A DNA stretch of 64,000 nucleotides, taken from the NCBI GenBank assembly GCA_945900015.1, contig CAMDJC010000004.1, forward strand, positions 8,679 to 72,678, read 5' to 3'. Position numbers and translations under genes: made by a program. Below are positions 1-64,000 of this stretch, piece by piece. Each line of letters begins with the position of its first letter. The first letter of the stretch is position 1. Origin of the DNA: an uncultured Odoribacter sp. (GTDB lineage Bacteria > Bacteroidota > Bacteroidia > Bacteroidales > Marinifilaceae). The notes beneath the pieces are model-generated. The model made no database searches and was not told the origin of the DNA. It worked only from the letters and a program-made list of their open reading frames with translations.

Positions 1-2063
1 GCCTTCAGTAATTCTCCATTACTTACACAATCTGCATCTCCTAAAATTAGTATCTTCTGCTCTTTGTCTCCCATCTTACGAGTCAAAGCCAAAGCGGTCG
101 GATAAGATTGTTCCACTTCTCCGGCTTCCACATTCAGCACGGCTTTGTTGTCAACAAAATCAACTGTTTCCAACTCATTCCAACTGCCTTTTTCCGGACT
201 CACCAACAAAGGAGTAACCTCAAATCCCTTATCCTCTGTATATTCCAACCCAACAGCATTCGGCATAGCTATTCCATAGCCATACAAATGCAACTGATTA
301 AACCAGTAATTAAGTTTTTTAGCCTCCTCTGTCGGAGTAGCCAATATCAAATCCGCATCATACTCCGGAGTCGGATGAACCAGGCATCCCGGCATAAAAC
401 GCACACCCATCGAGGCCACAAGCGGATTCATCACCTCCTGACGTTTTGGTTCTCCTATAATCACCAGATTGCCTCCACGTGCAACATACTCGTCAAAATG
501 CTGTTGTTCCTGCTCATTCAGTGCCTCTTTCATTTCTGCTACTACCAAAATATTGATATCTTCCGGAATTCCTTTATCCAATGTCACCTCAGTAAAATCA
601 AAACCCTGATTGATCAAGGCATAGCGAAAATTATTAGCATGCGTAAACATACTGTAAGAACGTTCTCCAACATTGTCTACAGCACGTTCTTCGTGCCCCT
701 GCAGGAATCCCACTTTTGGAAGATCCATCACCAAACGTTTCAATGCCGCTGAAATTTCAGCTTCCGTTGGGAAAATCATATTATCATCAAAAATACGCAA
801 AAAAGTCTTCTTACCATTATATTCCAATTCACGCACCACCCGGTTGTGTTCACCTGACAAATCAATCTTAGCCTTTATCTGCTCCGGGGTCAAAAACAAT
901 TTCGGATTCAGGTCATTGATTTTCATCATCTTCTTCGCCTGTTGTTCCATAGTCAGATTGCCTTCTTCATGGTATGCCGGCACACTTGGAGTATCATAAT
1001 AATACACATATTCCATCTCCATATCCGGCTTAAAACGCACATACTGTTCGAAAAGCTTCAGATCCTCATTTACACGAGCCGGCAAACCAATCCAGAAATA
1101 CTTGTCCAACAAATTGACATAGGTTGTCATCTTAAGCTTACCATCCATCTGTCCGATAATCTTCTGGCTGTTAGGGGTCAATGTATTCTGATCTGTCGTG
1201 GTCGCATCATAATAACTTCTAAAAGCCGGACGGGAAGTAACATATCCGATTAGCAACGCGATTGCCCAAATACCTAAATACTTACCCCATGTAACCGTCC
1301 ATTTGCTCTTCTGTCTTCTGGATTGCAGACGAATAATCGCCATTGCCAAGAACAGAGCTATCACCAAAAAGAAATAAATGATATTGGCACTGCAAATCAT
1401 TCCAAATAAAAACTCCTGCGAACGTCCCGGCATCGCCAACCAATAAGTCAGGTCGCGTACAAATTCAACATCCTGCCACCAGCCTTGTACATAAGTCAAT
1501 AACGATAAGACCGCCAATGTACCGACCGCAGCCACCACCTGATAAGAAGTCAAACTTGACATCAACAAGCCTATCGCCGCATAGGCACAAATCAAGAGAT
1601 AAATACCCAACAGACCGGTAAACACCTGAGAATAATCAAAATCCTTGATAATAAAAGCTCCAACGAGGACATAAAGCAAGAGAATCCCCACCAATACAAG
1701 GGCATAAACCACCATCGAAAGATATTTTCCCAAGATAATCTGCACATTTGTTACCGGAGAAGAATACAACAACTTGATAGAACCGCTTCCCAATTCACGG
1801 CTCATCAAATTCATCGTCAATAATGGAATATACAAATAAAGATATCCCTGCACAATGGTCAGCACCCCCTCCCAACCACCGAAAAATCTGGATGTTGCAT
1901 TTGTGGCTCCATATCCCATTTCTTTACTCTTCATCACACCATCGATAAGACCGGCAAAATCTATCCCTGTCTGAAAAGTGTACAAAATCAAAATCAACCA
2001 GGCAATAGGCGAAAAGAAAAGCGATTGCAATTCCGCTTTTGCAATTTTATAAATAATCTTCAT
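1..2063 (-). CDS. ABC-2 type permease fused to GldG-like periplasmic domain (runs off left edge)
   Basis: Absent from the ORF track because it has no stop in the window. Manual translation from ATG at 2063 gives MKIIYKIAKAELQSLFFSPIAW...SRELGSGSIKLLYSSP, several TM helices, then GFLQGHEER...ILGDAD, open to base 1. Confidence 0.85.
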   Translation of the reverse strand, partial: MKIIYKIAKAELQSLFFSPIAWLILILYTFQTGIDFAGLIDGVMKSKEMGYGATNATSRFFGGWEGVLTIVQGYLYLYIPLLTMNLMSRELGSGSIKLLYSSPVTNVQIILGKYLSMVVYALVLVGILLLYVLVGAFIIKDFDYSQVFTGLLGIYLLICAYAAIGLLMSSLTSYQVVAAVGTLAVLSLLTYVQGWWQDVEFVRDLTYWLAMPGRSQEFLFGMICSANIIYFFLVIALFLAMAIIRLQSRRQKSKWTVTWGKYLGIWAIALLIGYVTSRPAFRSYYDATTTDQNTLTPNSQKIIGQMDGKLKMTTYVNLLDKYFWIGLPARVNEDLKLFEQYVRFKPDMEMEYVYYYDTPSVPAYHEEGNLTMEQQAKKMMKINDLNPKLFLTPEQIKAKIDLSGEHNRVVRELEYNGKKTFLRIFDDNMIFPTEAEISAALKRLVMDLPKVGFLQGHEERAVDNVGERSYSMFTHANNFRYALINQGFDFTEVTLDKGIPEDINILVVAEMKEALNEQEQQHFDEYVARGGNLVIIGEPKRQEVMNPLVASMGVRFMPGCLVHPTPEYDADLILATPTEEAKKLNYWFNQLHLYGYGIAMPNAVGLEYTEDKGFEVTPLLVSPEKGSWNELETVDFVDNKAVLNVEAGEVEQSYPTALALTRKMGDKEQKILILGDADCVSNGELLK

Positions 2064-2086
2064 GATAATCTGTATAGAATAATTCG

Positions 2087-3007
2087 TTATTTCCTTGACA
2101 ACTCTGCAAAAATATCGTTCATAGAACTCTTTTCCTGTCTCAACTCAGTCAATCCCCAACTTCTGGCGGCACTGGCTTCAACAAGTCGTTCTGTCACCTC
2201 CTGAAAATCCTTATATTTAATCCGATAATCCGGTCCACCCAACTCCTCGACATCCAACACTCCCGACACTCTCTTCAAATCTTCGACAGCAGGCATGGCC
2301 ATCAACGAAACAAACAAAGAATCCGGCACAATATAATTGTCAAACTCCTCCACCGTTCCAGCAAACACCAACCGTCCTTGCTCAATCATTCGGATATGGT
2401 CGCAAACAGCCTGCACCTCTGAAAGGATATGAGTAGAAACAAGCACCGTATGCTCTTCTGCAATCTCCTTTATCAAATGGCGGACATCCAAAATCTGATT
2501 CGGATCAAGTCCATTGGTCGGCTCGTCCAACACAACGAAATCCGGATTGTGTATAATTGCCTGGGCTATGCCGACTCTCTGTTGGTATCCTCCGGAAAGA
2601 TTCCGAAGCAGACGCTTGCTGAAATGACTGATACCGCAACGTTCCAGCACTTTCTTTACAGCTTTGGAAATTTCCCGATCCGGGATATAACGCAAGCCGG
2701 CACAATATTCCAGATATTCTGTCACCGTCAAATCCATGTGCAATGGTGGATTCTGCGGCAGAAAGCCGATATGCCGTTTCGCCTCCACCGGATTTTTGCT
2801 CATGCTGATTCCTTTGATATAAACATCTCCTTCCGACTGCCGTAACACACCACACATAATGTTCATCGTTGTGGATTTCCCGGCTCCGTTGGAGCCGAGT
2901 AATCCATATATTCCATGTTTTGGAACTTCAAAATTTATGTCCCGAATAGCCCACTGCACACTATAACGATGCGAAAGGTGGTCTACTTTTACTATTGTCT
3001 CTTCCAT
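2087..3007 (-). CDS. ABC transporter ATP-binding protein (GldA/CcmA-like)
   Basis: Walker A GSNGAGKST, signature LSGGYQQR, Walker B VVLDEPT, H-loop STH. Confidence 0.92.
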   Translation of the reverse strand: MEETIVKVDHLSHRYSVQWAIRDINFEVPKHGIYGLLGSNGAGKSTTMNIMCGVLRQSEGDVYIKGISMSKNPVEAKRHIGFLPQNPPLHMDLTVTEYLEYCAGLRYIPDREISKAVKKVLERCGISHFSKRLLRNLSGGYQQRVGIAQAIIHNPDFVVLDEPTNGLDPNQILDVRHLIKEIAEEHTVLVSTHILSEVQAVCDHIRMIEQGRLVFAGTVEEFDNYIVPDSLFVSLMAMPAVEDLKRVSGVLDVEELGGPDYRIKYKDFQEVTERLVEASAARSWGLTELRQEKSSMNDIFAELSRK

Positions 3008-3052
3008 TGATAAATTCTTTTTTATAATACTTCACCCATTCAAACCCAATTA

Positions 3053-4735
3053 TCAATACCAATCATGACTACTTGTATGCCATCCAATTTGCTTGATTGA
3101 AGCAACTTTACCACCGACATTTTTCTCAAGTAACAACACAGGAGAATTGATATTCTTGATATCATAAGCCAAAATCGTTCCATCTTCACACCCCACCCAC
3201 AATTGATCCATATCAAAAAAAGCATAGGCTAGAGAAGTAATTTTAGAAGGGAAAGTCGCATTAAATTTCACAAATCTTTTGGATTGGTCCGACCAGACAG
3301 TCGAACGTTGAATAAAATACAACTCATCACCGACAGAATAAAAATCACGGTATTTTGCAGCATCTGCAATCGGTTGTGTTCTTGAATCACGACCATTACC
3401 ACTAGTTAAAATCACAGAAGAAGCATCCAATTTGACCGGCATAAGATAAAAACGTTCCATTCCGACATATTTAAACGAAGCAGTACGATTTTCAAATCCA
3501 AAATCTCCCGCTAAAGTTCCTCCATAAGCAGGGTCATTATAATACACCGTAAATAATACTGTCGTTCCTGTAAATCCGAAGCTAATGTGATTTTTTTGGC
3601 TGATATGAAGCACCTCTGTACCCTCCGGAAAGCCGTCTACCGGCACACTACGGCTATCTTTCAAAGGAATCACTCTGGTTTTATATACAGAGGTTTTATT
3701 ATATTCTTCCTCTCCCACATCCTCTCTCCATGTTGTAGCCATTACAATCCGACGATTTTTTTCATCATAACAAGGAATGATTCCGGCATAAGTAGAGTGA
3801 CCTAATTTTGTAATCTTATATCCCTTGGCATCGATGTAATATGGTTCAGTCAAATACTTACCCACTAAATAATTAGCCGATCTCATTCGGGTAAATAAAC
3901 GTCCATCTTTTGTCACAATAAATGATGCAGCTCCTTCTCCAAAATCCGGACTACCGGGAGCTTTCTCCTTCATAGCCAAAATATTAAAATCTGCTGGTGT
4001 TCCATCCAAAAACTGATCTTTTACTTCACTCACCTTCTTCATGTCCTGTACATTCACCTCATAGGCAACTTGGTCTGTCAGTATCACACAAGCACCACTT
4101 GCACTGACATCACGGGAAGTTTCCATCACTAAATCCAATGGCTGTCCCGGCACATCATGCCCGTTGATGGTTTTATAAGCATCCTCTTTCAAAATATAAT
4201 TGGTAGTAACCTTACCGTTTTCTGAAACAGAACGCGGGCTGATTACAGACACCTTAGCCTTCCCACTATTTTCCGACAAAATAAACCAATCATCCGGAGC
4301 AAACGGAGGATAAAAATAAACTAATAAACGAGCAGGAAAAGTAACCCCAGTCTTTTTCTCTATCACATTAAAAGTTCCCCATTCTCCCTTGTCATTACTA
4401 TAACGGGTCAGACCAATTTTCTTTACAATCTCATCCGTCGGCATATCAAAATCCAACTCCTCACTAATTACCACATCTCCAATTTTCCATTCATAACGCA
4501 CCTCTTCCGCACGTATCACCGAATCCGCTTCCCAAGTAAACATCTTGCTACCCCTGAACTTCATTACCTCTCCTTCTCCGGCATAACCATAGATATACTT
4601 GGGAGCACTTTCATTAAATGCCTCCACCCATAAAGGAGGATTTAACTCCTCATACGAATAGTTTCCTTCGTCCTCAAAACACCCGGTCAACAGACCAAAT
4701 AAAAATAATAGAATATATAATCTTATCGATTTCAT
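3053..4735 (-). CDS. PKD-like family lipoprotein of a SusC/D cassette
   Basis: Lipobox LLTGC-FEDEGNYSY, YEW..G N-terminal PKD-like segment, beta-rich C-terminus, position after DUF4843. Confidence 0.7.
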   Translation of the reverse strand: MKSIRLYILLFLFGLLTGCFEDEGNYSYEELNPPLWVEAFNESAPKYIYGYAGEGEVMKFRGSKMFTWEADSVIRAEEVRYEWKIGDVVISEELDFDMPTDEIVKKIGLTRYSNDKGEWGTFNVIEKKTGVTFPARLLVYFYPPFAPDDWFILSENSGKAKVSVISPRSVSENGKVTTNYILKEDAYKTINGHDVPGQPLDLVMETSRDVSASGACVILTDQVAYEVNVQDMKKVSEVKDQFLDGTPADFNILAMKEKAPGSPDFGEGAASFIVTKDGRLFTRMRSANYLVGKYLTEPYYIDAKGYKITKLGHSTYAGIIPCYDEKNRRIVMATTWREDVGEEEYNKTSVYKTRVIPLKDSRSVPVDGFPEGTEVLHISQKNHISFGFTGTTVLFTVYYNDPAYGGTLAGDFGFENRTASFKYVGMERFYLMPVKLDASSVILTSGNGRDSRTQPIADAAKYRDFYSVGDELYFIQRSTVWSDQSKRFVKFNATFPSKITSLAYAFFDMDQLWVGCEDGTILAYDIKNINSPVLLLEKNVGGKVASIKQIGWHTSSHDWY

Positions 4736-4753
4736 AACTTTTCACATTTTAAA

Positions 4754-5500
4754 TTAAACTTCCACAGACATCCAGCTACCATCCTCATCCTGCATCGGAT
4801 TTTCTGCCAACCACTGCTTGAACAATTTTACCAATTTAATTGCCTCATCCGGAGCCTCTTTAATCATTTTGCCATCCAAATCATAAGCACCCGGCACATT
4901 CTCCAAAAAAGTCTTATACTTTAAAGACGAATAAGGTCCCATCAAACCAGCAGCAACTTCAGGAGTCCACCATTCCGGTTTTACAGCATCTCTTGTCAAG
5001 TGAATCACCGCCCTTGAACGTTCGTACTGTCCCACTTGCAATTCTTCAGTAGGCACAATTTCAACCACCAGACGGACACCTTCCTGCAACTCATCCAAAC
5101 GAGCACTGCGATTCATCCGGATTTGTATCGTATCCAAAATCAAGGACGCTCCTTCCGGTATCGGGCGTGCCCGAAAAGTATAGGTATCTTCCAGAACATA
5201 TTCATCCGAATTTGCTGTTGTCATATCGTCCACCACTCTCAATCCAAAATGCAAATCTCTTGTCAAAGGACGTCCTGCCAAAGCGATGACGATATCAGCC
5301 ATCACATGATCGTCCGTCGGCTTGGCAAAAAAGAATGTCACATCCGTCGAATCCGCTTTGGCCGTTCCAGGAGCTGCCTCGTCCATAAAATATTTATAAA
5401 AATAGACTTCATGACGTTCTCCAAAAGGCTCAATATCCTGTTTGGAACATGCTCCAAATAACATCACCCCTATTATTGCAAATAATATATACACTTTCAT
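4754..5500 (-). CDS. DUF4843-like lipoprotein
   Basis: Likely start MKVYIL at 5500; lipobox LFGAC; KPEWW...MGPYSSLKY C-terminal motif; directly downstream of susD. Confidence 0.72.
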   Translation of the reverse strand: MKVYILFAIIGVMLFGACSKQDIEPFGERHEVYFYKYFMDEAAPGTAKADSTDVTFFFAKPTDDHVMADIVIALAGRPLTRDLHFGLRVVDDMTTANSDEYVLEDTYTFRARPIPEGASLILDTIQIRMNRSARLDELQEGVRLVVEIVPTEELQVGQYERSRAVIHLTRDAVKPEWWTPEVAAGLMGPYSSLKYKTFLENVPGAYDLDGKMIKEAPDEAIKLVKLFKQWLAENPMQDEDGSWMSVEV

Positions 5501-5519
5501 ATTTTCTGATTTTAATAGA

Positions 5520-7145
5520 TTACATATTCTGATCATCCGGTATCGGCAGCATGTACTCTGATTTATTCAATTCACGCACTTCATCTGATTTAAAATAAAT
5601 CTTTGCTCCCAACCGCTTGTATAAATAAAATAACTGTCCTTCAGAAATCCATTCACGCTGGGCATCACGAATCATATCCCTTTGAAATATCTCAAAATCC
5701 CGAGCAACCTTCAGTTCCTCCATTGTTTTCCATTCACCCTCAACTTCGGCATATTCAGAACGTTTTTGTCTGATATCATTCAAAATTCTATAAGCTTCGT
5801 CAAACTGATTTTTCCGGGCATAACATTCTGCCATGATATAACGCATCTCCGTAGCTCGAATCACAGGAAGAATACGTACATTTTTTTTACGGATTTCAGT
5901 ATTGTCACTGCAATACCATTTTGCGGAAAATTTATAATTTCCCCAAATATTATTATCTTCTGGTTTAAACAATAAATATTTGGAACGAATATCCATTTGC
6001 GATTCATCAATCTGTCCATCCGGGCTTTGGAACATCTTCTGGTTATCCAAATCAAGCATCAGCCAATTTCCCTGGTTCATACCCTCTGACTTTTTTCTAA
6101 AAAAGCTCCCCAAGTTATAATTATTATATGCTTCCTCATTATACACAGCAAAAATCAAATTGGATATACATTTTAAATCCGCCTTATTTTCAAAATCATC
6201 GCCGGACACACCTCCAAACTCATCCTTGGAAAACATATCATAAGAAACGCCCTGTGTTCCGATAGCCTTAAACTTCAACACTGTATCAGCCATTTGGAAA
6301 GCCTCATCGTACATACCTGCATACTGATATGCTCTGGCCAACAAAGCAGTAATGGCATAATAGCTCAAACGAAATCCTCGTCCTTGATAAAAACCATCCA
6401 CATCATCCGGAGATTGATAATTTTCCATTCCATACTCCAATACTCCATTGAAACGAGCCTGTCCGGATGCGCTCAAACTCATTCCCAAAGCCGTTGTATC
6501 AAAGTCAATCGTCAGTTCGCGAGCCTTCTTAAAATCCCGAATAACCTTTTCCATAAAAGGTTTCACTGCAATACCGTTAGGCTGGATATTAGGATAATCT
6601 TCTACATAGGGAACACGCTGGGTTCCATCATCATGAATCAATGCCGGAGCAAACAAACGCAACAAATCAAAATGCATCAAAGCCCGGCAAGCGTACGCCT
6701 CTCCCAATATCATCTTACGCTCCATCTCGCCACCTTCAAAAATATCAGCAGAAGCTCCTTCCAAATTTTGTATCAAATTATTGGCATTAGCCACCACATT
6801 GAAACCATCCTTCCAGATAGCATCAATAGTCGGTCGCAAAGCGGTATTTTGATAATCAAACTCCCGAGCAATTTTATACATATTGACACCCTCATCGTTA
6901 TATTTCCAATCCCAAGTATATTGCCTGGAAATACAATCCACTAACCCAAATTGCAATTCTACCCCATACAGATTCTTTGATGCCATCGCCTCATAAACAC
7001 CCGCCAACACAGAGCGATATCCATCTCCGGAAGTAAACAATTCATCACTCGTAGCCTGACCTTCCGGTTGCAAATCCAACCAATCCTTGCAAGCACTCAA
7101 TGACAGCAAGGAAAATAAAAGCACGATTTGTAGATATATCTTCAT
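5520..7145 (-). CDS. susD: RagB/SusD family lipoprotein
   Basis: Lipobox LSAC-KDWLDLQP, GEAYACRALMHFDLLRLF, IRATEMRYIMAE, EWISEGQLFYLYKR. Confidence 0.92.
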   Translation of the reverse strand: MKIYLQIVLLFSLLSLSACKDWLDLQPEGQATSDELFTSGDGYRSVLAGVYEAMASKNLYGVELQFGLVDCISRQYTWDWKYNDEGVNMYKIAREFDYQNTALRPTIDAIWKDGFNVVANANNLIQNLEGASADIFEGGEMERKMILGEAYACRALMHFDLLRLFAPALIHDDGTQRVPYVEDYPNIQPNGIAVKPFMEKVIRDFKKARELTIDFDTTALGMSLSASGQARFNGVLEYGMENYQSPDDVDGFYQGRGFRLSYYAITALLARAYQYAGMYDEAFQMADTVLKFKAIGTQGVSYDMFSKDEFGGVSGDDFENKADLKCISNLIFAVYNEEAYNNYNLGSFFRKKSEGMNQGNWLMLDLDNQKMFQSPDGQIDESQMDIRSKYLLFKPEDNNIWGNYKFSAKWYCSDNTEIRKKNVRILPVIRATEMRYIMAECYARKNQFDEAYRILNDIRQKRSEYAEVEGEWKTMEELKVARDFEIFQRDMIRDAQREWISEGQLFYLYKRLGAKIYFKSDEVRELNKSEYMLPIPDDQNM

Positions 7146-7163
7146 ATTCAAAATATTTTATTG

Positions 7164-10100
7164 TTAGAATCCTAAGGACAATGTAAAGCTATAATTTTTC
7201 GCATACGGATAACTTGTTCCCCGTTCTTGTCTAATGGACGACCATCTGCAAACGTCATTCATATTAAAGCGCAAACCTAAAGAAGTCAATCTGATTTTAC
7301 GAATCAAATCACGATTAAAGTCATATCCACATGAGATGCTACTAAATGAAAGATAATTATTATCCTGTACAAAACGGGATGTAGGCTGAGTCTTTTGCTT
7401 ATTCTTCAAATCAAAGAAAGGAGCAACATCACCCGGTTTCACCCAACGTTGGGTCAATACACGGCGGTCTACATTACCTCCATCTATATCTGCCTCTTCC
7501 ACCTTGTTTTTTACTGTTTCATTATAATCTTGAGCACCCCATTGATACAAGAAAGTGGTATTCACATAAAAACCTTTCCAAGCGACATTAATACCGAATG
7601 AGCCTTGCGCATCCGGACTCTTATCTCCCACAACTACCTCATCTGCTGCATTCCATACATACGTACTCTGACCGTTTCTTTTACGGAACAATTCCTTACC
7701 ATTAGAGGGATCGATACCATAAGAAGGCACAGCATAAATGGCTGTTGTCGATGCTCCTACATAATATTGTGTCAAAGGAATATAGAGCAAATCCGAATAT
7801 TCGCCACCTTGTCCTTGGTTGTTTCCGTTATGGAAATCCTGAATATTCTGGTTGTATCTTTCCGCTTCCTGACCCAATTTAGTAATCTTGTTCTTATTAG
7901 AAGCCAAAGTTGCATTTACAGCAACCGTCCAGTCATCATTTTGGAAAACAGTAGCATTCAACTTGATTTCATAACCTTTATTCAAAATTGAACCGGCATT
8001 CGTATAATAACTGGAGAATCCTGATGATGTACGGATAGTCAATTGTTCCAACTGATTCTTGGTTTCCTTACGGTAATAGTTTCCTTCAATTACAAAACGG
8101 TCACGGAACAATCCCAAATGCACACCAACATCCAATGTATGGGTTTTCTCCCAAGTCAACCTTGTATTACCCAAAGCTATCAAAGTATTTGACGGAGTAT
8201 TATAATACCATTTATCAGATGTTTCATACGTAGAGATAGCTGCATAAGCCGGGAAATTCACATTACCGGTAACACCATATGTTCCACGGATACGTAACAA
8301 ACTGATTAACCAATTGTCCTTTAACCATGAATAGTTATGGAAGTTAATACCGGCCCCTACCGACCAGAAAGGAGCAAAACGTTTGTCTTTACCGAATTTT
8401 GAAGAACCATCCAAACGGAAAGAAGCATCCAACAAATAAACATTGTTGTAAGAATAGTTCAGTGAAGCCAACACACCGAACAAACGGCTTTTATCAGAAG
8501 AAACCGTAGCCTTGCGGGTCTGTTCTGCAGCATAGGTCGGTGAATTCAAATTACTCAATTGGAATCCTCTATAATCCAAAGCCGTTGTCTTACTATGAGA
8601 TTCCTGCACGTTCAAACCGGCAGTAGCATTGATAAAATGTTTGTCAATACCTTTATTGAAATAAAACATAGCATTGGTATTCCACGTAAATGATTTATCC
8701 GAAGACGTTGTCAACGATCCTCTTTCACGTGTCGGACTACTCTTGAAACTCGGATCTTTCGGATCGGTAAAACTCTTGGTTTCAGAATCCGTTCTGGTCA
8801 CAGAAAGCTGTCCCTTAAACGAGAAGTTGTCTGTGAAATAGATATTAATGCTAAAATTATTTGTTAGGTCATTTAATCTGGAACGTCCCGAAAAACTACC
8901 TAATTTTTCCGCTTTATAAAGAGGATTGGTTGTCTTACCATCCTTCAATGTTTCCAATAATTCTCCGTCATTTGAATAAGGAGCCCAATAGGGCTGCAAC
9001 TTGGCATAAGTCTCGAAATTTCCATAAGGAGAATCCTGTGATTTTGTCACATTAAAAGAGATAGAATTCATCACCTGCAACCAAGACTTATTACGATAAT
9101 CCAAATTTAAACCTACACCAATATTATCACGATAAGAATCAATCATAGCACCATTGTGTGTAGCATAATTCAAATCCAAGCTGTATCGAATACTTTCCAC
9201 ACCTCCGGAAATATTCATACTATGCGAATGGTTGAATACATTATGCAAGGGTTGTGCCAACCAATCCGTTTCAACACCCCTACGAACCTCATTCACCAAA
9301 TCATTATAAGCAATATCTTTTTCTAATTGAGAACCAGGATCTCCACTTTCTGCTATATATTTACCAGACAAACGTTCTACTTCAACTTTTTCCCAAGCAT
9401 CACACAAGTTATAATCAGACAAATCCGGCAGTTCAACCCCCGCATTAAAATTGTACATCACCCGCAATTCTCCAGGCTTAGGCGCAACGGTAGTAACGAC
9501 AACCACTCCATTCGCAGCACGGGAGCCATATAAAGCCGTCGCAGCAGCATCCTTCAATATAGTCATACTTTCAATCCGATTGATATCCATATCATACACT
9601 TTCTGCACAGACACCTCAAAACCATCCATTATAAAAATAGGCAAGTTAGGATTATCTTTCAGAGAAGTTCTCTGAGAACGTCTTGCTTTCTCCATTTCCA
9701 GACCACGGTTCATACCAATACTACCTTCTCCACGAATCGTAAACTCTGGCAAAGAGTTCGGGTCTGAACCAAACAATTTATTTTCCTTGATACGGAATGA
9801 AGGGTCAAATGCCTGCAAAGCAGCAATCACATTCTTGTTGTTTGTCTTCAACAACTGGTCTTTATTGACAGTAGTGGCATTACCGGTAAAACTTTCTTTT
9901 TTCAACATGGTATATCCCGTTACAACCACCTCTTCCAACTCCTCTTTAGCACTTTTCATCACTACATAAAACTCTTTCTGAGCTTTATATGCCACCTCTA
10001 CCGACTCCATACCGATAAAAGAAAACACCAATGCCAAGTGAGCAGTTTCCGGCACAGTCATAGTAAACTGCCCATTGGCATCGGTCACTGCCCCCACGGT

Positions 10101-10520
10101 AGTACCCTTCACCAATATGGTTACACCCGGCAACGGCTCTTTTCTTTCATCGACAACCTTCCCTTTCAGAACTAATTCCTTTACTGTTTTTTGAGGAATT
10201 GCCGGCTTTAATACTATCACCTCATCCTGCAATACATAAGTCAAGTCAGTGTTCTTCAGGCAGGCATTCAAAATAGTCCGGATATCATCCCCTTGTACAT
10301 CCACATCCACCTTACCGATTTTATCCAAGTCTTCTTCATTATACATAAAAACAAACGAAGTCTGGCTTTCTATCGCCCAAAGCACATCCTTCAGACTGGC
10401 CTCCTTCATAGAAAGCTTAACCTGCTGCCCGTTCTGAGGGTAAACGTTTGCATGAACATGCAACATTCCCAACAGAACAAATACAAATGTCCATCTAAAC
10501 ATAAGTCGCAATTTTTTCAT
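7164..10520 (-). CDS. susC: SusC/RagA TonB-linked outer membrane transducer with N-terminal STN domain
   Basis: STN-like N-terminus, LEEVVVTGY TonB box, ILKDAAATALYGSRAANGVVVVTT plug motif, C-terminal Phe. Confidence 0.95.
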   Translation of the reverse strand: MKKLRLMFRWTFVFVLLGMLHVHANVYPQNGQQVKLSMKEASLKDVLWAIESQTSFVFMYNEEDLDKIGKVDVDVQGDDIRTILNACLKNTDLTYVLQDEVIVLKPAIPQKTVKELVLKGKVVDERKEPLPGVTILVKGTTVGAVTDANGQFTMTVPETAHLALVFSFIGMESVEVAYKAQKEFYVVMKSAKEELEEVVVTGYTMLKKESFTGNATTVNKDQLLKTNNKNVIAALQAFDPSFRIKENKLFGSDPNSLPEFTIRGEGSIGMNRGLEMEKARRSQRTSLKDNPNLPIFIMDGFEVSVQKVYDMDINRIESMTILKDAAATALYGSRAANGVVVVTTVAPKPGELRVMYNFNAGVELPDLSDYNLCDAWEKVEVERLSGKYIAESGDPGSQLEKDIAYNDLVNEVRRGVETDWLAQPLHNVFNHSHSMNISGGVESIRYSLDLNYATHNGAMIDSYRDNIGVGLNLDYRNKSWLQVMNSISFNVTKSQDSPYGNFETYAKLQPYWAPYSNDGELLETLKDGKTTNPLYKAEKLGSFSGRSRLNDLTNNFSINIYFTDNFSFKGQLSVTRTDSETKSFTDPKDPSFKSSPTRERGSLTTSSDKSFTWNTNAMFYFNKGIDKHFINATAGLNVQESHSKTTALDYRGFQLSNLNSPTYAAEQTRKATVSSDKSRLFGVLASLNYSYNNVYLLDASFRLDGSSKFGKDKRFAPFWSVGAGINFHNYSWLKDNWLISLLRIRGTYGVTGNVNFPAYAAISTYETSDKWYYNTPSNTLIALGNTRLTWEKTHTLDVGVHLGLFRDRFVIEGNYYRKETKNQLEQLTIRTSSGFSSYYTNAGSILNKGYEIKLNATVFQNDDWTVAVNATLASNKNKITKLGQEAERYNQNIQDFHNGNNQGQGGEYSDLLYIPLTQYYVGASTTAIYAVPSYGIDPSNGKELFRKRNGQSTYVWNAADEVVVGDKSPDAQGSFGINVAWKGFYVNTTFLYQWGAQDYNETVKNKVEEADIDGGNVDRRVLTQRWVKPGDVAPFFDLKNKQKTQPTSRFVQDNNYLSFSSISCGYDFNRDLIRKIRLTSLGLRFNMNDVCRWSSIRQERGTSYPYAKNYSFTLSLGF

Positions 10521-10576
10521 AAATTTGTAATTTAATTTTTATGTTGATTATTTTGACAAAGCAAAATGGTCAATCG

Positions 10577-10606
10577 GCAGGGATGCTGCAACATCCCTGC
10601 TTTTTT
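10577..10606. promoter_or_regulatory. 9-bp stem hairpin in the fecR-susC spacer
   Basis: GCAGGGATG-ctgcaa-CATCCCTGC followed by T6 on the + strand; on the sense (minus) strand it has an A-run before and no U tail. Confidence 0.6.
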
Positions 10607-11795
10607 ATCTACCACGCCTTATCCTTAAAACTTTTCCATTTCTATCTATTTTTACCTTTCCATTAGCTTCAAATATGCGCAAAAGAGGATCTATCGATTC
10701 GTCACGTCCTACATTGAACCCGAAACGATAATCTTTCACTTCCTGATTTTCATAAAACACAGTAACATCATACCAACGTTCGATAGCGTGCATAATATCT
10801 TCCAAACGGACATCCCGGAAGCGGAAACGAGAATCTTTCCAAGCCACGAGATAGCTGACATCAACAGCTTTCACGTCCTGTTTTCCGGTATTCTTATCCA
10901 ATACAAACTGCTCGTTCGGCTGCAATACCCGTTGACGGATTCCCGGACCCGACACAGCCACCTTACCTTCAACCAAGGTCGTATGCACCAAAGCATCATT
11001 TTCGTAATCCGCCACATTAAAATGTGTTCCCAATACTTCGATATTATATCGGGAAGTTTTTACGATAAAAGGTTTTGCTGCATCTTTAGCAACCTCGAAG
11101 TAAGCCTCTCCGTGCAATTCCACTTCACGAGTGTTTCCAACGAAACGAACCGGATAGCTCAAAACGGTCTCCGCATTCAAATGAACAACAGTCCCGTCGC
11201 TAAGGGTCAGTTTAAACTCACCCCCACGCGGAACAGTCACCTTATTAAAAACCACTTCTTCGACAGTTTGCACCAAACTGTCTTCATATATCAAATTATC
11301 ACCCTGATTATATATATTTGTTGCCGACTGCTTTTCAATGATTCCCCCCTTGGTCTTTTCCAAGTCCACCACTTTTCCATCCGCCAAAGTCAACATTGCA
11401 CGCGTACTTCCTTGCACCACTTCATTTTGTGCCACCTGCTTTTCGGCTTCCATTTTTTGCTCCCAATACAACCTCGCCGCAACTCCCATCCCACAAACCA
11501 ATGATATGACTGCTACCCAACGCAAAAACCGACGACGCATCCGTATTGGTCGACCCGCAGATTTCTGATGACATTTCTGTGATAATTTTTCCCACCCGAC
11601 CGTCTTGTCAAACCCAGCCGCTTTCTTTTGATACATTTCGCAATTGCGCCCGTCTAAAATATGTTCATAAAGATTTTGATTGTCTTCCGACTCAGACAAC
11701 CATTCATCCAAACTGCTCTTGTTTTCATCAGAGCAATCTCCCGACAATACATGGGCAATCTTTTTCGCTATCTCAAAATCCTTTTCTGTATTCAT
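10605..11795 (-). CDS. fecR: FecR family anti-sigma factor
   Basis: Likely start MNTEK at 11795; single TM; VPRGGEFKLTLSDGTVVHLNAET, GEAYFEV, VLGTHFNV motifs. Confidence 0.92.
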   Translation of the reverse strand: MNTEKDFEIAKKIAHVLSGDCSDENKSSLDEWLSESEDNQNLYEHILDGRNCEMYQKKAAGFDKTVGWEKLSQKCHQKSAGRPIRMRRRFLRWVAVISLVCGMGVAARLYWEQKMEAEKQVAQNEVVQGSTRAMLTLADGKVVDLEKTKGGIIEKQSATNIYNQGDNLIYEDSLVQTVEEVVFNKVTVPRGGEFKLTLSDGTVVHLNAETVLSYPVRFVGNTREVELHGEAYFEVAKDAAKPFIVKTSRYNIEVLGTHFNVADYENDALVHTTLVEGKVAVSGPGIRQRVLQPNEQFVLDKNTGKQDVKAVDVSYLVAWKDSRFRFRDVRLEDIMHAIERWYDVTVFYENQEVKDYRFGFNVGRDESIDPLLRIFEANGKVKIDRNGKVLRIRRGR

Positions 11796-12023
11796 GCCTT
11801 TTTCATGTTCTTTATAACAACCTCCGTTTATAATAAAACACAAAAAAGCATTTTTATGGGGAAGCCAATTCCCACTTTTTTTTGAAAAAAAAATCGCAGA
11901 ATTTGCAATTATCTTAGAATTAAACGGTTATTCGGATTGCTTGAAAATTGGGTAACGAGATAGCAACCGTTCGTGTTTCTGAGTTCTTCATTGTTATGCT
12001 CCAATGTGATAACTCTGATGCCA

Positions 12024-12031
12024 CAAAGGTA
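12024..12031 (-). promoter_or_regulatory. Bacteroidetes sigmaA -7 box (TACCTTTG) pointing toward fecR
   Basis: Matches TAnnTTTG; the -33 element is poor. Confidence 0.45.
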
Positions 12032-12032
12032 C

Positions 12033-12087
12033 AAAAAGAAATGCAGACGAAAAGAGAATGATGATAATTTTCTTTCTCCTGCATTTC
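12033..12087 (-). terminator. Intrinsic terminator after DUF1016 pseudogene
   Basis: GAAATGCAG...CTGCATTTC stem followed by a T-run on the minus strand. Confidence 0.6.
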
Positions 12088-12089
12088 AA

Positions 12090-12860
12090 TTATAGCAGTT
12101 TCTTTAATTCTTCAATATCGGGTAGCGCATTGCGTAATCGTTCGGGCATATCTTTCGTTGCTCGATAAGTTGCAACACCCATAGGCTTGTCATAATCTCT
12201 AATTGCAAACTCGACAAATGATTGATTCATATCACGACATAACAAGATGCCAATTACAGGGTTTTCGTGCGGTTTCTTTACATATTTATCAAGAGCCGAC
12301 AGATATGTACTTAACTGACCCAAGTACGAAGAGCGAAATTTTCCTGATTTCAACTCAACGACAACAAGCGAATTTAGTTCACGATTGAAGAATGCCTGTT
12401 TTGTACTAGGCATTGTGGCTGTGAAATTATTAGGGAGTGTTCCGCGATGGTTGTATAAATCTGCTTTAAGATAATCCCTCAAAGTGTACTTATTCCAAAA
12501 CCGTGTGGCTGATTCGTGAATATAGAACAAACGAGCATCTAACGACTTCGCCTTTGTTATAATTTCAATATGGTGACTAAAACCAATGGCAACAAAATCC
12601 GGCCAATTAAATTTGTCAGCCATTGGCTGGCGATTTATAATGGGCGACCACTCTTCGTAGAATGAGCGCATATTCTTTATGTTCGTTGCCGAGAATCCAC
12701 GAATTCCGGGCAACTCCTTTTGTAGTTACCGGCTAATTGCTTCTATTGCACCTTTGCCCCAATAGCCCTCACGAGAGTTCTTAGAGACATAACAACCTAT
12801 GCCATAGTACAATGATAGTTGCTCTTTATTAGCCACAGACGCTGCACGATACTGACGGAT
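12090..12860 (-). pseudogene. DUF1016/YhcG PDDEXK nuclease family pseudogene
   Basis: Upstream frame RQYRAASVANKEQLSLYYGIG...WGKGAIEAISR is broken by an in-frame TAA at 12726-12728; the start is lost; KQA is joined directly to FFNREL...VELK, implying an internal deletion; GQLSTYL and GILLC motifs remain. Confidence 0.85.
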
Positions 12861-12971
12861 TTACAACGATTTAGTTGAGTGCCAATTAAAACTGTCTGAA
12901 AGCCATATAAAACATACAGCCTGACAGCTCTACACAAAGTAATTTTGCAAACAAAAAGAGTAGAGCCACCG

Positions 12972-13985
12972 TCAACGATTATTTTTCCATACCAATGTCC
13001 TAAATCTGCTTTGCAACTCACTCAATCGTTCCATAATCTCATCGAAAGAAGGTGCATTGGCATAGATGAATCCAATTTGCATCTGCTTATAGTCGTCACG
13101 CAAAACATCTTCGATGCTTTCAGGAGGCAGGAACGATATTGTGTGTGGAAGATGACTCGTATAGTCCAATCCACTCCAAGCCGTGAACTTTTTACGATGA
13201 GTCACAATGTCCTCGTATAATTGTACATCCTGCATTGCTTCCATAGCAAACGGTTTATCCATCATCTTTACAATGTCATACATGTGTCGTGTGATACGTT
13301 CGATATGCGTACAGCCATTGGGACGGTTAAACTCTTCATGCAAAAGAAAAACCTTTTCCAGGAATGTTCGTCCTGGCACTACGGTAGGAACAGTGAATAT
13401 AGGTAATGAGAACTCTTCACCTGGATAAGCATCTTCTATCATAGAACGCATTTCCACATCTTCTGACGGTTCCATGAGTGAACGACAGCTTATCTCAACT
13501 TTGACTCGTTCGGGTATATATTGCATTTTCGTTTGTAGCACTGAATTATACTCGACAAACAGGACCACAGGATCAAGGTCACTGACAGATGTCTCCGGAA
13601 CTATAACCTTACAGCTCTCTGATAGCCCAAACTCTTTTAATCTGGTCTCAACGTCGAGCGCGAAAGAGCCATCTATGAACTTCTTGGAGTCTTTCCGCAA
13701 CTTAGTCCGTTGACTTTTAGTCTCAATATTTGTAAATCCGAGATATTGGGGATCTATTGCAAGGTCAATATCTTCTGAAAACCGTTCTATTAATCCCCAA
13801 CCTTTGCTAAGGCTTGTTCCTCCCTTGAAAACAAAAGCTGCTGCATACGGCAAAGAAAATATGGCACGTAACACCATACTGACCCAGTAGTCCTTTTCTA
13901 CGGCATTGTCCACAATCCCTTTATCTTCGGCTACATTAGCCAAAATGGTAAGTTGTTCTTCTTTTGTAAGTTTAGTAAAATTCAT
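12972..13985 (-). CDS. AbiEii/AbiGii family nucleotidyltransferase toxin (type IV TA)
   Basis: EKDYW, FKGGTSLSK, RFSEDIDL motifs; ATGA overlap with the upstream partner. Confidence 0.9.
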   Translation of the reverse strand: MNFTKLTKEEQLTILANVAEDKGIVDNAVEKDYWVSMVLRAIFSLPYAAAFVFKGGTSLSKGWGLIERFSEDIDLAIDPQYLGFTNIETKSQRTKLRKDSKKFIDGSFALDVETRLKEFGLSESCKVIVPETSVSDLDPVVLFVEYNSVLQTKMQYIPERVKVEISCRSLMEPSEDVEMRSMIEDAYPGEEFSLPIFTVPTVVPGRTFLEKVFLLHEEFNRPNGCTHIERITRHMYDIVKMMDKPFAMEAMQDVQLYEDIVTHRKKFTAWSGLDYTSHLPHTISFLPPESIEDVLRDDYKQMQIGFIYANAPSFDEIMERLSELQSRFRTLVWKNNR

Positions 13986-14578
13986 AATGCAAGTCGTTGT
14001 TTAATCCATTGCGGGGCAATACTGTAATCGTATTTGATTTCATCAGGACTACCATATTTTTCAATGGCTTGTTTTATGATTGCAACCTGTTCATCTGTCA
14101 CGTTATCTTTCCCTAATTCTTTCATGGCAGCGACTATAAGTGGAAACAAGTCTGTCTTGTAGGCAAAATTGCGAGGTGCGCTGCGCTTGAATATGATTTT
14201 ACGGTTCCCGATAGTAAGTTCCCTTGCTGTGGCATCTGTCAAATAGACTGCATTCATCGTGACCTGTGTGGAAAGTCCCAATTTGTTCAATGCTGTCAAT
14301 CCACTAGGTATAATACGAGCCTTATCCTTTTCCGCTATAGCGTATGCGATATCTTCTATAGAGGGACGAAGTACACCGAACTTATTCCGTAATGGATATA
14401 GATATAGACCTTGAGAAAGACGAATGAGCACACCCTCTTTCTCTAATCGGGAAAGCGCACGAGTAACTAGTCCGTCATTATTCAGATGGGCAAAATCACT
14501 CACCATATAAAGCCTGTTCGGCCCGTTTCGGTCTATGATGTTTCGTATTTCCTTCGTCAGTATTGTCTTCATATCCAC
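13982..14578 (-). CDS. DUF6088 family AbiEi-like antitoxin / transcriptional regulator
   Basis: wHTH-like RALSRL...RLSQGLY, PSGLTALNKLGLSTQV, VYLTD motifs; paired with AbiEii. Confidence 0.85.
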   Translation of the reverse strand: MDMKTILTKEIRNIIDRNGPNRLYMVSDFAHLNNDGLVTRALSRLEKEGVLIRLSQGLYLYPLRNKFGVLRPSIEDIAYAIAEKDKARIIPSGLTALNKLGLSTQVTMNAVYLTDATARELTIGNRKIIFKRSAPRNFAYKTDLFPLIVAAMKELGKDNVTDEQVAIIKQAIEKYGSPDEIKYDYSIAPQWIKQRLAL

Positions 14579-14592
14579 AATGATTCCACTTG

Positions 14593-14662
14593 CAAAGATA
14601 CGATATTACTCTTGATGTAGCAATAAAATGTCCGAAATTCTTAAAGAAAATCGGACATTATA
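14593..14662 (-). promoter_or_regulatory. TA promoter (TTG-20nt-TATCTTTG) with adjacent inverted-repeat operator
   Basis: -7 at 14593-14600, TTG at 14621-14623; IR AATGTCCGA (14627-35) / TCGGACATT (14651-59). Confidence 0.7.
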
Positions 14663-14707
14663 GAATGCTTTGCGGCTTAATACCACCCCTAACCAACTGT
14701 AAAATTA

Positions 14708-14755
14708 CAAAAAAGTCATAATAATAAGCCTTGTACGGGCAAATTATTACGACTT
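14708..14755 (-). terminator. Intrinsic terminator downstream of a lost gene
   Basis: AAGTCGTAATAA...TTATTATGACTT stem plus T-run on the minus strand. Confidence 0.6.
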
Positions 14756-14765
14756 GGGGTGCATT

Positions 14766-14831
14766 TTAGAGTTTCAACCCTCGATTTTGTCTTCTGCTTG
14801 TCGGCAATCCTAATGCTTCCATAAACTGGTC
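14766..14831 (-). pseudogene. C-terminal stub of a probable MobV/Pre-type mobilization protein
   Basis: DQFMEALGLPTSRRQNRGLKL* followed by a terminator; the resemblance to Bacteroidales Mob C-termini is from memory and unverified. Confidence 0.4.
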
Positions 14832-14872
14832 GCTAGTTGACGATTTTATTAAGCCCCAATTGATTTTCAATA

Positions 14873-15409
14873 TTATCCCAAGAACAGATAAAGCAGATAA
14901 TAATAGTCTTTCAAAGCCTCCTTTAATTTTTTGTAGGCAATCTTTTTCTGTGTATGGACAGAGCTTTCGGCAATCCCCAAACGGTCGGCAATCTCACTGT
15001 TTTTCAACCCGTCCAAAGCCAATTGAATCACCTCTTTTCCCTGAGGCGAAAGCGTTTCTACAGCTGCATAAAAAATACGATAGCTCTCTGTCTCTATCAA
15101 ATTATTATGAAAAAAGCCTTTGTTTTCAATCACAGAGATATCTTCCCGCACAATCTTCTGACGCTGCACGATATTCAGGCAGTCGTTCCTGACAACGGTA
15201 TAAAGAAAAGACTTGATTTTAACAGCATCATCGAAATCCCCCCGACGAGCCCAAAACTTCACAAAAGCCTCCTGCACAACATCCGCCGACAACGCATCAT
15301 CTTTCAAATAGGCAGACGCAAACACACACAACCCTTGGTAGTACTCATTAAACAAACTTCGGAAAGCCTGTTCATCGCCATGTTGTATCTGTTTTATTGC
15401 AATATTCAC
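14873..15409 (-). CDS. ECF RNA polymerase sigma-70 factor
   Basis: DVVQEAFVKFW, FLYTVVRNDCLN region 2; LKNSEIADRLGI..SVHTQ region 4. Confidence 0.92.
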   Translation of the reverse strand: MNIAIKQIQHGDEQAFRSLFNEYYQGLCVFASAYLKDDALSADVVQEAFVKFWARRGDFDDAVKIKSFLYTVVRNDCLNIVQRQKIVREDISVIENKGFFHNNLIETESYRIFYAAVETLSPQGKEVIQLALDGLKNSEIADRLGIAESSVHTQKKIAYKKLKEALKDYYYLLYLFLG

Positions 15410-15502
15410 AATATATACATAAAGTTAATTTTGCAAAACTAATGAAAAACATCCAGCATTCCCAACAATCCGAGAAATTATTATAACACAAAACATCAGC
15501 AA

Positions 15503-18500
15503 CTACTCCAACCGGACAAATTTCACAGCATCCGCAATAATCGCAACATCTTTATCCTTGTTAACCTCCTTATCGGAAAGTATTACCCGGACTTCTCCTT
15601 CCGGAAAATCAAATTTTCCCAAAGACACCCAACCTGAGGGAAGGCCCTCCAGTTCTTCATCCAATGGCAATTCTATCTCTTCCTGTTTATCCCCATAACA
15701 AACCGTATAGTAGTTGACAACAGAAGAAGGGAAGGCTTTTATACCCGGAAATGTAGCGATATAATCCTTGAATACCTTTACCCAGACCTCATAATATCCG
15801 CGGGGCAATGCAACCCGCCATGTCGCTGTCGATTCCCCGACTCCTCCGCCTATACAATGATATCCGCGAATGGAATCCCCGCAAGCCGAAGTATGGTACG
15901 CAGGTACCCAATCGGAGGTCCTGCCGGAACGCGTGATGACACGATAAGCCGGTTTCTTGCCAAATTTGCGCCGAAACCATGACTCATTACTATTTTTCAC
16001 CTCAAATCCGTCATCCGTATCATCGACAAGCCATACATTTTCATCCGACTTTTCAAACTCCGCATCCGAAATCGTCCGAGAAACAAAACCCGGTTTCCAA
16101 GATTCCGCCATCTCTCGGGAACAATGTCCATTATCTCCCCTCCAGACAATCGGACGATTGGCAGACAAATAAGCATACATATAACCTATACCCTCTTCAC
16201 AAAATGACAAATATTTTGCTTCATGAGGTGCGAAATAAAAATGAACACTCTTAGGTTCAAATACACCTCCATAATTAACAGAAAAAAATCCTCTGCAATC
16301 TCCCATATTCCGGACCCAAGCCTCCAATCTATACAATCCGGTCTGTTCATTATAATAGCGTACCGCATCCTTTACCTTGAAATAGTGGGTATGTCTGGTT
16401 GCATACCAGACATCCGTCAAGGAATCCGCATCCGACAGCCCACGCCTGTTCCACCCTGCCATCAACGAATCGTAACTTACTTCCCCGACAGCCACCGCAG
16501 CAATACTGTCCAAAGAGGCTGCCAATTCCTCTTCCGGGACAACGAGCGCAAAATATGACCACAACTCCTTTGCTTTCACATACAGTGCTTCATACTTCAA
16601 ACGCTCATCCAGAGCATTGTCCGACAAGATTTCTCCCAATGTCCTACCCATCAGATAATCATAAACATTTTCATCCCCGTCCTCATTTGCATGGGCTATA
16701 CCTTCCAAATTAAAATGCAGCGGTTCCCCATAAGATCGTCTCAACAATTCAAATACAACTCCCATAAAAGGATATTTCCCGGAATACATTCTATACCGTG
16801 GCAGTCTAAACACCAGATTGGCGGCATGCCTTGCCACCGGCGAGACCACCCTATCCATTCCCGGCAGCGGATGGCTGCCAACCGTTGACATAGAAACGAA
16901 CATCGTGTAAAACAATTCATCAAATACCAGAGAACAATCATCATACGTCTGAAAATCCCCGCTTAAAGAACCGGTACAATAAGATGGGAAAAACATATAT
17001 TCCGGACAAAAAAACATGCCCGGCTCCACTTTTACATCTACAGGCTCCACCCTGTAACCCGAAGGCACAAAAGACACCGGAGTTTCCACACAAGCAATCC
17101 GGACATTGCCGTCCTCGTCCCAAAGGACAGCCTCGTAATCTTCAGGCTCATATCCGGTATACTTCTTCCCGTCTTCCTTCATATAACGGGAAAATACCGA
17201 CCGCCTGACCTTACCGAAACAATTCTTCAATATTTCTCCCCACTTGCCTGCATAACAATCCAGTTTTAACGTCTGATGCAAAGGAATCGAATAACTGTTT
17301 ACATCCGCTGCATAAACAGAAATCCCGGGGGACAGGCAAGAAGAAAAACAGACAGAATCCCCCTGTCGGACACATTTCCCTTGGGAAACGACACAACGCT
17401 GCGAAGGTTGCGCAACCGTCAGTTGGAATGATGTAAAATCCCAATGCGTAAACGCTTCACCCAACGGATTCACGGGCGGGAAAGCCACCGGATACCACAT
17501 ACAGGCAGGAGTCAACAATAAAATATCCCTGTGGACAAACGCACCCCGCCGACCCGTCGGGAAAAAATTATCGGCATGAAAGACATCCTCATACTCTTTG
17601 TCGGACAGATGCAAATCGCAGACACGGTCGTCCACCGTTCCGCCATACTCCCAATGCAACACCAGACTGTCCGTAGCAGGCAGACTACGATGCACAACAA
17701 CGACCTGACCGCTTCTCGTATAGCTCAAATCTTCCGCTCCGCAACGCAATTCACGTATATGCAGTCCGGGATTCAAAAACAGGACAATGCTGTCCAATGC
17801 AGCCCTGCCGGGATTATAAACCGTCATATCACTGCCCACTTCCAAAACATTGTCGTGCTGAGCCAACCGAATCCGATGATTCTTTACACGGCATGTCGTT
17901 TCGTTCCAATAATGTTCAAACGTATTTTTCCACTCGTGGCGCACCATACGGTCATCCCGATAACGATACTCAAGCAAAAACAGACACCCCAGCCCCATCA
18001 CAAGCACACCCAAACCACACCAACTGCAAACGCCCCTGATTTCCCTATTGGGAATCCGTCCCAGCCTCCCCAGACCCAACAGCAAAAAACCAATCCCTGC
18101 AAAGAAATAAATCAAACGATGGTGCAAATAAGCCGACAGATTTATATGACCCACCATATCCGAAAACAAATTAGGCACCCCCACAGCAAAGAAATCAAAA
18201 GTGCCATGACTGACATAAGGCAACCACCAGATGCTTCCCAGCCACCACAATACCCCAGCCAGCAAAGCAATCAACCTTAAAGTATAACGGCTTAAAAACA
18301 CCATCAAACCGGAGACAAACACCCAACAGGGAATCGTCAAAGTCAACAGATAAAAAAGATAATATCCCAAGCGAAAAGGAGAAAGACTGACCGAATGCAC
18401 CACCAACATCTCCATAAACATCGCCAACAGACAAACAATCATAAAAGAGAGAAAAACACCTGCCAGCGAACCCCAATAATACACCGTATTCCCAAACGGA

Positions 18501-18808
18501 CGAACCAATACCCCGTCACGCAAACCGGAACGGACCAGACGCTTAGGGAAATCCGACATAACGACTATCAGAAAAAGAGACTGGACCAGACAAAACAAAT
18601 AAGCATTCACCAATGGAATGGAACAAGGGAGCCCCACCATTTTCCAATGCATGCCGTCGCCCCCCTGCCTATACATCTGACACGCAACGATTCCCACCAA
18701 AGACAAGACTACAAAAAAACGGAATACCCAACTACGCATCTGCAACTTCATCTCATTCCGCATTATCAAGAAAAAAGCGTGCGTGTCCATAAATCTAGAT
18801 TCTTTCAA
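15503..18808 (-). CDS. ABC-2 type permease fused to a large extracytoplasmic region with golvesin/xanthan-lyase-like C-terminal domain
   Basis: N-terminal multi-TM block; LLNPGL and WYP motifs of M1-like beta domain; VDDTDDGF...GWVSLGKFDF...IIADAVKFV C-terminus. Confidence 0.65.
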   Translation of the reverse strand: MKESRFMDTHAFFLIMRNEMKLQMRSWVFRFFVVLSLVGIVACQMYRQGGDGMHWKMVGLPCSIPLVNAYLFCLVQSLFLIVVMSDFPKRLVRSGLRDGVLVRPFGNTVYYWGSLAGVFLSFMIVCLLAMFMEMLVVHSVSLSPFRLGYYLFYLLTLTIPCWVFVSGLMVFLSRYTLRLIALLAGVLWWLGSIWWLPYVSHGTFDFFAVGVPNLFSDMVGHINLSAYLHHRLIYFFAGIGFLLLGLGRLGRIPNREIRGVCSWCGLGVLVMGLGCLFLLEYRYRDDRMVRHEWKNTFEHYWNETTCRVKNHRIRLAQHDNVLEVGSDMTVYNPGRAALDSIVLFLNPGLHIRELRCGAEDLSYTRSGQVVVVHRSLPATDSLVLHWEYGGTVDDRVCDLHLSDKEYEDVFHADNFFPTGRRGAFVHRDILLLTPACMWYPVAFPPVNPLGEAFTHWDFTSFQLTVAQPSQRCVVSQGKCVRQGDSVCFSSCLSPGISVYAADVNSYSIPLHQTLKLDCYAGKWGEILKNCFGKVRRSVFSRYMKEDGKKYTGYEPEDYEAVLWDEDGNVRIACVETPVSFVPSGYRVEPVDVKVEPGMFFCPEYMFFPSYCTGSLSGDFQTYDDCSLVFDELFYTMFVSMSTVGSHPLPGMDRVVSPVARHAANLVFRLPRYRMYSGKYPFMGVVFELLRRSYGEPLHFNLEGIAHANEDGDENVYDYLMGRTLGEILSDNALDERLKYEALYVKAKELWSYFALVVPEEELAASLDSIAAVAVGEVSYDSLMAGWNRRGLSDADSLTDVWYATRHTHYFKVKDAVRYYNEQTGLYRLEAWVRNMGDCRGFFSVNYGGVFEPKSVHFYFAPHEAKYLSFCEEGIGYMYAYLSANRPIVWRGDNGHCSREMAESWKPGFVSRTISDAEFEKSDENVWLVDDTDDGFEVKNSNESWFRRKFGKKPAYRVITRSGRTSDWVPAYHTSACGDSIRGYHCIGGGVGESTATWRVALPRGYYEVWVKVFKDYIATFPGIKAFPSSVVNYYTVCYGDKQEEIELPLDEELEGLPSGWVSLGKFDFPEGEVRVILSDKEVNKDKDVAIIADAVKFVRLE

Positions 18809-18952
18809 TTAACACAACCATAACTCACGAGGCTTCAAAGCAAAGCCAATATTATATCATATACAAATACAACAAATAAAAATTCAATAGAACGTAAATC
18901 ATCCCCTTGGGTTAATTCAGAATAGAGTGTCGGCACGTCATAGAGTACTTCC

Positions 18953-19459
18953 TCATCGGTTTAACCTATTTATTTTTTTGTAAAAAACTTCATCCACACT
19001 TTTTCCTACAATCAAATAAACACTATCCACCACATTAAACCTTATTTCCACATTCTCTCCCTTTAACAACATCTGATTCTGTCGGACTGTCAATCTAGAA
19101 AAATACTGATACATATTTTCTGATACACCAACATCTCTACCGCACCCAATTCCCGATTTCAAAGTATCACCGCTAATGCGACAAGTTTTTTGCATTCTAC
19201 GCATAGCCTGAGCAAAACGCTCTGTATTCACTTTACCTTCATGGAGCAATACCATAATATCACCGGCTGGAAATTCCAAGAACACAGAATCCTTATAAAA
19301 TTGACTCCAATTACATACTTCTCCATTTTTCTTTGTCGCACAAGAAATCGACAGCAATATAAAAAACATCACCATCAGCAAATTACTAATTTTGCACATA
19401 AATACGAATATTTTATCCATAACAAAATTTAATTTGTAATACACAATGTATAACAACAT
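18953..19459 (-). CDS. Hypothetical lipoprotein
   Basis: 168-aa ORF with lipobox-like ILLSISC; start uncertain. Confidence 0.55.
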   Translation of the reverse strand: MLLYIVYYKLNFVMDKIFVFMCKISNLLMVMFFILLSISCATKKNGEVCNWSQFYKDSVFLEFPAGDIMVLLHEGKVNTERFAQAMRRMQKTCRISGDTLKSGIGCGRDVGVSENMYQYFSRLTVRQNQMLLKGENVEIRFNVVDSVYLIVGKSVDEVFYKKINRLNR

Positions 19460-19482
19460 AGCCGTCTTCTGTTCTTAAACCA

Positions 19483-20292
19483 TCAAGATTTAGGCTGCCA
19501 AACAAAATAATCTGAATTCATAACACTGACAAGAGGGAAACCATCACAATTCAAAAGCCTCTCGTATAAACCTCCTCCCCTCAAATCAGAATCAAAAATA
19601 CAAATATAATTCAACCTATGCGTAGGCTCCTCCGGTTTGGCATTCGTCACATAATAAGACCACACCCTCCCTGCAGTTCCTGTTCCTCTCCCCATTATTT
19701 TCAAACCACCATAACCGTCAGGACGCATTATAGAATTTTTCAAATCTATCCAATTCCCCAACCACCCCATTGCCGGTCTTTTCACCAAGTCAATACAAAT
19801 ATTCATATTTACCTTATTATTTCCAGGCAAAAGTACTTGAGGTGCCAAAGGCATAACAACAACATCTTTAGGTATCATTCTATAATAGAAACCATCCACT
19901 TCCAATATCCATTTCCCACTTGCCAATTGATTATTACACCGATTCCATAAATTCACAACATAATCATAAATATTCGGGGAAACATTCACATCCTGCGCAT
20001 TTTCAAAATCCCATTCAAGTCTATCGTTTTCAAAACTTAAATGTTTTGCCATCCTCACGTATGCTTGCTGATAAACCTCAGAGTTTTTCCAAATAACCCG
20101 AGGATCCATCAAATCCCCTTCAATTTCCAAATAAGCAGTATCCAATACAACACCATCCAATACAACTGCCTTTGTACACACTGATTTCACAGTCTCATTT
20201 TCAACATGACAACTGTAAAACACTAGCAACAAAGCCATGCCAAGTAGCATAAACTTAAAAAAAACAGCAATTCTTTTCATGGTATTCATCAT
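19483..20292 (-). CDS. Hypothetical lipoprotein
   Basis: 269-aa ORF with lipobox LLVFYSC; upstream TAnnTTTG promoter boxes. Confidence 0.7.
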   Translation of the reverse strand: MMNTMKRIAVFFKFMLLGMALLLVFYSCHVENETVKSVCTKAVVLDGVVLDTAYLEIEGDLMDPRVIWKNSEVYQQAYVRMAKHLSFENDRLEWDFENAQDVNVSPNIYDYVVNLWNRCNNQLASGKWILEVDGFYYRMIPKDVVVMPLAPQVLLPGNNKVNMNICIDLVKRPAMGWLGNWIDLKNSIMRPDGYGGLKIMGRGTGTAGRVWSYYVTNAKPEEPTHRLNYICIFDSDLRGGGLYERLLNCDGFPLVSVMNSDYFVWQPKS

Positions 20293-20416
20293 TAAATTAA
20301 CATATTAATGCAATTATACGAAATAAAAATAAAAAAAACAATACACATATCAGCATTTAACACTAGTAAAAGACACAACAACTAACCCCCTCCCACTTAA
20401 ATTTATATCAAAAATA

Positions 20417-20466
20417 TGTCATCTATATGACAAATATATATCAAAGATAACAAAACCATATCTTTG
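20417..20466. promoter_or_regulatory. Back-to-back sigmaA -7 boxes with TGTCA-N6-TGACA palindrome
   Basis: Minus TATCTTTG 20442-49 and TATATTTG 20431-38; plus TATCTTTG 20459-66; palindrome 20417-32. Confidence 0.55.
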
Positions 20467-20557
20467 ACTACTATTTGACATGAATTTAAAATATGTTTGA
20501 GAAGAGGGAAGGTAGGAGATAGAACGGAGATGTTCACAGACGGAACAAGCATAAATC

Positions 20558-20596
20558 AAAAAAGCCAACCGTCCGTTCAGGAATCAGTTGGCTTTT
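20558..20596. terminator. Bidirectional terminator
   Basis: AAAAGCCAAC...GTTGGCTTTT with T tails on both strands. Confidence 0.7.
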
Positions 20597-20624
20597 ATAT
20601 CCTTGACAAAATATATCTACAATA

Positions 20625-21059
20625 TCAGTTCTTTTTCAGAACATAATATTCTGCAAGTTCACCCTCATTAATGGTGCCTTTTTCATCAGACAACATCACA
20701 GAATTTTCCAGAATTTTGTAATAGGTCTTTTCTCCTGAAGAGGGAGTAATCAATTCCAACAAATCATTATTCAGGAGATTATAAACTCCGTTTGTTTCAA
20801 AAATACCGTCTTTTACTCCCAAATATTCGCTCTTGAGATAGTAGGTTGAATCGGCATTCACCGTAAGGGTCGTTTTGATACCTTCACAATCCGCACAAGG
20901 AAGCGTTCCTTCATATGTGCCATAGAAATCGTTGGCCTTGGTTGCCACTTCGGTTGCAGCCTCCGTTGTTTTGGCTTGAGTCGAATTTTTGGTTGCAGAA
21001 CCTTTGCAGCCTGCCAGTGCTACGACTAAAGCACCCATTAATAAAAATTTTGCGTTCAT
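20625..21059 (-). CDS. NlpE N-terminal domain lipoprotein (copper resistance family)
   Basis: Lipobox ALAGC; YGTYEGTLPCADCEGIKTTLT motif. Confidence 0.88.
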   Translation of the reverse strand: MNAKFLLMGALVVALAGCKGSATKNSTQAKTTEAATEVATKANDFYGTYEGTLPCADCEGIKTTLTVNADSTYYLKSEYLGVKDGIFETNGVYNLLNNDLLELITPSSGEKTYYKILENSVMLSDEKGTINEGELAEYYVLKKN

Positions 21060-21128
21060 AATGTAAATGTTGTGTTCGACAATAAAGCAAATATAATCAT
21101 TTTATACATTGGAACGTTTTAAAATAGA

Positions 21129-22589
21129 TTAATTCTTTTGCAATTGTTCGCGCTCTGTTTTTAATAAAGGCCAATTTATATCCGACTTATGCTCTGATTT
21201 TATAATCGCCATTAATTCAGCTACTTTATCCGGATAAAGTTTGGCAACATCATGAATCTCTGACGGATCGGCAGCCAGGTTGTACAATTCAGTCCGAACT
21301 TTATCTTCACTCTGCGATACACCCAAACGGACCAACTTCCAATCCCCCTGACGGACAGCCTGTCGCCCTCCTCCCTCATGAAATTCGAAATACAGATGCG
21401 GATGCTCTTTTTGCTTGCCCCTACCGATCAATAACGGCATCAGACTGACTCCATCGGTAGCTCCATTCTGTTTTATACGGGTTAAATCGGCAAAAGTGGG
21501 CAACATATCCCAAAATGAGCAAAGAAAATCGGTCTGCCCCTCTGCGACCACGCCCGGCCAAGAGACGATGAACGGCACTCGGATGCCGCCTTCGTACAAA
21601 TCACGCTTATACCCCCGGTAAATACCGTTGCTATTGAAAAAATCAGGATCGGCACCACCTTCCTGATGCGGACCGTTATCACTACAAAAAACAATCAAAG
21701 TATTATCGTACAAACCCAGTGATTTGAGCCGCTCGACCACTTGTCCGACATAGACATCCAGACGATAAACCATCGCTGCAAAGGTTGCATGGGGGTCTTT
21801 CTGCGAACAATATCCCCCCTTGCGGAAATAGGGACCTGAATCACATCCCTGAAAAGGCTCTTCCGGATATTTCCCCCGGAATTTTTGGATGATACTGTCT
21901 TCGGGAACGATTAGTTCAGCATGCGGCAATACATAAGGCAAAAAAAGGAAAAAAGGACGGTCCCGGTTTTCATCCAAAAACTGCAAGCTCTGTTCGTGAA
22001 TCAAATCCTGAGTGTAGCTACCATAAGCTCCATCCGCATTCTCCGGCAATTCCACCCGTTGCCCATTGTCCCAGAGATGGTCGGCGTAGTAGTTGTGCGC
22101 CAGCAACTGGCAATTGTATCCATAAAAATCATCTACCCCCTGACGGTTAGGGTCACCTTCTGTACCTGGAGCTCCCAATCCCCATTTACCAAAACAACCG
22201 GTGGAATATCCTGCCGCTTTGAAAATGCTGAAAAGCGTAGTTGTCCCGGCAGGCAGGGACATCTGCCCTTCAGGCAATACCTCTTTGTTGCCTCGAATCG
22301 GCGCATGTCCGGAATGTAACCCTGTCATCAAACAGGCTCTCGACGGCGCACTGACAGTGGTGCCGGAATAGCATTGCGTAAAACGCAGACCTTCTCTCGC
22401 CAAACGGTCAATATTGGGCGTCCGGAATTTTTCCTGACCATAGCAACTCAAATCTCCGTAACCCAAATCATCGGCTATGATAAAAACAACATTAGGCTTT
22501 TTCTTTACCTTGGCAGGTTTTGTCGCCTCAGCTTGAACGCTACCCATTACGACAGCAATACTTGAAAACAATATAGTTTGTCTCATCAT
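21129..22589 (-). CDS. Ser-type arylsulfatase (S1 family)
   Basis: PNVVFIIADDLGYGD, SAPSRACLMTG signature with Ser, SDNGP, KRDLYEGGIRVP. Confidence 0.93.
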   Translation of the reverse strand: MMRQTILFSSIAVVMGSVQAEATKPAKVKKKPNVVFIIADDLGYGDLSCYGQEKFRTPNIDRLAREGLRFTQCYSGTTVSAPSRACLMTGLHSGHAPIRGNKEVLPEGQMSLPAGTTTLFSIFKAAGYSTGCFGKWGLGAPGTEGDPNRQGVDDFYGYNCQLLAHNYYADHLWDNGQRVELPENADGAYGSYTQDLIHEQSLQFLDENRDRPFFLFLPYVLPHAELIVPEDSIIQKFRGKYPEEPFQGCDSGPYFRKGGYCSQKDPHATFAAMVYRLDVYVGQVVERLKSLGLYDNTLIVFCSDNGPHQEGGADPDFFNSNGIYRGYKRDLYEGGIRVPFIVSWPGVVAEGQTDFLCSFWDMLPTFADLTRIKQNGATDGVSLMPLLIGRGKQKEHPHLYFEFHEGGGRQAVRQGDWKLVRLGVSQSEDKVRTELYNLAADPSEIHDVAKLYPDKVAELMAIIKSEHKSDINWPLLKTEREQLQKN

Positions 22590-22601
22590 TCAATTATCAT
22601 T

Positions 22602-23930
22602 TTATCCTAATTTTACCTTCATCACATTCGCTGGAGGGCGATTATTTTTTAACTCATTGGCCATATATTCAAAATAGCGACGGGTATGTTCAAAAAACAT
22701 TTTAAAACCGCCACAAAGCGTAGATACTGAATCTCCTTCGGGAGTGATCTGTATTCTATTTTTAGGACAATCTCCTCCACAAGCAAAAAGGTAATCACAT
22801 CCCCTACAACGAGAGGATAAGGAATCTTGTTTATACTGCTCAAAATATAGCTGGCGATCACTCTTGACCATTTCTGTCAAACTCTCGTCAGTCAAATTAC
22901 CTAACCGATAATCGGGAAATACAAAATGATCACAACTATAAACATCCCCATTGTGCTCGATAGCCAAAGAACAAGGACAATAAGTCCTCATCGAACAAAG
23001 TGCCGGCTGCTCGCCCATGTAAGCGGCCAAGGTATTGTCAAACCAATTGATATAGCAATAACCGACATCCGACTTTATCCAACGGTCAAAAATACGACAA
23101 AGGAAATTTCCCCATGCCTCTGCACTGACATTTTCCTGCATCAAAGCCGTCTCTTTTGCATAGCGATTGTCAACAATAGACAATACGGCATTTTCATCCA
23201 ACGATATGCGTTCTACAATCGGCGTAAACTGCATAAAACGGCTACCCAACTCTTTCAAGAAATCATACACGGCAACCGGTTCTTTACTATTCGAAGCATT
23301 TACCACCGACATGGTATTGAATTCCACTCCATGTTTCCGAAAAAGACGGGCACAGGCTACCACCTCAGCCCAAGATCCTTTACCATTGGGATGACAACGA
23401 TGACGGTTATGCAAATGCTCCGGACCGTCAATCGAAAGTCCGCACAAAAAATGGTTGGCTGCCAAGAATGCTGCCCATTCATCATTGATAAGCGTGCCAT
23501 TCGTCTGCAAGGAGTTGGATATCACCTTTCCGTCCCCATACTTTTTCTGCAAAGAAAGTATTTTCCGGAAATAGTCCAATCCCAACAAAGTCGGTTCCCC
23601 GCCATGCCAGATAAACTCAATGTGTTCCTGTGGCTGTGACAATATATAATCACGGATTACCTTCTCTAGCATCTCCTCCCGCATTCCAAAGGCTGCCACC
23701 GTAAAGGGTGTACCTGAATAAAGAGCATCTTTTTCCAGATAATAACAATAATCGCAATCCAGATTACATACAGGACCGACCACTTTTATCATTGCCGAAA
23801 AACTGCGTTGCAACTTTATCCGTTCCCGTTCAAAAAGGAAAGAGGCAGTTTCCTCTGTTTTCCGTTCGTTTTTTTTACAAGCTATCATGTGATTTGGCTG
23901 TTCATGGAATTCAACAGCCAAATGTAACAC
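22602..23930 (-). CDS. Anaerobic sulfatase maturase anSME (radical SAM/SPASM, AslB/ChuR family)
   Basis: CNLDCDYC, WHGGEPTL, SIDGP, YSCDHFV, CRGC..ACGGDCPK; start GTG 23930 or ATG 23888. Confidence 0.93.
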   Translation of the reverse strand: MLHLAVEFHEQPNHMIACKKNERKTEETASFLFERERIKLQRSFSAMIKVVGPVCNLDCDYCYYLEKDALYSGTPFTVAAFGMREEMLEKVIRDYILSQPQEHIEFIWHGGEPTLLGLDYFRKILSLQKKYGDGKVISNSLQTNGTLINDEWAAFLAANHFLCGLSIDGPEHLHNRHRCHPNGKGSWAEVVACARLFRKHGVEFNTMSVVNASNSKEPVAVYDFLKELGSRFMQFTPIVERISLDENAVLSIVDNRYAKETALMQENVSAEAWGNFLCRIFDRWIKSDVGYCYINWFDNTLAAYMGEQPALCSMRTYCPCSLAIEHNGDVYSCDHFVFPDYRLGNLTDESLTEMVKSDRQLYFEQYKQDSLSSRCRGCDYLFACGGDCPKNRIQITPEGDSVSTLCGGFKMFFEHTRRYFEYMANELKNNRPPANVMKVKLG

Positions 23931-23944
23931 TTTTAGTCTGGAAG

Positions 23945-24268
23945 TTATTCCGGGACATAGATTATTTCTCCGTTTTCCAGCTCGTAGGCAATCCCCACTT
24001 TCTTTCCGCGTGTACCGGATTGCTGCTGATTTTCAGAGGGTGTATATCGATTGATCTTTTCTCCCTCTTTAGTAATGATTTCCATATTTTCTTTCCCGGG
24101 ATTCTTTACCATTGTAAAATCCTCTTTGGAAAGCATCTCTGTCATATTATATCTTGTAACCAGCGCCACCATCAATGCGACAGCAAAGACCATTGCCACA
24201 TCAAACAGATTTGAAACCACACTGATTGGATCGCTGTCTTCCTCTTTTTTCAATAAATTACGTTTCAT
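23945..24268 (-). CDS. hmuV: DUF2149 protein
   Basis: DPISVVSNLFDVAMVF, GIAYELENGEIIYVPE; last gene of hmu synteny. Confidence 0.85.
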   Translation of the reverse strand: MKRNLLKKEEDSDPISVVSNLFDVAMVFAVALMVALVTRYNMTEMLSKEDFTMVKNPGKENMEIITKEGEKINRYTPSENQQQSGTRGKKVGIAYELENGEIIYVPE

Positions 24269-24867
24269 GCCCGGTTACGTTCTTCGTTTATCAATTCAGC
24301 TAAAAATTCCAAGTTTGTCATATCCTGAAGATACCAACGCTGCTTCACTTGCTGAGTCAAAAAACCTATTGCCCCGGCAAACAAGCCAATAACCGTTGTG
24401 GCAAAAGCGACCTGCATATTATAGGCCATGGAAGCGATATCTCCTGTCGACAATCCCACCAAAGCCGGCCCCATAGGTATCAGAGTTCCCATCAACCCCA
24501 GAATCGGGCCCAATTTGGTAAGTGTTTTAGAGGTCGCCAAATCTTTATCGGCTGCTATCTCAAAATTTGCCAAAAGACGTTGCACTTGAGCGTGACTCTC
24601 CCGTGCTTCCATGATACGTCGCATATAAGTCACAACCAAGGATTTATTGTTAGCAGGCAATTTCCCGTCAAATTCGTCCAGATTTGCAAGACGCAAAGCC
24701 TCTAACTGTTCTCGTAGCATCTTGTCGGTTTTGCGAATGGCAAGATACTGTCCGAAAAAGCTTCCCACCAATAAAAGCGAACGGAAAAACAACGCTATCA
24801 ATAACACGATAACAGGAACAAGCAGACCTGTTGATATCCAAAACATGATGTCAGAAATTCTATTCAT
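24265..24867 (-). CDS. hmuU: MotA/TolQ/ExbB proton channel family
   Basis: LGPILGLMGTLIPM, AFATTVIGL motifs. Confidence 0.88.
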   Translation of the reverse strand: MNRISDIMFWISTGLLVPVIVLLIALFFRSLLLVGSFFGQYLAIRKTDKMLREQLEALRLANLDEFDGKLPANNKSLVVTYMRRIMEARESHAQVQRLLANFEIAADKDLATSKTLTKLGPILGLMGTLIPMGPALVGLSTGDIASMAYNMQVAFATTVIGLFAGAIGFLTQQVKQRWYLQDMTNLEFLAELINEERNRA

Positions 24868-24920
24868 CTTCTTATTATTTAATTAATTATTGAATCAAAA
24901 ATTACATGTAAACATTCTTT

Positions 24921-25598
24921 TTATCTCTTCCGCAACTGTTGCCGGAGCAGCCCCAGTATACCTCCGACAATAAATATCCCGATACATCCGGCAAGCGCCA
25001 ACCAATCAACTGTTGCCACTCCTTTCACGGCAGTCTGGCCGTTTACTGTTGCCACAATACCTAAAATGGCAACAAGAGCATTGGTAAGAAATAGCAATTC
25101 CAAACGCAAATCTGTTTCCGGCAAAAGCCGACGCAATCCCCAACGCCCTAACGGAATCAACAGCAATACGGCAATTGCAAAGCCCCAAGCTACTGTTTGA
25201 AAAGCAACTCCCGGCAATGTAAAAATCAACTGGGTCAGTCCGAAAAACAATACGGGGAAAACCAATACTCCCGGAAACCAATAAAGCAGACGATACGCAA
25301 ACCGCATTCTTTTTCTTACCGGAAACATATTTGTCACATGAACAGATAACAGACAAAATGCCATTTGCAAAGACACCTCTACCGTCAACACAACCGATAT
25401 ATCCAACATCAATGCCTGATTGGCCAACCAATCGGCAATCTGTGTTTTCGACTGTTCAATAGCGTATCCCCAAGTCAATACAATAAACAATGCCAAAAGG
25501 ATGGAGGCAACCGAAGTTGCCTTCCATCTCCAGAAAGTCTGCTTCAATAAAAAATTGAAAGCAGTAATAAATATCAGAATCCAAACAATTGTATCCAT
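24921..25598 (-). CDS. hmuT: Multi-pass membrane protein
   Basis: Highly hydrophobic; lies between the CobN-like and ExbB-like genes. Confidence 0.75.
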   Translation of the reverse strand: MDTIVWILIFITAFNFLLKQTFWRWKATSVASILLALFIVLTWGYAIEQSKTQIADWLANQALMLDISVVLTVEVSLQMAFCLLSVHVTNMFPVRKRMRFAYRLLYWFPGVLVFPVLFFGLTQLIFTLPGVAFQTVAWGFAIAVLLLIPLGRWGLRRLLPETDLRLELLFLTNALVAILGIVATVNGQTAVKGVATVDWLALAGCIGIFIVGGILGLLRQQLRKR

Positions 25599-25600
25599 AG

Positions 25601-28600
25601 TTAAGCATTGTTTTTACGTCTTCTCCGCATCAAGACCGCCAAACCGACCAACACCAGTACCACAGCAATTGCAATCCACAGACTATCCACCTGCTGAGTC
25701 TGCTGTTCAGCCACCTGATTCAACTCCTCTTTTTTCATCACCACACCTTTATTGTCATTTTGAGCCACTGATTCACGAATTTGCGAAATATTCTTTTGAT
25801 ACTCAGCAGCAGTCTGTGCATCCACTTTCGATGCTATGAAATCACGCAATTTTGCATTATCACAAACAAAACCCGAACAAGATGGCTTATACTTATTCAC
25901 CAGTTCTGTATGCAATTGGGTTAAATCTGCCACCTGCTGCTCACTTGCTTTCCACATGCCCTTACGCACCGTTTCAAGCATAACGGCAGTCATTTCTTCA
26001 AGAGCCGCAGGATTCTGATTTTCAAAAAATTCCTTCAGCCCTAAATTGAATTTGTCTTTCACATACACATTATAAATCTCATCCCACAACTCTTTATCTA
26101 CAGCCTTAGGCTTCATTACATTCCAACCATAAGTATTACGGACAATTTCAGAAAATGTATTGGCTGAAGAAGCTTCACCTTTCATTTTTTCCTTGATATA
26201 AGCGGGATTAAAAATAGTGGTTCGCGATTCTACCCCTATAGCCTCTTTCAATTCCTGCATACGGTTATTGTTTCGGTTGCGATAGTCGCTCAGGTAAGCA
26301 TCCGGATCTTTACCCGTGACATTGCGGACTGCCAGGTTCATTCCTCCCATAAATTCGTACACATGGTCCAGGCTCAATGCACCCCAGGTGTTACTCTGAC
26401 GAGGTTGTACAACAACATCCGTACGAGTCAATGCTGCTTCAAAAGCATACTGTCGGAATGTTTCCCAATTTTTTTCATTGCCGTAATAAGCACCCATATT
26501 ATTCAAGTAAGTATCGGCAATTTCCTCTTCACTTTCCCAACGGTCGCCAGCCTCTACCATCCCCGTAATACCTGTTCCATACATACCATTGGCACCACCA
26601 AATACACGGAAAGTTGCCATTTCACGAGCATCTTTGGGAGTGATTCCCTTTTCCATCAATGCACGCTCTGCTTCAACAACTCCTGCTGTCACCATATTAT
26701 CAAATTGGTCATCCTTAGATGCTGCAGCCATTTCTACAGCACGATTTACCAAAAACAGACGAGAGGCTGCAAGATCGCGCAATTGTCCTGAAGTCTGTAC
26801 AACAACATCTATACGCGGACGGCCCAATTCAGCAGAAGGAATCAAACGCAAATCACTAACACGCCCAAAAGCATCACGAATCGGCTCTACTCCCAACATA
26901 TAAAGCACCTGAGCAATCGTTGCTCCACCTGTTTCAATAAATTCTCCTGACCAAAGCGTGTAACTTACTTTTTTCGGATAAGCTCCGTCATGCCTTTTCC
27001 GGTACATATCAATTGTACTTTTCGCCAATTGAACACCTTTTTCCCATGCTGATTCCGTAGGTGTTTCCTCTGCATTGATAGAAAACATATTACGCCCGGT
27101 TGGTAATGTATTTGGATTGGCTATCGGATCTCCACCGGGAGAAGGAGCTGTATATCCGCCGCTCAAGGCATTCATCATGCTGGCCAACTCATTTTCAGGA
27201 CTTTGCTCCAACTGTCGTTTGTATAGACCTATATTTTTCACTGTCCGTTCTATCTCCATCACTGCCAAGGCCATATTTATCTCTTCTTTTGTATACTCTT
27301 TTTTCTGCTTACCCATCCGAGACATCATTTGGGACATGTCAGGAGCAGATTTTTTTTGCGCAGCCATCATCATGGCCATCATACCTTTAGGCGCATTACG
27401 CTCTTTTTCAATTTCACGAGCTTTAGCCAAATCTTTCATAGAAATTCCAGCCAAACGACATATCTCCTCATCACTAACCTCCCGCGGATTGGACAAACGA
27501 CGTCCGACCAACTTACGAGCAGGCTCGATATAGCGTTGAGTAAACACTGATTTGTGTTCAACAACCTTTGCATCAACCTGACCACGCATTTTATCCAATG
27601 CAAACAGACTATAGGCAATCGGTTCGGTTGCCATTGAATAAACAGAAGATACAATACGTTCTTTTTCGTAGGGAACTCCCATCGTATATAATTGACCTGT
27701 AATTTTTTCAGTAGCCAATTCTTCTGCAAAATTCTCAATACGCAAAACTTCATCTTCAGAATAAGGACGCGTCAATACACTATCCAATCCCAACTCCCGA
27801 TGGATACCCATCTTAACTGTCGAAGCTTTTACAGCCAAAGAGGCTTTGTCCAGCTCAGCCTGAGTTACCGGTTTCTCTGCCCCCAACTTAGCATTATATA
27901 TCTTCACTTTCTCCATCAAGTCCCGATAGATTCCACGGACACTGCTTTCCATAAAAGGAGGAGTCAAATAACTTTGCAATCCGGCATACGAACGACGTTT
28001 AGCAATCATACCTTCCCCTACATTACCAATAGAATAGATATAAAAATGAGGCACAGCACCCACCAAACGATCTGGCCAATCATTGCTACACAAAGCCACC
28101 TGTTTTTTAGGAGTAAACTCCAAACTGCCATGAGTACCGAAATGAATCAATGCATCTGCTTTAAATCCATATTGCATCCAAAGATAAGAAACGATGTAAG
28201 TATGAGGGGGAGCTGCATTGGTCCCGTGCACCACTTGAAATGAATTATCACCAGAACCTGCGGCATTTTGCGGCAAAAGCACAACATTGCCAAATTGCAA
28301 ACGAGCAACACCCAGTTTACCATCAGATGTTGACATATAACTACCTGGAAATTCACCATTCGCTGCTACCACTTCTGCATATTTTTCCGGACGCAAGGCC
28401 TGTTTTACCCATGATTCGTATTGTTCTTTTGTTATCAGTTCCGGATTACCATTTTTCATAAAAGCATCAAAAGCCCCCTCTGCATAGGATCCGAATACAG
28501 CACCTTGAGACATAATCATCTGTTCGAATGCCTCTACAGACGAAGGCAATCCCTCCACTTTATATCCTTCAGATTTCAAGCGCAGCAACAAATTATAAAG

Positions 28601-29737
28601 AGAAGGAGCCACTTCCATTCCTGCAGCAGTCATAGCATTCTGTCCGGGACCTTTGTAATAATAGACTGCTATCCGCTTTTCACTGTTCGGTTTAGTTTTC
28701 AACATCAGATAATTATTCACATTCTGCACAAAAACTTCCAAACGCTCTGGCACTGCAAAAGAATGACGCATTCCCTCCTCATCAGCATATTGTGCAAAGA
28801 GCGCATATGTACGAATCGCACCGTCAATTTCAGGAGTTACGACACTTTGTGAAAGGAAACCGCCAGACATCCCCATCGGATCAGCCTCCCATTCTTCGAC
28901 TAAAGAATTGATTGTAAGCGGAGAAAATAAAACAATATTACGTTCTTTCAAAAAATTAACAACAGCATCTCCTAAACGACCATGTGCCATATTGATTACA
29001 GCATCCGGTCCTATTTCTTTCATAAACGACAGCAAATTACTCATAGAGGAAATGGGATACACGTTATGTCCGGATTTTTCCAAAGCCGCAATCAGTCCCG
29101 TAGCATCTGCCATCTGACCGGTAACGACAATCTTACGGGCATTGTCTTTATATAAACCATGCTCCCGCAAAAAAGCTTCATAAGCAGTCACCGATGTAAA
29201 TTCAACCTCCTCATCCGGATTATCCAATCCGGCATGATAAAGGATGTCCCATGGACGTTCCACCGGTTCTTCCGGTTGTATGACAGAACCTACTTTTTTG
29301 TCAATTTCCTTGCGAATATAATTCAATAGATTCCGGTAGTTTTTACGTCCTCCACTCAAATAAGCCGCAACCTTTTCAATATGCTCCTCTCCCAAAGAAC
29401 AAATATTATTAGCGGGATTTGTCGCCATGGTCGTATAAACAGGTATTCCTTTGTCTGCAGCTTTCTGTATCAATGCCCGTTCATCCTCTACTATTCTCAA
29501 GCCCATACCGTTGACAAAAACCATATCATAATTTACCAACTCACCGAGACAATCTGTCGCCACATCATATACTTTTACTTTCGGATTGTCATTGGCCTTG
29601 GATATTGCTCCCATATTAATTGTCTGGAAATTTACGAATGCCACTTTCGTCGTTCCAAACCAAGTATTATAGCCCCATATACCCAACACCACAGCCAAAA
29701 CCACAATACCTGCAATTATTATTTTCTTCTTCATCAT
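25601..29737 (-). CDS. hmuS: CobN/Mg-chelatase H-like protein (HmuS)
   Basis: IHFGTHGSLEF, LPTGRN, DVVVQTSGQLRD, LSLDHVYEFMGG; N- and C-terminal TM anchors; hmu synteny. Confidence 0.9.
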   Translation of the reverse strand: MMKKKIIIAGIVVLAVVLGIWGYNTWFGTTKVAFVNFQTINMGAISKANDNPKVKVYDVATDCLGELVNYDMVFVNGMGLRIVEDERALIQKAADKGIPVYTTMATNPANNICSLGEEHIEKVAAYLSGGRKNYRNLLNYIRKEIDKKVGSVIQPEEPVERPWDILYHAGLDNPDEEVEFTSVTAYEAFLREHGLYKDNARKIVVTGQMADATGLIAALEKSGHNVYPISSMSNLLSFMKEIGPDAVINMAHGRLGDAVVNFLKERNIVLFSPLTINSLVEEWEADPMGMSGGFLSQSVVTPEIDGAIRTYALFAQYADEEGMRHSFAVPERLEVFVQNVNNYLMLKTKPNSEKRIAVYYYKGPGQNAMTAAGMEVAPSLYNLLLRLKSEGYKVEGLPSSVEAFEQMIMSQGAVFGSYAEGAFDAFMKNGNPELITKEQYESWVKQALRPEKYAEVVAANGEFPGSYMSTSDGKLGVARLQFGNVVLLPQNAAGSGDNSFQVVHGTNAAPPHTYIVSYLWMQYGFKADALIHFGTHGSLEFTPKKQVALCSNDWPDRLVGAVPHFYIYSIGNVGEGMIAKRRSYAGLQSYLTPPFMESSVRGIYRDLMEKVKIYNAKLGAEKPVTQAELDKASLAVKASTVKMGIHRELGLDSVLTRPYSEDEVLRIENFAEELATEKITGQLYTMGVPYEKERIVSSVYSMATEPIAYSLFALDKMRGQVDAKVVEHKSVFTQRYIEPARKLVGRRLSNPREVSDEEICRLAGISMKDLAKAREIEKERNAPKGMMAMMMAAQKKSAPDMSQMMSRMGKQKKEYTKEEINMALAVMEIERTVKNIGLYKRQLEQSPENELASMMNALSGGYTAPSPGGDPIANPNTLPTGRNMFSINAEETPTESAWEKGVQLAKSTIDMYRKRHDGAYPKKVSYTLWSGEFIETGGATIAQVLYMLGVEPIRDAFGRVSDLRLIPSAELGRPRIDVVVQTSGQLRDLAASRLFLVNRAVEMAAASKDDQFDNMVTAGVVEAERALMEKGITPKDAREMATFRVFGGANGMYGTGITGMVEAGDRWESEEEIADTYLNNMGAYYGNEKNWETFRQYAFEAALTRTDVVVQPRQSNTWGALSLDHVYEFMGGMNLAVRNVTGKDPDAYLSDYRNRNNNRMQELKEAIGVESRTTIFNPAYIKEKMKGEASSANTFSEIVRNTYGWNVMKPKAVDKELWDEIYNVYVKDKFNLGLKEFFENQNPAALEEMTAVMLETVRKGMWKASEQQVADLTQLHTELVNKYKPSCSGFVCDNAKLRDFIASKVDAQTAAEYQKNISQIRESVAQNDNKGVVMKKEELNQVAEQQTQQVDSLWIAIAVVLVLVGLAVLMRRRRKNNA

Positions 29738-29757
29738 AAATATTGATTTATTATTAC

Positions 29758-31989
29758 TTACATTTTAAATAGGTCTGCTATATTTATACCCAACGTACCC
29801 ACCACTTCTATTCCACGTTGTGGAATAACAGATGAATCCGTAGCCCCATTTTTAGCTTTCAAATTCAATAAATTGTCCAATCCCAGCGTGAAACGCACCC
29901 CTCTCGGAAAACGAGCAGACAAATTCAAATCAATGGAAGTATTGGCATAATAAGGAGTGCGAGTATATACACCCTCCTCATCTTTACTCCAAACATCCAC
30001 CTTGGAAGACCAACGCCCATTCAAGGCTACAGAGGTCTTCACCTTTCCATACTGCCGGGCATAATTTGTTGTAAATGTCAAGCTGTGAGGCCGAAATACA
30101 GAGGTATTATATCCACCATCCGTTTTGTCATCAGGATTTACATAAGAATAGGAACCGTTGAATGTAAATCCACAATCCAAACGTACCTGCCCCATAACGT
30201 CAATACCATATTTCCTACTACTTTCATGATTAAAATATTTCTGAGCATTGGTTCCGTCATCCGCTTCATAATATCCTAAATAGATCTCGTTTTCATATTT
30301 TGTACAATAACCTGATACAGAACCATTAAATACCCCTTTGGTATATTCAAGAGACAATGTCCCCTGATGACTTTTTTCAGGTTTTAAATCCGGATTTCCA
30401 TAAATCATAAAACCAAAACCTCCCATTTGATAGGAGGCATACAACTCTTTTAAAGTCGGCAAACGAAAACCCATACCATACCCACCTCGTAAAGCAAAAT
30501 CACCTAAACGATAAAGCATAGAGATTTTCGGACTGGCATGAAAGCCATAATCAGAATGACAGTCTGTACGAACACCGGCAACCAAACTGAACTGTTTGGC
30601 TATTTTCCATTCTTCTTGTAAATACAATACATAATTCTGAAACTTATACTCCAAATTTGCCTCTTTATCAAACCAATAGTGCTTCATCCGTTGTGTATAA
30701 ACTTCCAATCCTGCAGTCAAAATATGTTTTTCATTCAGTTTACCAGAATAGTTCAATCGTACATTATTGGTAAAATCCTCCATCGTCTTCCTGTCAGGAG
30801 CATCATCAGCATATATTTCATGCTTACTATAATCATCAAGCATATAACTCAACGTCAAAGCATGATTAGTATTCAAGATATAGGTCAGTTTCGGATTTAA
30901 TGAAAATGTTTCGTTCCGATTTTGAACGCCCTCACTTTCATAAGGGTCCTGCAAATTATTACGATAATAACTACCAGCTAATTCAGCTTTCAAATTATCT
31001 GTAAATGAATACCCTAAACGCTCGCAGACAGACCAGGCATCATAACCCAACACTTGAGATGTTTTTTTATCAGCGGTGTCACGAATAATTACTCCGTCCT
31101 TATTTGTTTCTGTAATTTGTCCCTCCTCATCTTGTACTGTATAAGGATCTCGTTTACGATAAGATACTGATGTTAAAGAGGAAAAACGACTCAATTTTGT
31201 ACCGACTGAAGCAGCGTACTTCATTTCATTTTTATTACCCCAACGGGCTGTTACGTCCGCCGTTAACGGGCGATCTGCATTTTTTGTAATGATATTGACC
31301 ACCCCTCCCATCGCCTGTGCTCCATAAAGAGTAGACATCGCTCCTTTGACGACCTCTATACGGGCAATATTATCAATATCAATACGGTCAAAATCTATAT
31401 TACCATTTGCTCCTTCCCCTCCGATGCGCTCTCCGTCAATTAAAAACAATACATATCCGCCGGCAGCTCCCTGAAACTTCAACTCCGGCAAATTAGAACC
31501 ATGCGCAACACCAAATTGCAAACCAGGCAAAGCAAATTCCAATAAGTTCTGAAAATCGATCGGATTTATCTGCTCTATTTCCCGCTGGGAAATCACGCGA
31601 GTCAATACCGGAGACTCTTTTAAGGGTTTCGGTGTACGAGTACCCGTTATTACAACCTCATCCATGGAATTACGAGCCTCTTGCAGCCGAATTGTCACCA
31701 CTGCACTTTCATCACCATTCCACGTATATTCCTGTGTCTTATAACCGACAAAGCTAATACGCAAAACTTGACTGCCGAATTTACGGAGAGCTATGGCAAA
31801 CTCGCCTTGTGCATTAGTTCCAGCTCCGATGGTTGTACCTTTTACCCAAACAGAAGCACCCGGTAAGGGCGCTCCTGCTTCATCCAATACTACTCCCCTA
31901 ATTGTACAAACAACAACAGGAGCCGTTTCTTCTTCCGCCCATACAGGCAAAGCCAACAGGACGAACACAAACCATAGTATCTTCTGCAT
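29758..31989 (-). CDS. hmuR: TonB-dependent heme receptor with N-terminal carboxypeptidase-regulatory-like domain
   Basis: DEVVITGTRT TonB box; IARIEVVKGAMSTLYGAQAMGGVVNIIT plug; FRLPTLKELY. Confidence 0.85.
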   Translation of the reverse strand: MQKILWFVFVLLALPVWAEEETAPVVVCTIRGVVLDEAGAPLPGASVWVKGTTIGAGTNAQGEFAIALRKFGSQVLRISFVGYKTQEYTWNGDESAVVTIRLQEARNSMDEVVITGTRTPKPLKESPVLTRVISQREIEQINPIDFQNLLEFALPGLQFGVAHGSNLPELKFQGAAGGYVLFLIDGERIGGEGANGNIDFDRIDIDNIARIEVVKGAMSTLYGAQAMGGVVNIITKNADRPLTADVTARWGNKNEMKYAASVGTKLSRFSSLTSVSYRKRDPYTVQDEEGQITETNKDGVIIRDTADKKTSQVLGYDAWSVCERLGYSFTDNLKAELAGSYYRNNLQDPYESEGVQNRNETFSLNPKLTYILNTNHALTLSYMLDDYSKHEIYADDAPDRKTMEDFTNNVRLNYSGKLNEKHILTAGLEVYTQRMKHYWFDKEANLEYKFQNYVLYLQEEWKIAKQFSLVAGVRTDCHSDYGFHASPKISMLYRLGDFALRGGYGMGFRLPTLKELYASYQMGGFGFMIYGNPDLKPEKSHQGTLSLEYTKGVFNGSVSGYCTKYENEIYLGYYEADDGTNAQKYFNHESSRKYGIDVMGQVRLDCGFTFNGSYSYVNPDDKTDGGYNTSVFRPHSLTFTTNYARQYGKVKTSVALNGRWSSKVDVWSKDEEGVYTRTPYYANTSIDLNLSARFPRGVRFTLGLDNLLNLKAKNGATDSSVIPQRGIEVVGTLGINIADLFKM

Positions 31990-32017
31990 AAATATTATAA
32001 GAATGGGTTGTAACTAT

Positions 32018-33052
32018 TTATTTCACTTCTCCATAATAAAACTTGGCAGCTGTTTTTCCTCCATAAGTATAGGCTGTAAATTTCATCTTCCACACCTTAC
32101 CATCCACTTTCACAACAAATACATTATCATTCAATGTGTACGTATACGGAGGCATTGTTCCTGTAGGAGTTGCAGTCACCCAACCGCCTAATTCCTTATT
32201 CAACTTCACATCCTGAAAACCGACATATCCCAATTGCATATTAGTCATATCAGCCATTACAGAACCATCCGTATCTGCAACCATTTCACTTTCTGCAGGA
32301 AGATTTGTAGTATTTACCGCATCCAAATCTGTTGTTGTCATTTTTTTGACCAAGCCGCTATTTGTCCGGATATCATATTTATGTATTGCAATATCCCAAT
32401 CCAATGCCGACTCTTCAGCTGCATCAACACCATATACATAATTATTGGCTACAGTTGCCGAATAATTTGCAGTAATATCCATTGGCATAGCACCGGGACG
32501 CAATTTACACTCCAAAGCAAGCGCTTCCCCTTTAGCTGTACCAATCGTACCATCAACAGTCAACTTGTAGATAATAGAACCACCCTTACCATCTTCAACT
32601 ATATTATCTGTTGCTGTTCCTGTCAACTTCCATACATTTCCCTCTTTGATTGCCTTAGAATGAGTTTTCACAGTAAAAGGAGTCGGTTTTCCAGAAGTCC
32701 CCGGCATAGACATCACCAAATCAGACAAAATAATCTCCACACTGTCGGCAGAAATACGATTGATAATCATTGGTTGCTCATCAATTGAAACTATCGTTGC
32801 AAACATCCCAGTCCCTTTCAAAGGCCCTTTATACAATCCGGTTACAGCACCTTCCTCTTTCTTAATTGCCAATTTCTTTACCTCACCTGTCTCAAAATTA
32901 AAATAAGACCATGCGCCATATTCATGAGCCTCTACCGTTTTTTCAGTATAAGCACCATCATATTTACCACCATCCTCCTCATCATCCGAACAAGCTGTAA
33001 ATGCCACTCCCAGCATCATCCAAGCCACTAAAAATAAATTTGTCTTTTTCAT
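32018..33052 (-). CDS. hmuY: HmuY family lipoprotein with internal insertion
   Basis: Lipobox FTAC; WSYFNFETG, DWDIAIHKYDIRTNSG, WKMKFTAY motifs; first gene of the operon. Confidence 0.85.
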   Translation of the reverse strand: MKKTNLFLVAWMMLGVAFTACSDDEEDGGKYDGAYTEKTVEAHEYGAWSYFNFETGEVKKLAIKKEEGAVTGLYKGPLKGTGMFATIVSIDEQPMIINRISADSVEIILSDLVMSMPGTSGKPTPFTVKTHSKAIKEGNVWKLTGTATDNIVEDGKGGSIIYKLTVDGTIGTAKGEALALECKLRPGAMPMDITANYSATVANNYVYGVDAAEESALDWDIAIHKYDIRTNSGLVKKMTTTDLDAVNTTNLPAESEMVADTDGSVMADMTNMQLGYVGFQDVKLNKELGGWVTATPTGTMPPYTYTLNDNVFVVKVDGKVWKMKFTAYTYGGKTAAKFYYGEVK

Positions 33053-33087
33053 ATTATTAATCTATAAAATATCATTTTCAAGCATTG

Positions 33088-33095
33088 CAAAAGTA
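33088..33095 (-). promoter_or_regulatory. hmu promoter -7 box (TACTTTTG)
   Basis: TAnnTTTG 36 nt upstream of the hmuY ATG. Confidence 0.6.
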
Positions 33096-33224
33096 GATGG
33101 AAGGCATGGGCTCGACAATCCCCAATAATGATGAAAGAAACATACCCCTTAATCATTTATAGGTAGCAGAACTTTTATTGCATTTTATTTTCTTCTGGAT
33201 ATTTCCAATTTTCAATTAATTGAT

Positions 33225-33232
33225 TACTTTTG
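33225..33232 (+). promoter_or_regulatory. -7 box (TACTTTTG) for the riboswitch transcript
   Basis: TAnnTTTG a few nt before riboswitch P1. Confidence 0.65.
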
Positions 33233-33236
33233 CCCA

Positions 33237-33416
33237 TGTACTGGTTTTCCTATTGTCATTCGGCAAGGGAAATAAAAGGGAATCAGGTGCAAATCCTGAA
33301 CAGGCCCCGCTGCTGTGAACCTCAATAGAGTTTCAGGGCAATACTCCTGCCACTGTCTTCATTTAACAAGACGGGAAGGCGCCCGAAACGAAGTAAGTCA
33401 GAAGACCTGCCGTACA
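33237..33416 (+). ncRNA. Cobalamin (AdoCbl) riboswitch
   Basis: AAAAGGGAATCAGGTGCAAATCCTGAACAG-CCCCGCTGCTGTGAA, GCCACTG, GGGAAGGC, and B12-box AGTCAGAAGACCTGCC; P1 TGTAC/GTACA. Confidence 0.92.
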
Positions 33417-33623
33417 AGCAAATGTCTGCACTCTCGTGGATTTAGAGGGAGACGACTGCGCATATATGTTTACTGTACTGTGAAAAACACCGGAGGTGGA
33501 ATTAATGTATACAAGGACATAATTATGTGGCCATGATTCCTATGATACATTCCTTTCATTTGAAGGATCCGCAAGTCGCATCCTGCCGGTGTTTTCTTTT
33601 TTTGTCCTTATTAAAGAAGAGAT

Positions 33624-33656
33624 AAAAAAAGTCACAGGTCGGCTAAAACCTGTGAC
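33624..33656 (-). terminator. Intrinsic terminator
   Basis: GTCACAGG-N10-CCTGTGAC followed by T7 on the minus strand. Confidence 0.8.
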
Positions 33657-33705
33657 ATTGCAACTATAAATATTAATCAATAAAACGTTCTCATTTCTGA
33701 CATTA

Positions 33706-33736
33706 CAAAGATAGGGGCTAAATACAACCTGTACAA
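33706..33736 (-). promoter_or_regulatory. sigmaA promoter TTG-20nt-TATCTTTG downstream of nadD
   Basis: -7 at 33706-13, -33 TTG at 33734-36. Confidence 0.6.
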
Positions 33737-33788
33737 TCACCTATTTTAGGTAATTGCCCTCAAAATACTCATCACATATAGGGAGAAA

Positions 33789-34355
33789 TCAGTAGTAACG
33801 TTTCACCAAACTAACAATATTAGCCGGAACATCCATTGATATATCTTCGCCCATCTTCACTTTACGGCGAATTTCTGTGGATGAAATATCTGCCAAGGGA
33901 GCATCAACCAACGTAACATTGCCTACCGGACATTCTGATAAAATTACTCCAGGACGCGGATAAACCAAAATAGGGAATTGCAATAAAATATCTTCAGCAT
34001 TACGCCATTCTCGAAAACGCAGCAAGTTGTCACCACCTATGATTAATGCAAAACTCGTATTCGGGAAATTCCCTTGCAAAACTTTCAATGTCTGATAAGT
34101 ATAAGAAGGCCGCGGCATAGAAAATTCTACATCCACGGCTTTCATGCGTATGTCATTGCCAATAGCCGCGGTCACCAGTTCCAGACGCTTCTTTTCGTCC
34201 AATAGCGAACTATCAACCTTCCACGGATTTTGAGGAGACACCACAAACCACACCTCAGTGCAATATCCGGCATCCAACAAATATTCGGCTATTTTAAAAT
34301 GACCGTTGTGCAAAGGATTAAAGGAACCGAAAAAAAGTCCGACCAGAGGATTCAT
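33789..34355 (-). CDS. nadD: Nicotinate-nucleotide adenylyltransferase
   Basis: GSFNPLHNGH, SPQNPWK, PRPSYT, ISSTEIR. Confidence 0.95.
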   Translation of the reverse strand: MNPLVGLFFGSFNPLHNGHFKIAEYLLDAGYCTEVWFVVSPQNPWKVDSSLLDEKKRLELVTAAIGNDIRMKAVDVEFSMPRPSYTYQTLKVLQGNFPNTSFALIIGGDNLLRFREWRNAEDILLQFPILVYPRPGVILSECPVGNVTLVDAPLADISSTEIRRKVKMGEDISMDVPANIVSLVKRYY

Positions 34356-34369
34356 GCTATATATCGCTT

Positions 34370-34936
34370 TTATAATGACAAAAATGCCCTCACTTTATGC
34401 TCAGCTTCTTCTAATGCCTGATTCAAATCGTCATTTACAACAATTGTATCAAACTTTTCTGCAAATGCCATTTCATATTCAGCTTTTGCTATCCGCTCAC
34501 GAATTTTCTCAGGAGCATCTGTACCACGTCCTATCAGACGCTTTTCTAATTCCTCCACAGAAGGCGGCTGCACAAAAACTGACAATGCCTGTTCTCCGAA
34601 TTTTCTTTTAATATTTACACCACCAACAACGTCTACATCAAAAAGCACAGCATTCCCTTTTGCCCATATTCTTTCAACTTCACTTAATAGAGTTCCATAA
34701 AAACAACCTGGATAAACCTCTTCATATTCTAAAAAATCACCAGCATCAATGTGTTTCTTAAACTCTTTCTGTGTAAAAAAATAATATTCGCGTCCATGTT
34801 GTTCCTCACCCCGAGGTAAACGACAAGTTGCTGAAATGGAAAATTCCAATCCCAAATTCTTTTTCAAAAGATGGTTAATAATGGTACTTTTACCAGAACC
34901 ACTCGGCGCTGAAAATATAATCACTTTCCCTTTCAT
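34370..34936 (-). CDS. gmk: Guanylate kinase
   Basis: Start MKGKVIIFSAPSGSGKST; YEEVY..FYGT; RGTD. Confidence 0.96.
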   Translation of the reverse strand: MKGKVIIFSAPSGSGKSTIINHLLKKNLGLEFSISATCRLPRGEEQHGREYYFFTQKEFKKHIDAGDFLEYEEVYPGCFYGTLLSEVERIWAKGNAVLFDVDVVGGVNIKRKFGEQALSVFVQPPSVEELEKRLIGRGTDAPEKIRERIAKAEYEMAFAEKFDTIVVNDDLNQALEEAEHKVRAFLSL

Positions 34937-34940
34937 AAAA

Positions 34941-35819
34941 CTACAATACATTAAGACTTTGCTCTTTGATTTTTTCCAACTCATCCTTCATCTTCACCAC
35001 CAATTTCTGAATATCATGATCGTTCGCTTTCGACCCCATTGTATTGATTTCACGACCTATTTCCTGTGCAATAAAACCGATTTTCCGTCCTGGTGCCTCT
35101 TCTTTCTCAACAGTTTCCAAAAAATACTTGCAATGATTGGCCAATCGTACCTTTTCTTCTGTGATATCCAGTTTTTCTAAATAATATATTATCTCCTGCT
35201 CCAAACGGTTTTGATCTATATTTTTTACATCTGTCCACTCATTGATCTTTTCCTGCAATTTCTGACGAATCACCTCTACTCGACGTTTTTCAAAAGCAGG
35301 TACTTGAGCAGATAACTCCTGAATCAAAGCGATGCGATGAGTAATATCTTTTATCAATGCAGCCCCTTCTTGAAGACGGAAACGATTCATCTCTTCTAAG
35401 GCATTCTCTACACCTACATGTAAAACAGTCCATTCTTCTTCATCTAATTCTTCTGCTTTCACTTGTAACGTATCAGGGAAACGCATCACAGTCTGTAACA
35501 AAGCACTCTTATCTGTATCCACCCCCAACTGTTCTGATATTTCCAACATCTGGTTAAAATATTGAGTCACTACCGAACGATTGATTACAACATCTTTTTC
35601 AGACTCGGCATTATCAAAGTAAATCACCATATCCACTTTGCCTCTATCCAGACGTTCTTTTACCAACCCTCTGATTTCCATTTCTTTTTCCTTATAAAGA
35701 TTTGGAATACGCAAATTCAAATCCAACTGTTTGGAATTTAAACTTTTAATCTCAATAATGATTTTCTTATTTCTGAATTCAACAGTAGTCTTGCCGAATC
35801 CGGTCATTGATTTTACCAT
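34941..35819 (-). CDS. yicC: YicC/YloC family endoribonuclease
   Basis: SMTGFG, RGKVD, DITEEKVRL, QEIGREINTMGSK. Confidence 0.94.
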   Translation of the reverse strand: MVKSMTGFGKTTVEFRNKKIIIEIKSLNSKQLDLNLRIPNLYKEKEMEIRGLVKERLDRGKVDMVIYFDNAESEKDVVINRSVVTQYFNQMLEISEQLGVDTDKSALLQTVMRFPDTLQVKAEELDEEEWTVLHVGVENALEEMNRFRLQEGAALIKDITHRIALIQELSAQVPAFEKRRVEVIRQKLQEKINEWTDVKNIDQNRLEQEIIYYLEKLDITEEKVRLANHCKYFLETVEKEEAPGRKIGFIAQEIGREINTMGSKANDHDIQKLVVKMKDELEKIKEQSLNVL

Positions 35820-35937
35820 AGCATTTGATTTAAAGAGTCTTTGTCTAAAAACGCTGTAAAGATACTCAAAACATACAATACTTTACAAACTAAATTTTAC
35901 TATCTTTACGGCCTGATTTAATCCTATTATATTGCAC

Positions 35938-37725
35938 ATGGAAAATATCCGTAACTTCTGTATTATAGCTCATATCGACCATGGTAAAAGCACCCTGGCC
36001 GACCGTCTATTGGAATATACCGGCACTGTTACCGGCAAAGACCTGCAAGCCCAGGTGCTTGACGACATGGATTTGGAACGCGAACGCGGCATCACAATTA
36101 AAAGCCACGCCATACAAATGGACTATATATACAAGGGAACAAAATACATTCTCAACCTGATAGATACCCCGGGACACGTTGACTTTTCGTATGAAGTATC
36201 CCGCTCCATTGCAGCTTGCGAAGGCGCTTTATTAATTGTCGATGCCACGCAAGGAATACAGGCTCAAACCATATCTAATCTGTATCTCGCAGTAGAAAAC
36301 AACTTGGAAATCATTCCTGTATTAAACAAAATGGACATGCCAAATGCCATGCCGGAAGAGGTGAAAGACCAAATTATCGAACTTATCGGTTGCAAGCGAG
36401 ATGATATCATTGAAGCCAGTGGCAAAACCGGTTTAGGAGTAGAAGAGATTCTCCACGCCATTGTAGAACGTGTACCCCACCCAGTAGGTTCTCCTTCACA
36501 ACCATTACAAGCATTGATTTTCGACTCGGAATTTAATTCATTTCGAGGAATCATCACCTATTGCCGTATTATCAATGGCAGTCTGAAAACAGGCGATTTA
36601 GTAAAATTTGTCAATACCGGTAAAGAATATACAGCTGACGAAATCGGTGTGCTCCGTCTTAAACCGGAACCTCGAGCAGAACTAAAGACCGGAGATGTCG
36701 GATATATCATCTCAGGTATCAAAACCTCTTCAGAAGTAAAGGTCGGAGATACCATCACTCATGTAAACAGACCATGTGATGTAGCCATTGACGGATTTGA
36801 AGAGGTTAAACCTATGGTATTTGCAGGTATTTATCCTATCGAATCTGAAGATTATGAAGATTTGCGAGCCTCTATAGAAAAGTTGCAACTCAATGATGCA
36901 TCCCTCACTTTTGAACCGGAATCATCCGCAGCTTTGGGGTTTGGATTCCGTTGCGGCTTCTTAGGCATGTTGCACATGGAAATCGTACAAGAACGTTTGG
37001 ACAGAGAGTTCAATATGAACGTAATTACAACTGTACCCAACGTAATGTATATTGCACACACAACCAAAGGCAATGTATATGAAATGCACAACCCTTCGGA
37101 TATGCCATCTGCAAACACACTTGATTACATTGAAGAACCATTTATCCGGGCACAAATTATTACCCCAGCCGATTATATCGGTCCAATCATGACTCTCTGC
37201 TTGGGCAAACGAGGTATCCTATTGAACCAACAATACCATACAGGAAACCGTATAGAAATTACCTACGAGATGCCATTAGGAGAGATTGTATTTGATTTCT
37301 ATGATAAATTGAAGAGTATTACCAAAGGATATGCCTCTTTCGATTATTACCAAATCGGCTATCGCAAGGCCAATCTGGTAAAATTGGACATTCTATTAAA
37401 TGGAGAATCTGTTGACGCCCTCTCAGCATTGATTCACTTCGATAATGCTTATGCTTTCGGACGTCGCATTTGCGAAAAACTGAAAGATTTGATACCACGA
37501 CAGCAATTTGATATTGCAGTACAAGCTGCTATCGGAGCTAAAGTTATTGCTCGAGAAACAATCAAAGCAGTCCGAAAGGATGTAACAGCCAAATGCTATG
37601 GAGGTGATATCTCGCGTAAAAGAAAACTGCTGGAAAAACAAAAAGCCGGTAAGAAACGTATGAAACAAATCGGAAATGTTGAAGTACCACAAAAAGCCTT
37701 TTTAGCAGTTTTGAAATTAGACTAA
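35938..37725 (+). CDS. lepA: Translation elongation factor 4
   Basis: [45 protein letters not shown]. Confidence 0.98.
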
Positions 37726-37763
37726 AAAAATAAAACCGACTTTTTCAGTCGGTTTTATTTTTT
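37725..37763. terminator. Bidirectional terminator lepA/fucP
   Basis: AAAAAATAAAACCGAC...GTCGGTTTTATTTTTT. Confidence 0.85.
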
Positions 37764-37767
37764 CACT

Positions 37768-39069
37768 CTATTTCATATGAATGGTATAACTTCTATAGCC
37801 ATATATCATCACAACAATAAAACAGACAAACGGCAAAATAAAAGAAACATTCACTGCAGGCAATCCCATGATTGTATGACAATCAATAATAGCAGCCTGT
37901 AATGGAGGCATGATAGAACCACCTAAAATTGCCATAATAAGTCCTGCTGCCCCAAATTTTGCATCCTCACCCAAACCTTGCAAGGCAATGCCATATATAG
38001 TCGGGAACATAAGCGACATACAAGCAGAAACTCCCACAAGACAATATAACCCATAAACATCCTGGAATCCTATCACCCCTGCAGTCAAAACAGCTCCCCC
38101 AACCGCTAGCACCATTAACAATTTACCAGGAGAAACGTATTTCAGCAAGAACGTACAAATAAAACGACTAACACAGAAAATTGCCATTGCAACAATATTA
38201 TATTGCTGCGAAAGAATTTCTCCTTCCTGCTCTGTCATCCCCTGATTCACAAAAATGCGAGTACCATATTGAATGATAAACGTCCATGCCATAATCTGTA
38301 CTCCCACATAAAAAAACTGTGCAATCACACCTTCCCGGTAACGAGGGATAGAGAAAATTCGCTTCAATGCATGTCCTAAATGTAAGGAATGATCCGCATC
38401 AGCATTCTTAGGCATTTTTGTAAAACGTATAACAAAGAAAAGCAACAATACAGCTAAACCGACAACAACATACGGCATAATCAATATCTGCAAATCCGCT
38501 TGTTTAACAGCCTCGAACTCCTCAATCGACAATTGAGCTCGTTCAGCGGTACTCATCGGATTCAATCGAGACTGAATAAAAAACATTGCAGCAAACATAC
38601 CCAATAATGAGCCAATCGGATTAAATGCCTGTGCCAAATTTAAACGACGAGTAGCTGTCCGTTCATCACCCATACTCAAGATATAAGGATTAGAACTTGT
38701 TTCCAAAAAAGATAAACCACAAGTCAATATAAAATAAGCTATCAAAAAAGGATAATAATATCCTAACATACTGGCTGGAATAAAAAGCAATGCGCCCAAG
38801 GCATAGAGTCCCAGCCCCAAAAGAATACCAGTTTTATACGAATATTTTCTTATAAAAAGAGCTGCAGGGAAAGCCATAACAAAATACCCACCATAAAAAG
38901 CCAACTGCACTAAAGCCCCATCAGTCACACTCATTCTAAATATTTTAGAAAAAGCTTTAACCATCGGATTCGTAATATCATTTGCAAATCCCCAAGCAAA
39001 AAACAACGTCGTAACTAAAATAAAGGGAAGAATCAGATTCTTTGGTACCAAAGATGCTTTTGAAGACAT
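37768..39069 (-). CDS. fucP: L-fucose:H+ symporter
   Basis: MFS; RRLNLAQAFNPIG, YVGVQI, MFPTIYGIAL; in the fuc operon. Confidence 0.92.
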   Translation of the reverse strand: MSSKASLVPKNLILPFILVTTLFFAWGFANDITNPMVKAFSKIFRMSVTDGALVQLAFYGGYFVMAFPAALFIRKYSYKTGILLGLGLYALGALLFIPASMLGYYYPFLIAYFILTCGLSFLETSSNPYILSMGDERTATRRLNLAQAFNPIGSLLGMFAAMFFIQSRLNPMSTAERAQLSIEEFEAVKQADLQILIMPYVVVGLAVLLLFFVIRFTKMPKNADADHSLHLGHALKRIFSIPRYREGVIAQFFYVGVQIMAWTFIIQYGTRIFVNQGMTEQEGEILSQQYNIVAMAIFCVSRFICTFLLKYVSPGKLLMVLAVGGAVLTAGVIGFQDVYGLYCLVGVSACMSLMFPTIYGIALQGLGEDAKFGAAGLIMAILGGSIMPPLQAAIIDCHTIMGLPAVNVSFILPFVCFIVVMIYGYRSYTIHMK

Positions 39070-39094
39070 ATCTATTTACATTTAAAGTTCGTTA

Positions 39095-40438
39095 CTAAAA
39101 TTTATTCATACAAGCTGCCTGTACTTTTATATTTCCCACAGCAGTAGCCTCTGCATCTCCACACACCACTTTAGCTCCAGTCAACTGCTCTGTAAGATGA
39201 TTCAACAAACGATTTCTTGAACCACCACCAACAATATAAATTGTATCAATCTTGCGACCTGCACATTTTTCCAACAGTCGTTTTACTTCTGCATATTTGT
39301 GTGCCAAAGAAAGCACGACACATCGTACAAATTCACCCTGTGTTTCAGGCACCTGCAAACCATGTTCCATACAATAAACACGGATAGCCTCCCCCATATT
39401 ATCCGGATTGTTAAAACAAGCATCATCCACATTCACCACTGAAGCAAAATCACATTGTTCAGCTTCATCAATCAATTCAGCATAAGTCCGTTTAACTCCA
39501 GACTCTTCCCATTCTTTCATTAGATTCTGCAACAACCACAAACCAGTAATATTACGTAAAAAGCGAATGCGTCCATCAACAGTTCCTTCATTTGTAAAAT
39601 CACTCTCCATGGCCTCTTCCGTCAGTATCGGTTTATCAACTTTAATACCCATCAATGACCAGGTACCAGAACTGATAAAAGCCCAATTGTCACCCGTAGC
39701 CTCAATCGATGCTACTGCACTTGCAGTATCATGAGAACCGACAGCCACGACTTTCACACCTTTACCTCCCACTTCAGCAACCACATCTTCAGATAATTCT
39801 CCAATCACACACCCTGCCGAAACAACTTTCTGCATCAGACGACGCGGTAATCCCAATACATCAAAAACCTCATCAGCCCAATCATGTTTCGTATGACTGA
39901 AAAGTTGTGATGTAGAAGCAATTGAAAATTCATTCAATGCCCTGCCTGTCAAAAAGTAATTAAATAAATCTGGTGTAAAAAGCAACTTGTCAGCAATTTG
40001 CAATATGGAATCGTTTGCAAGAGTCATACTATACAACTGAAACGCTGTATTTATCTCCATAAATTGATTCCCAGTCAAAGCATAAAACCTCTCTTTAGGA
40101 AGCACCTTAAATGCTTTTTCCAACATCCCCTCAGTACGTGCATCTCGATAACATACAGGATTAGATATCAAATGTCCTTGTTTATCTATCAATCCGAAAT
40201 CAACCCCCCAAGTATCTACACCGATACTTACAATATCATCATACTTACGGAAAGCTTTTCGCAAACCGTTTTTCAATTCCTCAAACAATGCCAGAAAATC
40301 CCAATACACAACACCCCCCAACCGAATTTGTCGATTTGGGAACCGGTGAATCTCTTCTAACTCTATTGAATCAGGGCGGACAGTCCCAACGATTACACGT
40401 CCACTGCCCGCACCAAAATCTGCTGCTATATATCTCAT
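39095..40438 (-). CDS. fucK: L-fuculokinase / rhamnulokinase family
   Basis: DFGAGSGR, DTWGVDF, SHDTASA, SSGTWSL, GGGSRN. Confidence 0.85.
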   Translation of the reverse strand: MRYIAADFGAGSGRVIVGTVRPDSIELEEIHRFPNRQIRLGGVVYWDFLALFEELKNGLRKAFRKYDDIVSIGVDTWGVDFGLIDKQGHLISNPVCYRDARTEGMLEKAFKVLPKERFYALTGNQFMEINTAFQLYSMTLANDSILQIADKLLFTPDLFNYFLTGRALNEFSIASTSQLFSHTKHDWADEVFDVLGLPRRLMQKVVSAGCVIGELSEDVVAEVGGKGVKVVAVGSHDTASAVASIEATGDNWAFISSGTWSLMGIKVDKPILTEEAMESDFTNEGTVDGRIRFLRNITGLWLLQNLMKEWEESGVKRTYAELIDEAEQCDFASVVNVDDACFNNPDNMGEAIRVYCMEHGLQVPETQGEFVRCVVLSLAHKYAEVKRLLEKCAGRKIDTIYIVGGGSRNRLLNHLTEQLTGAKVVCGDAEATAVGNIKVQAACMNKF

Positions 40439-40452
40439 AAGCGTTATCAGTA

Positions 40453-41091
40453 TTACTGCACCTTACCCAAAATATATTTATCTAAATCATCTATTTCATC
40501 TTGGGTCAAAGTTGTATAACTCATACCTGAACGCACAATAATCTCACAAGCCATTTCCAAAAATTCAGCCTTTTCAATTGCGTCATTAAAATCCTTACCA
40601 ACAAACACCTGTCCATGCTTCTCCAAAATCACAGAATCATGATTCCTCATAGCTTCCATTACAGCTTGTGCCAATTCAGGGGAACCTGGTCTAAAATAAG
40701 GCACCATTGCTATCTCACTACCACAGTGACAAGGCAATTCAGCCGTTACATTAAAATTTGTCGGTTTATTTTTCATACAAGCTACTGTTGTTGCAAATAT
40801 ACTTTGACAATGCAACACAACATTAACATCCGGTCTACTTCGCAATATTCCCAAATGGAAAGTACTTTCCATTGAAGGTTTCACACCATTTAAAGACACA
40901 CCGTCTGCAATTCGGCAAACAGCAATCTGCTCTTTACGCAACTCCGGCACCCAAGAACCAGTTCCTGAAACCAAAGCCACGTCACCAAGACGCCAAGACA
41001 AATTACCGCTACTGCAACGAGTCAATCTACGTTCTCCTACATTGTGAGCAGCTGCTAAAAACTGTTCTATCTGTTGTTCTGTAATTTCCAT
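40453..41091 (-). CDS. fucA: L-fuculose-1-phosphate aldolase (class II)
   Basis: SGNLS, PSME..FH, VVLHCQS, LEKHG. Confidence 0.88.
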   Translation of the reverse strand: MEITEQQIEQFLAAAHNVGERRLTRCSSGNLSWRLGDVALVSGTGSWVPELRKEQIAVCRIADGVSLNGVKPSMESTFHLGILRSRPDVNVVLHCQSIFATTVACMKNKPTNFNVTAELPCHCGSEIAMVPYFRPGSPELAQAVMEAMRNHDSVILEKHGQVFVGKDFNDAIEKAEFLEMACEIIVRSGMSYTTLTQDEIDDLDKYILGKVQ

Positions 41092-41155
41092 TATCTTTTA
41101 TATTTTAAGCAAATAGAGGGTTCCTTTCACAGACTCCCTCTATCTAACAATATTA

Positions 41156-42946
41156 TCATTTATAAAGAGCTCCATAGTTTTGACATGCTCTATAATCGGC
41201 ACCCTCTGGATCCATTCCAAACGCATTCCATGCACTTGGGCGGAAAATCTTATCCTGCGCTACATTATGCATACAAACAGGTATTCTCAACATAGAAGCC
41301 AATGTTATCAGATCCGCTCCGATATGTCCATAACTGATTGCACCGTGGTTAGCGCCCCAATTGTTCATTACAGAATAAACATCCTTGAAAGCTCCAACTC
41401 CTGTCAAACGAGGAGCAAACCAAGTAGTCGGCCATGTTTTATCTGTACGCTCATTCAAAATCTTATGAACTTCAGGATCTATCTCAACGGTATATCCCTC
41501 TGCCAATTGTAATACAGGTCCCAAACCTTTTACAATATTTACACGCATCATAGTAACAGGCATTCCTCCTTTAGATAAGAAATTAGAAGAAAAACCTCCT
41601 CCACGGAAATAATCTCGGTTAGCAGGATACCAAGTTGTAGCTTTCAGACATTTTTCAGTCTCTTCCTCGGTAATTTCCCAGAAAGGCTTCATTGCCGGTT
41701 CTCCATTACAGCTTTGTTCACCACTTCCATCCAAAGTTGCAGCACCAGAATTAATCAAATGGATAATACCATTAGCCGCCGCACCAGTCAATTTTTTACC
41801 GGTTACACGTTCTACAGCCGCAGGACTCCAATAGGTTCGCACATCAGCAAATATCTGAGCTGTATTTGACAACAATTTACCAAACAACATTGCAACCCCA
41901 TTCAACGAATCATTTTCTGTTGCAAAAGCAAATGGCTCACGAATACCATTCCAATCAAAAGAAGTATTCATGAAAGCTTCTGCAAAGTCACCATTAGGGA
42001 AATGATCTGTCCATTGACGCTGTCCTTGAAAACCTCCCAAAATAGCATTATGTCCCAAAGCCTCCTCTTTAAAGCCCAATTCTTTCAATTTTGCATTTCC
42101 ACACATCAAGTCTCTGAAAATCATAAACATCTTTACAACATACTCCCAATCAGCATCCAATTCCTGGCGGTTTTTACGTTTTTCAGGAATATTGAAATCC
42201 GTTCCCTCATTCACCTTGCAATATTTCACAACCCAAGCCAATGCTTTTGCATATTCTTCTTTATCATAAATACCTTCATCGATACGACGCACAATTTCAC
42301 TCATATCGACTTGCTCATTTCTCATTCCCAAATAAGTCTGGAAAAAATCCGCATCTACAATACTTCCAGCAATACCCATCGCTACATTACCGATAGAAAG
42401 ATAACTCTTGCCACGCATGGTTGCCACGGCAATACCAGCTCTTGCGAAACGCAATAATTTTTCTTTTACATCCTCCGGAATACTCTTATCATCAGCATCC
42501 TGCACGTCATGTCCATAAATACCAAAAGCAGGCATACCTTTCTGAGTGTGACCAGCTAAAGCAGCTGCCAAATACACAGCACCCGGACGTTCCGTTCCAT
42601 TAAAGCCCCAAATAGCCTGAGGCATACGCGAATCGTAGTCGATTGTCTCACTACCATAACACCAACACGGAGTCACAGAAATTACAACCCCAACACCTTC
42701 CTTACGGAATTTCTCAGCACAAGCAGCAGCTTCCGGCACACGACCAATTGTTGAGTCAGCAATTACACATTGTACAGCAGTACCATCACTGTATTTCAAT
42801 TCACTACTAATCAAATTGGCTACATTTTTAGCCATATCCATCGTTTGCATTTCCAACGACTCACGCACACCACCCTGACGACCATCAATAACAGGACGAA
42901 TACCTACTTTCGGATATTCTCCGATAAATCTTGCTTGCTTTGTCAT
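41156..42946 (-). CDS. fucI: L-fucose isomerase
   Basis: IGIRP-like [35 protein letters not shown]. Confidence 0.97.
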
Positions 42947-43137
42947 AACATCTTGTTTTAATCAAAATATATCTTTTTTCTAAAGAAAAGGCATCTTTTC
43001 TATATCACCACAAATATAAAATTTTACAATGGAATACCACCTAGAAAAAATTTTTTTTAATCCATAATTCTTGCTAATTGAAAGATAACAACCTATATAA
43101 TTGAGAAGTTTTAGCTACCTTTGTAAAAAGTAAAATA

Positions 43138-44436
43138 ATGAGCAAAAAAATAATCAGCAACGCCCACATTATTACGATGAATGCCGGAATGGAAATTATC
43201 CCCAACGGCAGCATACTAATAGAAGGAGGACAAATTAAAGAAATAACATCCGGAACTCTATCCGATCCGGATGCTGAAATTACAGATGCACAAGGCATGT
43301 ACATACTGCCCGGATTTGTTAACACACACAACCATCTACCCATGACCATGCTGCGTGGTTATGCCGATGATTTACCGTTGCATACCTGGCTGACCGAACA
43401 CATTTTCCCTGCTGAAGCCCGGCTTGTCAACGAACAAAATGTACGTATTGCTACACGCTTGGCATTAGTTGAAATGATTAAATCAGGAACAACCTGCTTT
43501 AATGATATGTACTTCTTTGAGAATGCCATTGCAGAAGAAGCCCATAAGGCCGGCATGCGCGGAGTTGTCGGAGAATCGCTAATTGATTTCCCAACGCCGA
43601 GCTTTGGCGACCTAACAGCAGGCATCACGCTATCCGAGGAACTTATATACAATTGGGAAGGAGACCATTTAATACATCCCTCCATTTGTGCTCATGCTCC
43701 TTACACCTGCTCTGCCGAAACATTAAAGAAAGCCAAATATCTGGCCGACAAGCACAATACAATTTTGCAGATACATCTTTCTGAAACAAGTAAAGAAGTA
43801 GAAGACATTCAAGCCCGCACAAATATGCGACCGGCAGAATACCTATACTCTTTAGGATTACTGGACACAAACGTCATTGCCGCCCACTGCGTATGGCTCG
43901 ATCCAAAGGAGATGGAACTGCTGGCAAAAACAAAAACATCCATAGCCCATTGCCCAAAAAGCAACTTAAAACTATCCAGTGGAATAGCACCTATCGATTC
44001 CTGCCTGAAAGCAGGAATCACTGTAGGTATCGGAACAGACGGAACAGCCAGCAACAACTCCCTCGATATGGTTGAAGAAATGCGCTTTGCCGCTTTATTA
44101 GCCAAAGTCGTCGACTACAACCCGGAAGCCGTCAATGCGAAAACAGCTCTTCGCATGGCCACAATAGGAGGAGCTCAAGCTCTCGGTTTAGGAAATATTA
44201 CCGGCTCTTTGGAAATCAACAAAAGTGCAGACTTGATTCTCGTGCATGCAGACGCATCCAATATGCAACCGATATACGACGAATATTCCGCCATAGTATA
44301 TGCCATGAATAGCAAAAATATATATTCAACCATGGTACATGGCGAATGGCTGATGCAAGGCAGACAGCTCAAAACAATTGACAAAGATGCCGCAATAGAA
44401 GAAATAAAACAGTTGAAAACAAATAATTGTAAATAA
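43138..44436 (+). CDS. Amidohydrolase, MTA/SAH deaminase-like
   Basis: VNTHNH metal motif, HAPYTC, HLSET, AAHCVW, GTDG. Confidence 0.8.
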   Translation: MSKKIISNAHIITMNAGMEIIPNGSILIEGGQIKEITSGTLSDPDAEITDAQGMYILPGFVNTHNHLPMTMLRGYADDLPLHTWLTEHIFPAEARLVNEQNVRIATRLALVEMIKSGTTCFNDMYFFENAIAEEAHKAGMRGVVGESLIDFPTPSFGDLTAGITLSEELIYNWEGDHLIHPSICAHAPYTCSAETLKKAKYLADKHNTILQIHLSETSKEVEDIQARTNMRPAEYLYSLGLLDTNVIAAHCVWLDPKEMELLAKTKTSIAHCPKSNLKLSSGIAPIDSCLKAGITVGIGTDGTASNNSLDMVEEMRFAALLAKVVDYNPEAVNAKTALRMATIGGAQALGLGNITGSLEINKSADLILVHADASNMQPIYDEYSAIVYAMNSKNIYSTMVHGEWLMQGRQLKTIDKDAAIEEIKQLKTNNCK

Positions 44437-44438
44437 TC

Positions 44439-45299
44439 ATGGCAGAGAAAACACTTTACGGAGATTTCGAAGAAAAGTACACAAATTACGAAACAGCAGA
44501 AATCGCTATTTTACCGGTACCATATGATGGCACCAGCACTTGGATTAAAGGCGCAGATAAAGGTCCTCAAGCTTTACTGGAAGCCTCTTTCAACTTGGAA
44601 TTTTATGATATTGAGACAGACTCGGAAGTATTCAAAAAAGGTATTGCCACTTTAGATGCTGTGACTGAAAATTCATCACCGGAAGCCATGGCAGATGAAG
44701 TAGAACGTCGCATGAATACTATTTTGGATGACAAAAAATTCCCGGTTCTTCTTGGAGGCGAGCATTCTGTCAGCGTAGGAGCTTTCCGTGCCGTCGCAAA
44801 ACACTACGACAACTTCTCCATTCTTCAATTGGATGCCCATTCCGATATGCGTGACGAATATGAAGGATCTCCATACAACCATGCATGTGTCATGGCAAGA
44901 GGCAAAGACATCACCTCCAGCATCGTACAGGTTGGAATCCGAAGTTCAGCCATTGAAGAAAAACATAATATTGACCCGGAACGCATTTTCTATGCACACG
45001 AGATCAAAGAATTAGGTGATACAACTTGGATGTACGAAATATCACAAAAACTACTAGACAATGTTTACGTCACCATCGACCTGGATGTATTGGATCCGGC
45101 CTATATGCCTTCAACAGGAACTCCCGAACCGGATGGATTGAGCTATCGCGATGTAATGACCTTATTGAAGCTCATCAACGAACGCCATAACATTATCGGC
45201 TTGGATGTAGTTGAACTTTGTCCAAATGCAAGTAACAAGGCTCCGGATTTTCTGGCAGCAAAACTCATATACCAATTCTTAAGTTGTAGATTTAAATAA
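44439..45299 (+). CDS. speB: Agmatinase
   Basis: GGEHS, DAHSD, DLDVLDP, TGTPEPDG, DVVEL. Confidence 0.92.
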   Translation: MAEKTLYGDFEEKYTNYETAEIAILPVPYDGTSTWIKGADKGPQALLEASFNLEFYDIETDSEVFKKGIATLDAVTENSSPEAMADEVERRMNTILDDKKFPVLLGGEHSVSVGAFRAVAKHYDNFSILQLDAHSDMRDEYEGSPYNHACVMARGKDITSSIVQVGIRSSAIEEKHNIDPERIFYAHEIKELGDTTWMYEISQKLLDNVYVTIDLDVLDPAYMPSTGTPEPDGLSYRDVMTLLKLINERHNIIGLDVVELCPNASNKAPDFLAAKLIYQFLSCRFK

Positions 45300-45305
45300 C
45301 AAAAT

Positions 45306-45899
45306 ATGTTCACCGATTTACTTATTATAGTCACAGCCGCCGTTTCAATAGTATGCTTCAATAAATACCAGCTATTTGAACACCTATCCCTAAAACCTTA
45401 TCGCGTAGTCCAACATCAAGAATGGTGGCGCATAATCACCCATGGATTTGTACATGCCGACTGGATTCATTTATTGGTGAACATGTTTACATTTTGGTCA
45501 TTCGGCGGCTACATCGAAACCGCATTCGAATATTTAGGCTTTGGCAAATGGGCTTTTCTAACGCTTTATTTTGGCGGTATGATAGCAGCTTCCATTTCCG
45601 ACATCATACGCTACCGGAACGCTGAATGGTACACCTCCATCGGGGCTTCCGGAGCTGTATCTGCTGTACTTTTTGCCGCCATCTTTTTAAACCCTTGGGA
45701 TAAGATTCTGTTATTCGCCGTTATTCCCATTCCAGGAATACTGTTCGGTGTTTTATACTTAGCCTACTGCCAATATATGGCCCGTCAAGGTGGCGACAAC
45801 ATCAATCACAATGCCCATTTTTATGGAGCCGTATTCGGATTCGTATTTCCCATACTATTGGAACCGCGTCTATTCCAAATGTTTTTAAGCCACTTTTAA
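45306..45899 (+). CDS. Rhomboid family intramembrane protease
   Basis: WWR, HLLVNM, GASGA catalytic Ser, HNAHFYG. Confidence 0.92.
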   Translation: MFTDLLIIVTAAVSIVCFNKYQLFEHLSLKPYRVVQHQEWWRIITHGFVHADWIHLLVNMFTFWSFGGYIETAFEYLGFGKWAFLTLYFGGMIAASISDIIRYRNAEWYTSIGASGAVSAVLFAAIFLNPWDKILLFAVIPIPGILFGVLYLAYCQYMARQGGDNINHNAHFYGAVFGFVFPILLEPRLFQMFLSHF

Positions 45900-45901
45900 A
45901 T

Positions 45902-45948
45902 AAAATATGCCTGACATACAGGAATGCTCCTCATGTCAGGCATATTTT
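45902..45948. terminator. Bidirectional terminator rhomboid/speA
   Basis: AAAATATGCCTGACAT...ATGTCAGGCATATTTT. Confidence 0.85.
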
Positions 45949-45970
45949 CATTATAATAGCTTCGTTCTAC

Positions 45971-47860
45971 TTACTCTAAATAAGTATATCCATACAATCC
46001 TGAACGATAATTTGACAAGAACTCTCGCCCTTCCTCCGGAGAAATGATACCCTTCTTCACTGAAGACATCACCCAGACTTCTACGGTACGAGCCATACGT
46101 TTCGGAGTAAACTGTACATACTCCAATACATCAGCCACTGTTTCTCCTTCAATCACCTTATCTATGACATATTCGCCATTCTTCACTTTGATATGTACAG
46201 CATTGGTATCACCGAACAAATTATGCAAGTCTCCTAAAATTTCCTGATAAGCTCCGACAAGGAACACTCCGAAATAATAAGGCTCTTTATTATTCAACTC
46301 ATGCACCGGCAAATGATAGGAGAAATTACGCGTAGAGATAAAATTATTAATCTTACCATCCGAATCACAAGTAATATCTTGAATCGTTGCCGATTTTGTA
46401 GGCTGTTCATTCAAGCGTGACAATGGTATAATCGGGAAAATCTGATCTATAGCCCAAGAGTCAGGCAACGATTGAAACAAAGAGAAGTTGCAGAAATACT
46501 TGTCCGGCAACATTTTCGCAATTTTCTTCAGTTCATCCGGTGCATGTTTTGTCGCATCTGCCATCTCATATACTTCACGAGCTACCGACCAGAACAAGCG
46601 TTCGACCTGTGCTCTGGTATTCAAATCGATCAATCCCAAATTAAAAAGATTCAAGGCATCTTCACGACACTGCAAAGCATCGTGCCAAGTTTCCAACAAA
46701 CGCGGCTGATTCAGATTATCCCACAATTCATATAATTCCTTCACCAGTTCATGGGCATTTTCATCTATTTCCTCCGCTTCATCGAAAGCCGGAAGACTTG
46801 TACTTGCCAAAGCCTCAAATACTAATACAGAATGATGAGCTGTCAACGAACGTCCCGACTCTGTAATGATATTCGGTTGCGGAAGTTCATTTTTCTCACA
46901 CACATCAACAATGGCAGAAACAGCATCGTTCACATACTCTTGGATAGAATAGTTCATACTATTAGATGTAGCAGAACGTGTCCCGTCGTAATCTACCCCC
47001 AAGCCTCCACCAATATCGACAAAATTAATATTATAGCCCATCCGCTTCAGCTGCACGTAAAACTGAGAAGCCTCTTTCAATGCCGTTTTAATACGACGAA
47101 TATTTGTCACCTGACTGCCTATGTGGAAATGAATCAACTGCAGACAATCAGCCATCTTATTCTTCTCCAACAATTCCAAAGCATCCAACAGCTCACTGGA
47201 ATTTACACCGAATTTACTGACATCTCCACCGGATTCTTCCCATTTTCCGCTACCGGAGCTAGCCAATTTGATGCGAATGCCAATATTAGGGCGAACTCCC
47301 ATTTTCTTGGCAAGCCGGGCAATGGTCTTCAATTCCATCAATTTCTCTACGACCAAGTAGATACGTTTACCCATCTTCTGAGCCAATAGAGCCAATTCTA
47401 TATAACTTTCATCCTTATAACCATTACAAATGATCATTGCATCCTCATCAATGTCAATTGACAAAACGGCATGCAATTCCGGTTTCGAACCAGCCTCCAA
47501 TCCAATATTGAATTTATTGCCATGACTGACAATTTCCTCCACAACAGGACGCATTTGATTCACCTTTATCGGATAAATGATGAAATTCTTAGCTTTATAG
47601 CCATATTCCTGAGCAGCAGCCTCAAAACAATTGGATATTTTCTCAATCCGGTTATCCAAAATATCCGGGAATCTTAAAAGTACCGGAGCAGCCACATCAC
47701 GCACCTGCAACTCTTCCATCAATTCCTTTAAATCAATTGAAGGACCACCTACTTTAGGCGTCACTGCTACATGCCCTTTTTCATTAATAGAAAAATAACT
47801 CAGCCCCCAACCGTTGATATTATACAGTTCTGCTGAATCCTCAATACTCCATTTTCTCAT
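45971..47860 (-). CDS. speA: Biosynthetic arginine decarboxylase
   Basis: YPIKVNQ, EAGSKPEL, HFHIGSQ, DIGGGLGVDYDG, TCDSDG, HNLFGD. Confidence 0.97.
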   Translation of the reverse strand: MRKWSIEDSAELYNINGWGLSYFSINEKGHVAVTPKVGGPSIDLKELMEELQVRDVAAPVLLRFPDILDNRIEKISNCFEAAAQEYGYKAKNFIIYPIKVNQMRPVVEEIVSHGNKFNIGLEAGSKPELHAVLSIDIDEDAMIICNGYKDESYIELALLAQKMGKRIYLVVEKLMELKTIARLAKKMGVRPNIGIRIKLASSGSGKWEESGGDVSKFGVNSSELLDALELLEKNKMADCLQLIHFHIGSQVTNIRRIKTALKEASQFYVQLKRMGYNINFVDIGGGLGVDYDGTRSATSNSMNYSIQEYVNDAVSAIVDVCEKNELPQPNIITESGRSLTAHHSVLVFEALASTSLPAFDEAEEIDENAHELVKELYELWDNLNQPRLLETWHDALQCREDALNLFNLGLIDLNTRAQVERLFWSVAREVYEMADATKHAPDELKKIAKMLPDKYFCNFSLFQSLPDSWAIDQIFPIIPLSRLNEQPTKSATIQDITCDSDGKINNFISTRNFSYHLPVHELNNKEPYYFGVFLVGAYQEILGDLHNLFGDTNAVHIKVKNGEYVIDKVIEGETVADVLEYVQFTPKRMARTVEVWVMSSVKKGIISPEEGREFLSNYRSGLYGYTYLE

Positions 47861-47952
47861 TTCTACGTTTTGATAGCGATTATATAATGATTATAAACCT
47901 CTGCAAAACTAAGGTAATTAATTGACAATTAAAAGACATGACCGCCTTATGT

Positions 47953-49413
47953 TTACATTTTTTCTATACCCTCAATACCATTGCGCGACAAGATCAGACG
48001 AAAACGCTTGTAATCGACGTTTTCACTGCTTTTCAATTGCAGCAGATAATTAATATAATAAATACGCTCACCGTTAATGATTTCATAGCCTCCTTCCTCT
48101 TTAGGAACCGCCAACGGCACCTCCGGATTTTCCATTTTCAGTATGAAAGACGATACATTGAAACGCAGTATATCGTGAATTCCCGAAACATCATACTGAA
48201 TATTCTCATCCAACACTTGCCCGTCTATCCGGACAAGCGTACGATAAAGAATGATTTTTTCTGCCATCTGACGGTTATTGGCCTCTAAAATATCGGAACG
48301 GTCACGCATAGCCATCACCTCCTCAGGTACTCGGTCTTCTGTAATGAAATCGACACCTTCTTTTATCCACCCTATCGGTTTGTCCTTTATACTGATTGTT
48401 GTCTTATTGTCAAAATACTTTTTAGCAAGACGATGTACAAAATAATATCGGGTCAGCTCTTTGATTCTATCTTTCAACATATAACTCACCACCAAAGCAA
48501 TAAATAACGGTGTTGTGAAATTTCCATATTTCTGCTGAAAAGAAAACGATATCAAAGTTGCAAAAATCATTGAAATACCCGCAGCAATACTGAAATAAAG
48601 TTGTTCCACCATCGCCCCATCCTTCTTACGGTCGGCTTTTAAAAACAAATGACTTTCTGTATACAGACGCAGCATTCTTCGACGGAACAAAGCAGCCCGA
48701 TTACGATTGGGGCTATGCCTTTCCACAACCAGAAACCCTCGGGAACGACGATAAACCACCTCATCACGGACAATCTTCAACAAACGCTCTCCCACCAATC
48801 CAAAACACTCTTTATCTTTTTTCCGAAGCCTCTCCAACAACTTAAATGTATAGAAATCTACCTGATTAGACAAAAATTCATCACCAAAGCTATGAAAAAC
48901 CCGTATATCCTTCCCTGCACCGTCAACCGGTAGCAACTCACGCAAACTGCGATATTTTTTCAATATACCTTCCACCCGCAAAATATACGCTTCAATCACT
49001 TTCAAACGACTTGCAGTATCAGAATAACGCCATACGCGGTCAACCTCTCTTCGCAAAGCACTTTTAGTGATGGAACAAAACATCTTCACTTGATATTCCG
49101 CCTCCGCAAAGTTCTCCGCCGTAGCCTCAACGTTCAATTCATTAACAGCCACCTCCAAAAACTGAAACGGCAATGCCTCTTCATTCGCAACCTCCTTCAA
49201 AGAATATATAGGAGTAATCAAACGAATATTCGATTTTACATCACGATAAAACTGATTCTTTGTGTAAGTGTCGTAATTTATATCCAACGTATTCGGCACA
49301 AACATCCACGTATTAATCATAAAATCACTACGTGGTTTATCCTTCCTTACCACATAGCCAATCTTAAATTCCACAACAAAGCGGTCGTGAATGCGCACCT
49401 GGACATCTATCAT
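47953..49413 (-). CDS. Hypothetical protein with two central TM helices
   Basis: Long ORF, likely start MIDVQ at 49413; hydrophobic pair LYFSIAAGISMIFA / LFIALVVSYMLKD. Confidence 0.75.
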   Translation of the reverse strand: MIDVQVRIHDRFVVEFKIGYVVRKDKPRSDFMINTWMFVPNTLDINYDTYTKNQFYRDVKSNIRLITPIYSLKEVANEEALPFQFLEVAVNELNVEATAENFAEAEYQVKMFCSITKSALRREVDRVWRYSDTASRLKVIEAYILRVEGILKKYRSLRELLPVDGAGKDIRVFHSFGDEFLSNQVDFYTFKLLERLRKKDKECFGLVGERLLKIVRDEVVYRRSRGFLVVERHSPNRNRAALFRRRMLRLYTESHLFLKADRKKDGAMVEQLYFSIAAGISMIFATLISFSFQQKYGNFTTPLFIALVVSYMLKDRIKELTRYYFVHRLAKKYFDNKTTISIKDKPIGWIKEGVDFITEDRVPEEVMAMRDRSDILEANNRQMAEKIILYRTLVRIDGQVLDENIQYDVSGIHDILRFNVSSFILKMENPEVPLAVPKEEGGYEIINGERIYYINYLLQLKSSENVDYKRFRLILSRNGIEGIEKM

Positions 49414-49539
49414 AACGGCGATATTGTAAATAATAAAATTCATATATCAATAACCATACCTTAATATTCATATTCCAACATGTTTTTATCACCAAAATTT
49501 ATCAATAAATTTGTACAGAATTTATAAGGCAAATAATCC

Positions 49540-50868
49540 ATGGATACAATACTGATTATTGATGACGAACAGACCATTAGAATGCTGTTAAGCAGAATAC
49601 TTGAACTTGAAGGATATGAAGTTTTTCAAGCTAAAGACAGAGCCAGCGGATTAGAGATGCTCAAAAAGCACGAAGTGCAAGTCATTTTATGCGATGTTTT
49701 TCTACCTGATGGAAATGGAGTCATCATGGTTCCGGAACTAAAAAAAATTGCCCCACAAGCTAATATCATCTTACTTACAGCACACGGAAATATTCCTGAT
49801 GGTGTACAAGCCATTAAAAATGGTGCTTTTGACTATATTGTTAAAGGTGATGACAACCGAAAAATCATCCCCTTAGTCAGTAGAGCCATGACTGAACAGA
49901 AACTACATCATTCAGAACAGATAACACCACAACCCAATACCCTTATCTTTTCTGCTATTACAGGAAAATCTGCTTGCTTACAAGAAGTAGTACACATGGC
50001 TCAAAAAGTGGCAGCGACAGATGCCTGCGTTTTACTAACAGGCGAAACCGGTACCGGCAAAGAAGTATTTGCCCAATCCATCCATCAGGCCAGTCCCCGA
50101 AAAGACAAACCGTTCATTGCACTTAACTGTTCTGCTTTCAGTAAAGAATTATTGGAAAGCGAATTATTCGGACACAAAGCCGGAGCCTTTACAGGTGCTT
50201 TAAAAGATAAAAAAGGACTATTCGAAGAAGCTCATGGCGGAACTATTTTTCTGGACGAAATTGGAGAAATGGAATTTAGCCTACAAGCTAAATTATTACG
50301 TGTTCTGGAATCAAGTGAATTCATCAAAGTAGGAGATACAAAATACACCAAAATAAATGTCCGCATCATCGCAGCCACCAACCGAGACTTGAAAAGTGAG
50401 ATTGAAAAAGGCAATTTTAGAGAAGACCTCTATTTCCGGTTGTCAGTTTTTCAAATCCAACTTCCTCCATTACGGGAACGTAAAGAAGACATCGAAATAT
50501 TGGCTCAAACATTTCTCCAGCAATTTGCCAAAAAATTAAATAAAAACATCTCCGGAATAACCCCCGAAGTACTCACAGCCTTGCAACAAGCCGAATGGAA
50601 AGGTAATATTCGAGAACTCAGAAATATCATGGAGCGCAGTGCCATTGTATGTGACAATATAGTAACTCTGCAAGATTTACCAGTCGAATTGCAACACAAC
50701 CACTTTCAAAACACAAATGAAAGTAACGAATTTGAATTATCTGTCATCGAACGTAAGCACATCATGAAAGTTTTACAATATACCCATGGCAACAAAACAG
50801 AAGCAGCACGACTCTTAAAAATAGGTTTAGCTACCCTCTATCGAAAAATAGAAACCTATCATATTTAA
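49540..50868 (+). CDS. Sigma-54-dependent response regulator (NtrC family)
   Basis: REC domain, GETGTGKE, ELFGHKAGAFTGA, FLDEIGE, Fis HTH. Confidence 0.95.
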   Translation: MDTILIIDDEQTIRMLLSRILELEGYEVFQAKDRASGLEMLKKHEVQVILCDVFLPDGNGVIMVPELKKIAPQANIILLTAHGNIPDGVQAIKNGAFDYIVKGDDNRKIIPLVSRAMTEQKLHHSEQITPQPNTLIFSAITGKSACLQEVVHMAQKVAATDACVLLTGETGTGKEVFAQSIHQASPRKDKPFIALNCSAFSKELLESELFGHKAGAFTGALKDKKGLFEEAHGGTIFLDEIGEMEFSLQAKLLRVLESSEFIKVGDTKYTKINVRIIAATNRDLKSEIEKGNFREDLYFRLSVFQIQLPPLRERKEDIEILAQTFLQQFAKKLNKNISGITPEVLTALQQAEWKGNIRELRNIMERSAIVCDNIVTLQDLPVELQHNHFQNTNESNEFELSVIERKHIMKVLQYTHGNKTEAARLLKIGLATLYRKIETYHI

Positions 50869-50890
50869 ATCTATTATCTCAAAATGATAA

Positions 50891-50927
50891 AAGGACCTTC
50901 TCAAAATGAGAAGGTCCTTCTTTTTTT
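50891..50927 (+). terminator. Terminator after the regulator, overlapping a putative enhancer site
   Basis: AAGGACCTTCTCA-AAA-TGAGAAGGTCCTT plus T-run. Confidence 0.8.
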
Positions 50928-50989
50928 GCCCTATTAATAAAAATCCTATTCGACTATCATTCAAAGCATTTCATTCATTCCACACATTA

Positions 50990-51004
50990 TGGCATATCCA
51001 TTGC
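50990..51004 (+). promoter_or_regulatory. Sigma54 -24/-12 promoter of the kdp operon
   Basis: TGGCAT-ATCCA-TTGC matches TGGCAC-N5-TTGC. Confidence 0.85.
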
Positions 51005-51057
51005 CAATATAATAAACAGTTTAGTATAAATAAGTATCACAAATAAAACAAGAAAAA

Positions 51058-51156
51058 ATGGAATTGTTAAGTATTGGATTTGTAATTTGCATACTCTTAG
51101 GAGTTGCCTGTTTTTGGATATTCATGAAATGCATTGATTGGTTTGAAAACATTTAA
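51058..51156 (+). CDS. 32-aa membrane microprotein upstream of kdpF
   Basis: MELLSIGFVICILLGVACFWIFMKCIDWFENI*; A-rich leader, single TM. Confidence 0.65.
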   Translation: MELLSIGFVICILLGVACFWIFMKCIDWFENI

Positions 51157-51167
51157 AAAAGATAATT

Positions 51168-51248
51168 ATGTATACAGCACTATTTATTATCTGTCTGATT
51201 CTATTTGGTTATTTAATGTATGTCTTGGTTAAACCCGAGAAATTTTAA
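51168..51248 (+). CDS. kdpF: K+-transporting ATPase F subunit
   Basis: MYTALFIICLILFGYLMYVLVKPEKF* with YL.Y.L..PE.F signature. Confidence 0.9.
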   Translation: MYTALFIICLILFGYLMYVLVKPEKF

Positions 51249-51262
51249 AAAAGAAAAAAATC

Positions 51263-52969
51263 ATGAATACTGAAATTATAGGTGTAATAGCACAAATCAT
51301 TTTAGTAGTAGCACTTAGCTACCCACTTGGCAAATACATAGCCAAGGTTTATAAAGGCCAAAAAGTATGGAGTGACTTTATGAAACCCTTGGAACGATTC
51401 ATATTCCGATTATCAGGAATTCAACCTGACGAAGAAATGAATTGGAAACAATTCTTAAAAGCCCTATTAATGGTTAACTTTGTATGGTTTATATGGGGCA
51501 TGATTCTGTTAACTTGCCAGAATTATCTTCCTCTTAATCCAGACAACAACTTAAATCAAAGTGCCCATCAAGCATTCAACACTTGCATCAGCTTCATGGT
51601 AAACTGCAACTTGCAGCATTATAGCGGAGAAAGCGGATTAACCTACTTCACCCAACTCTTTGTCATCATGCTCTTCCAATTTATCACAGCTGCAACAGGC
51701 ATGGCAGCCATGGCTGGAATCATGAAAGCATTAGGAGAAAAAACAACCCAAACAATTGGCAATTTTTGGAATTTTCTCGTTCTAAGCTGTACCCGTATTT
51801 TATTACCTCTTTCTTTAATTGTCGGTTTCATCTTGATTCTTCAGGGTACCCCCATGGGATTTGATGGTAAGATGGAAATTACTACATTGGAAGGCAACAC
51901 ACAAACAATTTCTCAAGGTCCTGCAGCAGCAATCGTACCCATCAAACAATTAGGAACAAATGGCGGTGGTTATTTTGGTGTCAATGCTTCACATCCCTTG
52001 GAAAACCCAACTTATCTGACAAATATCATAGAATGTTGCTCCATCATACTAATTCCCATGGCAATGGTCTTTGCTTTCGGTTTTTATGTAAATCGCAAAA
52101 AATTAGGTTATAGCATCTTCGGTGTCATGCTAGTTGCTTTTTTAATTGGAGTGGGAATCAATGTTTCTCAGGAAATGGGTGGTAATCCTAAAATTGATGC
52201 CATGGGAATAACACAAGACAATGGTGCTATGGAAGGAAAAGAAATCCGCTTGGGAGCAGGAGCCACCGGCTTATGGAGCATCGTCACCACCGTCACCTCT
52301 AATGGTTCAGTCAACGGAATGCACGACTCAACCATGCCACTATCCGGCATGATAGAAATGCTAAACATGCAAATTAACACTTGGTTTGGCGGTGTCGGAG
52401 TAGGCTGGATGAACTATTTCACTTTTATCATCATAGCTGTATTTATCAGTGGATTAATGGTGGGACGCACCCCCGAATTCATGTGTCACAAAGTTGAAGC
52501 TCGAGAAATGAAAATTGCCTCCATCGTTGCACTGCTACACCCATTTGTTATTTTGGTTGGCACCGCTTTAGCCGCTTATCTGTATATACATGCACCAGAA
52601 TTTGTCAAACAAGAAGGAGGCTGGCTAAACAATCCTGGATTCCATGGCTTAAGTGAAATCCTTTACGAATTCACCTCTTGTGCTGCTAACAATGGTTCTG
52701 GCTTTGAAGGATTAGGCGATAATACATGGTTTTGGAATGTTTCTTGTGGAATTGTATTGATATTAAGCAGATTCATACCTATCATCGGACAAGTTGCCAT
52801 TGCTGGTCTGTTAGCTCAGAAAAAATACATCCCGGAAAGTGCCGGCACACTAAAGACAGACACTGTCACCTTTGCCATTATGACCTTTGCAGTCATCTTC
52901 ATTATTGCCGCTTTATCCTTCTTCCCTGCACAAGCACTCAGCACTATTGCCGAACACTTTAGTCTATAA
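51263..52969 (+). CDS. kdpA: K+-transporting ATPase A subunit
   Basis: NLQHYSGE, IKQLGTNGGG, SNGSVNGMH, ANNGSGFEG. Confidence 0.96.
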   Translation: MNTEIIGVIAQIILVVALSYPLGKYIAKVYKGQKVWSDFMKPLERFIFRLSGIQPDEEMNWKQFLKALLMVNFVWFIWGMILLTCQNYLPLNPDNNLNQSAHQAFNTCISFMVNCNLQHYSGESGLTYFTQLFVIMLFQFITAATGMAAMAGIMKALGEKTTQTIGNFWNFLVLSCTRILLPLSLIVGFILILQGTPMGFDGKMEITTLEGNTQTISQGPAAAIVPIKQLGTNGGGYFGVNASHPLENPTYLTNIIECCSIILIPMAMVFAFGFYVNRKKLGYSIFGVMLVAFLIGVGINVSQEMGGNPKIDAMGITQDNGAMEGKEIRLGAGATGLWSIVTTVTSNGSVNGMHDSTMPLSGMIEMLNMQINTWFGGVGVGWMNYFTFIIIAVFISGLMVGRTPEFMCHKVEAREMKIASIVALLHPFVILVGTALAAYLYIHAPEFVKQEGGWLNNPGFHGLSEILYEFTSCAANNGSGFEGLGDNTWFWNVSCGIVLILSRFIPIIGQVAIAGLLAQKKYIPESAGTLKTDTVTFAIMTFAVIFIIAALSFFPAQALSTIAEHFSL

Positions 52970-53007
52970 ATTATAAATAAATTGTAGAACATAAAGATTT
53001 TCTGTTT

Positions 53008-55041
53008 ATGAAAACAAATCAAAATAACAGCCTATTTCAAAAAGAATTAATTGCCGACAGCTTGAAACAGTCTTTCATTAAATTGAATCCTAAAGTAATG
53101 GTTAAAAATCCCATTATGTTTACAGTAGAGGTTTCTACATTGATTATGTTATTGGTCACTATTTACTCTGCCACCAATACATCCCAGGGTTCTTTTACTT
53201 ACAATCTACTAGTTTTCTTCATTCTATTGGTAACCTTACTTTTTGCCAATTTTGCCGAAGCTATTGCCGAAGCCAGAGGAAAAGCTCAAGCCGACAGTTT
53301 ACGCAAAACTCGTGAAGAAACACCAGCCAAAATCATCATCCACGATACCATACAAACCGTCAACAGTTCACAATTGAAAAAAGGAGATATATTCATCTGT
53401 GAAGCTGGAGATATCATTCCTGCAGACGGTGAAATCATCGAAGGATTAGCCTCAATCGACGAAAGTGCCATCACCGGAGAATCAGCACCCGTCATTCGTG
53501 AAGCCGGAGGTGACAAAAGTTCCGTAACAGGTGGTACAAAAGTGTTGTCCGACCATATTAAAGTCGTAGTAACAAGCCAGCCAGGCGAAAGTTTTTTGGA
53601 CAAAATGATTTCCTTAGTAGAAGGGGCAAGCCGTCAAAAAACCCCAAACGAAATAGCACTGACCATTTTGCTTGCCGTATTCACATTGGTTTTTCTTGTT
53701 GTATGCATCACCTTAAAACCTATGGCCGACTATTCCGGTACTATCATTACCATTGCAGCTTTCATCTCCTTGTTCGTATGCTTAATACCGACCACCATCG
53801 GTGGATTACTTTCAGCTATTGGTATCGCAGGTATGGATCGGGCTCTACGTGCCAATGTTATTACCAAATCCGGTAAAGCCGTTGAAACGGCTGGAGACAT
53901 CGATACATTGCTATTGGACAAAACCGGCACTATCACCATTGGTAATCGAAAAGCCACTGCCTTTTATCCGGTTAAAGGATTAGACCAACACACCTTTATT
54001 GAAGCCTGTCTTCTCTCTTCTGTATCAGACGCCACCCCCGAAGGAAAATCTATCATCGAATTGGGACATGAACAAGGCATACGGATACGTTCATTAAATA
54101 CAACCGGTTCACGCATGATCAAATTCACAGCAGAAACCAAATGTTCTGGTATTGATTTGCAAGACGGCACTCAAATACGCAAAGGAGCATTTGATGCTAT
54201 TCGAAGCATAGTCACCGAAGCAGGCAATGAATTTCCAAAAGAAACAGAAGAAACGATCCAACGCATTAGTAGCAAAGGAGGAACCCCGCTCGTTGTGTGT
54301 ATAAATAAAAAAATTGCCGGTATCATCGAACTGCAAGATATCATCAAACCCGGCATTGAAGAACGATTCAAGCGCCTCCGTAAAATGGGAGTAAAAACGG
54401 TTATGGTAACAGGCGACAACCCTTTAACAGCCAAATATATCACAGAAAAAGCCGGAGTAGATGATTTCATTGCAGAAGCCAAACCGGAAGATAAGATGAA
54501 CTACATCAAAAAAGAACAAGCAGCCGGTAAATTAGTTGCCATGATGGGTGATGGCACCAACGATGCTCCAGCTCTAGCACAAGCTAACGTAGGCGTTGCC
54601 ATGAACAGCGGTACACAAGCAGCCAAAGAAGCAGGTAATATGGTTGACTTGGATAACGACCCGACCAAACTGATTGAAATCGTAGAAATAGGTAAACAAT
54701 TACTCATGACACGTGGCACACTGACCACCTTCTCCATAGCCAACGACGTTGCTAAATATTTCGCCATCATACCGGCGTTGTTTATGGTTTCCGTTCCTCA
54801 ACTTAGCGCATTGAACATCATGGGGTTGCATAGTCCGGAAAGTGCAATTCTTTCAGCCATCATATTCAACGCCCTCATCATTCCGATTCTAATTCCATTG
54901 GCACTAAAAGGTGTAGCCTATAAGCCCATAGGAGCCAGTGCTTTGCTGCGCCGCAACTTATTAATCTATGGTGTTGGCGGTCTAATTGCTCCGTTCATCG
55001 GAATCAAACTAATTGATTTATTCATTGGACTATTCTTTTAA
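53008..55041 (+). CDS. kdpB: K+-transporting ATPase B subunit
   Basis: [19 protein letters not shown]. Confidence 0.97.
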
Positions 55042-55066
55042 TACTCATTCAAAATCAAATATAATC

Positions 55067-55645
55067 ATGAAAAATTTAATAAAATCCATCCGTCTTACAC
55101 TTACATTCTGTGTTGTATTGACCGTATGCTATATACTTGTTCTTTGGATTTTTGCCCAATTTGCAGCACCAGGCAAAAATGGTAATGCAGAAACTATCAC
55201 CCTCCATGGTAAAATAGTTGGTGCCAATCAAATAGGTCAGGAGTTTACCAAAGATATTTACTTTTGGGGACGTCCCTCTTGTGCCGGCGACGGATATGAT
55301 GCATCCAGTTCTGCTGGTAGCAACAAAGGCCCTGCCAATGAAGAATATCTGGCCGAAGTCAATGCTCGCATAGATACTTTTTTAGTACATCACCCTTATT
55401 TAAAAAGAAATGAAGTACCTGCTGAAATGGTAACTGCTAGTGCTTCCGGTTTAGATCCCCATATTACTCCAGCCTGTGCTTACGTACAAATCAAACGGGT
55501 AGCCCAAGCTCGCAGAATGCAAGAAGATGAAGTAAAAGCTATCGTAGAAAAAAACATCGAAAAGCCCCTATGTGGACTTTTCGGACCCGCAAAAATCAAT
55601 GTATTAAAACTAAATGTTGCTTTAGAAGAAGCCAAGGAAAAATAA
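55067..55645 (+). CDS. kdpC: K+-transporting ATPase C subunit
   Basis: YFWGRPS, MVTASASGLDPHI, INVLKLN. Confidence 0.95.
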   Translation: MKNLIKSIRLTLTFCVVLTVCYILVLWIFAQFAAPGKNGNAETITLHGKIVGANQIGQEFTKDIYFWGRPSCAGDGYDASSSAGSNKGPANEEYLAEVNARIDTFLVHHPYLKRNEVPAEMVTASASGLDPHITPACAYVQIKRVAQARRMQEDEVKAIVEKNIEKPLCGLFGPAKINVLKLNVALEEAKEK

Positions 55646-55665
55646 TAAACAACAATAACATACCA

Positions 55666-56796
55666 ATGAATAAGCGAGAAGCAAGCGCACAACATTTCCT
55701 AGAACTCATCAAACGTTCTCAAAGAGGCGTTTTCAAAATCTACATCGGCATGATAGCCGGTGTAGGTAAAACTTTTCGAATGCTCCAAGAAGCACATGAG
55801 ATGCTGGAAAACGGGATTGACGTGCAAATAGGATATGTAGAAACCCACGGTCGAACAGGTACTGAAGCCTTATTAGATGGGTTACCTGTTATCCCCCGAA
55901 AAAAAATTTTCTATAAAGGGAAAGAATTAGAAGAAATGGATTTAGATACCATCTTGCAAATTCGCCCAGAATTAGTTATTGTAGACGAATTAGCTCACAC
56001 CAACGTAGATGGCAGTCGCAATTCCAAGCGCTGGCAAGATGTCATGGAACTACTTAATGCTGGCATCAACGTCGTATCAGCAGTCAACATCCAGCATATC
56101 GAAAGTCTAAACGAAGAAATCAAAGGTATTGCCGGTATTGAAGTCAAAGAACGCATTCCGGACAAAGTTTTGGAAGAAGCCGATGAAGTGGTCAATATAG
56201 ACCTAACTGCCGAAGAACTCATCAACCGTCTAAAAAGCGGTAAAATTTACAAAACAGAAAAAATACAAACCGCACTCCATAATTTCTTTAAAACAGAAAA
56301 TATTCTTCAACTAAGGGAATTAGCACTGAAAGAAGTTGCCCTCCGCGTTGAGAAAAAAGTAAATATGGAAATAGTACCGAACGATAAGACAGTACTTCGG
56401 GAACGCTTTTTAGTGTGTATCAGCAGCAATGAAAACACTCCACGCCACCTAATACGCCGCACAGCCCGGTTAGCCTCCCGTTATGACACGGAATTTCTTG
56501 CCTTATATGTACAAACCCCTGCAGAAAATCCAGACAGAATCAATCTCTCTACACAACGCCATCTGCTTAATCACTTCAAACTAGTGACAGAATTAGGTGG
56601 TGAACTACTACAAGTCTCTTCCAACAATATCTTAAAAAGCATTGTCGGTACTTGTCGAGAACGTCAAATTACGTCAGTCTGCATCGGACAACCTAGATTA
56701 AAATACAGATATTTATTTTACATTTTTCCACGTTATCGCCGTTTTCTCCGCGCCCTTTCTAAAATGAATGTAAAATTGATTATATTTCCCCAGTAA
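55666..56796 (+). CDS. kdpD: KdpD N-terminal sensor (KdpD + USP domains), no kinase
   Basis: KIYIGMIAGVGKT, VDELAHTN, NIQHIESLN, LRELAL. Confidence 0.9.
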   Translation: MNKREASAQHFLELIKRSQRGVFKIYIGMIAGVGKTFRMLQEAHEMLENGIDVQIGYVETHGRTGTEALLDGLPVIPRKKIFYKGKELEEMDLDTILQIRPELVIVDELAHTNVDGSRNSKRWQDVMELLNAGINVVSAVNIQHIESLNEEIKGIAGIEVKERIPDKVLEEADEVVNIDLTAEELINRLKSGKIYKTEKIQTALHNFFKTENILQLRELALKEVALRVEKKVNMEIVPNDKTVLRERFLVCISSNENTPRHLIRRTARLASRYDTEFLALYVQTPAENPDRINLSTQRHLLNHFKLVTELGGELLQVSSNNILKSIVGTCRERQITSVCIGQPRLKYRYLFYIFPRYRRFLRALSKMNVKLIIFPQ

Positions 56797-56807
56797 AAAA
56801 AAACGCC

Positions 56808-58262
56808 ATGAATATAAAAACGAAACTGACATTAGGCATAGGTCTTCTAGTCGCCATGATTGTACTGCTTGTTTCCCTTTCTATTGTCAATCTGCAAATT
56901 TTGACAGAAACCGAACCCACTAGTCCTGCTGCAGAGTCTGGACTACAACGGGCTCTTTTATGGATTTCTATTGTAGGAGGTATCTGTATCAGCATAGGTA
57001 TACTTATGCTCTCTCTACTCCCCTCCTCTATCAATAAACCCATCCAAGAAATCATAAAAGGCATTCAAGAAATTGCAAACCACAATTACACCCAAAGGCT
57101 GTATTTGGAAGAGCATGAATTTCAAGAAGTGTCTAAAAACTTCAACCGAATGGCCCAAAGATTATCCGACTATCATTCAAGCACCCTTTCACAAATTATG
57201 GCTGCCAAAAACTATATGGAAACCATTATCAATAGTGTAAAGGAACCCATTATCGGATTAGATAACAATATGACCATCCTTTTCATCAATGACGAAGCAT
57301 TAAACATATTAAACGTACAACGCGAAGATATCTGGATGAAACCCGCACAAGAGATTGCATTACGCAACGACTTGCTACGACGTCTGATCCGTGAACTTCC
57401 TTCCCTGCAAAAAACAGAAAATAAAAAGAAAGACGAACCTCTAAAAATATATGCAGACAACAAAGAGAGTTACTTTCAGATTAAATACATGCCTATCACC
57501 CAAACTAACAACCACAACAATACCTCAAAACAGAAAGGCTATGTCATCATGCTTAAAAATATTACAGAATTTAAAGAATTGGACACGGCCAAAACAACTT
57601 TTATTTCCACCATTTCTCATGAATTAAAAACTCCTATCTCTGCCATACTTATGAGTCTCCAATTGTTAGAAGACAAACGAGTAGGCTCTTTAAATACCGA
57701 ACAAGAAGAACTCTCGCAAAGTATTAAGGAAAACAGTGAACGCCTATTGAATATTACAGGAGAATTACTAAACATGACTCAAGTAGAAAGCGGTAAACTG
57801 CAAATAAAGCCCAAAATTACCAAACCTATAGAACTCATCGAATACGCTCTCAAAGCCAACCGGGTACAAGCCGAAAAATTCGGTATTCAAATTGAAGTTG
57901 AATATCCAGAAGATAAAATCAGCAAACTTTTTGTTGACAGTGAAAAAATTGCCTGGGTATTAACAAACTTACTCAGCAATGCCATACGCTATTCCCCAGA
58001 ATATAGTCGCGTCATTATCGGAGCCAAACAAAAAGACGAAAAACACATTGAATTATATGTCAAAGATTTTGGTAAAGGTATTGATGCCCGATATCATGAC
58101 AGTATTTTTGAACCTTATTTCCGCGTTCCCGGCACTAAAGTACAAGGCAGCGGACTCGGTTTATCTATATCACGAGACTTTGTCGAAGCTCATGGCGGCA
58201 AACTGACCATTGAAAGCGAAATAGGTCGAGGAAGTAAATTCAGCTTAACTTTAGCTGTATAA
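56808..58262 (+). CDS. HAMP/PAS sensor histidine kinase
   Basis: Two TM helices, HAMP, SHELKTP H-box, NLLSNA, DFGKG, GSGLGL. Confidence 0.93.
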   Translation: MNIKTKLTLGIGLLVAMIVLLVSLSIVNLQILTETEPTSPAAESGLQRALLWISIVGGICISIGILMLSLLPSSINKPIQEIIKGIQEIANHNYTQRLYLEEHEFQEVSKNFNRMAQRLSDYHSSTLSQIMAAKNYMETIINSVKEPIIGLDNNMTILFINDEALNILNVQREDIWMKPAQEIALRNDLLRRLIRELPSLQKTENKKKDEPLKIYADNKESYFQIKYMPITQTNNHNNTSKQKGYVIMLKNITEFKELDTAKTTFISTISHELKTPISAILMSLQLLEDKRVGSLNTEQEELSQSIKENSERLLNITGELLNMTQVESGKLQIKPKITKPIELIEYALKANRVQAEKFGIQIEVEYPEDKISKLFVDSEKIAWVLTNLLSNAIRYSPEYSRVIIGAKQKDEKHIELYVKDFGKGIDARYHDSIFEPYFRVPGTKVQGSGLGLSISRDFVEAHGGKLTIESEIGRGSKFSLTLAV

Positions 58263-58268
58263 ACAGCT

Positions 58269-58312
58269 AAAATAAAAAAACGCACCATAAAAATGATGCG
58301 TTTTTTTATTTT
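58269..58312. terminator. Bidirectional terminator HK/tRNA
   Basis: AAAATAAAAAAACGCA...TGCGTTTTTTTATTTT. Confidence 0.8.
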
Positions 58313-58313
58313 G

Positions 58314-58386
58314 TCGAGATGACTGGACTTGAACCAGCGGCCTCCACGTCCCGAACGTGGCGCGCTACCAACTGCGCTACATCTCG
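58314..58386 (-). tRNA. tRNA-Pro (anticodon CGG)
   Basis: CGAGATG acceptor stem, CCACG-TTCGGGA-CGTGG anticodon arm, GGTTCAAGTCC T-arm. Confidence 0.96.
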
Positions 58387-58466
58387 TTTGCGGTTGCAAA
58401 TGTAATAAATGTTTCAGAAAAAAATACTACATTTGCAGAAAAATTTTACGAATAATTTTTCACGAC

Positions 58467-58802
58467 ATGGATTCAATCAGACAAAATAAAGTTGCTCGTC
58501 TAATACAGAGAGACTTAAGCGAAATGTTCCAACAAGAGTGTAGAGAGTATGCAGTGGGTGCAATGCTGTCAATTACCACCGTAAGAGTAAGCCCGGACCT
58601 TTCATATGCGAAAATTTACGTCAGCATTTTCCCTTCCGAGCGCTCAGAAAGTGTTTTAAACAGCCTGGAGGAACACAACAAAAGCATTCGCTTCATCTTA
58701 GGCAAGAAAATCGGCAAGCAGATGCGCATCATTCCGGAACTGCGTTTTTTTGTGGACGACAGCCTTGATTATATCGACAAAATCGATGAATTGTTGAAAT
58801 AA
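58467..58802 (+). CDS. rbfA: 30S ribosome-binding factor
   Basis: RQNKVARLIQRDLSE, VSPDLSYAKIY, IPELRFFVDDSLDY. Confidence 0.95.
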   Translation: MDSIRQNKVARLIQRDLSEMFQQECREYAVGAMLSITTVRVSPDLSYAKIYVSIFPSERSESVLNSLEEHNKSIRFILGKKIGKQMRIIPELRFFVDDSLDYIDKIDELLK

Positions 58803-58809
58803 TAGAAAT

Positions 58810-60018
58810 ATGCGGTTGCCTTTCTTCATAGCACGGCGCTATCTCTTTTCCAAGAAGAAACAAAATGCCATCAACATTATCTCTGCCATCAGCGTGACAG
58901 GGGTAGCAATCGGCACAACAGCGCTGATTGTTGTACTTTCTGTCTTTAACGGCATGGATATATTGCTACAGAAAAGCACCGACAGTTTCACTCCCGATTT
59001 GATTATTTCACCCGCAACCGGGAAATATGCTTATTTTGATTCTTCTTTTTATCAAACCATCAACTCCCAAACGGACATTGCCTCTTATAGCAATATAATA
59101 GAAGAAAAAGCATTGGCCCGCTATGGTGAGCGCATGTTACCGGTTGTCGTAAAAGGTGTGGACAAAAACTATGCTGAGAATTCCGGCATCACGGCCAACC
59201 TCTTGGAAGGAACATTCCAGCTACAAACCTCCCAAGGCTTCCAAGCCATTATGGGATATGGAGTTGCAGCCCACCTGCAAGCCCCGCTCAACTCCGACAC
59301 TCCGATACTGCTTTACTACCCCGATGCACACAAAAAAACAAGTAGCACAGCACTAAATACCAAGCAAGTCTATCCCTATGCCTATTTCAGTTCCCAACAA
59401 GATATCGATGCCCAATACCTCATCACCGATTTACGACTTGCCCAAGAATTGTTCGACACCGACAAACGATTATCCAAAGTAGAGATTCGCCTGTCTGACC
59501 CGACCCAAACAAAGACAGTCAAAGAAACTCTGGCACAAAAACTGCCTGACACATATCAGATAAAAGACAAGTACCAGCTTAATCAGGCTTTCTACGCTAT
59601 GATGAAATCAGAAAAGTTAGCCGTATTCCTGATACTGCTATTTATCCTACTCATTGCCTCTTTCAACATTGTCGGTTCAATCTCCATGCTGATTCTTGAC
59701 AAGAAAGAAGATCTTGCCACCTATAAAGCATTGGGCATGACCGAAAATAAATTGATTACCATATTTAAAACCGAAGGAAATCTGATTACTCTGACCGGAA
59801 CCCTTCTCGGACTGATTACAGGCACAACCATTTGCCTTATCCAAGAAAAATTCGGACTGATTACTTTGGGTGACGGCAGCTATATTGTCAATGCCTATCC
59901 GGTAAAATTAGTATTCAGCGATCTGGCAATCATCGTTGCAGTTGTTCTTTTTATCGGATACATTGCCTCCTATTTCCCTGTACGTTATCTAATCCGTAAA
60001 CTTTGTGCCCAAGATTAA
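58810..60018 (+). CDS. LolC/E (FtsX-like) ABC permease
   Basis: FIARRYL, VLSVFNG, IASFNIVGSISM, ASYFP. Confidence 0.9.
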   Translation: MRLPFFIARRYLFSKKKQNAINIISAISVTGVAIGTTALIVVLSVFNGMDILLQKSTDSFTPDLIISPATGKYAYFDSSFYQTINSQTDIASYSNIIEEKALARYGERMLPVVVKGVDKNYAENSGITANLLEGTFQLQTSQGFQAIMGYGVAAHLQAPLNSDTPILLYYPDAHKKTSSTALNTKQVYPYAYFSSQQDIDAQYLITDLRLAQELFDTDKRLSKVEIRLSDPTQTKTVKETLAQKLPDTYQIKDKYQLNQAFYAMMKSEKLAVFLILLFILLIASFNIVGSISMLILDKKEDLATYKALGMTENKLITIFKTEGNLITLTGTLLGLITGTTICLIQEKFGLITLGDGSYIVNAYPVKLVFSDLAIIVAVVLFIGYIASYFPVRYLIRKLCAQD

Positions 60019-60083
60019 AATCTTAAGATTTGCAGATTAAAAAATGGAATAATATCTTTGGGTCATTGGTAATAAATTGTACT

Positions 60084-60896
60084 ATGAAACTATACATCCT
60101 GGCATTATTCGCACTTCTTTGTACATATTCGGCTATCGCACAAGAAAAAGAAGTAAAAGCAGTCATCGAAACGAACTACGGCAACATGACTGTAAAATTA
60201 TACAACGACACGCCTCAACATCGGGATAATTTCATCCGTCTGGCCAAAGCCAAACACTATGACGGCACATTGTTTTATCGGGTCATCAAGGATTTTGTCA
60301 TCCAAGGAGGCTCATCAGACAGTCGAAATGCCATTAAAGGCAGCGAAATCGGCTATGGCAAACCAATTGTAATCGATGCAGAAATCAAGCCACACCATTA
60401 TCATAAAAAAGGAGCCCTTGCCGCGCCCCGACAGCCGGATCGCGTAAACTTTTTCAAAGAATCCGACATATCACAATTCTATATTGTACAAGGCCGTAAA
60501 TATTCGCCTAAAGAAGTGGAAATCATGGAAAAGCAGGTCAACGTTCCCATTAAAAGGGCAATCCAGAAAAAATATTACACTCCGGACAAAAAAGCCATCC
60601 TTGATACACTCCGCAAACAGAAAAAAGTGGCAGAATTCCGTAAGATAGCCAACAAAATAAAGGCTGATATTGAATTTGAATGGAATGCCAACACAGACAA
60701 AATCTACATGGACGATGCCAAAAGAGAAGCCTACATCAACCAAGGCGGTGTACATCATCTCGACAAAGAATACACCGTATTCGGCGAAGTGATAGACGGC
60801 TTTGAAATCATCGATAAAATCGCGGCAGTCCCCACAGACAAAAGCGACAGGCCTCTGGAGGATATCCGGATTAAAGTACGCATTTTAGAAGAATAG
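60084..60896 (+). CDS. Cyclophilin-type peptidylprolyl isomerase
   Basis: TPQHRDNF, FYRVIKDFVIQGG, SQFYIV, YTVFGEV. Confidence 0.92.
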   Translation: MKLYILALFALLCTYSAIAQEKEVKAVIETNYGNMTVKLYNDTPQHRDNFIRLAKAKHYDGTLFYRVIKDFVIQGGSSDSRNAIKGSEIGYGKPIVIDAEIKPHHYHKKGALAAPRQPDRVNFFKESDISQFYIVQGRKYSPKEVEIMEKQVNVPIKRAIQKKYYTPDKKAILDTLRKQKKVAEFRKIANKIKADIEFEWNANTDKIYMDDAKREAYINQGGVHHLDKEYTVFGEVIDGFEIIDKIAAVPTDKSDRPLEDIRIKVRILEE

Positions 60897-60898
60897 CC

Positions 60899-61288
60899 AT
60901 GCATATTCCACCGCGCACCACCATCATCGGTATCACCATCTTATGGACAGTGATTATTTTCACCCTTTGCGCATTGCCGGGGGATGCTATACCCAATCCT
61001 CGATTCAACATTCCGTATATTGACAAAATAGTACATGGTGGATTATTTTTTGTTGCATCTTTATTATTGATATTCCCATTGGTTTATTACAGCCACCTTG
61101 CCCGCTGGAAATCATATCTGATAGCCTGCATTTATACGGTTGTGTACGGAGGATTGATAGAAATACTGCAATATTACTTTTTCAACCGAAGCGGAGAAAT
61201 ATACGATTTGCTGGCTGATTTCGCAGGAGCTGTCGTTGCCTGCCTGAGTTATCCCATGATTTTGCATATTTTACGCCGGAAAAAGTAA
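60899..61288 (+). CDS. VanZ family membrane protein
   Basis: DKIVHGGLF, IEILQ, RSGEIYDLLAD. Confidence 0.85.
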   Translation: MHIPPRTTIIGITILWTVIIFTLCALPGDAIPNPRFNIPYIDKIVHGGLFFVASLLLIFPLVYYSHLARWKSYLIACIYTVVYGGLIEILQYYFFNRSGEIYDLLADFAGAVVACLSYPMILHILRRKK

Positions 61289-61382
61289 TTTTTGCGCTTT
61301 ATTTCCTAATTTTCAACCGGCAATTTTCAATTTTCAATTAAATGCCTTAGTTTTGTAACCTTGATAATCAAACGCATTGACA

Positions 61383-62402
61383 ATGTTAGATCAGATAAAC
61401 CAACTTATAACAGAAATTGCAGGCTTTAATGCCACCACTCCCGAGGAAGTGGAACAGTTCAGAATCAAACACCTGAGCAAAAAGGGTAGTATTACAACTT
61501 TGTTTGAAGACTTTAAAAATGTACCCAACGAACAGAAAAAAGAAATCGGCAAAGCCCTGAACGAACTGAAGACAGCGGCTCTCAATAAAGTAAACGAACT
61601 GAAAGAACAATTGTGCTCGTCAGACAATGGCAAAACCGGCATTGATCTAACCATGCCGGGCGATACCGTGAATTTAGGTTCACGCCATCCCCTGTCAATA
61701 GTCAAAAACGAAATACTGAACATATTCTCCCGTCTCGGATTCACCATCTCAGAAGGTCCGGAAATTGAAGACGACTGGCATGTTTTTTCAGCCTTGAACT
61801 TCCCCGAGGAACATCCGGCACGCGATATGCAGGATACTTTTTTCATCGAAAAGCATCCGGACATCTTGTTGCGTACCCATACCTCATCCGTTCAGGTTCA
61901 TGATATGGAAACCCACACTCCTCCCATCCGTCTGGTGACTCCGGGACGAGTATTCCGCAATGAAGCCATTTCAGCACGTGCGCATTGTATTTTCCACCAA
62001 ATCGAAGCCTTATACATTGACGAAAATGTATCTTTCGCAGACTTAAAACAAACCTTGACCTATTTTGCCAAGGAACTGTTCGGTGCAGACACTCAAATCC
62101 GTTTACGCCCGTCCTATTTCCCGTTTACAGAGCCATCGGCAGAAATGGACGTTTCCTGCTCGCTTTGCCACGGGAAAGGCTGTAATGTATGTAAAGGCAC
62201 CGGTTGGTTGGAAATCCTCGGTTGCGGCATGGTTGACCCCAATGTATTGGAACTGAATGGTATTGACAAAAACAAATATACAGGATTCGCTCTCGGCATG
62301 GGTATTGAGCGTATCACCATGCTGAAATACGGAATCAAAGACATCCGCTTGTTCTTTGACAACGACATCCGTTTCCTGGAACAGTTTACAACAGCTATAT
62401 AA
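61383..62402 (+). CDS. pheS: Phenylalanine-tRNA ligase alpha subunit
   Basis: HPARDMQDTF, LRTHTS, FHQIE, RPSYFPFTEPS, GFALGMGIER. Confidence 0.98.
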   Translation: MLDQINQLITEIAGFNATTPEEVEQFRIKHLSKKGSITTLFEDFKNVPNEQKKEIGKALNELKTAALNKVNELKEQLCSSDNGKTGIDLTMPGDTVNLGSRHPLSIVKNEILNIFSRLGFTISEGPEIEDDWHVFSALNFPEEHPARDMQDTFFIEKHPDILLRTHTSSVQVHDMETHTPPIRLVTPGRVFRNEAISARAHCIFHQIEALYIDENVSFADLKQTLTYFAKELFGADTQIRLRPSYFPFTEPSAEMDVSCSLCHGKGCNVCKGTGWLEILGCGMVDPNVLELNGIDKNKYTGFALGMGIERITMLKYGIKDIRLFFDNDIRFLEQFTTAI

Positions 62403-62427
62403 GAGCCGATTTATTTTATACGATACA

Positions 62428-62465
62428 GAATCCCGAAATATAGGGAAGTATTTCGGGATTCATTT
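62428..62465 (+). terminator. pheS terminator
   Basis: GAATCCCGAAATA...TATTTCGGGATTC-ATTTT. Confidence 0.75.
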
Positions 62466-62482
62466 TAAACGGAGCAAAAATC

Positions 62483-63133
62483 ATGGAAAAGATTTTGTTT
62501 ATCAATGCATGTATCAGAGAAGAATCACGAACCCTACGTCTTGCCAGACATCTATTGAAGAGACTAGACGGAGAAATAGAAGAACTGAACCTTGCAGCAG
62601 AAAAAATCCCAGCCATAGATAATTGGGATATCCTCCAACAACGCTTTCTCCATGTCCAATCAAACAGCCTTGATGCACCGGAGCTAAAATATGCCCGCCA
62701 GTTTGCAACCGCCGATACAATTGTTATAGCAGCTCCATATTGGGATCTGGCTTTCCCCGCAATCCTGAAAACGTACATGGAATATGTAACTGTCACCGGC
62801 CTGACCTTCAAATATTCGCCGGAAGGCTACCCTGTCGGGTTATGTAAGGCCCATCGTTTGATTTATGTAATGACTGCAGGAGGACCCGTGCATCTCAATT
62901 TCGGATATGATTATTTGAGTGCTTTATGCCACAATTTCTTCGGCATCAAAGAGACTCATCTCTTCAAAGCCGAAAACCTCGACATCATCGGCAGCGATGT
63001 CGAAAAAATCATGCAATCTGCTCTCGAAGAAATAGACAAACGGCTAATGGTGTCTCCGAGTCTTATTTCCTCCCCCAACACAAATCCGACACTGCAATTC
63101 CAAAAACTTAAATCCCACTTCAACAACCTGTAA
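62483..63133 (+). CDS. FMN-dependent NADH-azoreductase / flavodoxin-2 family
   Basis: INACIR..SRT, AAPYWDLAFPAILKTY, GLTFKYS..G..GL; C-terminus extends into the opposite gene. Confidence 0.85.
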   Translation: MEKILFINACIREESRTLRLARHLLKRLDGEIEELNLAAEKIPAIDNWDILQQRFLHVQSNSLDAPELKYARQFATADTIVIAAPYWDLAFPAILKTYMEYVTVTGLTFKYSPEGYPVGLCKAHRLIYVMTAGGPVHLNFGYDYLSALCHNFFGIKETHLFKAENLDIIGSDVEKIMQSALEEIDKRLMVSPSLISSPNTNPTLQFQKLKSHFNNL

Positions 63134-63609
63134 TCAAGTGTCATCCTTAGGTGTTTGAATAATTCAACCCCTAAACGAGGTGTAAAACAGATGGAATTAA
63201 ACTGATTATACCCCAAATCAACATCAACAATCGCCATTCCCAATCCTCCACCAACAAATGAAGAGACATGTTTGCCCATACGAAAATTATAGTCAACCAC
63301 AGGCTGTAATATCATATTCCGATAAGTCTCTTCAACACCTCTTCCTTTATACAACAAATCGTAAGCCCCTACTAAAAACTGCAATCCAAAATCAAAATGG
63401 GAAGAATAATTACACCTCGCTTCCAAAATTATATCAATTCCTTCTCGAATATTACAACCTTCCACCTTCTTCTTTCCAAAATTAGGACCTATTGCAACCT
63501 CGACTTCAAACCTTGTTATATCTTGTCCCCACACCGAACACGGAACAAAAGACATCGATACAACAAAAGACACCAATAAAATAACATTTACACACAAGAT
63601 CTGTTTCAT
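62956..63609 (-). CDS. Outer-membrane beta-barrel (porin-family-like) protein; C-terminal frame questionable
   Basis: Signal peptide, amphipathic strands, FVGGGLG, FTPRLGVELFKHLRMTLDY. Confidence 0.7.
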   Translation of the reverse strand: MKQILCVNVILLVSFVVSMSFVPCSVWGQDITRFEVEVAIGPNFGKKKVEGCNIREGIDIILEARCNYSSHFDFGLQFLVGAYDLLYKGRGVEETYRNMILQPVVDYNFRMGKHVSSFVGGGLGMAIVDVDLGYNQFNSICFTPRLGVELFKHLRMTLDYRLLKWDLSFWNCSVGFVLGEEIRLGDTISRLSISSRADCMIFSTSLPMMSRFSALKR

Positions 63610-63721
63610 ATATCAATATTTTACCCCCCCCAAATATGGCGAAATATAATATATTTTCAAACGGCAGGAGCTATAACAACAAAATATTGTCAAGACATCT
63701 ACCCTAAAATGTTTACTATGT

Positions 63722-63756
63722 AAAAAGTCCCTGCCGACATTTTCGACAGGGACTTT
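63722..63756 (-). terminator. mscS terminator
   Basis: AAAGTCCCTG...CAGGGACTTTTT on the minus strand. Confidence 0.75.
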
Positions 63757-63780
63757 ACATATCTGAATATCAACTAAACA

Positions 63781-64000
63781 TCAATTTCCAGCCTGATGCA
63801 ATGTAAGCTGCGGGAAAGGAAATCCGATACCCTCTTTGTTGAAGGTTGCATATACAATTTGGTTCATATCAAAATACACACCCCAATAATCAGGAGTTGC
63901 CACCCAAACACGCACCGTAATATCCACACTGCTTGCACCCAAAGAACCCAAAGCAATCATCGGTTCCGGAGTTTTCAAAATACGTTTGTCAGCATCTATA
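63781..64000 (-). CDS. mscS: Small-conductance mechanosensitive channel, C-terminal part (runs off right edge)
   Basis: LGASSVDITVRVW...GIGFPFPQ. Confidence 0.88.
   Translation of the reverse strand, partial: IDADKRILKTPEPMIALGSLGASSVDITVRVWVATPDYWGVYFDMNQIVYATFNKEGIGFPFPQLTLHQAGN

Follow-up and report, generated by a model that had tools for sequence, protein, structure and literature searches.

Riboswitches that control non-coding RNAs have, to our knowledge, been shown experimentally only in a few Firmicutes. Rli55 of Listeria monocytogenes and EutX of Enterococcus faecalis (reportedly described in 2014, by Mellin and by DebRoy respectively) are said to be small RNAs gated by AdoCbl riboswitches, and AspocR of L. 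monocytogenes (reportedly Mellin, 2013) is said to be an antisense RNA to pocR under the control of a B12 riboswitch. The locus described here lies in a window of 64,000 nucleotides (the whole stretch of DNA that was analysed) from an uncultured Odoribacter sp., in which multiple alignment divides the region 33224-33714 into two modules, A on the plus strand and B on the minus strand. Like Rli55 and EutX, module A combines a cobalamin riboswitch with a promoter of its own and is not followed by an ORF; the ligand is expected to decide whether the RNA is short and terminated or long and able to sequester a regulator. Unlike these Firmicutes RNAs, it belongs to Bacteroidota, has no eut context and shows no sequence relation to them (Rfam scan of 33400-33800, E up to 10). 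The long form of Rli55 and EutX sequesters an ANTAR protein through hairpins, whereas the long form of A would sequester a small RNA by perfect antisense pairing. As in AspocR, the riboswitch is convergent with its presumed target, and read-through without B12 would give an antisense RNA. The target of AspocR is the mRNA of a regulator, while the first target facing module A is the candidate gene of a small RNA of ~75 nt; moreover, the module A unit, unlike AspocR, is conserved genus-wide while its protein neighbours change.

The ordinary btu leaders of Bacteroidales, in which RF00174 stands before btuB, btuF, BtuG and BtuH genes, have the same aptamer family as module A. Like these leaders, the module A riboswitch precedes btuF-like or DUF4465 genes in six relatives; unlike them, it is followed by nothing coding in the window and in 12 other species, and its platform is a three-way-junction terminator of ~120 nt, whereas the other eight leaders of the genome are short. 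Module B resembles RyhB, PrrF and FsrA as well as IroR of Bacteroides thetaiotaomicron in being short and in having a seed for the translation starts of ferredoxin, rubrerythrin and Fe-S enzymes. It differs from them in being confined to Odoribacter and two related genera, and no sequence relation to them was shown. IroR was described with a long bulged 5' hairpin (10.1101/2025.09.08.672848), which module B does not have. The same 2025 preprint noted that no RNA regulator of iron homeostasis had previously been reported in Bacteroidota (10.1101/2025.09.08.672848), and the sRNA atlas of Segatella copri, an organism of a different family, makes no mention of riboswitches (10.1101/2024.04.05.588293). 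No paper was found in which O. splanchnicus and a riboswitch are mentioned together.

This cobalamin riboswitch is kept nearly throughout a genus of common gut Bacteroidales and is gene-less in 13 species. The question is directly testable, as the cultured O. splanchnicus type strain appears to carry both modules; one of the compared genomes (G005) is presumably O. splanchnicus and appears to be this strain, DSM 20712. In addition, the partner module B gives a concrete and checkable prediction of an Fe-S and ferredoxin regulon. If A and B are coupled, the OFF logic of a riboswitch would be turned into ON control of a trans-acting regulator. If the riboswitch's only cargo is the antisense of a RyhB-like B, the locus would represent the first described riboswitch-to-sRNA cascade and the first iron-sparing-type sRNA circuit of this Bacteroidales family.

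The cobalamin riboswitch unit and its gene-less state

The earlier note, made from the sequence of the window, had described a complete cobalamin aptamer with its own promoter on the plus strand, pointing away from the TonB-receptor/CobN operon. An Infernal-type scan agreed with this description, as the aptamer matched the full RF00174 model (positions 1-189) at 102.3 bits (E 1.8e-24; gathering cut-off 31.5 bits) and the operon of hmuY, the TonB-dependent receptor and the CobN-like gene (Pfam HmuY, TonB_dep_Rec, CobN) is divergent from it. The genes nadD, gmk and yicC are convergent with module A. The features of the locus are collected in Table 1.

Table 1. Coordinates of the features at the A-B locus and of related sites in other contigs and genomes
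Feature	Position	Strand	Remark
hmuY-family gene	32018-33052	-	Pfam HmuY; first gene of the divergent hmuY / TonB receptor / CobN-like operon
Aptamer of module A, cobalamin class with P6 extension	33224-33428	+	Rfam RF00174
-7 promoter box of module A, TACTTTTG	33225-33232	+	Bacteroidales TAnnTTTG; overlaps the first model positions of the aptamer
B12 box AAGTCAGAAGACCTGCC	33394-33410	+	invariant
Post-aptamer hairpin, P13/kissing-loop-type	about 33418-33459	+	conserved loop CGWGGATTTAG; consensus fold, columns 4-45 of alignment A2
Near-invariant motif TTTACTGTACTGT	33469-33481	+	predicted single-stranded; identical in 16 of 19 species
Three-way-junction intrinsic terminator	33483-33603	+	consensus fold
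Terminator outer stem, AAAAACACCGG with CCGGTGTTTT	33483-33493 with 33586-33595	+	encloses two inner hairpins
Terminator inner hairpin, loop ATGTGGCC	33525-33532 (loop)	+	conserved loop
Terminator inner hairpin, AGGATCCG..CGCATCCT	33563-33584	+	
U7 run of module A	33597-33603	+	closes the terminator
Module B, candidate sRNA of ~75 nt	~33698 to 33624	-	own -7 box, seed and terminator
U7 of module B	33630-33624	-	
Module B terminator hairpin, GTCACAGG..CCTGTGAC	33656-33631	-	conserved UUAGCC loop; terminator scan
Module B seed GUUUUAUUGAUUAA	complement of 33673-33686	-	single-stranded
-7 promoter box of module B, TATCTTTG	33706-33713	-	
nadD-type gene	33789-34355	-	Pfam CTP_transf_like; convergent with module A, on the same strand as module B and upstream of it
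Seed-match site, window's genome	C5:3207-3220	-	before a 56-aa 2x[4Fe-4S] ferredoxin
Seed-match site, window's genome	C21:3636-3649	-	before a reverse rubrerythrin
queG of the window's genome	G000:C25:28236-29114		
Tandem riboswitches of G005	locus L065, G005:C1:2449500-2454500; aptamers 2867-3069 and 2440-2641	-	

The TAnnTTTG box of module A is invariant in all 19 orthologous loci, and transcription is predicted from the sequence to start at ~33239-33241. The aptamer had been judged undecayed, and this was upheld: the orthologous copies that were rescanned scored 98.8-104 bits, and 16 of the 54 predicted pairs keep their pairing through double (compensatory) changes when only the 13 gene-less species are considered. 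The sequence comparison points to clear purifying selection on module A. A block of ~33 nt that spans the promoter region (33201-33234) is 88-94% identical to stretches of unrelated loci in six further Odoribacter genomes, and may be a shared promoter or operator module.

The structured element behind the aptamer had been taken for a separate cargo. It is instead the platform of the riboswitch's own, genus-specific terminator, and the U7 run that had been pointed out closes its long stem. Its consensus fold has compensatory changes in 10 of 31 pairs. A covariance model of the platform (R2, built from alignment A4) found it in 19 of 20 Odoribacter species, with one copy per genome except for two in G005, and it was absent from 77 genomes of 22 other genera of the same family. 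The second copy in G005 belongs to a paralogue of module A, the first of two tandem cobalamin riboswitches before a Meth_synt_2 gene (metE-like, of the cobalamin-independent methionine-synthase family), which indicates that this type of platform serves as an ordinary cis terminator. Hairpins with similar loops of the TTCGAGG or TTCGGGG type to that of the post-aptamer hairpin follow several other cobalamin aptamers of the genome. The motif TTTACTGTACTGT is unique in the genome. A scan of 33400-33800 against known RNA families gave only chance-level hits (Rfam, E up to 10), and the identification of the platform or of module B as BTnc231 was rejected (17 bits against a cut-off of 80).

The module A riboswitch is present in 19 of the 20 Odoribacter species, and 13 of the 19 orthologous loci, the window included, have no plus-strand gene after it (L001-L004, L006-L009, L011-L013, L015 and L018). 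In agreement with the earlier statement that no protein gene precedes the convergent nadD operon, comparison of the orthologous loci revealed no conserved ORF between the aptamer and nadD. Promoter, cobalamin aptamer, terminator and the lack of an ORF are thus found together in module A. In the other six loci the riboswitch does stand in the 5' leader of a B12-related gene. In four of them (L005, L010, L014 and L017) a btuF-like (Peripla_BP_2) or DUF4465 gene follows A beyond module B, with no consensus plus-strand promoter between B and the gene, and in the remaining two (L016 and L019) module B is missing and a DUF4465 or BtuF-like gene is placed directly 3' of the A terminator. The DUF4465 genes downstream of A are of the BtuH type. 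The earlier note had proposed to check whether orthologous loci also lack a gene and keep the downstream element, and would have been contradicted by a CDS in close relatives together with an unconserved downstream sequence. Only half of this combination is seen: six relatives have btuF-like or DUF4465 genes, but the downstream sequence is strongly conserved, and 13 loci are gene-less. Each of the eight further cobalamin riboswitches in the window's genome is followed by an ORF 36-124 nt past the aptamer (including nrdD, a corrin-synthesis fusion, TonB receptors, DUF5074 lipoproteins and a BtuF-like protein), and module A alone has none.

A DNA search against 40 relatives showed that 33224-33714 is kept in full at 72-76% identity in Odoribacter species with a NadD identity of only 51-61%, and at 87-92% in the two closest species. 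The flanks vary between species on both sides, with a TPR gene, hmuY, a ThrE-like gene and others on the left, and queH, nadD, btuF, DUF4465 and a gene of 323 aa on the right. A maximum-likelihood tree of the element branches like a star (11 of its 17 inner branches lack support) and favours neither a gene-less state nor a btu leader as the ancestral one.

Module A is made as a discrete RNA. In several public runs it was covered by assembled RNA contigs as a transcript of ~270-400 nt; these contigs are strandless and do not resolve B12-dependent isoforms. In four bovine metatranscriptomes of one study, error-free contigs with a depth of 8.6-16.7 covered 33254-33531, 33262-33532, 33266-33533 and 33254-33518 of the window, nadD had a depth of 4.7-10, and hmuY had no coverage. 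One bovine run gave a further, weaker contig at 33538-33834. For the corresponding locus of G005 (L004; the A-B locus of this genome is at C1:3060764-3061280), four runs of different studies gave contigs at 1524-1918, 1582-1855, 1636-1875 and 1589-1816, while neither flanking gene had any coverage. With the U-run ending at 1864 and the module B hairpin at 1902-1926, three of the runs have contigs that stop close to the terminator, and one contig, strandless like the rest, passes the U-run into the B hairpin. Most A molecules do not extend beyond the terminator, and at least part of the transcription runs over the spacer into the B hairpin. A control locus with ordinary riboswitch leaders was seen in only two of the four L004 runs. 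Module B as a separate RNA was not seen among the assembled contigs. Taken together, the suggestion of the earlier note that this locus gives a B12-controlled non-coding transcript is a fair reading, as the unit is gene-less, selected and seen as a discrete RNA.

The candidate small RNA of module B

The terminator at 33631-33656 had been assigned to nadD. It belongs to a convergent small unit at ~33624-33713 on the minus strand, in which, read from 33713 to 33624, TATCTTTG is followed by a variable 5' end, the conserved ACGTTTTATTGATTAATATTTATAGTTGC, the terminator hairpin and seven T. The fold of module B shows an open seed and a terminator (z = -3.1). Of the 17 B loci, 16 keep the -7 box, which is also present at the B-like loci of two other genera. 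A covariance model (R1) found one copy of module B, always adjoining A, in 17 of 20 Odoribacter genomes, and B accompanies A in 17 of the 19 species having A. The genome G009 has an extra, solitary copy without a riboswitch, and weaker solitary copies that bear a promoter, with no riboswitch nearby, were found by R1 in the two other genera; none was found in ~397 sampled genomes from other families of the order. From these occurrences, B is taken to be an independent small transcription unit and not the terminator of nadD.

Upstream of the -7 box of B, at ~33731-33749 on the minus strand, there is a conserved block with the genus consensus AATACCTA-N6-GGGATT (TTACCTAAAATAGGTGATT in the window). 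This imperfect inverted repeat is conserved to the same extent as the -7 box, also in the two other genera, and could be a binding site of a regulator.

The complement of the B seed, TTAATCAATAAAAC, has two further sites in the window's genome, and both are located just before start codons (Table 1). Across the genus, perfect matches of 14-16 nt to the seed-complementary motif UUAAUCAAUAAAAC stand 1-10 nt upstream of AUG. In the 20 Odoribacter genomes there are 46 sites with the 14-mer but only one with its reversed control; outside the genus it is near the background (24 against 16 in 77 genomes). We read 18 non-B sites in other species, and 16 of them precede genes of iron or Fe-S proteins: 11 lie in the 5' UTR of the orthologous ferredoxin gene, 8-10 nt before the AUG, three precede rubrerythrins, one a class-I (Fe-S) fumarate hydratase and one an enzyme of the HpaB/AbfD family. 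The other two sites have no ORF. A genome-wide ranking of targets for B with RNAduplex was noisy, and a clear signal was given only by the exact-motif approach.

The motif is always sense in the genes that it precedes and antisense in module B, and the C21 site overlaps the stop codon of the upstream gene and not a promoter; this arrangement fits RNA-RNA pairing at translation starts, as in iron-sparing sRNAs such as RyhB. On the basis of these motifs, the candidate sRNA B most likely blocks the translation of Fe-S and iron proteins. Less probably, the seed-matching motif could act as a DNA operator instead. In G018, which has no module B, the ferredoxin motif is still kept. The matches of the B seed to the 5' UTRs of Fe-S and iron genes also lend unexpected, indirect support to the link between corrinoid and heme/iron status that had been proposed for the locus in the earlier note. 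In the L016 locus, from which module B is missing, the DUF4465 leader carries at ~1900-1915 (plus strand) the sequence ACGTTTTATTAAC, which is like the B seed but in the sense orientation.

Possible coupling of the two modules and competing explanations

Module A is best explained as a B12-sensing transcription unit whose regulated output is RNA and not protein. As for the way in which this output acts, our tentative preference is that B12 sets termination against read-through of A, and that the read-through RNA, being antisense to B, lowers B; we regard this as plausible rather than probable. With B12 bound, transcription of A would stop at the U7 run and give an RNA of ~365 nt, and in the absence of B12 the RNA polymerase would read through the A terminator. 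It would then meet module B head-on 20-100 nt later, with the terminator of B coming first and its body and promoter after that. The long A isoform would be a perfect antisense of B, and its synthesis would also interfere with the B promoter; by both routes, B would fall when B12 is low. The seed of B would pair upstream of the AUG in the mRNAs of ferredoxin, rubrerythrin, class-I fumarase and an AbfD-like enzyme, and the circuit would in this way couple the corrinoid supply to ferredoxin and the Fe-S proteome. In four relatives, the same read-through would go past B into the btuF-like or DUF4465 genes of B12 uptake.

Several observations on the arrangement of the locus bear on this coupling. 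Module A is convergent with both B and nadD, and the A-B geometry is found in 17 of 19 loci. All 13 gene-less copies of A face B, and both copies of A without B directly precede genes; where B12-uptake genes are present together with B, they sit beyond it, and B stays beside A. The possibility that the short A acts as a sponge of B was rejected, since in 16 of 17 species its pairing with the B seed is no more stable by RNAduplex than that of shuffled A, and the predicted sites are unconserved. Since B-binding sites in the terminated A do not exceed chance, only the read-through A can pair with B. Against coupling, B exists without the riboswitch (the second copy of G009 and the two other genera); B does not need A, and the adjacency of A and B could be inherited synteny. 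About 11 local rearrangements have occurred at the locus, two of which separated A from B, and the statistic for A-B adjacency was not significant because independent rearrangements are too few. Furthermore, a pure read-through model leaves the invariant single-stranded motif and the conserved loops of the platform unexplained. That the only cargo of the riboswitch is the antisense of a RyhB-like sRNA B, with low B12 freeing ferredoxin, rubrerythrin and Fe-S enzymes, seems rather unlikely to us. The physiological logic from B12 to Fe-S is conjecture; a possible reason for corrinoid-Fe-S coupling lies in the dependence of B12-independent back-up enzymes, such as NrdD/NrdG, on ferredoxin and Fe-S clusters.

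The invariant motif and conserved loops of the platform would be accounted for if the terminated RNA of ~365 nt, or a processed form of ~290 nt, were itself the product, a stable B12-bound RNA with a protein or other RNAs as its trans targets, reached through the invariant UUUACUGUACUGU and the loops AUGUGGCC and GGAUCCG/CGCAUCC, with B as a mere neighbour. The invariance of the unpaired parts exceeds the needs of a terminator, the discrete RNA is at least as abundant as the nadD mRNA, and the four bovine contigs end within 33518-33533, three of them at 33531-33533 in the AUGUGGCC loop. These ends could nevertheless be assembly breaks. No complement of TTTACTGTACTGT exists elsewhere in the genome at up to one mismatch, and a trans target for the motif was rejected on this ground. 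The platform is also used in plain cis contexts (L016, L019 and the tandem copy of G005), which implies that the conserved sequence may simply be switch machinery. We regard a trans-acting or protein-binding role of the short A as doubtful. Less probable again is an action of the A read-through, by antisense RNA or polymerase collision, on the convergent nadD-gmk or queH-nadD-gmk operon, in the manner of AspocR on pocR. The convergent geometry is seen in all gene-less species, and queH lies at the A-B locus in 10 of the 10 species that have it, but the neighbours change (nadD, queH, btuF, DUF4465, the 323-aa gene) while A and B stay, and the terminator of B comes first in the path of read-through. 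The sign would also be wrong, as low B12 would lower QueH, a B12-independent enzyme that is the counterpart of the B12-dependent QueG. In the window's genome queH is missing, queG is present instead, and A and B are kept all the same; queH was rejected as the real target for this reason.

In the gene-less species, module A could also be a relic, the orphaned and functionless leader of a lost btuF/DUF4465 operon, as B12-uptake genes lie downstream of A in six relatives and the star-like tree favours neither ancestral state. On the other hand, 13 deeply diverged species keep the promoter box, aptamer, platform and terminator, the stems show compensatory changes, the element surpasses the adjacent coding genes in conservation, and module A is transcribed. 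The retention of promoter box, aptamer and terminator across this divergence makes a relic improbable, and it leads us to reject the recent deletion of a btu-type gene that had been offered as the alternative; the downstream sequence is strongly conserved, and an old loss with retention of the element could be accommodated. A micropeptide encoded in or after the terminator platform, the other form of output that had been considered, is hardly credible. An ATG is present in the conserved ATGTGGCC of many species, and the window has a frame of 24-30 codons running through the terminator. However, the ATG is missing in four species, the frame from it stops after three codons in the window and is 11-28 codons long or runs on elsewhere, and the indels of the platform are not multiples of three. 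The micropeptide was rejected because the post-aptamer ORFs differ between species in frame, length (3 to >30 codons) and presence.

Some minor features of the locus were also observed. The bovine contigs end at 33518, 33531, 33532 and 33533, the last three falling on the last base of the conserved AUGUGGCC loop; either processing of the RNA or a break in the assembly may account for this. The epoxyqueuosine reductase genes queH and queG are mutually exclusive in the 20 Odoribacter genomes, with 10 genomes having each, and queH always adjoins the riboswitch/sRNA pair, lying between nadD and B or beside B in 10 species other than that of the window. The HmuY-family protein encoded on the left of module A has 344 aa, and its Pfam domain of 157 positions is spread over residues 45-338, which implies a large insertion in this protein.

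Follow-up and report, generated by a model that had tools for sequence, protein, structure and literature searches.

What does a cobalamin riboswitch control when no gene follows it? The question is raised by a locus of an uncultured Odoribacter sp., where the output region of such a riboswitch holds an element of about 115 nt. An initial annotation, made from the sequence alone, had described this element as multibranched and had read it either as the effector RNA domain of the riboswitch or as the mRNA of a micropeptide repressed by fold-back of its start region. We analyzed the locus within a 64,000-nt stretch of DNA (hereafter, the window, to which all positions refer) and compared it with genomes of the same genus and family. 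Every element described in the initial annotation was found in the sequence where it had been placed.

A cobalamin riboswitch followed by no gene

The features of the locus are collected in Table 1. The score of the aptamer is to be compared with the RF00174 gathering threshold of Rfam, 31.5 bits, and an RF00174 aptamer, with a score of 93–113 bits, was found directly upstream of every homologue of the ~115-nt element. Transcription of the riboswitch RNA would start at about positions 33238–33242. The regulatory hairpin P13 has the same fold in 17 of 18 copies, and its stems covary. As read from the sequence, its loop L13 (GGAUU, 33438–42) is complementary to the aptamer loop L5 (AAUCC, 33292–96), which we take to be the kissing loop of cobalamin riboswitches (the P13/L13 element). 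The tract on the 3′ side of P13, AC-UUAUAUAUUU, is a poor U-tract; C(U)UU(G/A)UAU-like tracts are also present 3′ of P13 in other riboswitches of the same genome and in a sister genus.

Table 1. Positions in the window of the riboswitch, the linker, the three-way junction and the convergent terminator.
Feature	Position	Strand	Description
−7 box TACTTTTG (TAnnTTTG, Bacteroidota type) in the promoter of the riboswitch RNA	33225..33232	+	Perfect match in 18/18 aligned copies
Cobalamin riboswitch aptamer, RF00174	33224..33428	+	102.3 bits, E = 1.8e-24
P13 regulatory hairpin	33418..33459	+	Basal GCA/UGC helix, internal loop, two 4–5 bp helices, 9-nt loop L13
Candidate seed 1, single-stranded linker CUGCGCAUAUAUGUUUACUGUACUGU	33456..33481	+	Invariant core UAUAUAUUUACUGUACUGU at 33463–33481
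P1, 5′ strand AAAACACCGG	33484..33493	+	Pairs with 33586–33595 (10 bp); 5′ half of the terminator stem
Long arm P2	33494..33561	+	P2a 33494–501/33554–61; P2b 33504–10/33545–51; P2c 33514–20/33533–41
Apical loop with conserved motif AUGUGGCC (UGUGGCCAU, 33526–34)	33521..33534	+	Candidate seed 2
P3 hairpin, GGAUCCG-loop-CGCAUCC	33564..33584	+	Conserved C-C mismatch, variable loop
P1, 3′ strand CCGGUGUUUU, and U-run	33586..33603	+	Predicted intrinsic terminator, 3′ end of the RNA
Convergent terminator	33631–33656	−	Next feature after the U-run

The genome contains nine cobalamin riboswitches. Eight of them have an ORF within ~35–125 nt (these ORFs are ribonucleotide reductase, transporter, cobalamin-synthesis and surface lipoprotein genes), and the single exception is the riboswitch studied here. 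No plus-strand ORF was found downstream of the ~115-nt element in the window. A minus-strand terminator and convergent genes (nadD-like, gmk, and yicC-like) lie within 20–40 nt of its 3′ end, while the divergent genes upstream code for an HmuY-like lipoprotein and a TonB-dependent receptor. Upstream synteny differs among species; downstream, a convergent block consisting of a small minus-strand unit followed by queH and nadD is common to most of them. The neighboring minus-strand RNA was found to have no complementarity to the riboswitch RNA or to any obvious target. We infer that the ~115-nt element makes up the 3′ domain of a gene-less, stand-alone RNA of ~365 nt, which would be transcribed from its own promoter.

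The 3′ element is a conserved three-way junction

The 181 nt on the 3′ side of the aptamer are present in most genomes of the genus. Positions 33484–33603 correspond to a three-way-junction RNA (hereafter, the junction), which always lies directly 3′ of a cobalamin riboswitch with a P13 hairpin. A covariance model was built from 17 copies and run on the genomes of the genus and of the family. The junction was found in 19 of 20 Odoribacter genomes, where it is a single-copy element (a complete genome of 4.39 Mb has two copies), and was absent from the rest of the family, for which 77 genomes representing 22 genera were searched. Pattern matches in the betaproteobacterial genera Sphaerotilus and Rhodoferax failed the covariance model and were discarded as chance occurrences. 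The initial annotation could assign the element to no known RNA family, and our search agrees with it: neither the junction nor the linker that precedes it matched any Rfam family even at E ≤ 10. The best-scoring Rfam entry, BTnc231, reached 17 bits, compared to a gathering score of 80, and lay on the opposite strand.

The helix that closes the junction, P1, had been drawn as pairing of 33482–96 with 33582–96. Ten base pairs of this stem are retained in the comparison of homologues, while the extra AGG/CCT pairs turn out to belong to the base of P2a. In P1, 100% of the aligned cells are paired, and double changes are seen at two pairs (one species, for instance, has G-C in place of A-U and U-A in place of C-G). 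Changes on both sides were found in seven of eight pairs of P2a, five of six of P2b, and six of seven of P2c; the AATGTAT/ATACATT pairing noticed earlier is P2b, a conserved helix. The perfect palindrome ACATAATTATGT, which had also been pointed out, is present in the sequence but is lineage-specific, and the conserved fold at this place is instead the P2c stem-loop, where CAU/AUG and AGGA/UUCC close a 12-nt loop with AUGUGGCC. Across copies, this apical loop is 11–13 nt long, with an unpaired probability of 0.74, and its motif is present in all aligned copies except two. In the P3 hairpin, 95% of cells are paired; its stem sequence is nearly invariant, while its loop of 5–7 nt is free to vary. 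The junction nucleotides UUUGAAGG and CCUG are conserved as well. The near-invariant P3 stem with its C-C mismatch, together with these nucleotides, may point to a protein partner or a tertiary role.

Several measures indicate that the fold is not accidental. A 129-nt stretch containing the junction folds with −37 kcal/mol, compared to −27 ± 3.3 kcal/mol for shuffled sequences (z = −3.07), and 1 of 200 shuffles was equally stable. The three-way architecture was also obtained in the individual folds of those copies that were folded. RNAalifold, applied to a plain MAFFT alignment of 17 copies, revealed compensatory changes in 10 of 25 pairs. When 20 copies were considered, both-side changes were present in 21 of 38 pairs and 89% of cells were paired; this covariation was matched by none of 500 shuffles, and sliding the pairing partners lowered pairing to 42–53%. 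Conservation accompanied by covariation thus places the junction fold beyond chance, and covariation supports every helix of the junction, the structure of which is maintained by selection.

The closing helix, together with the U-run TTTTCTTTTTTT that directly follows it and reaches position 33603, is predicted to be the intrinsic terminator that ends the RNA. Its stem contains CACCGG/CCGGUG and is followed by UUUUCUUUUUUU, and in all copies a GC-rich stem is followed by a T-rich run with at least four consecutive T residues. Between the two strands of this stem lies a branched insert of ~92 nt, as opposed to the 3–8 nt of the short-loop criterion, and it is this insert that explains why a consensus terminator scan made no call at the junction. 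The junction is almost certainly a conserved structured terminator domain, whose first role is that of an intrinsic terminator and 3′ scaffold, rather than of the main effector. Its arms are proposed to form a stable 3′ scaffold that would present an accessible apical loop. A terminator role does not account for the covarying three-way architecture or for the invariant sequence of P3.

The linker is complementary to the start regions of mutA and kamD

The linker between P13 and P1, (C)CUGCAC-UAUAUAUUUACUGUACUGU, is the most conserved part of the RNA outside the aptamer, and its core is invariant, or nearly so, in 20 copies. Its predicted mean unpaired probability is 0.71, compared to 0.39 for the whole RNA. 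A 14-mer search led to mutA, the gene for the small subunit of methylmalonyl-CoA mutase, which is present in all 20 genomes of the genus, with mutB next downstream. The sequence ACAGUUACAGUUAAAUAUAUAAAUUAUGGCAG in the mutA 5′UTR, which varies little or not at all in 19 of 19 readable genomes, is the complement of the linker save for two 1-nt bulges. Including CUGC/GCAG, the pairing covers positions −27 to +7 of the mutA mRNA. In 17 of 17 species, the calculated linker–mutA duplex had an energy between −19 and −25 kcal/mol and a z-score between −4 and −6.4, and 0–1 of 300 shuffles rivaled it. In every genome of the genus, the pattern ACAGTN{0,1}ACAGTN{0,2}AAATATA matched only the riboswitch RNA (in antisense) and the mutA UTR, while a reversed-pattern control gave no matches in 97 genomes. 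Matches to the gapped pattern in two genomes of other genera (G075 and G103) were unrelated and were attributed to chance.

Genome-wide local alignment of the linker complement revealed, as the best non-self match, a 20-nt spacer 5′ of kamD, with a score of 29 against a background mean of 10.5 (SD 2.2). The kamD gene codes for the alpha subunit of lysine 5,6-aminomutase and is present in 10 of 20 genomes of the genus. Its spacer is complementary to the linker in seven of eight species, with duplex energies of −20 to −25 kcal/mol (z = −3.4 to −6.7); no kamD site was found in the remaining one, G018. The pairing register shifts between species, with ACAGUACAGUA used in some and ACAGUAAAUAUAUA in others. 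Methylmalonyl-CoA mutase and lysine 5,6-aminomutase both require adenosyl-B12.

The seed is AU-rich, and by simple duplex energy kamD ranks 11th of 3546 crude start regions. Perfect 9-mer seed matches number 377 genome-wide and are uninformative, and 14-mer matches with one mismatch are about as frequent as those of a reversed-pattern control. A simple k-mer target search is therefore uninformative, and mutA and kamD are singled out only by gapped or conserved matches. Other 11-mer matches in the genus are scattered and fall within coding regions; a paralogue-like site (C47:5688) and the start of nuoH (C3:58775) were inspected as targets and dropped.

Both mutA and kamD lie on other contigs, at loci unlinked to the riboswitch. 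The RNA displays the features of an sRNA, namely a promoter box, a terminator, an ORF that is not conserved, an accessible seed, and conserved sites at unlinked start regions. We consider it quite probable that the riboswitch RNA acts in trans as an antisense regulator of mutA (and kamD). The earlier reading of the ~115-nt element as the effector RNA domain thus holds in part: it is a conserved ORF-less module and not a gene leader, but the best-supported effector is the linker at 33456–33481 and not the fold.

A sister genus carries the same antisense sequence in a different terminator

The mutA UTR motif was also found in eight of eight genomes of another genus of the family, one that lacks the junction. 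Three genomes of this sister genus were scanned for RF00174, and each contained one ORF-less cobalamin riboswitch. The aptamer is followed there by ...CCUGCACUUGUUAUUU... and then by a plain terminator hairpin, whose loop of 15–18 nt carries ACUGUAACUGU or ACUGUAGCUG. The loop sequence is complementary, without any bulge, to ACAGUUACAGU of the mutA UTR. An exact pattern search detected this riboswitch–antisense unit in five of the eight genomes.

Two unlike 3′ architectures have thus retained, downstream of a B12 aptamer that serves no gene, a sequence antisense to mutA, which argues that the complementarity is functional. This replicate is the strongest argument for a function of the predicted pairing. 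The three-way junction of Odoribacter is a genus-specific elaboration of the terminator module.

The apical loop as a candidate second seed

The apical loop of the junction, UGUGGCCA, could form 8–9 bp with the start of mmdA (UAUGGCCACA), the gene for the alpha subunit of methylmalonyl-CoA decarboxylase, which belongs to the same pathway as the mutase. The sequence ATGGCCAC(A) at the mmdA start is kept in 16 of 17 species. In G018, the loop motif is absent from the RNA, and this is the only species in which mmdA begins with ATGATAACA, without GGCCAC. The co-loss is suggestive but weak, as it is a single event and concerns an 8-bp pairing. That the apical loop is a second seed directed against mmdA is, in our view, doubtful rather than probable. 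The mmdA codons involved may be conserved for coding reasons. Pairing of the apical loop GUGGC with an invariant GCCAC of the aptamer amounts to 5 bp only and was judged to be due to chance.

Proposed mechanism and gating by B12

Our preferred reading, to which we assign a probability of about 70%, is that the junction serves as terminator and scaffold of a riboswitch-gated, trans-acting antisense sRNA through which B12 would switch B12-dependent enzymes on. The structure and the complementarities, both of them conserved, are observed in the sequences, whereas we infer that the RNA is transcribed, in which direction it regulates, and how B12 gates it. In the absence of B12, the full-length RNA would be made and its targets repressed. 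The linker would pair with the mRNA of the mutAB operon from −27 to +7 of mutA, blocking translation, and, where kamD is present, would pair with the kamD start region with the same consequence; the apical loop may, in addition, base pair with the mmdA mRNA around its start codon. In the presence of B12, the stabilized aptamer/P13 would halt the polymerase in a U/A-rich tract overlapping the seed, yielding a short form that ends near the UAUAUAUUU tract, or would inactivate the RNA in some other way. B12-dependent pathways would thus be translated only when the cofactor is available.

Since both well-supported targets need adenosyl-B12, repression by ligand-free RNA and its relief by B12 is the only arrangement that makes sense. 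Cobalamin riboswitches usually have OFF polarity, i.e., genes are off when B12 is present, and repression by the ligand-free RNA agrees with this polarity.

Premature termination inside the seed has, by our estimate, slightly less than an even chance of being the gating step. It is preferred because the conserved basal GCA/UGC helix of P13 is followed by AC-UUAUAUAUUU and similar tracts occur elsewhere. The gating step is nevertheless a guess, since there is no clean terminator between the aptamer and the seed, and no conserved antiterminator or seed-sequestering helix: a search among conserved complementary column runs of the full-length alignment returned no convincing helix of either kind. 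The candidates, for example GUACUG/CGGUGU, GAAGGCGCC/GGUGUUUUC, and CUGGU of the aptamer with ACCGG, are weak, rich in wobble pairs, or rich in U. The idea that the linker mimics a strand of aptamer P1 was rejected: P1 covaries, while the linker is invariant.

Across Odoribacter and the sister genus, both gut bacteria of the Marinifilaceae, the B12-riboswitch sRNAs may constitute a class that controls, in trans, a regulon consisting of the mutase, the aminomutase, and the linked decarboxylase, whose translation would be held back as long as B12 is lacking. The linker would serve as seed, joined in Odoribacter by a second one that the junction displays on its apical loop. We advance this broader proposal tentatively, with the odds somewhat against it.

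Alternative explanations

The RNA could be a purely cis-acting expression platform, i.e., a B12-controlled terminator that governs downstream uptake genes or antisense read-through into the minus-strand RNA, queH, and nadD, in which case nothing would follow from the complementarity to mutA and kamD. The junction does occupy the position where other riboswitches have their terminators. Four of 19 species have a B12-uptake gene downstream on the same strand (a BtuF-like PF01497 gene in G012, G009, and G018, and a DUF4465 gene in G007), and in these four a role in cis may apply. In the complete genome G005, copy 2 of the element precedes a second riboswitch with a metE-like gene, and at least 13 genomes share synteny of the convergent unit on the minus strand. 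However, the other 15 of the 19 species have no same-strand gene, and a strong minus-strand terminator and convergent genes lie within the 20–40 nt mentioned above. A cis-acting platform would also have to do without a conserved antiterminator, and would leave unexplained the invariance of the linker, its genome-unique complementarity to mutA, and the presence of the same seed in the terminator of the sister genus. We consider this explanation unlikely.

The junction could also be a second sensor (a tandem aptamer, with the terminator stem as its P1) or a protein decoy, as in EutX, with linker pairing being secondary. The conserved junction nucleotides UUUGAAGG and CCUG and the invariant P3 stem, with its C-C mismatch and free loop, are closer to what is seen in aptamers or protein sites than in a plain terminator. 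Yet no Rfam match was obtained at E ≤ 10, no partner gene is conserved nearby, and the junction is limited to one genus, while the sister genus has the same arrangement with a plain hairpin. An ANTAR substrate of the EutX type consists of two adjacent hexaloop hairpins, whereas the loops of P3 and P2c are 5–7 and 11–13 nt long, respectively. A sensor or decoy role as the main function is distinctly unlikely.

Another possibility is an independent small RNA that starts from an internal promoter, with TATATTTA in the linker as its −7 box, and merely adjoins a decaying riboswitch. The invariant linker sequence TATAT(A/G)TTTA fits TAnnTTTG at seven of eight positions. However, every copy has an A instead of the diagnostic final G, in contrast to the upstream box, which no copy deviates from, and the aptamer, at 93–113 bits in all species, is strongly selected rather than decaying. 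An RNA starting at this site would also lack those seed nucleotides that are complementary to mutA. This makes the internal promoter very improbable.

Finally, the chance that the element is a fold-back-repressed mRNA for the 18-aa peptide (M)KNTGGGINVYKDIIMWP, the second reading of the initial annotation, is negligible, since its GTG-started ORF (33480–33536), which does exist in the window with its start within the closing stem, retains a start codon in only 6 of the 20 copies, with frames of 1–41 aa, and its conservation is confined to the stem-encoded KNTG/KTPG residues; substitutions track base-pairing and not codons. Comparison of covariation with codon-level conservation among the homologues gave the same answer: the helices covary and the 18-aa ORF is not conserved.

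Relation to known riboswitch RNAs

By mechanism, the closest known systems are EutX/Rli55 and AspocR; the Odoribacter RNA also resembles SreA and the SAM-I RNA of Desulfovibrio. EutX/Rli55 of Enterococcus faecalis and Listeria monocytogenes is a stand-alone AdoCbl riboswitch that has its own promoter and no ORF (PMC5821096). AdoCbl stabilizes the last hairpin of its aptamer as a terminator, so that the effector module is not made; the long form inhibits a B12-dependent pathway, and B12 relieves the inhibition (PMC5821096). The effector of EutX is a dual-hairpin site that sponges the ANTAR protein EutV (PMC5821096). Like EutX/Rli55, the Odoribacter RNA appears to be a gene-less cobalamin riboswitch with its own promoter and a downstream effector module. 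Unlike in EutX, the proposed effector consists of one or more antisense seeds directed against mRNA starts and followed by a three-way-junction terminator, the organism belongs to Bacteroidota and not to Bacillota, and the predicted targets are mutAB, kamD, and mmdA, instead of eut. B12-dependent shortening is a feature of EutX/Rli55, while for the Odoribacter RNA it is proposed only. With no ANTAR substrate and a different effector and phylum, the Odoribacter RNA is not a member of the EutX family.

AspocR of Listeria, as it is cited in PMC11575231, is an antisense RNA that is controlled by a B12 riboswitch, is cis-encoded, and overlaps pocR. Going by that citation, the two systems would have in common that a cobalamin riboswitch governs a non-coding antisense RNA, with the result that a B12-dependent pathway is on only with B12; they would differ in that the Odoribacter targets are unlinked and recognized by a short seed. 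SreA and SreB of Listeria are SAM-riboswitch RNAs that base pair in trans with an mRNA of the same metabolic area. RNAs of this type are terminated leaders of real operons, with a dual cis/trans role. Pairing in trans by a riboswitch RNA is also described for the SAM-I riboswitch/sRNA of Desulfovibrio vulgaris (bioRxiv 10.1101/803072). The Odoribacter RNA differs from SreA/SreB and from the Desulfovibrio RNA in that most species have no downstream gene. Moreover, the seed comes after the aptamer in the RNA, and ligand binding would therefore turn trans activity off, in contrast to the creation of the active RNA in SreA-type systems.

When compared to an ordinary RF00174 expression platform, the RNA shares the aptamer, the L5–L13 kissing-loop hairpin, and a downstream GC-rich stem with a U-run, and it differs in having no regulated ORF, a ~90-nt covarying insert in the terminator stem, and no antiterminator that could be found. 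The BTnc families of Bacteroides in Rfam 15, for example GibS and MasB, are seed-containing sRNAs, and we know of no sRNA of a BTnc family that carries a riboswitch. The Odoribacter RNA is similar to them in having its own TAnnTTTG promoter, an intrinsic terminator, and an accessible seed complementary to AU-rich translation starts, and is unlike them in that there is no sequence or structure match.

Implications for B12-dependent metabolism

A literature search found no description of this RNA or of any riboswitch sRNA from Odoribacter. To our knowledge, B12-dependent enzymes that are switched on by B12 are known only for eut and pdu of Firmicutes (EutX/Rli55 and AspocR). Methylmalonyl-CoA mutase acts on the route from succinate to propionate, and lysine 5,6-aminomutase on the route from lysine to butyrate. 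In Xylanibacter ruminicola, transcripts of mutA, mutB, and some mmd genes are reported to increase with B12 through a mechanism that the study left unidentified, although these genes have no riboswitch in their vicinity (PMC11575231). By analogy, this effect is exactly of the kind that a trans-acting riboswitch sRNA would give.

If the preferred reading is true, the Odoribacter RNA would be the first sRNA known from Bacteroidota that acts by base pairing under the control of a riboswitch, and it would provide a testable answer to the open question of PMC11575231 on the induction of mutA, mutB, and mmd. 'Orphan' riboswitches would be worth screening for seeds against cofactor-dependent enzymes. 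Should the regulon be real as well, it would supply the missing mechanism for B12 induction of mutAB and mmd in other Bacteroidales, and fermentation to propionate and butyrate would be linked directly to the availability of B12. The short-chain-fatty-acid output of a health-associated commensal genus would, if the preferred reading holds, be tied directly to the supply of B12.

Genes surrounding the riboswitch RNA

The gene-less cobalamin riboswitch RNA shares a 170-nt promoter region with a divergent operon for an HmuY-like lipoprotein and a TonB-dependent receptor (see the table), and this operon has no riboswitch of its own. An HmuY-like gene is likewise located upstream of the unit formed by the riboswitch and the junction (the three-way-junction RNA of its terminator domain) in another of the genomes compared, G007. 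On the other side, queH, which codes for a B12-independent type of epoxyqueuosine reductase, and then nadD are the convergent neighbors in most Odoribacter species. There is no queH at this place in the window's genome, and nadD directly adjoins a small minus-strand unit that faces the riboswitch RNA.

This convergent unit is sRNA-like. Its Bacteroidota-type −7 promoter box (TAnnTTTG) is followed by a conserved single-stranded stretch of ~45 nt, AACGUUUUAUUGAUUAAUAUUUAUAGUUG, and the unit ends with a terminator hairpin and a U-run. It is kept in at least 13 Odoribacter genomes, and still adjoins the riboswitch RNA where a btuF-like gene is located between the unit and queH. An Rfam search with the unit returned no matches, and searches of the window's genome revealed no paralogue and no clear target.

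In four Odoribacter species, genes of the B12-uptake type are found downstream of the riboswitch-junction unit on the same strand. At two of these loci, L014 and L017, the minus-strand unit is absent between the riboswitch-junction unit and the same-strand gene, and since nothing of this kind intervenes, it is possible that the riboswitch-junction unit regulates the gene in cis, by read-through.

Coordinates of features at the riboswitch locus and at related loci (window positions unless a contig, genome, or locus is named)
Feature	Location	Strand	Remarks
Divergent operon	29758-33052	-	HmuY-like lipoprotein (344 aa), TonB-dependent receptor (743 aa)
sRNA-like conserved unit	33618-33715	-	convergent to riboswitch RNA
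TAnnTTTG box of this unit, TATCTTTG	~33703-10	-	plus-strand reading CAAAGATA
Terminator hairpin of this unit	33656-33631	-	10 bp; U-run follows at the 3' end
queH	L004 1852-2418	-	PF02677, E = 3.5e-62; equivalent place in most Odoribacter loci
BtuF-like gene	L010, L016, L017	same as riboswitch-junction unit	PF01497; downstream
DUF4465 gene	L014	same as riboswitch-junction unit	downstream
Second riboswitch-seed-junction copy	L019/L042, G005, ~2,452,200-2,452,360		diverged; 4.39-Mb complete genome
Cobalamin riboswitches with U/A-rich tract past P13	C1:17524, C22:1188, C1:156930, C10:2293, C29:5701, C41:21737		own genome
kamD site (seed complement)	C2:72171-72212	-	own genome; 20-nt intercistronic spacer

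Related riboswitches and putative target sites

The diverged second copy in G005 lacks the AUGUGGCC loop motif. Directly 3' of it, another cobalamin riboswitch with a TAnnTTTG box of its own carries a gene resembling cobalamin-independent methionine synthase. Several other cobalamin riboswitches of the window's genome have in common a U/A-rich tract, C(U)UU(G/A)UAU..., 8-25 nt past P13. The tract is similar to the 5' half of the seed (the invariant antisense linker), and may be a general feature of the expression platform.

The gene upstream of kamD encodes 474 aa, and its stop codon directly precedes the spacer with the kamD site. Given this intercistronic position, regulation of kamD by the seed would act within a polycistronic mRNA, that of lysine fermentation.

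At eight loci of g12, a sister genus without the junction (L203, L204, L209, and L215-L219), a plain terminator hairpin comes after cobalamin riboswitches without an ORF; in the large loop of this hairpin lies ACUGUAACUGU, the perfect complement of the mutA 5'UTR. The g12 loci represent a second architecture of the same presumed B12-gated anti-mutA sRNA.
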